Shown here piece after piece: positions 1 to 25,307 of a stretch of 25,307 nucleotides of DNA. The translations under genes were made by a program, and so were the position numbers. The notes beneath the pieces were generated by a model. That model ran no database searches. It worked only from the letters and a program-made list of their open reading frames with translations, and was not told the DNA's origin. How positions within the stretch are numbered: the stretch's first letter is position 1; each line of letters starts with the position of its first letter. This DNA is from Deltaproteobacteria bacterium. GTDB lineage: Bacteria > Desulfobacterota > DSM-4660 > Desulfatiglandales > B25-G16. The stretch covers positions 1,552,113 to 1,577,419 of the forward strand of contig CP070660.1 of NCBI GenBank assembly GCA_020355145.1, given 5' to 3'.

Positions 1-1807
1 CCGCCTTGACCAGAATGGTCAGATCGATCAGGGGCAGCTCACGGTCGGCTAAATAGAACATCGTTGTGGTTCCGATCGTGGTGGTTTGAGCCTCTGGGTA
101 TTCAACTCTCTTTGGCGCGCGATCGAAAGAAAGGGGATGTTTCCAGCCTGTGGGCGTCCGGTACATCGATTTGTTATGAAACGTGTCAGGCCTGGCAATC
201 TTTGCTGCAGCAGCCCCGCCGACCGACCGGACCTCGGTATATGTCTCCGGCGGTTGATCTGGCTCTCCGCCGGGGATCACATAGACACTGGTCTGATTCT
301 CGGTCCGGATATATCTTCTGGCCACCTCCCTGATGTCCTGCGGTGTGACCTCTGCAATTCCTCTTAGATAATCAGTGAGGTACCTCCAACCGACCTGAAC
401 TTCCAGTGTTGCCAGAGTGCCGGCCAGCTCTTCATTGCTGCGCATCCGATCCAGGAATTCGCGCTGGTTGAGTTTCTTGATTCTTTCCAGTTCACGGACA
501 GAAACTAATTGATCTTTCATCCCTTCGACCTCAGCGAGGAGTATGTCTTCAAGCCCTTGACAGGCGGTCAGGTAAGCCTGGCGTCTATCTTGTTCGCTGA
601 GCATATCTTTTTTCACTTTGTCCGGTTCATTGGGCGAGCCGCCCAGAATGACCATGCCGCCGTAGCGGTTGTCGGGGTTATAGGCCCAGGCCTCGACGGC
701 AACACCCCTATTGATAATGTTCTGGGTCATGCGGGCGCTGCGGCCCAGACTTAACACCATGGTCATCACATCGAGTGCGTAGAAGTCCCTGGTTCCCATA
801 CGGGCGCCGTGAAAACCGATTCTGACCAGAGGTGTGCGAGCGCCTTTCAGGAACCGGATGCTCCTGCGCGGGCCGTGCTGCGGGGGTTCTGCGGTTACGG
901 TCTCAGGGCTACGCCCTCCCTCGGTATATCGCTCGAAATAGATCTCTGCCAGCCTTCTGGCATCTTCTACCCTCACGTCCCCCACCAGCACACAAACAGC
1001 GTTCGTCGGATTGTAGTGCCCCTGGTGAAATGCCATAGCGTCATTGGTATTGTATTTCTCCATATCTGCCTTCCAGCCTATGGTCGGATTGCGGTAAGGA
1101 TGGGCGGTGTAGGCTGTCGTGTCGAGATCAAGCCAGGCGGCCCCGTTCGGGTTGTTAATATAGCGGAAGGCCCACTCACGCTGCACGACCTCTTTTTCAA
1201 CGTAAAACTCACGCCAGGAGGGCTCGAATAACTGCTCGCTGATAATTGAAAACCATTGCTCAAGCATGTCCGAAGGCACCGACATCACATACTGGGTCTG
1301 GTCTTTAGTGGTAAACGCGTTGATACCGACAGCACCGTTCTTACCCAACTGGGATGAAAAGGCCTGCGGCACGTAGATTTTTTGCACCTCGGTTCGAAGT
1401 GTATCCATCTCGGCGAGCTTTTCGCGGATCAGATCCTGGTCAGGATCACGCCTTTGCTGCTCCGCGAGCACCGTCTGATACGCGGCTTCAATCCGCCCCT
1501 GCAGTTCCCTGTCCTTTTCCGGGTCCAGTGTACCGAAATTCTTGGTTCCTTTAAACATCATGTGCTCAAGCAAATGCGCAATTCCGGTCTTACCGGTCTC
1601 TTCAAGTGCCGAACCGGCGCGTATCGCCACACGGCAGGCCACCTGCGGCGTTGTCGGTCGCTCCACGATTAAGAAAAGCATGCCGTTTGTCAGTTGGAAC
1701 TCCTTGACGTCTATCTTGATCTCTGGAGCCGAATCAGCTGCCAGGCAAGAATTCGAGGCAACCGCCAGCAGCAGCAGACCGAACACAAAAGCCTTGAAAA
1801 AACGCAT
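1..1807 (-). CDS. M16-family (pitrilysin/insulinase-like) zinc peptidase with signal peptide; 3' end runs off the window
   Basis: Not in the ORF track; translated by hand at both ends and not checked codon by codon in between. GGAGGAG (1820-1814) precedes ATG at 1807 (alternative ATG 1813). N-terminus MRFFKAFVFGLLLLAVASNSCLAA looks like a signal peptide. Inverted zinc motif HLLEH in TGIAHLLEHMMFKGT, followed by NAFT, EKEVVQRE and HPYRNPTIGW. The window start reads FYLADRELPLIDLTILVKA, typical of the start of a second M16 module. Confidence 0.9.
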   Translation of the reverse strand, partial: MRFFKAFVFGLLLLAVASNSCLAADSAPEIKIDVKEFQLTNGMLFLIVERPTTPQVACRVAIRAGSALEETGKTGIAHLLEHMMFKGTKNFGTLDPEKDRELQGRIEAAYQTVLAEQQRRDPDQDLIREKLAEMDTLRTEVQKIYVPQAFSSQLGKNGAVGINAFTTKDQTQYVMSVPSDMLEQWFSIISEQLFEPSWREFYVEKEVVQREWAFRYINNPNGAAWLDLDTTAYTAHPYRNPTIGWKADMEKYNTNDAMAFHQGHYNPTNAVCVLVGDVRVEDARRLAEIYFERYTEGGRSPETVTAEPPQHGPRRSIRFLKGARTPLVRIGFHGARMGTRDFYALDVMTMVLSLGRSARMTQNIINRGVAVEAWAYNPDNRYGGMVILGGSPNEPDKVKKDMLSEQDRRQAYLTACQGLEDILLAEVEGMKDQLVSVRELERIKKLNQREFLDRMRSNEELAGTLATLEVQVGWRYLTDYLRGIAEVTPQDIREVARRYIRTENQTSVYVIPGGEPDQPPETYTEVRSVGGAAAAKIARPDTFHNKSMYRTPTGWKHPLSFDRAPKRVEYPEAQTTTIGTTTMFYLADRELPLIDLTILVKA

Positions 1808-1921
1808 GGGCATCTCCTCCCGTATTATTTTATCTTGGAATTGGTACCTAACTTCCTTCCCGTCTTTTCTTTAGTCATTCTTATATCGTCTCACATTTTT
1901 TATCAAAGTTTATCCTTCCTA

Positions 1922-1949
1922 ATAATATGCACAATGTGTGTGATGTAAA
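1922..1949 (-). promoter_or_regulatory. Possible sigma70 promoter for the M16 peptidase
   Basis: Minus strand TTTACA-N16-TATTAT, about 115 nt upstream of the ATG. Confidence 0.4.
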
Positions 1950-2681
1950 ATATTTTTTTCTCTGCCTTGAGATTTAAAGCAATCTTCGTAGCGATCCTTA
2001 AGAGGGACATAGGCCCTAAAGCAACTAATTAGCCTACCCTTGAAGGCATATGATCTAAAATCCTCGACGAGGGGATAGCTAATAGAGAAAGAATAGGGGA
2101 AAGTGAGTTACGGTCGGAAAGCAGGAAATGATCTGTTATTCGGTTGCCTGCCTAACTATTTATGGTTTACGAAAATATTAACTTGTTTTATAAGCAATGT
2201 CCCCTTCTCATACTATTTTTGAAGTAATTGCAAAGAAATTAAGGTCTTATAATTCAAAAGATAGAGGTCATCTGGGAGATAAAGAGACAACAGATAATTG
2301 GGCTAGAGAGCTTGATTTAGAGGGATGGTATGGATGGAGGAGATTTTGAGGGGATGTTGGGGTAAATTATGACCTTAAAATCCCAAAAGCCAAGGCCACG
2401 ACATAATGGACTTCAAACTCAGACAAACCCTATTGTAGGTCTGGGCATCGGTGATTAATTCTGATTGAAACATACTATGAATTGGGAATGCCGTAAGCTG
2501 TCGAGTTCAGTTAGATATATGCAAATTGGGGAGACGCTTCTACGATTGAAAAATACTTTTAGTGTGGCTCATATACAATATATGGACTATCGTTAGAAGA
2601 TAAAGTCATGGAACCTGTGCGCAAGTACGGTGAATTGGGAATCGTCCTAACTGGGCGACCACTCAGCGAGCAAATGCCGCG

Positions 2682-2864
2682 CTATCGCTTGGTAGACATC
2701 TTTATATCGACCCGTTCAAGTCCCAACTCTTGAGAGACCGCAAGCTCGCCCTCGTACCAATCTTGACCGTGCTGCTCGCCCCGGAGGTTGATGATACTCC
2801 TAATACCATACTCCTGGACCAAAGTACGTAGACCGCTCGCCGTCGGCTGAGCAGAACGATACAT
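2682..2864 (-). pseudogene. N-terminal fragment of a dual-specificity/tyrosine phosphatase-family protein
   Basis: MYRSAQP...GIRSIINLRGE...WY..E....ELGL..VDI.MS matches the N-terminal half of small bacterial DSP-type phosphatases. TAG occurs before any HCxxGxxR P-loop, and none was found in the three frames just downstream. Confidence 0.7.
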
Positions 2865-3064
2865 CAAGAAGTGCCAAAGTAACGTGAGAGCCGAAGAGCG
2901 GTATCGGCTGTTATGCGACGTTTCTCCAATACAATTTCATTGATCCGCCTGGGAGGTACGCCAATATCAAGAGCCAGCCGATTCTGGCTTAGCCCCACTG
3001 ACTTCAGGAATTCCTCCAATAAGACTTCCCCTGGGTGGACAGGATGCAGCTTTTTCTTTATCAT
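2864..3064 (-). pseudogene. higA: HigA/VapI-family antitoxin-like HTH protein, C-terminally truncated (66 aa)
   Basis: HPVHPGEVLLEEFL...LSQNRLA..IGVPPRRINEIV..KRRITADTALRLSRYFGTS is the HigA signature. It stops at FGTS, where family members normally continue with FWLxLQ. AGGAG RBS upstream; no toxin ORF upstream. Confidence 0.8.
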
Positions 3065-3081
3065 GATTAATTTCTCCTAAT

Positions 3082-3120
3082 GATAATCCATTATCTCTAC
3101 ATCGTAGGCGGCAATGTCAA
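3082..3120 (-). promoter_or_regulatory. Probable higA promoter with two overlapping inverted repeats (candidate operator)
   Basis: Perfect TTGACA at 3120-3115. GATAAT-CC-ATTATC (3082-3095) and CTAC-ATC-GTAG (3097-3107) lie between it and the RBS. Spacing to the best -10 (GATAAT) is 19 nt, which is not ideal. Confidence 0.4.
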
Positions 3121-3265
3121 GAATTATATTAACACAGGGCGTGAATTTCGTATCCGCTACTTTTATGAGAGGGCCGACTTTATCAAATATGCTACAATGA
3201 GATGAGAAAAAATAAGTAAAAGAACTGCCAGATTGGATTTCGGTTATCAGAGATAAATTAAAAGA

Positions 3266-3289
3266 TCCAGCATAAGGTTAGGTGCTGGA
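3266..3289 (-). terminator. Possible intrinsic terminator after the EamA gene
   Basis: 7-bp stem TCCAGCA/TGCTGGA with a 10-nt loop, followed on the minus strand by TCTTTTAATTT. Confidence 0.3.
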
Positions 3290-3327
3290 ATTCTAGGAAG
3301 GTCAAGGCGAACAGGAGAGCCATCGCT

Positions 3328-4245
3328 TTAAACCACGCCAATGGGAGTGCGTGGACGATGCATCCCTGAGAGCGCTTGCCCAGTGACCGCTGCAAGCAGA
3401 ATTCCCCCGCCGATGAACGTGATCCTGCTCGGTACCTCTCCTACCACGAGCCAGACCCAGATCGGCGCCAGCACCACCTCGGTGAGAGCAAGCAAAATCA
3501 GCTCCGCCGCGGGAACGTGTCGCGATCCAAAGGTGAATATAATGAGACCGCAGCTGAGCTGCGCCGCACCGAGGATAACGCAGAGGAACAAATCGTGACC
3601 TGAGATCGTCAGACTTCCTTCGACGGCTGTGGCTATGACGCCAGAGATGAGGGCGCTGAATACCCCGGCCAGGCAGACAGAAGGCATCATATCAATCATC
3701 TTGCCGCGGCGGAGTGCCACCGTGTAGCAGGCAAAAGCTAATGCAGCACCCAGAGCCCAGAGATCGCCATATAGACCCCCTACGGCAACGCCTTCGCTCA
3801 CCATGGCAGCCACCCCAAGGGTTGCGGCTATCATGGCCACCCAGGTGCCACGGGACACCCGCTCGCCGAGAACGATCCAGCTCAGTATCGCTGCCATGAA
3901 AGAGGCGGTACTCATCAATAACAAGGTGTTTGCAACCGTCGTATGCTTTAGGGAAGTGATGAAACCGATGAAGGTTAAAGCCAGACACAGAGCTCCTACA
4001 ACGCCGGTTGCGCCTACGGCCCTAAAACCGACGGGTATGGACACCTTATTACGGGCTGCCATGAAGGCGAGCATGGTGACTACCAGTACGACGGAGCGGT
4101 AAAAGACGATCTGCAGCTCACTAGCCGTCTCGATTAGACGGACAAGGACACCACCGATGCTAAAGAAGAGGCCAGACAGCATGACCAAGACGCGGCCTCG
4201 GAGGTAGGCCGCATCGTGTTCAAATGTGGTAGGCGAGTCGAGCAC
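3328..4245 (-). CDS. EamA/DMT-family transporter
   Basis: 305 aa with about 10 hydrophobic helices in two repeats. Motifs include TTVANTLLL, LSWIVLGERV and E.VLAPIWVWLVVGEVP. GTG start; exact start uncertain. Confidence 0.9.
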   Translation of the reverse strand: MLDSPTTFEHDAAYLRGRVLVMLSGLFFSIGGVLVRLIETASELQIVFYRSVVLVVTMLAFMAARNKVSIPVGFRAVGATGVVGALCLALTFIGFITSLKHTTVANTLLLMSTASFMAAILSWIVLGERVSRGTWVAMIAATLGVAAMVSEGVAVGGLYGDLWALGAALAFACYTVALRRGKMIDMMPSVCLAGVFSALISGVIATAVEGSLTISGHDLFLCVILGAAQLSCGLIIFTFGSRHVPAAELILLALTEVVLAPIWVWLVVGEVPSRITFIGGGILLAAVTGQALSGMHRPRTPIGVV

Positions 4246-4331
4246 GGTGTAATGAGCTTATCTATTCATACAGGACCATCTCAGTCAAAGAAAGACACCC
4301 GAGATAGGAGGTATGGGTATTTGCAACTGAT

Positions 4332-5084
4332 TTATATGGTAGCGCCCCCATCTACGGCAATGACCTGCCCGGTTACATAGCTGGAGACATCAGAGGCCAG
4401 ATAAATGATAGCCCCCACCATCTCCTCAGAGTCGGCTATGCGCCCCATTGGAGTTTTGCTTATAGCATCTTGTAGAATCTCCGGGTTATTCCAGAGAGCT
4501 TCACTGAAACGGGTCTTGGTCAGTCCAGGGGCTATTGCATTGACCCTGATATTGTACTTACTCCATTCTTTTGCCATGACCTTCGTTGCCATAATCACTC
4601 CAGCCTTGCTTATGGAATAGACCGGCAATATGCCAGGGGTAATCCCCTCCACCGAGGTTATGTTAATAATTTTGCCCCCTCCCTTTTCCCTCATCACCCT
4701 CGCTATTGCTTGGCTGAGAAAGAACAGCCCCTTCAGGTTAAGGTTCATAATAGAGTCCCAGGCACGCTCCTCTATATCCAGTGCGTCATCCATGACAGGG
4801 TTAGCAGCGGCATTATTTACCAGGATATCAATCCTCCCAAACTCATCCTCGACCTTACTGACTAGATTCTTTACTTGGTCCATCCTGCCAACATGTGCTG
4901 CCACAGCCAGAGACCTCCTCCCCATCCCCCTTATCTCCTCAGCTACCTTCTCCAGGTTCGGAAGTTTCCGGCTGGCCACTGCAACGTCTGCTCCGCACCG
5001 GGCAAGCCCAAGCGCCGAAGCCCTTCCAATGCCGCGGCTGCCGCCGGTTACCAGAGCCACCCTACCTTCTAGAGAAAAATCCAT
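4332..5084 (-). CDS. Classical short-chain dehydrogenase/reductase (DHRS4-like)
   Basis: TGGSRGIG Rossmann motif, NNAA, catalytic YSISK, IRVNAIAPG. RBS AGGAGGTG at 5097-5090. Confidence 0.95.
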   Translation of the reverse strand: MDFSLEGRVALVTGGSRGIGRASALGLARCGADVAVASRKLPNLEKVAEEIRGMGRRSLAVAAHVGRMDQVKNLVSKVEDEFGRIDILVNNAAANPVMDDALDIEERAWDSIMNLNLKGLFFLSQAIARVMREKGGGKIINITSVEGITPGILPVYSISKAGVIMATKVMAKEWSKYNIRVNAIAPGLTKTRFSEALWNNPEILQDAISKTPMGRIADSEEMVGAIIYLASDVSSYVTGQVIAVDGGATI

Positions 5085-5134
5085 TTTTTCACCTCCTAAA
5101 CAAGAATTGTAAGAAGCCCATTTTGGGTGAGGGC

Positions 5135-5163
5135 AGTATAGGATAAAGGCAGTTGGGTGTCAA
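5135..5163 (-). promoter_or_regulatory. Sigma70 promoter for the SDR gene
   Basis: Minus strand TTGACA (5163-5158), exactly 17 nt, then TATACT (5140-5135). Confidence 0.75.
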
Positions 5164-5285
5164 TTGGAAGGGCACTTCAAGATATGGCAATTGTGCTTTG
5201 CTGAGTCAGTGAAATGTGGGAACTTGGATTCACGCCTTGACACAGGACATAATGTGAAGGCCCTCGATGATGAAGGGGTGTCGCA

Positions 5286-6086
5286 CTAAATCTTTGATAG
5301 AATCTTTTTTAAGTTTCCCGCGTTTTCCTTCAGCCACTCATACAGAATCACCACATCGCTAGGAAGACTGAAATCACGCACGCCAAGATCTATGTATTCC
5401 TGGATTTGTTTTTGGCTCTCCTTACCGGTCAGCTCAACCCTTGGACGTATTCCCTTTTCTACAGCCTTTTTGATAGTCTTGAGCTGAGCACCCTTCACCT
5501 CTGGGTGAGACCACTGTCCTGGTAGACCAATGCTCAGGGCGTAGTCCGCAGGACCAAATTGAACCATGTCTATGCCCTTAACCGAAAGGACTTCCTCCAG
5601 TTTATCGATAGCTCCCTTTTTCTCTATCATTATGGCTATTACAGCATCATCCATTGCCTTGACATATTCTGGTGAACCTGCATCCAATACATATCCCACA
5701 TCCCTACGCATGTGACAGCCATGAATACCTTGTAGTTCAGGTGTCTCTGGTTTTACGATACCTACACATTCCTTGGCATCTTCGACGGTTCTTATATCTG
5801 TGAACAGTATATTCTGGATGCCTGAGCCGACGGCCCTCTGAGCAATAAAGCCTCTTGGCTCCTGATCCACCTTCATCATTGATGACATGGGAAACAATTC
5901 GGTTGCCCTTGCAAGGTTGTCAAGGTCATGTAAGTCCCACGATGCGTATTGCCCCAAAAACTCAACATAGTCAATTTTACCGGTGTGACCGATAATCTCC
6001 ACTATGCCAGGCCACATACTTAGGACGCGGGTTCCAATGGTTGGCAAGCCGTTCTTAATCAGTTCTCTGAGCCTATTTTTCCTCAT
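5286..6086 (-). CDS. HpcH/HpaI aldolase/citrate lyase family protein with a non-canonical active site
   Basis: N.L.E....G...IG, MIEK, IDMVQFGPADYALSIG and HPEV match the family. Start placed at ATG 6086 (MRKNRL) after GGGGGTG rather than 6101. Confidence 0.88.
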   Translation of the reverse strand: MRKNRLRELIKNGLPTIGTRVLSMWPGIVEIIGHTGKIDYVEFLGQYASWDLHDLDNLARATELFPMSSMMKVDQEPRGFIAQRAVGSGIQNILFTDIRTVEDAKECVGIVKPETPELQGIHGCHMRRDVGYVLDAGSPEYVKAMDDAVIAIMIEKKGAIDKLEEVLSVKGIDMVQFGPADYALSIGLPGQWSHPEVKGAQLKTIKKAVEKGIRPRVELTGKESQKQIQEYIDLGVRDFSLPSDVVILYEWLKENAGNLKKILSKI

Positions 6087-6220
6087 TATCAGCACCCCCA
6101 AATGTTTCTTTTTCTTGGATGTTCCCCTTAACTAGTTGCCCTCAGGCTGGTATTCAATGCTCTTGCAAGCACCCCTTCCCAACTCCCACCTTTTCTACAC
6201 GTTTACTACCTTTTGCTAGG

Positions 6221-7216
6221 CTACGAAATCTTGTCACTTTTTCCCTTCAATACCTCAGGATTTAAAAGACAGGGTGGCTTTTTGCCCTCGAGGGCCAGGG
6301 CACAGTTTTCCACGGCCAACTCTGCCATCTTTTTCCGGGTTTCATACGATGCGCTTCCTATGTGGGGTGTCAGAACAATGTTTTCCATTTCAATAAGCTC
6401 ACGTGGCAGGTGTGGCTCCCTTTCAAAGACATCTAACGCCGCAGCGGCTATCTTTTTATCTCTGAGCGCTCTGATAAGGGCCTTCTCATCTATGACTTTG
6501 CCGCGGGAGGTGTTTATTAAGAAAGCGGAGTGCTTCATCAACTGCAGGTTCTTTTGATCCATCAATTTTTCTGTCGATTTCTCTAAGGGCACATGCAATG
6601 ACACAAAGTCTGCTGTCGAGAGAAGCTCATCTAGGGGCACGAACCTTGCGTTCAGACCGGATTCCATAGCCTTATCTGCTCTTGCAATATCATAGTAAAG
6701 TATTTTCATTCCGAAGCCGCCAGCTCGTTTTGCCACAGCCTTTCCTATTCTGCCGAACCCTATTATCCCTAACGTTTTATCGTGAACATCAGTGCCCAGA
6801 AGCCTTCTGTAAATCGGGATTTTCCATTTGCCGGATCTTATGTATCTTTCGGCCTCGCCTATACGCCGTGCCACAGCCATCATGAGGGCAAAGGCCAGAT
6901 CCGCAGTTGTTTCTGTCAATACCCCAGGAGTGTTCGTTATCATGATACCCCTTTTGGTGGCTGTCTGGATGTCTATATGGTCTACGCCGACCGATACCGT
7001 TGACACTACTTTGAGAGACTTTGCGATGTCAAAGATTTCTTTGTCGACTCTATCCACCGACATGGCGACGAGACCCGTCTTATCCCCGACTTTTTGCTTG
7101 AAGAGTTCTCTGGGCATGGGCTCGTCTTGCTGAAATACTTGTACCTCAAATCTGTTCTGCAAAGGATTCAGTACTTCTTCAAAAAGCCTGTTAGTGACTA
7201 GAACCGATTTTGTCAT
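6221..7216 (-). CDS. D-isomer-specific 2-hydroxyacid dehydrogenase (glyoxylate reductase / D-glycerate dehydrogenase, GyaR-like)
   Basis: VGVDHID, TNTPGVLTETTADLAFAL, GIIGFGRIG, INTSRGKVIDE, LDVFEREP, LTPHIGSA. GGAGGG RBS supports ATG 7216 (MTKSV) rather than 7285. Confidence 0.93.
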   Translation of the reverse strand: MTKSVLVTNRLFEEVLNPLQNRFEVQVFQQDEPMPRELFKQKVGDKTGLVAMSVDRVDKEIFDIAKSLKVVSTVSVGVDHIDIQTATKRGIMITNTPGVLTETTADLAFALMMAVARRIGEAERYIRSGKWKIPIYRRLLGTDVHDKTLGIIGFGRIGKAVAKRAGGFGMKILYYDIARADKAMESGLNARFVPLDELLSTADFVSLHVPLEKSTEKLMDQKNLQLMKHSAFLINTSRGKVIDEKALIRALRDKKIAAAALDVFEREPHLPRELIEMENIVLTPHIGSASYETRKKMAELAVENCALALEGKKPPCLLNPEVLKGKSDKIS

Positions 7217-7472
7217 AATCTTCCCTCCTATATTCGGTGAGATCGGCTGAATATCGATAAACCATGGAAAGCATAGATTGACCAAAACTTCAACTCCAAT
7301 ATGTCATTTGTCGGGCAAAATCGAAATTTGTCTGTTGGACTTGTAGGATCAAATCTCGGCTGGGAGATAAAGAGGGGCCAGATACCCCGGTTAAAGGGCT
7401 TAGACCAAAAGGGTAATATGGTTGGAAGCAGTCCTGAGTAAGAAGTTCTTAGGAACCCTGCGAGGTTCTTGA

Positions 7473-8798
7473 TTATGTCCCCATTTCCCATGAGGACAGA
7501 TATTTTTCCTGCTCTGGGGTGAGGCTGTCAATCTCCACACCCATTGAGACGAGTTTTAATCTTGCGATTTCCTGATCAATTATAAGGGGAACAGGATAGA
7601 CCCTTTTGTCAAGGTTCTTGTGTTCCTTTGATAGATATTCCATGGATAAGGCCTGGTTTGCAAAACTCATATCCATAACACTTGAGGGATGACCCTCTGC
7701 TGCAGCCAGGTTTATCAACCTTCCCTCACCTAGAAGATAGACCCTGTTTCCATTTTGTAGGGTATATTCCTCGACAAATTCCCTGATCTTCCTCCTAGAT
7801 GTAGAGACTTCTGCTAGTCCGGGAAGGTCAAGTTCCACATTAAAGTGTCCTGAATTGGATATGATGGCACCATCCCTCATATCAAGGAAGTGCTCTTTGC
7901 TGATCGCATTTATATCGCCTGTAAGGGTACAGAAAAAGTCGCCGATTTTGGCGGCCTTTGCTATAGGCATAACATCAAATCCATCCATGACCGCCTCTAA
8001 GGCCTTTAAAGGATCTACCTCACAGATAATTACCTTGGCACCATGGCCCTTTGCCCTGGCTGCCACCCCCCGACCACACCATCCATAGCCACACACAACA
8101 AAGTGGCTTCCTGCAAGAAGCCTATTTGTTGCCCTAATGATCCCGTCAATGGTGCTTTGGCCTGTGCCGTATCGGTTATCAAAGAGGTGTTTTGTGTTGG
8201 CGTCGTTTACCGAGATAACCGGAAATTGAAGGACATTGTCCCTTTCCATAGAGCGAAGGCGGATGACACCAGTGGTTGTCTCCTCCGTACCCCCCATAAC
8301 ACCGGCAATGAGCGCGTTCCTTTCCCCTTGAGTTAGGGAAAGGCCCCATTCCCTTATGCCCTGGGAGACATCATCCCATTTATCCAAGGCAATAAAGTGA
8401 AGGGAGCTGACCAGATCAGCACCATCATCCATGGTGAGGTTTGGCATGTTCTTTAGGGGCGACAATATATGGCTGTAGTAGGTGTCGGTGTCTTCTCCTT
8501 TTATGGCAAAGACCGGGATCTTATCAACGGCCACCAGCGAGGCAGCGACATCATCCTGGGTTGAAAGGGGATTGGAGGCACACAGGGCTACAGAGGCACC
8601 ACCTGCCTTGAGTGTTCTTGCCAGGACAGCAGTCTCCGTGGTTATATGCAAACAGGCGGAAATCCTCAGCCCTGATAGGGGCTTGTCTTTAGAAAACCTT
8701 TCCTTGATTGAATTCAAAACAGGCATGCTCTTGCTTGCCCACTCTATTCTGAGTTGACCTGTGGTTGCAAGGCCTATATCCTTGATGTCATAATCCAT
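7473..8798 (-). CDS. ahcY: Adenosylhomocysteinase (SAH hydrolase)
   Basis: [65 protein letters not shown]. Start at ATG 8798 after AGGAGAGG. The 60-aa extension in the ORF track is translated repeat DNA. Confidence 0.97.
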
Positions 8799-8828
8799 CT
8801 GACCTCTCCTCAAATTGCTAAAGAAACT

Positions 8829-8884
8829 TTGCCTCAAACCGGCAAGGCACGAATTCTGCAACGAAATTCGAATATCGAAATTCG
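8829..8884 (+). repeat. Dispersed motif L, copy A: TTGCCTCAAACCG..AGGCACGA leading into heptamer repeats
   Basis: Shares an exact 13-mer, AGGCACGA and the 12-mer AATTCGAATATC with 20295-20356 on the opposite strand. Confidence 0.75.
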
Positions 8885-9011
8885 AAACAAATCCGAATGA
8901 CCAAAATTCAAATGTCCTAAGCCTAGAATTATTTAACCACAGCAAGTAAGGCTCTTGGCAGTTTGGAATTTTGAACATTTGGATTTCGATATTGTTTCGG
9001 ATTTCGGATTT
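8862..9011. repeat. Imperfect inverted repeat built from 7-nt units (CGAAATT/CGAAATC/CGAAACA)
   Basis: The left arm at about 8862-8916 (cgaaatt cgaatat cgaaatt cgaaaca aatc cgaatga ccaaaat tcaaatg) resembles the reverse complement of 8961-9011 (aaatc cgaaatc cgaaaca atat cgaaatc caaatgt tcaaaat tccaaac). Confidence 0.85.
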
Positions 9012-9057
9012 AAAATTCTCATTAGAATCTGGGTTTTATTTCTCCGCAAAAACTCGG

Positions 9058-9093
9058 CATAAATGTTAGGATCTCAGCTTATGTAGACGACTA
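9058..9093 (+). repeat. Dispersed element R, copy 1, overlapping the metK stop codon
   Basis: 9058-9089 matches 13653-13684 at 30 of 32 positions, followed by 1 nt and then the TAG of metK. Confidence 0.9.
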
Positions 9094-10248
9094 TAGGGCC
9101 TTTTTCAGTTTTTCAGCGAGATCTGTCTTCTCCCAGGTAAACTCCTCCAATTCACGCCCAAAGTGTCCGTAGCAGGCGGTCTTTTTGTATATAGGCCTTA
9201 AAAGGTCTAAGGTCTCAATCAAGGCAGCCGGCCTCATATCAAATTCCTTTTCTACCATTTTTGTCATCTCAGCACTGGGCACAACACCGGTTTCATAAGT
9301 ATCAACCATTAAACCAACCGGTTGTGCCTTGCCAATGGTGTAGGCTACCTGGATCTCACACTTTTCAGCCAGACCAGCAGCAACTATATTCTTGGCAATG
9401 TAGCGACACATATAGGAGGCGCTCCTATCTACCTTGGATGGATCCTTGCCGGAAAATGCACCGCCACCATGGTGACCAAATCCTCCGTAGGCATCCATTA
9501 TAACCTTCCTACCGGTCATCCCACAATCTCCCAGGGGACCGCCAGTAACAAATCTACCAGTAGTATTTACAAAAAACTCTGTGTTTTTATCAATCATCTC
9601 AGGTGGGATAACCGCCTTTATCACCTCTTCAATAATTGCCTCTCTTAAGGTATCGTAATCGACCTCAGGGGAGTGCTGGGCTGCAATAACAACTGTCTGA
9701 ACAGTAGTAGGTTTTAAATCTATATATCGAACTGTTACCTGAGATTTTCCATCTGGCCTCAGCCATGGAAGGCTTTCGGATTTGCGGACATGGGCAAGCC
9801 TTTGGGTAAGGCCATGGGCAAGGTAAATAGGCATTGGCATAAAAACAGGGGTGTCAGTGCAGGCGTACCCGAACATGAGTCCCTGATCACCTGCTCCCTT
9901 CTCCTTGAAAAGACCAGTACCATTAACTCCCTGGGCAATGTCAGCTGACTGTTTGTCAATGCTTGTAATAACGGCACACGTCTCCCAGTCAAAGCCCATG
10001 GATGAGTCGTTGTAGCCTATCTCCTTTATGGTCCGTCTGGCAATCTCCGGCATCTCCACATAACAACTGGTCGTTATCTCCCCTGCAATAACTGTCATAC
10101 CTGTAGTAACCAGGGTCTCACAGGCTACCCTTCCATATTTGTCCAGGCCTATAATCTCATCAAGTACGGCATCAGAGATCTGATCAGCTATCTTGTCCGG
10201 ATGTCCCTCGGTTACAGACTCAGATGTGAATAGGAAATCGATGTTCAT
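9091..10248 (-). CDS. metK: S-adenosylmethionine synthetase
   Basis: [41 protein letters not shown]. Confidence 0.98.
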
Positions 10249-10373
10249 TTTAGGTTCCTCTCTTCATTAAATATTGGTGTTAAGGCACGTCCACTTTCAG
10301 CTCTATACCAAAAGCTAAACAAATCTTAAATGACAAAAGGTCTCGTTGCGGCGCACTCACAGCCTTAGCCGCC

Positions 10374-10985
10374 CTATTTAGGTGGACTGACAATACCACC
10401 AGATATGATTAGTTTGAATGCATCCTCAACAGTCATATTGAGCATTACCACTTCATCTTCTGGTATAAGTATATAAAATCCACTCGTAGGATTAGGCGTT
10501 GTCGGAATAAAGACATTTATCATATTCTTATCGGTTCTATCCTGTACCTCACCCTTGCTTTCCCCTGTGATAAAGCCAATAACATAGGCCCCGCGCCTGG
10601 GATATTCTACCAATCCCACCCTTTTAAAGGCATCGGTCTTCTGCAAAAAGATGGTCTCCAGAAGCTGTTTAACCCCAGCATAGAGGATCCTTACCAAGGG
10701 AATACGCTCCACTATATTCTCTCCAAGGCGAACTATCTTCCTGCCAACAATGTTTTTGGTTAAAAGACCGACGGCTAAGACAAGGATAACTACAAAGATA
10801 AGACCAAGCCCAGGTATATGAACTTGAAGATAGGTGTCTGGAAGGTATTTAGCAGGGATAATCTTAAGTATTGCATCCATGCCCCTGATTAAAAACAATA
10901 TGACTTTCACCGTTATAAAGATCGGTAGAATTACCAGCAGACCAGTAAGAAAATAATTTTTTAGGCTTGTCCTTAGGCGTTTCAA
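10374..10985 (-). CDS. DUF502-family membrane protein
   Basis: FLTGLLVILP, two TM helices, RIPLVRILY, VEYPR.G, FIPTTPNPTSGF, AFKLIISGG. TTG start overlaps the panC TGA. Confidence 0.9.
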   Translation of the reverse strand: MKRLRTSLKNYFLTGLLVILPIFITVKVILFLIRGMDAILKIIPAKYLPDTYLQVHIPGLGLIFVVILVLAVGLLTKNIVGRKIVRLGENIVERIPLVRILYAGVKQLLETIFLQKTDAFKRVGLVEYPRRGAYVIGFITGESKGEVQDRTDKNMINVFIPTTPNPTSGFYILIPEDEVVMLNMTVEDAFKLIISGGIVSPPK

Positions 10986-11830
10986 TTTTCCCTCACTATA
11001 ACATTATCTATCAACCTGGCCTTTCCTACCCTTACGGCCAATGCAAAAAGGGAAGGCCTATCTATTATCCCGATATCGGTAAGTTCTTCTGGGTCGCAGA
11101 TGGCTATATAGTCGATTTCAGTAGATGGGTGGCTCAGGATTAGTTCCCTTACTGCATCCTTGATCTCAGCAGGGTCTTTTTCCCCTTCTGCTACCATAGC
11201 CTTGGCTAAATCCAGGCCCTTTTTCAGGCTCAATGCTGAGGACCTTTCCTCTGGGGTCAAATAACTATTCCTGCTACTGATAGCAAGGCCATCCTTTTCT
11301 CGTACTGTCGGAACCTCAATAATCTCAATGTCCATGCTTAAGTCCCTGACCATCCTCTTAATGACGATTAACTGCTGATAGTCCTTTTCGCCAAAGATCG
11401 CCAGGTGGGGTCTAGTGATATTAAAGAGCTTTGCAACCACAGTGGTTACCCCAGCAAAGTGTCCAGGTCTTGATCTTCCACAAAGATACTCCGTGATCTC
11501 CTCTACCCTAACAGTGCTTTGGAAACCATCAGGATACATCTCTTCCACAGTTGGCATGAACACAGCGTCTACTCCACAAGAGCGTGCCTTATCTAGGTCC
11601 CCCTCAGCATCCCTGGGATATCTTTTATAGTCCTCTTGAGGGCCAAACTGGATTGGATTAACAAAGATACTCATTATCAATCTATCCCCGTTTTCCCTGC
11701 CGACCCTCAATAGCTCAATATGGCCCTGGTGGAGAAATCCCATGGTTGCTACAAGGCAGATGATATCTCCATCCCTTCTCCATTTCTCGGATAGCCCTTG
11801 CATCAATTCTATCTCTTTGATTATCTCCAT
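10982..11830 (-). CDS. panC: Pantoate--beta-alanine ligase
   Basis: TMGFLHQGH, SIFVNPIQF, RPGHF.GV.TVV.KLF, FGEKDYQQL, REKDGLAISSRN, RLIDN. Confidence 0.97.
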   Translation of the reverse strand: MEIIKEIELMQGLSEKWRRDGDIICLVATMGFLHQGHIELLRVGRENGDRLIMSIFVNPIQFGPQEDYKRYPRDAEGDLDKARSCGVDAVFMPTVEEMYPDGFQSTVRVEEITEYLCGRSRPGHFAGVTTVVAKLFNITRPHLAIFGEKDYQQLIVIKRMVRDLSMDIEIIEVPTVREKDGLAISSRNSYLTPEERSSALSLKKGLDLAKAMVAEGEKDPAEIKDAVRELILSHPSTEIDYIAICDPEELTDIGIIDRPSLFALAVRVGKARLIDNVIVREN

Positions 11831-11835
11831 GTTTC

Positions 11836-11979
11836 TTAAGTGCCTAAAGTGCCTAAAATTTAAATAAAAAATAACTCAACTGCTTGAGTTGACATCATTT
11901 TCTTTCTTTTCTCCAACATATGTAAAAACAGCAGGTAATTTAACCAATTTTGGCTCACTTCAAACTTTACCTCACTTAA
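11836..11979. repeat. Inverted pair of 9-nt periodic repeats (AAGTGCCTA / AAGTGAGCC type) spanning the kinase-panC spacer
   Basis: Left arm TTAAGTGCCTAAAGTGCCTAAAATT (11836-11860). The reverse complement of 11946-11979 is TTAAGTGAGGTAAAGTTTGAAGTGAGCCAAAATT and includes the kinase TAA. Confidence 0.7.
11864..11890 (-). terminator. Possible intrinsic terminator
   Basis: AACTCAA-GCAG-TTGAGTT stem followed by ATTTTTTATTT on the minus strand. The stem is AT-rich and therefore weak. Confidence 0.35.
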
Positions 11980-12632
11980 TGTCTTGATCCAAGGGGGACA
12001 TAATACTTTGTTCCCCCTTGCATCCTTTCTATCTCAAGTATTAAGTCATCGAGATCAGATGGAACGTTAACAAAATCTATCTCCGAGGCATTGATTACTA
12101 AAAGGGGGGTCTCAGTGTAATGGAAAAAGAATTCATTGAAGGCCTGATTTATTTGATCCAGATACTTGAGCTCTATTGATCTCTCATAATCCCTATTCCT
12201 CTTTTTGATCCTTTCTCTCAAGACATCAGTCCTTGCCTGCAGAAATATAACCAGATCCGGTCTTAATATCTTGACCTTCAGGAGTTGGAATATCTGCTCA
12301 TATAAGCTGAATTCCCTGTCATCCAAGGTAGTCCTTGCAAAGATTCTGTCCTTATCAAAGAGGAAGTCTGAGATCACCACCCTTTTGAAAAGATCAATCT
12401 GATTTATCTCCTCCTGTCTTTGAAAGCGCTTAAGTATAAAGAAGAACTGCGTCTGAAATGCAAATCTCTTTGGATCCTTATAGAAGCTGGTAAGAAAAGG
12501 GTTTGCTTCAGTACCCTCCAGGATGGTCTCTCCATTTATCCTCTCAGCCAACAACAGGGCCAGGCTGGTTTTGCCTACCCCCAATGGACCTTCAACAACT
12601 ATATAACCTTTTTGATGCAATCTTTTGATCAT
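11976..12632 (-). CDS. Deoxynucleoside kinase (dNK family)
   Basis: YIVVEGPLGVGKTSLA P-loop, NPFL..FY.DP.RFAFQTQ.FF, K.D.IFA, PDLVIFLQA, RIKKRNR.YE. Confidence 0.93.
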   Translation of the reverse strand: MIKRLHQKGYIVVEGPLGVGKTSLALLLAERINGETILEGTEANPFLTSFYKDPKRFAFQTQFFFILKRFQRQEEINQIDLFKRVVISDFLFDKDRIFARTTLDDREFSLYEQIFQLLKVKILRPDLVIFLQARTDVLRERIKKRNRDYERSIELKYLDQINQAFNEFFFHYTETPLLVINASEIDFVNVPSDLDDLILEIERMQGGTKYYVPLGSRH

Positions 12633-12633
12633 A

Positions 12634-12645
12634 TCCGCCGGCGGA
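12634..12645. repeat. 12-bp perfect palindrome TCCGCCGGCGGA, 1 nt upstream of the kinase ATG
   Basis: Read directly. Its arms match those of the TCCGCC-TGG-GGCGGA palindrome at 20145-20159. Confidence 0.6.
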
Positions 12646-12682
12646 CTAAGTTAGGCAAGAGCCTCATTTGGATGCCCAAGAG

Positions 12683-13561
12683 CTAAATAACATTGACTTT
12701 ATTGTGTGTCAAGAGAGATGTCTTATCTGGTGTTAAGGCAGAACTCAGTCGTATGTATTCATCTATAGTGAGGTTCTCGGCCCTTCTTTTTGGGTTAATG
12801 AGGCACTCCTCAAGGGCCTTTGCTATCATTTCCCTGGGTACAGACACCATTCCCCTCTCAAGGGAATTAAGGATTGTCTTCCTCCGACAACTAAATGCTG
12901 CCTTGACAATCCTATGGAAAGACTCCTCGTTTTCTGCCTGAAATGGGTATGGCCTCTCAAGGTCAATCTCCAAAACCATAGAATCCACCTTTGGTTTGGG
13001 GTAAAAGGCCTGCCTTTTAATCTTGATAAGCGGAGATATCCGGGCATAGTATTGACTGATGACACTAAGGGCCCCGTAGTCCTTTCTATTTGGCCCAGCA
13101 GTCAAACGTTGTGCAAATTCATATTGAAACATCAGGACCGCACTTTTTATATAGTCTCGATTTACTATAAGCCTTTCCAGGAATGGAGACGAGATATTAT
13201 AGGGGAGATTACCTAATACCTTGATCTTTTGTTGATATCTATCATAGATCTCCTTAACATCGAACTTCAGGATATCCCCGGAGATAAATGTTATCTTTTC
13301 GTTGTCTTTCAGTGGCACCCTCTCCTTTAGGATAGCTATCAATAATGGATCTTTCTCCACAGCCACCACATGAGAAATGTGGGGGAGGATTGGGATCGTT
13401 AGGGCCCCTAAACCTGACCCTATTTCTACAACCACATCCTTATTATCAAATCTTGCATGGGTAATGATCTTATTGATTATGCCAGGGTCTTCCAGAAAGT
13501 GTTGACCCAGTCTCTTCCTGGGTCTAAGCCCTGATTTAGTTAACAAGGCCCTAGTGCTCAT
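12683..13561 (-). CDS. rsmA: 16S rRNA (adenine-N6)-dimethyltransferase
   Basis: LGQHFL, VVEIGSGLGALT, GNLPYNISSP, MFQYE.A.RL, F.P.PKVDS, F..RRKTI.N, RAENL. Confidence 0.96.
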   Translation of the reverse strand: MSTRALLTKSGLRPRKRLGQHFLEDPGIINKIITHARFDNKDVVVEIGSGLGALTIPILPHISHVVAVEKDPLLIAILKERVPLKDNEKITFISGDILKFDVKEIYDRYQQKIKVLGNLPYNISSPFLERLIVNRDYIKSAVLMFQYEFAQRLTAGPNRKDYGALSVISQYYARISPLIKIKRQAFYPKPKVDSMVLEIDLERPYPFQAENEESFHRIVKAAFSCRRKTILNSLERGMVSVPREMIAKALEECLINPKRRAENLTIDEYIRLSSALTPDKTSLLTHNKVNVI

Positions 13562-13597
13562 TGTGTTTGTTGCGTCCTTTGAGTTTATAGGATTTTA
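13561..13597 (-). repeat. Degenerate 9-nt periodic repeat (AAACTCAAT/AAACCCAAT family) abutting the rsmA ATG
   Basis: Forward ttgtgtttg ttgcgtcct ttgagttta taggatttt resembles the gtttattgg units at 19619-19654. Confidence 0.45.
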
Positions 13598-13649
13598 GCA
13601 CAAAAAGCTCAGGAAATTAATTATTCCAAAAAGGTAGCTTGAGAAGGCA

Positions 13650-13689
13650 TGACATAAATGTTAAGATCTTAGCTTATGTAGACGTCTAG
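13650..13689 (+). repeat. Dispersed element R, copy 2, overlapping the tsaD stop codon
   Basis: TGACATAAATGTTAAGATCTTAGCTTATGTAGACGTCTAG, with internal palindromes TAAGATCTTA and TAGACGTCTA. The final CTA is the tsaD TAG. Confidence 0.9.
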
Positions 13690-14705
13690 ATCTGATCTAG
13701 AGGAAATCTCGACCTTGCATCCAAGGTTAGATCATCCCCCTGGCCTTTTATTATCCTATGATAAGCGGCGACAGCTATCATAGCCCCATTATCTGTACAT
13801 AATTCCGGACTTGGGATATACAGATCAATTTCCCTTTTAGCCATCACCTCTTGTAAATTACAGCGTAAATAGTTGTTTCTGGCTACTCCTCCCGCTAGCA
13901 CAACGGAGTTTGCACCGACTTGGGCGGCGGCCGCAATCACCTTATCTATTAGGATATCAACCACTGCGGCCTGAAAGGATGCGGCTATATCTGCTATCTT
14001 GATCTTATCGTCGCACCCTTTTTGAAGGCGCCATTTCCTGACATAAAGGGCAACAGCAGTCTTGAGGCCACTAAAGCTGAAGTCAAGAGAGTCTTTGGAT
14101 AGGTAGGCCCTTGGAAAACCAGCGGCCTCAGGCCGGCCTTTTGCAGCCAGTTTCTCTATTACAGGGCCACCTGGATAACCCAGTTCCAGAAGTTTTGCGA
14201 TCTTATCGAATGCCTCTCCAGCGGCATCGTCCAAGGTCTGACCCAACACGGTATAATCCCCAAAATCTCTGACCTGATAGATGTTTGTATGGCCACCTGA
14301 AACAGTAAGGGCCACGAAGGGGAAGGGGGGACACCTCTTTTCCAAGAAGATAGAGAGGATATGCCCCTCCAGGTGATTGATTCCTATTAGGGGGATATTG
14401 TTGGCATAGCTAAAGGCCTTGGCGAAATTGATGCCAACTAGGAGGGCACCAACAAGACCAGGCCCCACAGTAACCGCTATTGCATCAATATCATTACTGT
14501 TGAGGTGAGCCCTTCTTAGGGACTCCCTAACAACCCAAACGATATTCCTAATATGTTCTCTTGAGGCAAGTTCCGGGACTACCCCACCATATCGGTGGTG
14601 GACAATGACCTGAGAGTTGACAATATTAGATAATAATCTCTTTCCATCTTCTACTATTGCGGTGCAGGTGTCATCGCAGGAGGTATCTATACCGAGTATA
14701 ATCAT
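13686..14705 (-). CDS. tsaD: tRNA threonylcarbamoyltransferase
   Basis: GIDTSCDDT, GGVVPELASR.H, GPGL.GAL.VG, NHLEGH, VSGGHT, DDAAGEAFDK, FSFSGLKTA, CTDNGAMIA. Confidence 0.98.
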   Translation of the reverse strand: MIILGIDTSCDDTCTAIVEDGKRLLSNIVNSQVIVHHRYGGVVPELASREHIRNIVWVVRESLRRAHLNSNDIDAIAVTVGPGLVGALLVGINFAKAFSYANNIPLIGINHLEGHILSIFLEKRCPPFPFVALTVSGGHTNIYQVRDFGDYTVLGQTLDDAAGEAFDKIAKLLELGYPGGPVIEKLAAKGRPEAAGFPRAYLSKDSLDFSFSGLKTAVALYVRKWRLQKGCDDKIKIADIAASFQAAVVDILIDKVIAAAAQVGANSVVLAGGVARNNYLRCNLQEVMAKREIDLYIPSPELCTDNGAMIAVAAYHRIIKGQGDDLTLDARSRFPLDQI

Positions 14706-14744
14706 AATCTGGCATGGGTTCTACCAAGGAGGAATGGGTAGAAA

Positions 14745-17303
14745 TTATTGTTTGGAGGCCCTATTGTTTCTCAATTGATCCATCCGTTCTACCACCTTTC
14801 TGAGATGTCCAGCCATCAAATCCGCCTTCTGGTATCGTTTACTAACATCCTTGGCCAAGGCCTTATCTATTATCTTTTCAACGATAGGTGGAATCTTTGG
14901 ATTAATCTCCCTTGCTGAGGGGTGTTTCTCTCTGGTAATCTGGTACATAAGTGATGTCATATCTTCAGAGGCAAAGGGCTTTTGGCCACTCAACATCTCA
15001 TAAAGTACTATACCCAGCGAGAATATATCTGAGCGTCCGTCAACCTTTCTCCCACTCACCTGTTCAGGAGACATATAGGAAGGGGTACCCAGAATAACAC
15101 CGGTTTTTGTCCTGGAAGAGGAAGTAATCCTGGCGATACCAAAATCCGTAACCTTTATTTCGCCTGTGTCTTTGAGCATCATGATGTTGGCAGGCTTTAT
15201 GTCCCTGTGAACAACATTGTTGCTGTGGGCATAACCTAAGGCATCGGCTACATGGGTTATAATATCAAGCACATCCCTCAAAGGCAGTAACTTTCCCTTA
15301 TGTGTGTATTCCACTAAATTTTCTCCATTCAGGAATTCCATGGCTATAAAGGCCAGATCGTGCTCCTCACCAGCATCGTATATAGATACAATGCTAGGAT
15401 GGTTCAACCCCCCGGCTGACTCTGCCTCCCTGAAAAAGCGTCCCTTTATCTCACCCGCCTCTTGCTGGTCAAACTCGGATAGCCGTATGGTTTTTATAGC
15501 AACGGTTCGATGGATTGTGGGATCAATCCCCTTATAGACAATCCCCATTGCACCACGACCTAACTCCCCTGAAACCTCATATCTGCCAAGCGTTGGTTTG
15601 GTATCCAGGTCTTGGATTGTTGCCGCTATGTCACCAGGATGGGGGCCAGTAGCACCAAAGATCATAGTTGATTCAGCATCTTTTAGCTTAGGCATTCTTT
15701 CATTCAGGTCCTTAAAATCGCTACCATCTTCAATGATCATATTATATGCTGCTAATGCCTTGCTAAACTGTCTCTTTCTCTCATAATCCAGCCCAAGATT
15801 GTACATAAGATCCTTGACCCCTGGCTCATCTATAGGGCATTTTCGAAATTTTTCAAAGGCAAGATCCAGCAATCCTTGTTGCTGGAGAGAGAGACCAAGG
15901 GACTTGTTCGTCTCTACGGAATCGGCCTCCACCTTTTCTTTTGTCCTCTCAGTGATGAAAAAATGTCTGCTAACAACTAAGATATAGCCAAGAATGAGAA
16001 GAACTATTTGGGGTGTGATCTTAAGCCATATATTCGAGCGAAAAAAGAGGATCGTCCCTGCTGCGCCGTAAGAGAGAAAGAGGATTAATGTGATAATGGC
16101 ACCGGTACTGGCCTTTAGTCTTGGCAGGAGAAACGATATATAGAGCCCGAAAAAAAGTATTACACCAAGCTCAATAAGTGTGGTCCATTGAGGCCGTACA
16201 AAAAATCTTTCCCTTAAGATATTGGAGACAGAATTGGCTATTATCTCCACACCGGGCAAGGTACCGGAGAGAGGTGTAACAAATCGGTCCCCAAGTCCTG
16301 GGGCGGTGAGCCCAACAATGACAATCTTGTCCCTGAAGAGGCTAGTTTGAAATTTGTTATTGAAGACTTTCCTGAATGGTGTTGCGTGAAATGCAACACC
16401 TGGTCCATCGTTCCATTTGATAACAAAATCTTTTGCTGGAATCCTGATGGTCTTGGAAGGGGTAACCTTTATATCAATTCCCTCCCCCAAGATAAGGTTG
16501 ATGTGACTGTCTTCTAATCCTTTGAAGGCCTTTACAATCGCCATAGGAAACGATGGAACGAATGTGTTTTCTAAATAGCCAATGGCATGGGTTTGACTCC
16601 TGATGGATCCGTCAGCATCTGGAAAGACGTTTATATAACCAATGCCTGCAACCGAATCTGCAAAGGATGGTAGGAGTGGCTTTATCTTGGAATACCACCT
16701 GATGGAGCTGACGGCCAATTCATCCTTTAGACCGTCTATAACCTTATAGGAGTTTTTGGGTATGTAGTCAGGGACCGCCTCGTCCCTTCCCGTGCTTAAG
16801 GTATCGAAGTAGAAAGGAAGAATTACGTTACCAGCCTTTATAAAGGCCTTAGCCAATTTCGCATCATTATCCAGATCAGCCTCTGCCTTATTCAATTCAC
16901 CATAAAATGTCTTGGCAGATGGGCCCTCTAAACCGAGATCTTTATAAATCTTCTTCAGCTCTTTAACTGTTTTGAGGCCGGCACTCTCCTCTGGCTCATT
17001 AAAAATGATATCCAGGGCGATAACCTTGGCACCAGCCATTGCGAGGTTGTTTATTGCATTGGCAATGATATTCCTTGGCCAGGGCCAACGACCAATTTCA
17101 GCCAAATCATCATCGTCTATAACCACGATCTCGATATCTGGATTTCTCTCCCCAGAGGCACTAAGCCTGGAGCCGAGGTCAAATCTTTTCTTCTCTATAA
17201 CATCTGTAAAATCATCAAAACCTGTGACGAACATGAATAGGAATAGAAGGGTAAGGATTAGGCCAATCAACCATTCAGGAATACCCTTTTTGAATAACAT
17301 CAT
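14745..17303 (-). CDS. Membrane-anchored CHASE2-domain Hanks-type Ser/Thr kinase with a TPR-like linker
   Basis: N-terminal TM helix; CHASE2 motifs IVVID, GRWPWPR, VIALDIIF, D.DG.IR, PGVEI.AN; three TM helices; helical linker; kinase motifs LGRGAMGIVY, VAIK, HRDIKPAN, DFG, GTPSYMSPE, DGRSDIFSLG. The start may be the second ATG (17300). Confidence 0.95.
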   Translation of the reverse strand: MMLFKKGIPEWLIGLILTLLFLFMFVTGFDDFTDVIEKKRFDLGSRLSASGERNPDIEIVVIDDDDLAEIGRWPWPRNIIANAINNLAMAGAKVIALDIIFNEPEESAGLKTVKELKKIYKDLGLEGPSAKTFYGELNKAEADLDNDAKLAKAFIKAGNVILPFYFDTLSTGRDEAVPDYIPKNSYKVIDGLKDELAVSSIRWYSKIKPLLPSFADSVAGIGYINVFPDADGSIRSQTHAIGYLENTFVPSFPMAIVKAFKGLEDSHINLILGEGIDIKVTPSKTIRIPAKDFVIKWNDGPGVAFHATPFRKVFNNKFQTSLFRDKIVIVGLTAPGLGDRFVTPLSGTLPGVEIIANSVSNILRERFFVRPQWTTLIELGVILFFGLYISFLLPRLKASTGAIITLILFLSYGAAGTILFFRSNIWLKITPQIVLLILGYILVVSRHFFITERTKEKVEADSVETNKSLGLSLQQQGLLDLAFEKFRKCPIDEPGVKDLMYNLGLDYERKRQFSKALAAYNMIIEDGSDFKDLNERMPKLKDAESTMIFGATGPHPGDIAATIQDLDTKPTLGRYEVSGELGRGAMGIVYKGIDPTIHRTVAIKTIRLSEFDQQEAGEIKGRFFREAESAGGLNHPSIVSIYDAGEEHDLAFIAMEFLNGENLVEYTHKGKLLPLRDVLDIITHVADALGYAHSNNVVHRDIKPANIMMLKDTGEIKVTDFGIARITSSSRTKTGVILGTPSYMSPEQVSGRKVDGRSDIFSLGIVLYEMLSGQKPFASEDMTSLMYQITREKHPSAREINPKIPPIVEKIIDKALAKDVSKRYQKADLMAGHLRKVVERMDQLRNNRASKQ

Positions 17304-17317
17304 TCTCCCTCAATTTC

Positions 17318-17875
17318 CTAAGTCCCAATATACGGCTTTATTTTTAGGTAGCGGAGTTTTCCTATACCTGGTACAGATTTTATCTCCTCTACCGTGTCAA
17401 ATGGACCGTAAAGAGATCTATAATTGATGATCTTCTCTGCCAGAGAAGGCCCTATATCAGGTATAGCATCCAGTTCTTCCTGACTCGCGGTATTTATAGA
17501 TATAGGGATTCTGAGGGTGACCTTATATGCCGCGGGTATAGATCCAGGTAAGACCTTCATATAACCATTCTCTGAGCTAATTTGAACACTTGTCCCTTGG
17601 CTAAGAGGTATCTTAGGCCACTGTCTACTCCGCTGCTCTCGGACCAGTCCACCAGCCCTGGATATCAGTTCCTTTAAGGAAGGGTGCCCCTCAAACACAT
17701 AGACCCCAGGGCTTTTTACTTCCCCGGTGATAAGGATAACGATATCATTTCCTCTTCCAACAAGGCCAAGATCTCCCTGTAAAGAAGATAGGTAGTTTAT
17801 GCCCCATCCCAGAAGGAGGATTAGAACAAGGATGGAAAGGCCTACCTGCTGTTTGCTAATTCTTTTCCCCTTCAT
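17318..17875 (-). CDS. comEA: ComEA-family DNA-binding protein (TM, SLBB-like, helix-hairpin-helix)
   Basis: ITGEVKSPGVY; ISINTASQEELDAIPDIGPSLAEKIINYR..G.F..VEEI..VPGIG. Start taken at ATG 17875, overlapping the lysC end by 20 nt. Confidence 0.85.
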   Translation of the reverse strand: MKGKRISKQQVGLSILVLILLLGWGINYLSSLQGDLGLVGRGNDIVILITGEVKSPGVYVFEGHPSLKELISRAGGLVREQRSRQWPKIPLSQGTSVQISSENGYMKVLPGSIPAAYKVTLRIPISINTASQEELDAIPDIGPSLAEKIINYRSLYGPFDTVEEIKSVPGIGKLRYLKIKPYIGT

Positions 17876-19085
17876 TACCCAGACCAAAGGCCTCATGTAG
17901 GGCCCTTACAGCAAGCTCTGTATATTTTTCCTCTACAACGCAGGAGATCTTTATCTCAGAGGTACTGATCATGCTTATATTGATACTCTCCTTTGATAAG
18001 GCCTCGAACATCTTGGAGGCAACCCCGGCATGATTTCTCATGCCCAGTCCGACAATAGACACCTTAGCAATATCGGGGTCTCCCAGCACCTTTTCTGCCC
18101 CTATTTCCTTGGCAACCCCTCTAACCAATCTTAAGGTCTCCTGAAAATGGGTCTTGGTGACTGTAAATGTCAGATCAGTTAGGCCTTGGGCACTGGGATT
18201 CTGGATAATCATGTCCACCACTATCCCTGCCTTGAAAACAGGATCAAATATCTCGAATGCAATTCCAGGCCTATCAGGCACCTTGACTATCGTAATCCTG
18301 GCCTCATCTTTGTCAAAGACAACACCAGAGACCAGTACCCTTTCCATCTCTCTATCTTCTACTACTACCATGGTTCCCTCATTTCTCGTAAAAGATGATC
18401 TTACATGAATGGGCACATTAAATTTTTTGGCAAATTCAACTGATCTTATATCCAAGACCTTGGCACCTAAGCTGGCCAACTCTAACATCTCTTCATAGGA
18501 TATCCTGTCAAGTTTTCTGGCATGGGTGCAGACACTCGGATCAGCTGAGAAGATGCCATCTACATCGGTAAAGATCTCGCATACAGAGGCCTTTAGCGAC
18601 GCTGCCAAGGCAACCGCAGTAGTATCTGATCCCCCCCTTCCTAAGGTGGTGATGTTTCCAGTTTTATCAATTCCCTGGAACCCAGCTACAGCTACAATCC
18701 TGTCCTCATCTAACTCCTTTACTATGCGATGGGTATCAATCTCCTTGATCCTTGCCTTGCCATAGATTTGGTCTGTATGTATATCCGCCTGGAAGCCAAG
18801 AAGCGAGCGACAATCATAGCCCATGGACTTGACTGCTATAGCAAATAAGGATACACTTACTTGCTCGCCCGTAGCCATCAGGACGTCTAATTCCCTTGGG
18901 TCTGGGGACTCTGTTATCTCTCTGGATAGATTTATCAAGGCATCCGTCTGTCCTGCCATAGCAGAGAGAACCACCACAAGCCTGTTTCCTCTTTCACATG
19001 ATTCAACTACCCTCTCGGCAACCGTTTTTATCTTTTCAACAGAGCCTACAGAGGTACCGCCATACTTTTGGACGATTAACGCCAT
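17856..19085 (-). CDS. lysC: Aspartate kinase with two ACT domains
   Basis: VQKYGGTSVG, VVLSAM, GEQ, VAGFQG, TTLGRGGSDTTA, TDVDG....DP, STSEIKIS. Confidence 0.97.
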   Translation of the reverse strand: MALIVQKYGGTSVGSVEKIKTVAERVVESCERGNRLVVVLSAMAGQTDALINLSREITESPDPRELDVLMATGEQVSVSLFAIAVKSMGYDCRSLLGFQADIHTDQIYGKARIKEIDTHRIVKELDEDRIVAVAGFQGIDKTGNITTLGRGGSDTTAVALAASLKASVCEIFTDVDGIFSADPSVCTHARKLDRISYEEMLELASLGAKVLDIRSVEFAKKFNVPIHVRSSFTRNEGTMVVVEDREMERVLVSGVVFDKDEARITIVKVPDRPGIAFEIFDPVFKAGIVVDMIIQNPSAQGLTDLTFTVTKTHFQETLRLVRGVAKEIGAEKVLGDPDIAKVSIVGLGMRNHAGVASKMFEALSKESINISMISTSEIKISCVVEEKYTELAVRALHEAFGLGNEGEKN

Positions 19086-19087
19086 AT

Positions 19088-19615
19088 CTAACAGGTTTCG
19101 CTCTTTTTAATTTCCTTCAAAGAGATGCCCACCCTTTCCCTTAGGGCCATTAGAATCTCTTTAGCCCTGAGATGAGAACCAGAAAATCTAAGTTCCCTTG
19201 TATGTTCATCTACCATCCTTAACTCGACCTGAATAGTCTCCTCCGGGAGCTCGCCTGGCCAACGGTCTGCCCACTCTATAACAACTATGCCTTCCCCTGA
19301 AAGGTAATCCTCCAGATCTAAGGCCATGATCTCAGTGGTGTCACTTAGCCTATAAAGGTCTATATGAAAAAGTTGGTGCCTCCCCTTGTGTTCATTAACA
19401 AGGGTAAATGTCGGACTGACTACACAATCTGGGCCAATCTCAAGGCCAATAGCCACTCCTTTTGTAAACCATGTCTTACCACCACCCAAATCGCCAATTA
19501 ATGCAATAATATCACCATCGATTAACTGGACCCCTAATTGCTGGCCTAACCAAACAGTCTTTTCAACTGAGGTTGTCAAATATCCTACAGAGACCTCTTG
19601 CAGACTCAATGCCAC
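19088..19615 (-). CDS. tsaE: tRNA threonylcarbamoyladenosine biosynthesis ATPase
   Basis: GDLGGGKT, SPTFTLVNE, H.DLYRL, IEWADR. GTG start is uncertain. Confidence 0.93.
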   Translation of the reverse strand: MALSLQEVSVGYLTTSVEKTVWLGQQLGVQLIDGDIIALIGDLGGGKTWFTKGVAIGLEIGPDCVVSPTFTLVNEHKGRHQLFHIDLYRLSDTTEIMALDLEDYLSGEGIVVIEWADRWPGELPEETIQVELRMVDEHTRELRFSGSHLRAKEILMALRERVGISLKEIKKSETC

Positions 19616-19684
19616 TTAGTTTATTGGGTTTATTGTGTTTTTTGGGTTTATTGGGTCAAAACCTATGAGCTAAACAAAAACTAA
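19616..19684. repeat. 9-nt tandem repeat (GTTTATTGG x4) inside an imperfect inverted repeat filling the acpS-tsaE spacer
   Basis: Units at 19619-19654: gtttattgg gtttattgt gttttttgg gtttattgg. The spacer ends read TTAGTTTATTG and (reverse complement) TTAGTTTTTG. Confidence 0.8.
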
Positions 19685-20071
19685 TTATGTGGCACCTTTT
19701 TCAAGTATTACTACAGCTATGCCATAGTAACTCTCATCTGAAAGGGTAACGTACCACCTTCTTATTCCCTCCTTATGACAGAGATTAAGGGCCTCTCCAG
19801 TCACATTAAGCTCAGGCCGACCATTTGGGTCTTGAACTATCTCTATATCCCGCCACCTGATACCCTTTTTCATACCTAAACCTATCGCCTTTGAAAAGGC
19901 CTCCTTGGCAGCGAAACGCAGGGCAAGGGAGGAAACTGACTTTGCACCTCGAAAGCAGAAATCAATCTCCTGGTCAGTAAGTATCCTATTTATAAACCTT
20001 TTTCCCCATTTATCTACTACCCTTCCCATCCTCCTTATATTTACAATATCTACACCAATACCATAAATCAT
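19685..20071 (-). CDS. acpS: Holo-[acyl-carrier-protein] synthase
   Basis: IYGIGVDIV, RFAAKEAFSKAIG.G, GRP, TLSD. Confidence 0.97.
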   Translation of the reverse strand: MIYGIGVDIVNIRRMGRVVDKWGKRFINRILTDQEIDFCFRGAKSVSSLALRFAAKEAFSKAIGLGMKKGIRWRDIEIVQDPNGRPELNVTGEALNLCHKEGIRRWYVTLSDESYYGIAVVILEKGAT

Positions 20072-20109
20072 CGCATTGTTATCCTCTTGCGAAATTCTAA
20101 CAGGGTAAA

Positions 20110-20169
20110 CTAGATATCTTCTTAGCTCAAGATCTTAACATTTATCCGCCTGGGGCGGATTTATGTCAA
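20110..20169 (-). repeat. Dispersed element R, copy 3, interrupted by a 13-bp palindrome
   Basis: Minus strand TTGACATAAAT[CCGCCCCAGGCGG ATAAAT]GTTAAGATCTTGAGCTAAGAAGATATCTAG. Removing the bracket restores the 21-mer TGACATAAATGTTAAGATCTT found in copy 2. Confidence 0.85.
20140..20164. mobile_element. 13-bp palindromic insertion CCGCC-TGG-GGCGG flanked by a direct ATTTAT duplication
   Basis: ATTTAT (20140-20145), then CCGCCTGGGGCGG (20146-20158), then ATTTAT (20159-20164). The empty-site allele is seen in element R copies 1 and 2. Mobility itself is inferred. Confidence 0.6.
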
Positions 20170-20294
20170 GCCCTCCCTGGCGCGACGTGATTGTAAAAAG
20201 CCATTGCCGCTTTAATATTAATGATGCAGGAGCTATAAAATTAAGTCCTTGCATGCCAGGTCTGGGCCAGGGTTCTAGCGGTGAAATGAAATCC

Positions 20295-20356
20295 CGACTT
20301 TGATATTCGAATTCCGTATTTTCTTGCTAACATCGTGCCTAGTCGGTTTGAGGCAA
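20295..20356 (-). repeat. Dispersed motif L, copy B, 7 nt after the pdxJ stop
   Basis: Minus strand TTGCCTCAAACCGACTAGGCACGA...GGAATTCGAATATCAAAGTCG aligns with 8829-8884. Confidence 0.75.
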
Positions 20357-20363
20357 GGCTCCA

Positions 20364-21083
20364 CTAGAATTGGGATACCAATTTAACCATCTCGCGGACG
20401 GCCTGATCTATTCCCACCATCACTGTCCTGGCAATGATGCTATGGCCAATGCTATATTCCTCTATCTCGGGAATAGATGAAAATCTCTTTATGTTCACAT
20501 AATTAAGGCCATGCCCGGCGTGTACCTTCAGCTTGAGCCTGCTCGCTAACTTCGCTGCCTCCTTGATCTTTTCAAGATTTCTCAGGATATCTGATTCTTT
20601 TCTTGCCTCACTGTATTCTCTCGTGTTGATCTCAATTATATCTGCCCCTGCATTAAGGGATTCTCCTATCCGATCAGGGTCTGGATCAATAAAGAAGCTG
20701 ACTGAAATACCGGCCTCCTTTAGTTTGTCGGTAACCTTTTTGTATTCCTCTTTGTTGCCTGCAACATCAAGGCCACCTTCGGTGGTTAACTCTTCCCTTC
20801 TTTCTGGGACGAGTGTTACCACATCCGGTTTAATGTCAAGGGCAATGCCAACCAATTCCTTAGCAGGTGCCATCTCCAGATTCAATTTAGTCTTGACTAC
20901 CTTTTTAAGTAGGCTTAGGTCCCTATCCTTGATATGTCGCCTATCCATTCTCAAATGACATATGATTCCTTCAGCACCAGCTAATTCAGCTATACCAGCA
21001 GCCAAAACTGGGTCCGGCTCATCTACTCCCCTAGCTTCGCGGATCGTTGCAATATGATCAACATTAACAGATAAAAGGGCCAT
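20364..21083 (-). CDS. pdxJ: Pyridoxine 5'-phosphate synthase
   Basis: [53 protein letters not shown]. Confidence 0.97.
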
Positions 21084-21120
21084 AGTAATTAACTCGTCAT
21101 TTAATTAAGCCTTTTCGTAA

Positions 21121-21146
21121 CTAAAGACCTTAAGATTTATGTCAAG
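21121..21146 (-). repeat. Dispersed element R, partial copy 4 (promoter-like, upstream of pdxJ)
   Basis: CTTGACATAAATCTTAAGGTCTTTAG matches the de-interrupted copy 3 at 23 of 26 positions. Confidence 0.6.
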
Positions 21147-21182
21147 TTTTATCACGCTGCCTTTTTGGGCTAAATAGTCTCT

Positions 21183-21230
21183 GGAGTTTGTTCTGTTAAA
21201 GCCCCATGAACTCAATCAACACAACACACA
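21183..21230. repeat. Degenerate 9-nt periodic repeat pair abutting the ybeY stop
   Basis: ccccatgaa ctcaatcaa cacaacaca (21202-21228) resembles the reverse complement of 19619-19654. GGAGTTTGTTCTGTT (21183-21197) is a weak opposite arm. Confidence 0.45.
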
Positions 21231-21659
21231 CTAGTAATTTAACAACCGTTCCGTCTCCTCTTCCATCGTGCGGGCCTCCTCCTCTGACCTTTCGTGGTCA
21301 TAGCCTAAAAGGTGTAAGAGACCATGAATTGAGAGTCTATCAATGGTCCTATTAAGGCTCTCACCAATCCTTTTCGCATCCCTTATAGCAGCATCTAAGG
21401 ATATGACTATATCTCCCAGCATTGGTGTCTCAGGCTCAGTATGATCACCATCTCTCATTGGAAAGGCAAGGACATTTGTCGGGCCTTCTCTTTTGAGAAA
21501 ACGGCAGTTCAGTTCTGCTATGTTTTTATCATCTGTAAACAGTAAGCTCAGTTCACAGTTATGGTATCCCAAGCCTTCTAAGATCCTCTTTAGCTTCATC
21601 CTTATCTTCCCGGGATCTATGTTTCTCATGGGGTGCAGGCAACTTATCTGAATCTCCAT
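21231..21659 (-). CDS. ybeY: rRNA maturation endoribonuclease YbeY
   Basis: ELSLLFTDD..I.ELN, PTNVLAFP, LGDIVIS, HGLLHLLGYDH. GAGGGA precedes ATG 21659. Confidence 0.95.
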   Translation of the reverse strand: MEIQISCLHPMRNIDPGKIRMKLKRILEGLGYHNCELSLLFTDDKNIAELNCRFLKREGPTNVLAFPMRDGDHTEPETPMLGDIVISLDAAIRDAKRIGESLNRTIDRLSIHGLLHLLGYDHERSEEEARTMEEETERLLNY

Positions 21660-24048
21660 CTTCCCTCTTCTTACCTGTTTCTCCTTTTGTTATAGGTTCT
21701 GGATATTCAATCCGGGTGTGAAAGATTCCGCTTAATGTCTTGGTAAAGCTCTTGGCTATCTGGTTTAGATCCTTTAACGTCAACTCACATTCATCGAGCT
21801 GTCCATCTGAGAAGACATTGTGTATGATGTTCTGAACCATTCCCTTAGTCCTTGCAGGGGTAGGATCAACTAAGGTTCTAGATACAGCCTCCACTGCATC
21901 TGCCACTAAAATAAGTCCTGCCTCTTTAGTCTGGGGCTTAGGGCCAGGATACCTGAAATCTTCCTCTTTAACAGGCGAGGATTTACCCCCCCTTTCCTTA
22001 CTTTGCTCCTTGGCCTTTTGATAAAAATAGGAGATTAGTCTTGTACCCTGGTGTTGCTGGATAATATCTATTATCTCCTTTCCAAGCCTATGTTGTTTTG
22101 CAAGTTCTACACCATCTTTAACATGGGAAATCAATATAAGACTACTCATAGAAGGTGCAAGTTTTTCGTGTCTTTTGTCACCTCTAACCTGATTTTCCAC
22201 AAAGTAGAGTGGTTTCCTTGTCTTTCCTATGTCATGGTAATAGGCACTTACCTTTGCCAAGAGGGGATTGGCATAGATACTTTCAGCTGTCGCCTCAACC
22301 ATGCTGCTAACAATAACGCTATGATGATATGTGCCAGGGGCCTTAACCATCAAATCTTTAAGGATAGGCTGATCCAAACTGGACAACTCCAGCAATTTGA
22401 TATCCGTTGTAAAACCAAAGACCATCTCTATCAATGGCAAAAAACCAGTAGCTATAACGCCAGCCAAGGCACCTCCCAAAAAACAGGCAATAAGGGAGAT
22501 TGCACCTGCTGGGGAGTAAGGATTTTCGTATAGGATCTGGATTGATAAGGCATGGATTGATAAGGCCATAAGGATATTTAAAAGACCAACCCTCAGCCCT
22601 GTCTTTATCAATACCATTCTCTCCCTGCAATTTCTCACCCCATAGGCAGCCAGAACAGAGCCCATCAGGAAATAGATAAAAAACTCCAACCTCCATCCTA
22701 TGACAATAGAGCTCAGAATAGACAGGACCAGTGAAAAGGCAATTGCCACCTCCAATCCCTGAAAGATAGAGACCAATATAGCCCCCAGGGAAATTGGCAA
22801 TGCAAAGAGAAGGACTTGGATATTAAAGAAATAGAAACCTCGCGCTACCTCCTCAGCCACCGTGTTATACAGGAGCACGATCAAGAACATGAATAAAAGG
22901 GTCAAGCTAATGAAGATAAGGCTTCTTGAATCTCCCTTGAAGGTACTGGACCTCCTTAGAAGCACAACATAGCTCAATGTTAACAGGATACCAATCATTA
23001 GGGCCATGCTAAGGACCACAGGTATGGGAGGGTTTCTTTTTAATCTGGCCCTGGTCTCCAATTTCAATAGGTGAGTTGGGTTTATCTTTTCTCCCTCCCT
23101 GATAATCATCTCGCCTTTTTTAACCTTGAAATAGATAGGTTTTACCGATTTTTTGGCCTCCTCCTTCCTTAGCTCGGTTTCCCTTTTATTGAAGGTTATG
23201 TTAGGCCTTATGACCAATTCAGCGAATCGCCCTATGGTTTCAACAACCTCTGATCCATCCTCATCTGTTATGAGTTGGTCTATTATCTGGCTAACATGTT
23301 GACGGGCACCTTCAAGATCATAAAAAGGATCAAGATCATCCACCTTTTGCTCTTCTTGAGTGTCTATGTCCCGGAGGATTATCCCTTTCCCCTTTTGGGT
23401 CATCAAAACCGTCCTATTCCCCACAACCCCTCTCTTTAAAATACGATTTACTGCAATCAATACACTATTCTCTATCTGGGGAGAGAAATTGTTTTTGACC
23501 AACTGGTCAAAGAGGACAGGGTCTTCGGTGATACCTGAAAGCTCAAAGAGTTTTTCCATTAATTTCCTGAGTTTTTCTGAATGTCCTGTAGTATCTGATT
23601 TAGAAGGAGATTCCAAGGCTGGCTCCAACTCGATCGATAAAATACGCCCTAGCTCCGCCCTTCCATGGCTAAAGGCTTCCTTAATCCTGCGGTTAATAGC
23701 TGCCCCTGACCTGTCAAAGTCATAGACAAAAAGAGAGGATTTTACTGCCTCATCTCTCCTCTGTTTTGTCAATTCCTTATCCTCTACATCAAAGTCAAAA
23801 GATGCCTTGATATCCTTATTTGCCACATCACCAAGGGAATAGTCCTCTTTTGAAATTACAAGTAAGTTGGGGAAGAGAAGAAGGGAGATGGTAACACTTA
23901 AGACGATTGGATAAATCCATATTTGAATCTTGGAACTAGGCGGCCTGAACCAGGTACCCAATCTCTTTAATGGGGAGGTGATTTCCCTTTCTAACTTTTT
24001 GCCCTTCTTATTTTTAATCGGGGCTATCCCTTTCACTTTCTCGACCAT
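21559..24048 (-). CDS. 7TM-HD (HDIG) phosphohydrolase, PgpH-like cyclic-di-AMP phosphodiesterase family
   Basis: N-terminal TM helix, large extracytoplasmic domain (YSLGDVANKDIKA), about 7 TM helices, APGTYHHS, AYYHDIGK, YFVENQ, SHVKDG, YPGPKPQTKEA, ADAVEA, R..YP. Confidence 0.93.
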   Translation of the reverse strand: MVEKVKGIAPIKNKKGKKLEREITSPLKRLGTWFRPPSSKIQIWIYPIVLSVTISLLLFPNLLVISKEDYSLGDVANKDIKASFDFDVEDKELTKQRRDEAVKSSLFVYDFDRSGAAINRRIKEAFSHGRAELGRILSIELEPALESPSKSDTTGHSEKLRKLMEKLFELSGITEDPVLFDQLVKNNFSPQIENSVLIAVNRILKRGVVGNRTVLMTQKGKGIILRDIDTQEEQKVDDLDPFYDLEGARQHVSQIIDQLITDEDGSEVVETIGRFAELVIRPNITFNKRETELRKEEAKKSVKPIYFKVKKGEMIIREGEKINPTHLLKLETRARLKRNPPIPVVLSMALMIGILLTLSYVVLLRRSSTFKGDSRSLIFISLTLLFMFLIVLLYNTVAEEVARGFYFFNIQVLLFALPISLGAILVSIFQGLEVAIAFSLVLSILSSIVIGWRLEFFIYFLMGSVLAAYGVRNCRERMVLIKTGLRVGLLNILMALSIHALSIQILYENPYSPAGAISLIACFLGGALAGVIATGFLPLIEMVFGFTTDIKLLELSSLDQPILKDLMVKAPGTYHHSVIVSSMVEATAESIYANPLLAKVSAYYHDIGKTRKPLYFVENQVRGDKRHEKLAPSMSSLILISHVKDGVELAKQHRLGKEIIDIIQQHQGTRLISYFYQKAKEQSKERGGKSSPVKEEDFRYPGPKPQTKEAGLILVADAVEAVSRTLVDPTPARTKGMVQNIIHNVFSDGQLDECELTLKDLNQIAKSFTKTLSGIFHTRIEYPEPITKGETGKKREDGDSDKLPAPHEKHRSREDKDEAKEDLRRLGIP

Positions 24049-24052
24049 GATA

Positions 24053-25003
24053 TTACTTTTCTAACCTATCATAGGCATCTATAATCTCTTGAACCAATGG
24101 ATGCCTGACAACATCCTCCCTGCCAAAATAGACGAATTTTATATCAGCTATATGGACCAAGATATCCCTGGCCTGTATAAGACCTGAGGTTTTCCCTTCA
24201 GGGAGATCTGTCTGGGTAATATCCCCGGTGATAACGGTCTTGGAGCTAAACCCAAGGCGTGTCAGAAACATCTTCATCTGTTCAGGTGTTGCATTTTGGG
24301 CCTCATCTAATATGATAAATGAATCATTAAGTGTTCTGCCCCTCATAAAGGCCAAAGGGGCTACCTCTATTACACCACTTTGGATAAGGCGCGATGCACT
24401 CTCAAAGTCCATCATATCATGGAGGGCATCATAGAGCGGCCTAAGGTAAGGATTCACCTTCTCATATAGATCTCCTGGCAAAAATCCTAATCTTTCGCCT
24501 GCCTCCACTGCTGGTCTTGCAAGTACTACCCTGTTTATCTCCTTTTTCATCAAAGATGATATGGCCATGGCCATAGCGAGATATGTCTTTCCTGTACCAG
24601 CTGGCCCTATGCCAATTACAATATCATATTTTCTTATGCTATCAATATAATTCTTCTGGTTGATGCTCTTGGGGGTTATTGTCTTTTTTTTTGATGGGAT
24701 GTAGACCCTATCTAAAAAAATCGGTTTAAGCTCCGTTTTATGGTTACTGCCCAGAATTCTCAGTGAATACTCAACATCCCTCTCATAGATAGGGTATCCT
24801 TCTTTAAGCAATCCATATAACTGGGTTAACAGATTTTCGGCCATCTCTAACTCTGAAAGGGCACCTTGCAAAATGAGCTCATTTCCCTTAATGTTAATTG
24901 TTATGTTTAGCCTTTTTTCTATCAATCTGAGATTCCCGTTATTCTCCCCATAAAGACTCCTTACTAATTCATTACTATCGAAGGTAACCCTTTTGGCCTC
25001 CAT
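24053..25003 (-). CDS. phoH: PhoH-family (YbeZ-like) ATPase
   Basis: GPAGTGKTYLA, RPAVEAGERLGFLPGD, RGRTL, LDEAQN, TGD.TQ.DLP, DVVRHPLV. Start taken at ATG 25003 (alternative 25033). Confidence 0.96.
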   Translation of the reverse strand: MEAKRVTFDSNELVRSLYGENNGNLRLIEKRLNITINIKGNELILQGALSELEMAENLLTQLYGLLKEGYPIYERDVEYSLRILGSNHKTELKPIFLDRVYIPSKKKTITPKSINQKNYIDSIRKYDIVIGIGPAGTGKTYLAMAMAISSLMKKEINRVVLARPAVEAGERLGFLPGDLYEKVNPYLRPLYDALHDMMDFESASRLIQSGVIEVAPLAFMRGRTLNDSFIILDEAQNATPEQMKMFLTRLGFSSKTVITGDITQTDLPEGKTSGLIQARDILVHIADIKFVYFGREDVVRHPLVQEIIDAYDRLEK

Positions 25004-25089
25004 ATTTTCCCTTTTATTTAATAGTTCAGACAAGTTATGCCTATTTCCTTACTAAACAGATATTTTATTATATATAATGTCTTGGGATA

Positions 25090-25136
25090 GTAGTCAGTTG
25101 TCTCCGCCAAAACTCAGAGGCCGCTGAATTGACTAC
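25090..25136. other. Hairpin in the putative phoH leader
   Basis: GTAGTCAGTT (25090-25099) pairs at 9 of 10 positions with AATTGACTAC (25127-25136). Confidence 0.45.
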
Positions 25137-25162
25137 TGCACCTAATATTAACAAGCTGCTCT

Positions 25163-25195
25163 TATTATCATACGATAATATTTTTATGCAAGCAA
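25163..25195 (-). promoter_or_regulatory. Sigma70 promoter for the phoH operon, overlapped by a 7-4-7 palindrome
   Basis: TTGCTT (25195-25190), N17, TATGAT (25172-25167). TATTATC-ATAC-GATAATA (25163-25180) straddles the -10. Confidence 0.6.
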
Positions 25196-25307
25196 AAGAA
25201 TAGCAGGATTATTCCCTTTTTGTCTTGACATAAAACGGATATGACCTTAAATCCATATTGAAATCCACTGAATCCATTAAAAGGTAACCTTTGGGAAGAA
25301 TGGCCAA

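Follow-up and report, generated by a model that had tools for sequence, protein, structure and literature searches.

Among described insertion sequences, IS630 prefers TA within 5′-CTAG-3′ and duplicates the TA (Tenzen & Ohtsubo 1991, cited in PMC2170065), and IS5 duplicates a 4-bp 5′-YTAR-3′ target (PMC5009759). MITEs of the IS630/Tc1-mariner type (RUP, Correia-type) are small, non-coding, multi-copy and located in spacers, some of them with outward promoter-like boxes. Enterobacterial BIME/REP mosaics and PATEs (IS200/IS605-derived) are built of interchangeable modules, have asymmetric ends, contain small nested GC hairpins and lie behind stop codons in both orientations. IS91 and other rolling-circle elements use a GTTC/CTTG-type target.

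The non-coding blocks analysed here were traced from a stretch of 25,307 nucleotides (hereafter the window) of a draft Desulfobacterota genome, in which gene names were confirmed by NCBIfam. They share the above features of the IS630/Tc1-mariner MITEs and of the BIME/REP mosaics and PATEs, and their borders (CTAG, TTAG, CTAA) fit the YTAR target of the IS5/IS1182 group. However, they differ from the IS630/Tc1-mariner and IS5/IS1182 groups in lacking inverted repeats at their termini, with left and right ends that are unrelated sequences, from BIME/REP in that their conserved motif (motif A) is AT-rich and unstructured and has neither a stable REP hairpin nor a flanking RAYT gene, and from IS91-type elements in their CTAG target. 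Compared with IS200/IS605-derived PATEs, the border pattern was compatible and subterminal hairpins were unsupported. As judged from sequence comparison, motif A very probably forms the conserved right terminus of mobile blocks, non-coding and non-autonomous, that insert at (C/T)TAG in an uncultured Desulfobacterota family of seep bacteria resembling sulfate reducers. The element is real and of a fairly ordinary kind, with an unusually lopsided build.

Motif A in the window

A first-pass annotation had described a four-copy palindromic element, two copies of which end on the TAG stop codons of metK and tsaD. All four copies were located in the window, with E values of 1e-8 to 5e-14 in a profile search of the genome, and the same search returned about 25 copies (E<0.01) instead of four. 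Copy 1 (9045-9094, plus strand, E 3.7e-13) and copy 2 (13644-13689, plus strand, E 4.6e-14) were identical at 33 of 36 positions (9058-9093 versus 13653-13688), and both terminate in CTA, the reverse complement of the TAG stop, so that the docking on metK (stop at 9091-9093) and tsaD (stop at 13686-13688, inside the terminal CTAG) was reproduced. Copy 3 (20106-20169, minus strand) is split by a nested GC hairpin (about 20140-20164); its CTAG end (20110-20113) and its TTGACA facing acpS (20169-20164) were confirmed in the sequence, as was the TTGACA facing pdxJ (21146-21141) in copy 4 (21104-21151, minus strand, E 9.6e-9), which lies 21 nt upstream of the pdxJ start and is degenerate in its 3′ part.

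The palindromic character held in part: AAGATCTT was a robust palindrome, but the outer arms around AGATCT matched at only 10-12 of 22 positions, and the motif formed no hairpin. The terminal palindrome AGACGTCT was not a family feature, and the symmetry reported to be preserved in copy 3 is a coincidence, because the family consensus at that place is AGAC-R-N-CTAG.

Copy 1 closes a block of ~270 nt on the right and copy 3 one of ~255 nt, and the two blocks have a common left end. Block 1 (plus strand) is preceded by a CTAA tetranucleotide (8818-8821), which lies 20 nt before the actual start of ahcY, and consists of a left-end motif (8822-8852, a variant of GAAGCTYCGCCTCAAACCGAC that also heads block 3), a variable interior (module I, 8853-9044) with heptamer-built inverted arms that give a long hairpin (DNA fold z -3.6), and copy 1, whose last CTA coincides with the stop codon TAG of metK. 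Module I also precedes motif A elsewhere in the genome. The ahcY open reading frame is over-called, and the real start at 8798 leaves a metK-ahcY spacer of ~290 nt; the finding thus flags over-called reading frames of this kind. Block 3 (minus strand) follows a CTAG (20364-20367) that holds the pdxJ TAG stop (20364-20366), and consists of its left-end motif (20333-20363), a different variable interior (module II, 20170-20332) and copy 3. Module II precedes motif A at four other loci of the genome and in the metK-ahcY spacer of the relative G006.

The similarity of copies 2 and 4 extends upstream by another ~108 nt at 74% identity, which defines a second type of left part, module B. Near rsmA, module B (13562-13643, plus strand) begins directly after the rsmA start codon and was recognised by a 108-nt, 74% match to 21124-21231; in unit 4 it occupies 21152-21230 (minus strand) and directly follows a CTAG (21231-21234) with the ybeY TAG stop.

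Family size and distribution

Motif A (~45 nt) was present in 25 copies (profile search, E<0.01) in the 1.68-Mb draft genome and occurred more than once in 28 out of the 31 related genomes searched (MAGs of uncultured Desulfobacterota, from seeps and Guaymas), with 0-2 hits in the reversed control; the scan of genome and relatives suggested by the first-pass annotation thus yielded further copies, and the size of the family is far beyond chance. Within the genus the number varied from 1 to 20 (20 in this genome, 1-11 in congeners), and it reached 32 in the family. Six copies in the genome carry a nested hairpin at one shared position with different upstream modules, which shows that this variant spread by copying. 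No family matched the window at gathering score in an Rfam search of its whole length, no paper was found in a literature search for motif A strings, and no match to block 3 was obtained by BLAST against plasmid and phage collections.

Block architecture and borders

The blocks that end on the right in motif A are mosaic, non-coding and ~110-520 nt long, and their interiors vary. The consensus of motif A consists of an A-tract, CTTGAC, ATAAATKTTAAGATCTT, four free bases, TATRWAGAC, two free bases and CTAG, and in 78 copies from many MAGs the conservation stopped exactly at CTAG. Of 69 right ends, 61 were CTAG, which is the rarest palindromic tetramer in this genome (o/e 0.24) and much less frequent than the remaining YTAR words; this preference sets the blocks apart from the IS5/IS1182 group. 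Left ends were mostly preceded by CTAG as well. A common left end was found on the same strand 69-480 nt upstream of motif A in 40 of 81 copies family-wide; the left part was most often GAAGCTYCGCCTCAAACCGAC and at times a TGTGTTTGTTG-type module, and the interior was variable, often an inverted-repeat module and at times with nested GC hairpins. In ~40% of the copies of motif A, TTGACAT was directly followed by one hairpin or two, of variable length.

Folding and symmetry were evaluated for each part. Motif A alone folded no better than shuffled sequences (DNA fold z about +0.5) and gave no hairpin, the hairpin drawn for the left end had no pair-count support beyond 3 bp, and block 3 as a whole was not structured in the fold test. 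Comparison of the left end with the reverse complement of motif A gave no inverted repeat beyond CTAG, and no paired A ends were found within 3.5 kb of each other. The missing inverted repeats between the block ends are atypical for DDE-type MITEs and count against a mobile block. Two different conserved ends, swappable interiors, a family-wide motif and no visible partner enzyme make an unusual combination, and the blocks are a reasonable test case for the movement of miniature elements without inverted repeats. In MAG L094, two A halves make up one 46-nt variant that is truly palindromic.

Empty sites, turnover and orientation

Four clean comparisons of filled and empty sites at YTAG were obtained with congeners, at pdxJ-acpS and three more loci. 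At these sites, (Y)TAG-element-(Y)TAR in this genome corresponds to one (C/T)TAG in the congeners; a short target duplication would here be 2, 3 or 4 nt long. The pdxJ-acpS spacer is 37 nt long in G003 and G004 versus ~290 nt in the window, and empty sites matching the left flank of block 3 (T-TAG-(T/G)TTACCC) were found in G003, G004 and L220. A metagenome contig with an acpS flank 98.5% identical to the window was empty at the same pdxJ-acpS TAG. In congeners, the tsaD and metK genes stop at the same TAG with the element absent, and the tsaD-rsmA spacer compared with theirs is a replacement rather than a clean insertion. Since the nearest genomes are just ~85% identical, long times and several events lie between the members of most filled/empty pairs. 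Orthologous spacers in relatives were mostly without motif A, and the blocks explain why spacers cannot be aligned between species of this seep lineage despite the conserved gene order.

Relative to the adjacent gene, motif A was codirectional in 25 cases and convergent in 25, and clustering of the genes adjoining it gave no recurrent neighbour. Of 118 ends, 12 were docked on a TAG stop, compared with 4.4% of the CTAG sites genome-wide. Of the two signs of mobility sought, empty orthologous sites were clear, and the enrichment at TAG stops was modest; docking on stops follows from the choice of a (C)TAG target and is expected, with no extra phenomenon. As a Desulfobacterota case, the blocks represent a CTAG-targeting miniature element with TAG stops as safe landing sites.

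These positions were weighed against an operator, which the first-pass annotation had offered as an option: motif A would be the binding site of a regulator tying SAM-cycle and housekeeping genes (ahcY, rsmA, acpS, pdxJ). The short palindromic core AAGATCTT, the position in spacers upstream of genes and the conservation of the motif across genera would suit an operator. However, motif A is mostly absent at these spacers from congeners that have the same order of genes, the copy number ranges from 1 to 20 inside one genus, the adjoining genes are of unrelated function and do not recur, the motif lies anywhere from ~50 to ~275 nt from the start codon in the window, and ~100-400 nt of flanking non-palindromic sequence is repeated with it, unlike binding sites. 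Neither conservation at orthologous loci nor a fixed position, as for a transcription-factor regulon, was seen, and an operator is very improbable.

A mobile block fits better. The blocks are small, non-coding and multi-copy, and their number differs among relatives. The first-pass option of a (C)TAG-targeting, MITE- or REP-like element that lands harmlessly at stop codons is supported by the empty sites, the CTAG borders, the variable copy number and the random orientation; the unit is larger than had been noted, motif A being only its right end, and it has neither terminal inverted repeats nor a REP-type hairpin. Direct observations are the many copies, the borders, the empty sites, the turnover and the random orientation; movement would presumably be by transposition, with motif A as the putative protein-binding end of the block. 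A block would insert at a (C/T)TAG site and then be bracketed on both sides by that short sequence, either because 2-4 nt of target are duplicated or because an element that itself terminates in CTAG is inserted on the 3′ side of the target. TAG stop codons would offer target sites and be rebuilt upon insertion, which would place some copies at an identical offset on the stop codon. A point against such a block is that the near-identical consensus of motif A over several genera would need some constraint.

Search for a partner enzyme

No autonomous copy (left end, gene, then motif A) was found within 3 kb of any copy. Five transposase families (Y1/RAYT-like, IS630 DDE_3, IS91 Y2, IS5/IS1182 (DUF772) and IS110) were examined in the genome and its relatives, and neither motif A nor the left end was found at their borders; both results count against a mobile block. 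Briefly, this genome has one truncated IS630-type DDE_3 gene, with similar genes in 2 of 30 relatives (3 of 31 genomes in all), and the borders of the gene in this genome carry no left end or full motif A, so that an IS630-derived element was rejected. Genes of the IS5/IS1182 type in these genomes have other ends, and neither motif A nor the left end occurred at 16 IS110 loci. A MITE mobilised by a DDE enzyme through terminal inverted repeats that match an autonomous insertion sequence was likewise rejected, since the left end and motif A share CTAG alone.

A single-stranded DNA intermediate was also considered, in which REP/REPIN- or PATE-like blocks would be inserted 3′ of CTAG, without true duplication, by an HUH tyrosine transposase (RAYT, IS200/IS605 or IS91 type). 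The variable left parts of the blocks all start at CTAG, as happens in the one-ended rolling-circle transposition of IS91. The asymmetric ends, the target tetranucleotide that flanks the element on the left and recurs as its final four bases, and the Y1 HUH and IS91-type Y2 proteins encoded in the genome point the same way. In contrast, motif A gives no hairpin and that of the left end lacks pair-count support; the Y1 genes, which are multi-copy and also present in families without motif A, are flanked by their own GGGGTCA...TTGAC inverted repeats (15-25 nt, 24-25 nt in this genome), unrelated to motif A, and have no motif A nearby; and the IS91-like element has ends that differ from motif A. 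Since motif A does not fold and is absent near Y1 genes, a REP/REPIN with a RAYT was rejected, as were the Y1 protein as partner and, with CTAG as target here, an IS91/rolling-circle derivative. Insertion by an HUH enzyme is improbable.

The mobile blocks may instead represent a new CTAG-specific type of element with two unrelated conserved ends, moved by a non-DDE recombinase, an HUH enzyme or a host protein that recognises the 45-nt motif A, which might also serve as an outward host promoter. Such recognition of the A end would keep motif A near-invariant across several genera while the interiors are freely swapped. Such a new type is rather unlikely and is put forward speculatively.

Promoter-like boxes in motif A

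The portable -35 proposed in the first-pass annotation is present as TTGACA after an A-tract, and lies 20 nt from the best -10-like box. Motif A could on this basis be a selected portable promoter with TTGACA and the A-tract as -35 and TATRWA or TGTTAAGAT as -10, for which mobility would be merely the means of spread; transcription starting close to the terminal CTAG would account for the end of conservation at that point. TTGACA and the A-tract are kept family-wide, and in 17 of the 25 codirectional cases a start codon lies 0-36 nt past CTAG with a Shine-Dalgarno sequence between. In the window, motif A is the final conserved sequence ahead of acpS and pdxJ, and a block divides the pdxJ-acpS junction that measures 37 nt in congeners. 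The units composed of module B and motif A contain TTGATA-17 nt-TAAGAT with a TG extension. However, half of the copies face the 3′ end of a convergent gene, the 20 nt between TTGACA and TATRWA are followed by a box without the conserved final T, and the hairpins inserted after TTGACAT in ~40% of copies would break any fixed promoter spacing. In a consensus promoter scan, none of the window copies had a promoter based on TTGACA, and the sole hit inside motif A was TTGAGA-17-TAAGAT at copy 2. A selected portable promoter is therefore possible but unlikely, and a selected role as an antisense promoter is unlikely in view of the 25:25 orientation split.

For the mobile blocks, the outward-facing TTGACA and TATRWA boxes may nevertheless cause read-out transcription, and the blocks are also a test case for promoter donation when operons such as pdxJ-acpS are split.

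Motif A in the window and in related genomes

All four reported copies of motif A were present in the window, every gene of which is carried on the minus strand; the identities of ahcY, metK, rsmA (ksgA), tsaD, acpS, pdxJ and ybeY were confirmed by NCBIfam. Copies 1 (metK-ahcY) and 2 (tsaD-rsmA) were near-identical as claimed (33/36 positions match) and were indeed docked on TAG stops, their terminal CTA being the complement of the stop codons of metK (9091-9093, minus strand) and tsaD (13686-13688, minus strand), respectively. Copies 3 and 4 lay upstream of acpS and pdxJ on the strand opposite to copies 1 and 2.

The source assembly is a 259-contig draft (1.68 Mb, 44% GC), the window being one of its contigs. 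The motif was not limited to four copies: a profile built from the window copies detected 25 in the genome (E<0.01), each of them in a spacer or at a gene border. In a scan with one genome per species, at least 80 loci with the motif A core were found among 116 matching stretches; nearly all motif A loci among the matches listed came from MAGs labeled Desulfobacteraceae, Deltaproteobacteria or Desulfatiglandales, with cold seeps and Guaymas Basin as sources. Motif counts were 1-20 in the genus (20 in the source genome, 1-11 in congeners) and up to 32 in the family, vs 0-2 in a reversed-pattern control. Rfam families gave no match in the window, plasmid and phage collections gave none to block 3, and no paper with motif A was found in the literature. 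The element is a non-autonomous mosaic repeat of uncultured Desulfobacterota that targets CTAG and whose conserved ends are asymmetric.

Architecture of the repeat blocks

The motif of the first-pass annotation is real, but it is only the right end of a larger mosaic block: motif A was not free-standing but followed a long repeated module drawn from a small set. Blocks of ~270 and ~255 nt have copies 1 and 3, respectively, as their right ends and both open with the same left end, a variant of GAAGCTYCGCCTCAAACCGAC, and copies 2 and 4 have ~108 nt more in common. Alignment of the 78 copies with enough flank, among the matches listed, gave a consensus of A-tract and CTTGAC, ATAAATKTTAAGATCTT, four free bases, TATRWAGAC, two free bases and CTAG, past which conservation ended abruptly. 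The only robust palindrome within motif A was AAGATCTT, and the symmetry-preserving change from AGACGTCT to AGATATCT proposed earlier was not a family feature in this alignment. No fold was found for motif A by itself, and it was therefore excluded as a REP-type hairpin or terminator.

In 40/81 motif A occurrences the same left end lay on the motif's own strand, 69-480 nt upstream, and was nearly always directly preceded by CTAG, and motif A right ends were CTAG in 61/69 (all among the matches listed). The unit is thus CTAG, left end, variable interior, motif A and CTAG. This tetramer is the most avoided palindromic one in the genome (o/e 0.24).

About 40% of the 78 aligned copies carried one or two small GC hairpins just after TTGACAT, in the form TCCGCC-loop-GGCGGA with varying loops (window 20140-20164 in copy 3). 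Because the hairpin stood at the identical position in six genome copies behind different modules, the hairpin variant was copied. Hairpins were sometimes in tandem, ATAAAT being repeated each time, and four more were located elsewhere in the genome; the hairpin looks like a second, nested mini-element.

The 501-aa ahcY ORF was over-called at window 8799-8978. The profile match begins only at residue 63, homology to congeners stops near 8816, and translation really starts at the ATG at 8798-8796, with GGAGAGG as its Shine-Dalgarno sequence; the 60 surplus codons are read-through of the repeat block.

At ~3328-3373 of locus L094, two inverted motif A 3' halves joined at AGATCT form a 46-nt, CTAG-bounded, perfect-type palindrome, the sole copy seen with true inverted ends. 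Solo 3' fragments (~20 nt, with CTAG or TTAA as their last bases) were found at G000:C1:1621822-1621854 (source genome, L061) and at 1405-1435 of locus L067; one lies between two genes, where congener G004 has 5 nt, and the other directly adjoins the stop codon of a truncated IS630-type gene. Another copy abuts the tRNA-Ser 3' end (G000:C1:650447-650473), likewise in another MAG (L078), with a degenerate outer part in both genomes, and may be an old, retained copy. A second repeat family opens with GGGGCTTCGCCCCAATTGGAGTATTGG after (C/T)TA (G000:C1 73644, 335611, 630731, 762646 and 1059369; L197); the similarity of its initial bases to the left end of motif A blocks hints at a common end type.

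Empty sites and turnover

Five congeners (80-89% nucleotide identity) keep the gene order of the window, but the spacers did not align. The pdxJ-acpS spacer was 37 nt in congeners G003 and G004 vs ~290 nt in the window, the insertion lying exactly after the pdxJ TAG, which recurs at the far side. The same empty site was present in a metagenome contig with an acpS flank 98.5% identical to the window. At three more genome loci, YTAG-block-YTAR (CTAG, TTAG, CTAA) corresponded to a single CTAG/TTAG in congeners, so that the empty orthologous sites expected of a mobile (C)TAG element were found at four loci. Two congeners had the same tsaD ATC-TAG stop without the element, the remaining tsaD-rsmA spacer being replaced. 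At metK, congener G006 had the orthologous motif A copy with another interior module, indicating that interiors are exchanged.

In congeners the tsaD-rsmA spacer (L041, L043, L045) is ~340-570 nt and resembles a minus-strand small membrane-protein gene, in place of which the window has a 124-nt unit of module B and motif A (13562-13685) and G005 a 157-nt remnant. The pdxJ gene (20364-21083) lies between two direct-orientation motif A copies, is absent between ybeY and acpS in G005 and G002 contigs, and in metagenome contig L220 is only 88% identical, the adjoining acpS being 98.5% identical. This points to a breakpoint of recombination at the element.

Insertion preference, orientation and regulatory readings

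TAG-stop docking was seen at 12/118 ends among the matches listed, always with the same offset, as expected for a (C)TAG target; genome-wide, 4.4% of CTAG sites are TAG stops. Relative to the gene adjoining the CTAG end, 25 copies were codirectional and 25 convergent (matches listed), and neighboring genes were unrelated to one another. The mobile-element option was supported by this orientation together with empty sites, CTAG borders and variable copy number.

An operator tying together ahcY, rsmA, acpS and pdxJ was ruled out by the random orientation, the unrelated neighbors and the lack of motif conservation at orthologous loci, which likewise make a dedicated promoter unlikely. Motif A has TTGACA preceded by an A-tract and oriented outward from the block, and a start codon lies 0-36 nt past the end of many codirectional copies (matches listed), as a promoter would predict, but 20 nt separate TTGACA from the best -10-like box, this region varies through hairpin insertions, and a consensus promoter scan did not call these TTGACA sites.

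Possible transposition mechanisms and candidate enzymes

The border pattern fits TA duplication within CTAG, as described for IS630 (Tenzen & Ohtsubo 1991, as cited in PMC2170065), duplication of a 4-bp YTAR target of the IS5 kind (PMC5009759), and HUH-type integration on the 3' side of CTAG, the element itself having CTAG as its last bases. The host base preceding TAG varies by species, and the metK copy ends in CTAT. The unrelated sequences of the left and right ends argue against a classical DDE MITE.

In the source genome and 30 relatives, neither motif A nor the left end was found at the borders of Y1 HUH protein family, IS5/IS1182-type or IS110-type genes, the truncated IS630-type gene or the IS91-like element, and no left end-to-motif A distance exceeded 480 nt among the matches listed.

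Y1 (HUH) transposase-like proteins of ~330 aa were multi-copy across the order (L066/L209, G000:C1:783003-783968; L210-L218). In 8/9 loci examined, their genes were flanked by their own exact inverted repeats of 15-24 nt (24-25 nt in the source genome) beginning with GGGGTCA, in a few cases GGGTCA or GGTGTCA, the right repeat spanning the last codons and TAG stop of the gene. An IS91-like element (L223, G000:C1:1220093-1223653) contained a tyrosine-recombinase gene with a broken frame and, after it, a gene for a 398-aa Y2 transposase, and the Y2 domain was present in 13/31 genomes (12 relatives and the source genome) vs 0/14 control genomes.

Follow-up and report, generated by a model that had tools for sequence, protein, structure and literature searches.

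A 13-nt GC palindrome in the pdxJ-acpS spacer as a variable module of a dispersed intergenic repeat

At positions 20140-20164 of its + strand, the stretch of DNA analysed here (25,307 nt, hereafter the window) reads ATTTAT-CCGCCTGGGGCGG-ATTTAT, a GC palindrome set between two identical hexamers in the spacer that separates pdxJ from acpS. Two questions are raised by this arrangement, namely how the palindrome reached its position and whether it alters the expression of the gene downstream. The first-pass annotation had considered an ultra-short mobile palindrome or the footprint of a larger excised element, and a rewired acpS promoter. The reading that we favour, with a probability of about 70%, is that the palindrome is one of a set of clade-restricted, very small GC hairpin modules located in the apical loop of an AT-rich quasi-palindrome, and that it came to this locus in a block carrying the long form of a dispersed repeat, here called R (R-long). 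That it represents a variable module of a dispersed repeat, whatever its origin, is held with high confidence.

The palindrome and its host repeat

Together with its adjoining letters, the palindrome forms a 15-nt unit, TCCGCC..GGCGGA, in which case the flanking duplication is the 4-bp TAAA. All neighbouring genes are encoded on the - strand, where the region reads cTTGACATAAAT[CCGCCCCAGGCGGATAAAT]GTTAAGATCTTGAG...ATATCTAG and ends approximately 40 nt before the acpS start. The window contains a single match to the pattern CCGCC-N3-GGCGG, where 0.01 would be expected, and the source genome (1.68 Mb, 44% G+C) contains 19; there it is the commonest among all palindromes with a 5-bp stem and a 3-nt loop; the chance expectation for the whole genome is approximately 0.4 (our own estimate from 44% GC).

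A profile search of the genome retrieved 24 copies of R, all of them outside open reading frames (ORFs) of at least 90 aa, with a consensus that is roughly aaaCTTGACATAAATGTTAAGATCTTAGCTTATATAGACrkCTAG. Copies 1 and 2 of the window (table 1), which lie on the + strand and are therefore inverted relative to copy 3, contain the hexamer once, in CATAAATG, the uninterrupted sequence being CATAAATGTTA; a better ‘empty’ paralogue of copy 3, with the same upstream module, is found at genome positions 1601435-1601484. The contrast drawn by the first-pass annotation, with a single ATTTAT in copies 1 and 2 and a doubled one around the palindrome in copy 3, is confirmed by the sequence, and the net gain of 19 bp was correctly given. 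The same 19-base extra is present at the identical position in 6 of the 24 genome copies, with the core TTGACAT(A/T)AAT-CCGCC(C/T)CAGGCGG-ATAAAT-GTTAAG. The 6-bp duplication, on the other hand, stands only in part: it is perfect at copy 3 but in only two of these six long copies, the other four reading ATTAAT...ATAAAT on the element strand, that is, an imperfect duplication. A single occurrence, or an error of assembly, had been named as the outcome that would speak against a mobile unit; the structure, which recurs at six loci of this genome and in numerous others, is no artefact of assembly. At least three different upstream modules are each combined with the long as well as the short form, and so are the two right-arm subtypes.

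Table 1. Features of the window discussed in the text, with positions counted from its first letter.
Feature	Position	Strand	Remarks
acpS (PF01648)	19685..20071	-	gene downstream of the block
pdxJ (PF03740)	20364..21083	-	gene upstream of the block, which begins right after its TAG
254-bp mosaic block	20110..20363	-	from behind the pdxJ TAG stop to the acpS leader
Module ‘a’	20171..20272	-	separate 102-nt repeat, TIR-like ends CCCTGGCCCAGAC ... GTCGCGCCAGGG
R copy 1, hairpin-less	9047..9096	+	terminal CTA is the metK stop codon on the other strand
R copy 2, hairpin-less	13642..13691	+	terminal CTAG holds the tsaD stop codon
R copy 3, long form	20110..20170	-	from CTTGACAT to the terminal CTAG
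R copy 4, hairpin-less	21103..21152	-	diverged and weaker; upstream of pdxJ
Extended 37-nt stem-loop	20134..20170	-	CTTGACAT-AAAT-[GC hairpin]-ATAA-ATGTTAAG; from folding energy
Left ATTTAT hexamer	20140..20145	.	ATAAAT on the element strand; separator logic
13-nt GC palindrome	20146..20158	.	CCGCC-TGG-GGCGG, type-1 hairpin module; read from sequence
Right ATTTAT hexamer	20159..20164	.	read from sequence

The flanks of R, CTTGACAT and ATGTTAAG, are an inverted repeat of each other and thus pair into a small hairpin, whose 4-nt loop TAAA houses the GC module. Indeed, the apex of the quasi-palindrome proper to R is the position of the module, and with the unit taken as TCCGCC..GGCGGA, the target that is duplicated, TAAA, coincides exactly with the apical loop. 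Computed folding gives -1.4 and -5.2 kcal/mol for hairpin-less copies, with a stem of 5-7 bp and the loop TAAA (CAAA in one copy), whereas the long form reaches -18.4 kcal/mol (z -6.9) as folded from the gene strand and -15.9 as folded from its complement; the module thus turns a weak hairpin into a strong stem-loop of 16-17 bp. In hairpin-bearing copies the left hexamer is mostly ATTAAT and in a few cases ATTTAT, progressively more complementary to the right ATAAAT; this shift towards complementarity is confined to copies with the hairpin. Variants of the stem itself comprise one compensatory pair (CCACC/GGTGG), one G-T wobble and approximately five disrupting changes; since this variation is mostly decay, it does not demonstrate selection on the hairpin.

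At its other extremity, R ends in a small dyad, AGACGTCT in copy 2 (13680-13687) and AGATATCT in copy 3 (20111-20118), the two differing by a double change that keeps the palindrome.

The block between pdxJ and acpS

A 254-bp mosaic, bounded on both sides by TCTAGT (20363-20368 and 20109-20114) and subdivided by internal CTAGs, has copy 3 as its final module. Its parts are an L-end that contains a TGCCT-N10-AGGCA hairpin, a short stretch rich in AT, module ‘a’ and R-long. Module ‘a’ lies directly 5' of CTTGACAT here, at four other loci and in the related genome G006. In two congeners (G003 and G004), both block and R are absent from this locus, and the pdxJ TAG is separated from the acpS start by approximately 40 nt (...TTTAG followed by kTTACCC..TTTCGCAA..ATG).

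Public metagenomes carry both states of the locus. A 1293-nt contig from run X5, approximately 99% identical, joins position 20108 to position 20363, with six letters that fit both sides, whereas a contig from run X3 passes from acpS into R and accordingly represents a strain with the block. The block is therefore polymorphic between close strains. An empty allele, which the first-pass annotation had suggested looking for, does exist in these data; what it lacks is the whole 254-bp block and not the 19 bp. A difference of the 19 bp only, at 20146, was found in no contig, those of X1 and X3 breaking inside repeats and being uninformative there and those of the RNA run X19 being short, with ends of no use, and no gain or loss of the 19 bp in situ was caught at any orthologous locus. 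Four R-long loci examined in congeners have nothing but repeat modules in common with this genome and are thus not orthologous to its long loci.

Units of approximately 62 nt nearly identical to R-long are found elsewhere, with 95% identity at genome position 643264 and 94-98% in congeners. Because the block is present or absent as a unit and R-long occurs at other loci, the 19 bp most probably reached the pdxJ-acpS locus inside R-long and were not inserted here. This bears directly on the strict form of the initial proposal, in which an autonomous ultra-short palindrome inserted de novo into copy 3, a staggered cut duplicating 4-6 bp. The perfect ATTTAT flanks of copy 3 and the module-like behaviour of such hairpins elsewhere in the family agree with this scenario; the R-long units at other loci, the strain difference that involves the entire block and the own genome, which offers no duplicated-flank unit beyond R, do not, and we consider it very unlikely.

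Several observations concern the neighbourhood of the block rather than the palindrome. Wherever module ‘a’ is found in this genome (in the window and at 128, 397, 1098 and 1601 kb), it directly adjoins CTTGACAT of R and lacks a flanking duplication; in other genomes it occurs both with and without R, with GC palindromes nested inside. A composite ‘L...R’ was tried as the repeated unit and rejected, the L motif having only two exact and two related copies in the genome, and no terminal inverted repeats were found between the L and R ends. Repeat inserts make the pdxJ-acpS spacer a hotspot: in the family, no fewer than eight lineages have different ones immediately behind the pdxJ TAG. Another repeat, TAGTGyTTGTTGTGTT..ATTGAGTT (window 21202-21233 and 13561-13600; pdxJ loci L051 and L056 of genomes G013 and G035), starts exactly on TAG stops and often links two R copies, as at genome positions 1098434-1098611.

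Hairpin modules in the family and their origin

Among 31 relatives searched, nine contain the long form of R, all belonging to one Desulfobacterales family of sulfate reducers that live in sediments, and it was also retrieved from Desulfobacteraceae/Desulfobacterales metagenome-assembled genomes (MAGs) from sediments and seeps; R copies with such an insert occur in most genera of this family, and the hairpin form is common to several of them. A search with fixed anchors in 34 family genomes, the rows being counted by hand, returned 48 hairpin-less copies, approximately 12 with the 13-nt hairpin (type 1), 26 with an 18-nt hairpin CCGCC-NNAAGTCT-GGCGG (type 2) and five with truncated stumps such as CCGCCTGG or CCGCCAGGCGG. 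By size, the modules comprise the 13-nt form, seen in the source genus and one other, a form of 18-20 nt and decayed stumps. The type-2 hairpin, absent from the window's own genome, was detected in 21 of the 34 family genomes versus 2 of the 400 genomes searched elsewhere in the phylum; the latter are single hits at the level of the reversed-pattern control, and type 2 is thus essentially confined to the family. In a side observation, a contig binned as Chloroflexota (L019, DAOUZV010000125.1) holds a typical R-long and an L motif with a CCCGCC-AT-GGCGGG hairpin in its loop; this contig is probably a mis-binned member of the same Desulfobacterales family.

Modules also occur in series. In five genomes that were read on past the left half, tandem arrays are composed of type 2, ATAAAT, type 1, ATAAAT, or of the two types in reverse order, and one further GC palindrome is nested within a type-2 loop; one array of at least three hairpin units was found in the family. 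The repeat can consequently be written TTGACAT(W)AAT-[GC hairpin-ATAAAT]n-GTTAAGATC, where n ranges from 0 to 3, and what the first-pass annotation took for a duplicated flank is the separator of this hairpin-ATAAAT series.

The type-2 hairpin is likewise found outside R, as CCCGCC-ATAAGTCT-GGCGGG in at least five other conserved contexts of the family. For one of these, site C, both states are available: the filled form, ACGAAACCAG - hairpin - CCAGCAGCGC, equals the empty form ACGAAACCAGCAGCGC plus a 20-nt hairpin and a second CCAG, and the empty form has more than 30 copies in five genomes, with 0 in controls (exact copies: 11 in G010, 18 in G041). Site C and R belong to the same composite repeat and are 107 nt apart, and the combinations filled/filled, empty/empty and R-filled/C-empty were all found. 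For two further contexts, empty forms were at control level (B) or not found (E), and several recurrent type-2 contexts have no flanking direct repeat (e.g. CCTG...CCAG). In the own genome, 13 CCGCC-N3-GGCGG sites lie outside R, nine of them intergenic; no flanking duplication was detected at 12, the one exception having TCAA on either side. More generally, the CCGCC/GGCGG arms are readable as terminal inverted repeats (TIRs) with a 4-bp duplication at R (TAAA), at site C (CCAG) and at two single sites, but contexts B, D, E and several more are at odds with such a duplication.

According to the first-pass annotation, a mobile unit would be supported by numerous sites whose duplicated flanks differ. 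A scan for them fails in this genome, all six filled copies being at the identical R position. The notion of an ultra-short mobile palindrome is therefore retained in part: a discrete module with a duplicated target, arranged in tandem with a repeated separator and present at a second site (CCAG), is observed in the family, but the own genome, the TCAA site aside, shows no duplicated-flank unit outside R.

According to the mechanism that we propose, the host would be the quasi-palindrome CTTGACAT-TAAA-TGTTAAG, within the dispersed and always intergenic repeat R. The module would first have arisen by insertion into the 4-nt loop, duplicating its target (TAAA, read as ATAAAT), and R-long copies would then have spread within larger repeat blocks. 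The analysis brought to light no enzyme for such an insertion. The reverse polarity has to be weighed, with an ancestral long form from which hairpin-less R would derive by slippage or hairpin-stimulated deletion between ATAAAT repeats, the ‘duplication’ being then the substrate of the deletion. A hairpin bracketed by direct repeats is indeed a textbook substrate for precise deletion, the truncated apex forms point to a deletion-prone hairpin, and the same upstream modules and both right-arm subtypes accompany long and short forms. However, slippage on the 3-bp AAT in ATTAAT...ATAAAT predicts short copies with ATTAAT, and there are none in the 34 family genomes, as against 48 short copies with ATAAAT; moreover, the deletions seen are internal and retain both hexamers. 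Loss would leave unexplained both the repeated separators of the tandem arrays, which hold different hairpin types in both orders, and the perfect direct repeats that would have had to pre-exist around the hairpin at two unrelated sites. On these grounds gain by insertion is favoured over loss by slippage, and an ancestral long form seems unlikely.

Insertion with target duplication as the origin of the module is given about even odds or slightly better, considering that many contexts are without duplication and that no orthologous gain or loss was seen. In each genus, diagnostic letters are common to the hairpin-bearing copies, a pattern explained as well by amplification or gene conversion of one long-form master as by repeated insertion.

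As to the footprint of an excised larger element, terminal inverted repeats brought together might in principle account for the arms, and a flanking duplication accompanies them. Yet at 23 sites in five genomes, read 100 nt past TTGACATWAATCCGCC, the insert never exceeded 62 nt and was never coding, which argues against a footprint, and neither a longer element ended by CCGCC nor a transposase was encountered there. Loop sequences group into a small number of recurring classes, whose variants are typical of clades (YCA; NNAAGTCT); scars of imprecise excision would not be expected to do so. This origin, also raised by the first-pass annotation, is assigned a negligible probability. In the same vein, no autonomous parent element emerged from a non-exhaustive search, in which no R-site insert among the 23 was longer than 62 nt and the own genome gave a single weak DDE_Tnp_1 match, located elsewhere; as the length of the duplication is not consistently fixed and no parent element was seen in this search, assignment to the DDE-type MITEs (miniature inverted-repeat transposable elements) is unsupported.

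A bolder extension of the insertion hypothesis is that the family harbours active GC hairpin units of 13-20 nt which enter hairpin loops with a 4-bp target duplication, stack and nest there, and are moved by an activity, encoded by the host or by an element, that recognizes hairpin tips. We advance it tentatively, at clearly less than even odds. If true, these would be the smallest insertion units yet seen, a chromosomal equivalent to the GC clusters of mitochondria and the SDRs of cyanobacteria.

Known small repeats and likely effects

Several types of small repeats offer points of comparison. SDR1-8 of Nostoc punctiforme and relatives are said to have been presented by Elhai et al. in 2008 as ‘very small mobile repeated elements’, and to our knowledge no enzyme is known for them. 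The modules described here resemble SDRs in being hairpin-forming units of approximately 20 nt, far below MITE size, nested in one another, restricted to one coherent clade and located inside other repeats (heptamer tracts and mini-elements among them): indeed, they are dispersed units of 13-20 nt found inside R, site C and other repeats, nested or in tandem and clade-restricted. They differ in belonging to another phylum, with a sequence that is presumably unrelated, in their location at the apex of a host hairpin, with a repeated separator of 4-6 nt and short tandem arrays, and in the 13-nt form, smaller than any SDR known to us.

The BOX elements of pneumococci have fixed ends and an internal module of 45-60 nt present 0 to n times. 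R shares with them fixed end modules and an internal module variable in number, but BOX modules are not GC hairpins in a loop, and we know of no target duplication described for BOX elements.

The GC clusters of yeast mitochondria (e.g. GC42) are GC-rich hairpins with a duplicated AG target, polymorphic and of open mechanism (PMC4478555, citing Weiller et al. 1989). The likeness lies in GC hairpins set in AT-rich intergenic DNA, with a duplicated target, single or in tandem, and polymorphic in presence between strains; the differences lie in the compartment (an organelle versus a bacterial chromosome), the size (30-50 nt versus 13-20 nt) and the target, and no homology is implied.

REP/BIME and REPIN-RAYT elements consist of extragenic imperfect palindromes of 20-40 nt (PMC3116915, PMC3733652), the REP palindrome having a GTAG or CGTC tetranucleotide tag at one end (PMC3733652). 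The long form of R, an extragenic stem-loop of 37 nt, has the properties of such a palindrome, and other traits are shared: occurrence in either orientation, between operon genes and right after stop codons, organization in mosaics, restriction to a clade, vertical persistence, and a stable stem-loop in mRNA or DNA as the likely effect. In contrast, R is without REP doublets and its copies number tens, not hundreds. No GTAG or CGTC was found beside the hairpin in the R alignments, the flanks being CTTGAC..., ...GTTAAG or TAAA. The own genome encodes a single RAYT-like gene (a REP-type tyrosine transposase of 322 aa, 84.9 bits versus NF047646; L068:905-1946, genome 783 kb), bordered by a 47-nt inverted repeat whose sequence is not that of R, and twelve RAYT-like genes in relatives are flanked by GGGGTCA..TTGACA repeats and not by R or CCGCC hairpins. 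A RAYT link to R was accordingly rejected, the genome's gene and its twelve homologues having other inverted repeats at their ends. With neither a GTAG/CGTC tag nor a cognate RAYT, R does not qualify for membership of the REP/REPIN elements.

Concerning this RAYT-like gene itself, its 47-nt inverted repeat has no other full copy in the genome, two more sites being found at 6/26 mismatches; the repeat ends in CTTGACAT, the 8-mer that also forms the left arm of R, and no further link was found. The C-terminal helix-turn-helix region of the protein gives weak matches to DnaA-C and sigma-region-4.

The modules come nearest in behaviour to Nostoc SDRs and yeast mitochondrial GC clusters, and they can be classed with the very small dispersed hairpin repeats, among which they are new and specific to this clade, here as the internal module of a mosaic intergenic repeat. 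For SDRs and GC clusters, the spread of sequences of approximately 20 nt, too small to encode or bind much, is an unsolved problem, for which the present family supplies clean material: R with 0-3 modules, a second site both filled and empty, stumps left by apex deletion, and a strain-level polymorphism of the surrounding blocks, visible in public sediment metagenomes.

The second question was that of acpS expression, the 19 bp having been suspected of rewiring its promoter. R could be a regulatory module, with TTGACA as the -35 element of a sigma-70 promoter or as an operator, in which the hairpin would alter the spacing or add a binding site. Consistent with this, TTGACA is well conserved, as is TGTTAAGAT, which resembles an extended -10; 11 of the 24 R copies face a downstream gene start; and copy 2 has an upstream TTGAGA 17 nt from TAAGAT. 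However, TTGACA is devoid of a canonically spaced -10 hexamer in both the short and the long form: it is separated from TAAGAT by 7 nt (short) or 26 nt (long) and from TATATA by 20 or 39 nt, the only near-canonical pair of the long form, TTGACA-18-ATAAAT, fails the -10 rule, and promoter scans of both forms returned no -35/-10 pair 16-18 nt apart that uses this TTGACA. In addition, eight copies face the wrong way and four lie between convergent genes (one is unclear), the conservation of the whole 45 nt and of the flanking modules is the pattern of repeats and not of a regulon, and acpS of the congeners needs no promoter of its own. Given the missing partner of TTGACA, the mixed orientation and the position of acpS as the next cistron in relatives, promoter rewiring is unsupported, and a regulatory role of this kind is extremely unlikely. 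A MerR-type arrangement (TTGACA-20-TATATA with a dyad in the spacer) was rejected as well, the spacing varying between 14, 19, 20 and 39, many copies being without the final T of the -10, and orientation being mixed.

Other functional signals were sought in the same region. No intrinsic terminator was called on either strand; the tails of the GC stem are ATAAAT or ATTTAT, and with no T run following it the stem is not an intrinsic terminator. An Rfam scan of the window matched no family. A likeness of CATAAATGTTAAG to dif/Xer sites was discarded, as by eye it extends to 7 of 11 positions in one arm and leaves the other arm unmatched. The only demonstrable effect is structural, namely a strong predicted stem-loop in intercistronic DNA or RNA; by analogy with REP hairpins, a stable stem-loop in DNA and in the pdxJ-acpS intercistronic RNA, and not a changed promoter geometry, is the likely effect of the module.

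For annotation, it matters in practice that the mosaics lie directly on TAG stops and lengthen the spacers inside housekeeping operons (metK-ahcY, tsaD-rsmA and pdxJ-acpS). They also break assemblies and give rise to false N-terminal extensions.

Two minor observations come from the ahcY region of the window. The 501-aa ahcY ORF is over-extended at 8799-8978, the Pfam domain AdoHcyase beginning at residue 62; an ATG with the ribosome-binding site GAGGAGAGG is located at approximately 8798, and the first 60 codons are repeat sequence common to genome loci at 1082 kb and 1152 kb. Finally, a tract built of heptamers (TTCGAAA-type) and with many joints occupies window positions 8860-9010, where contig depth reaches 20-70x that of the surroundings in all four runs, which suggests a TTCGAAA-type simple repeat common to many sediment organisms.
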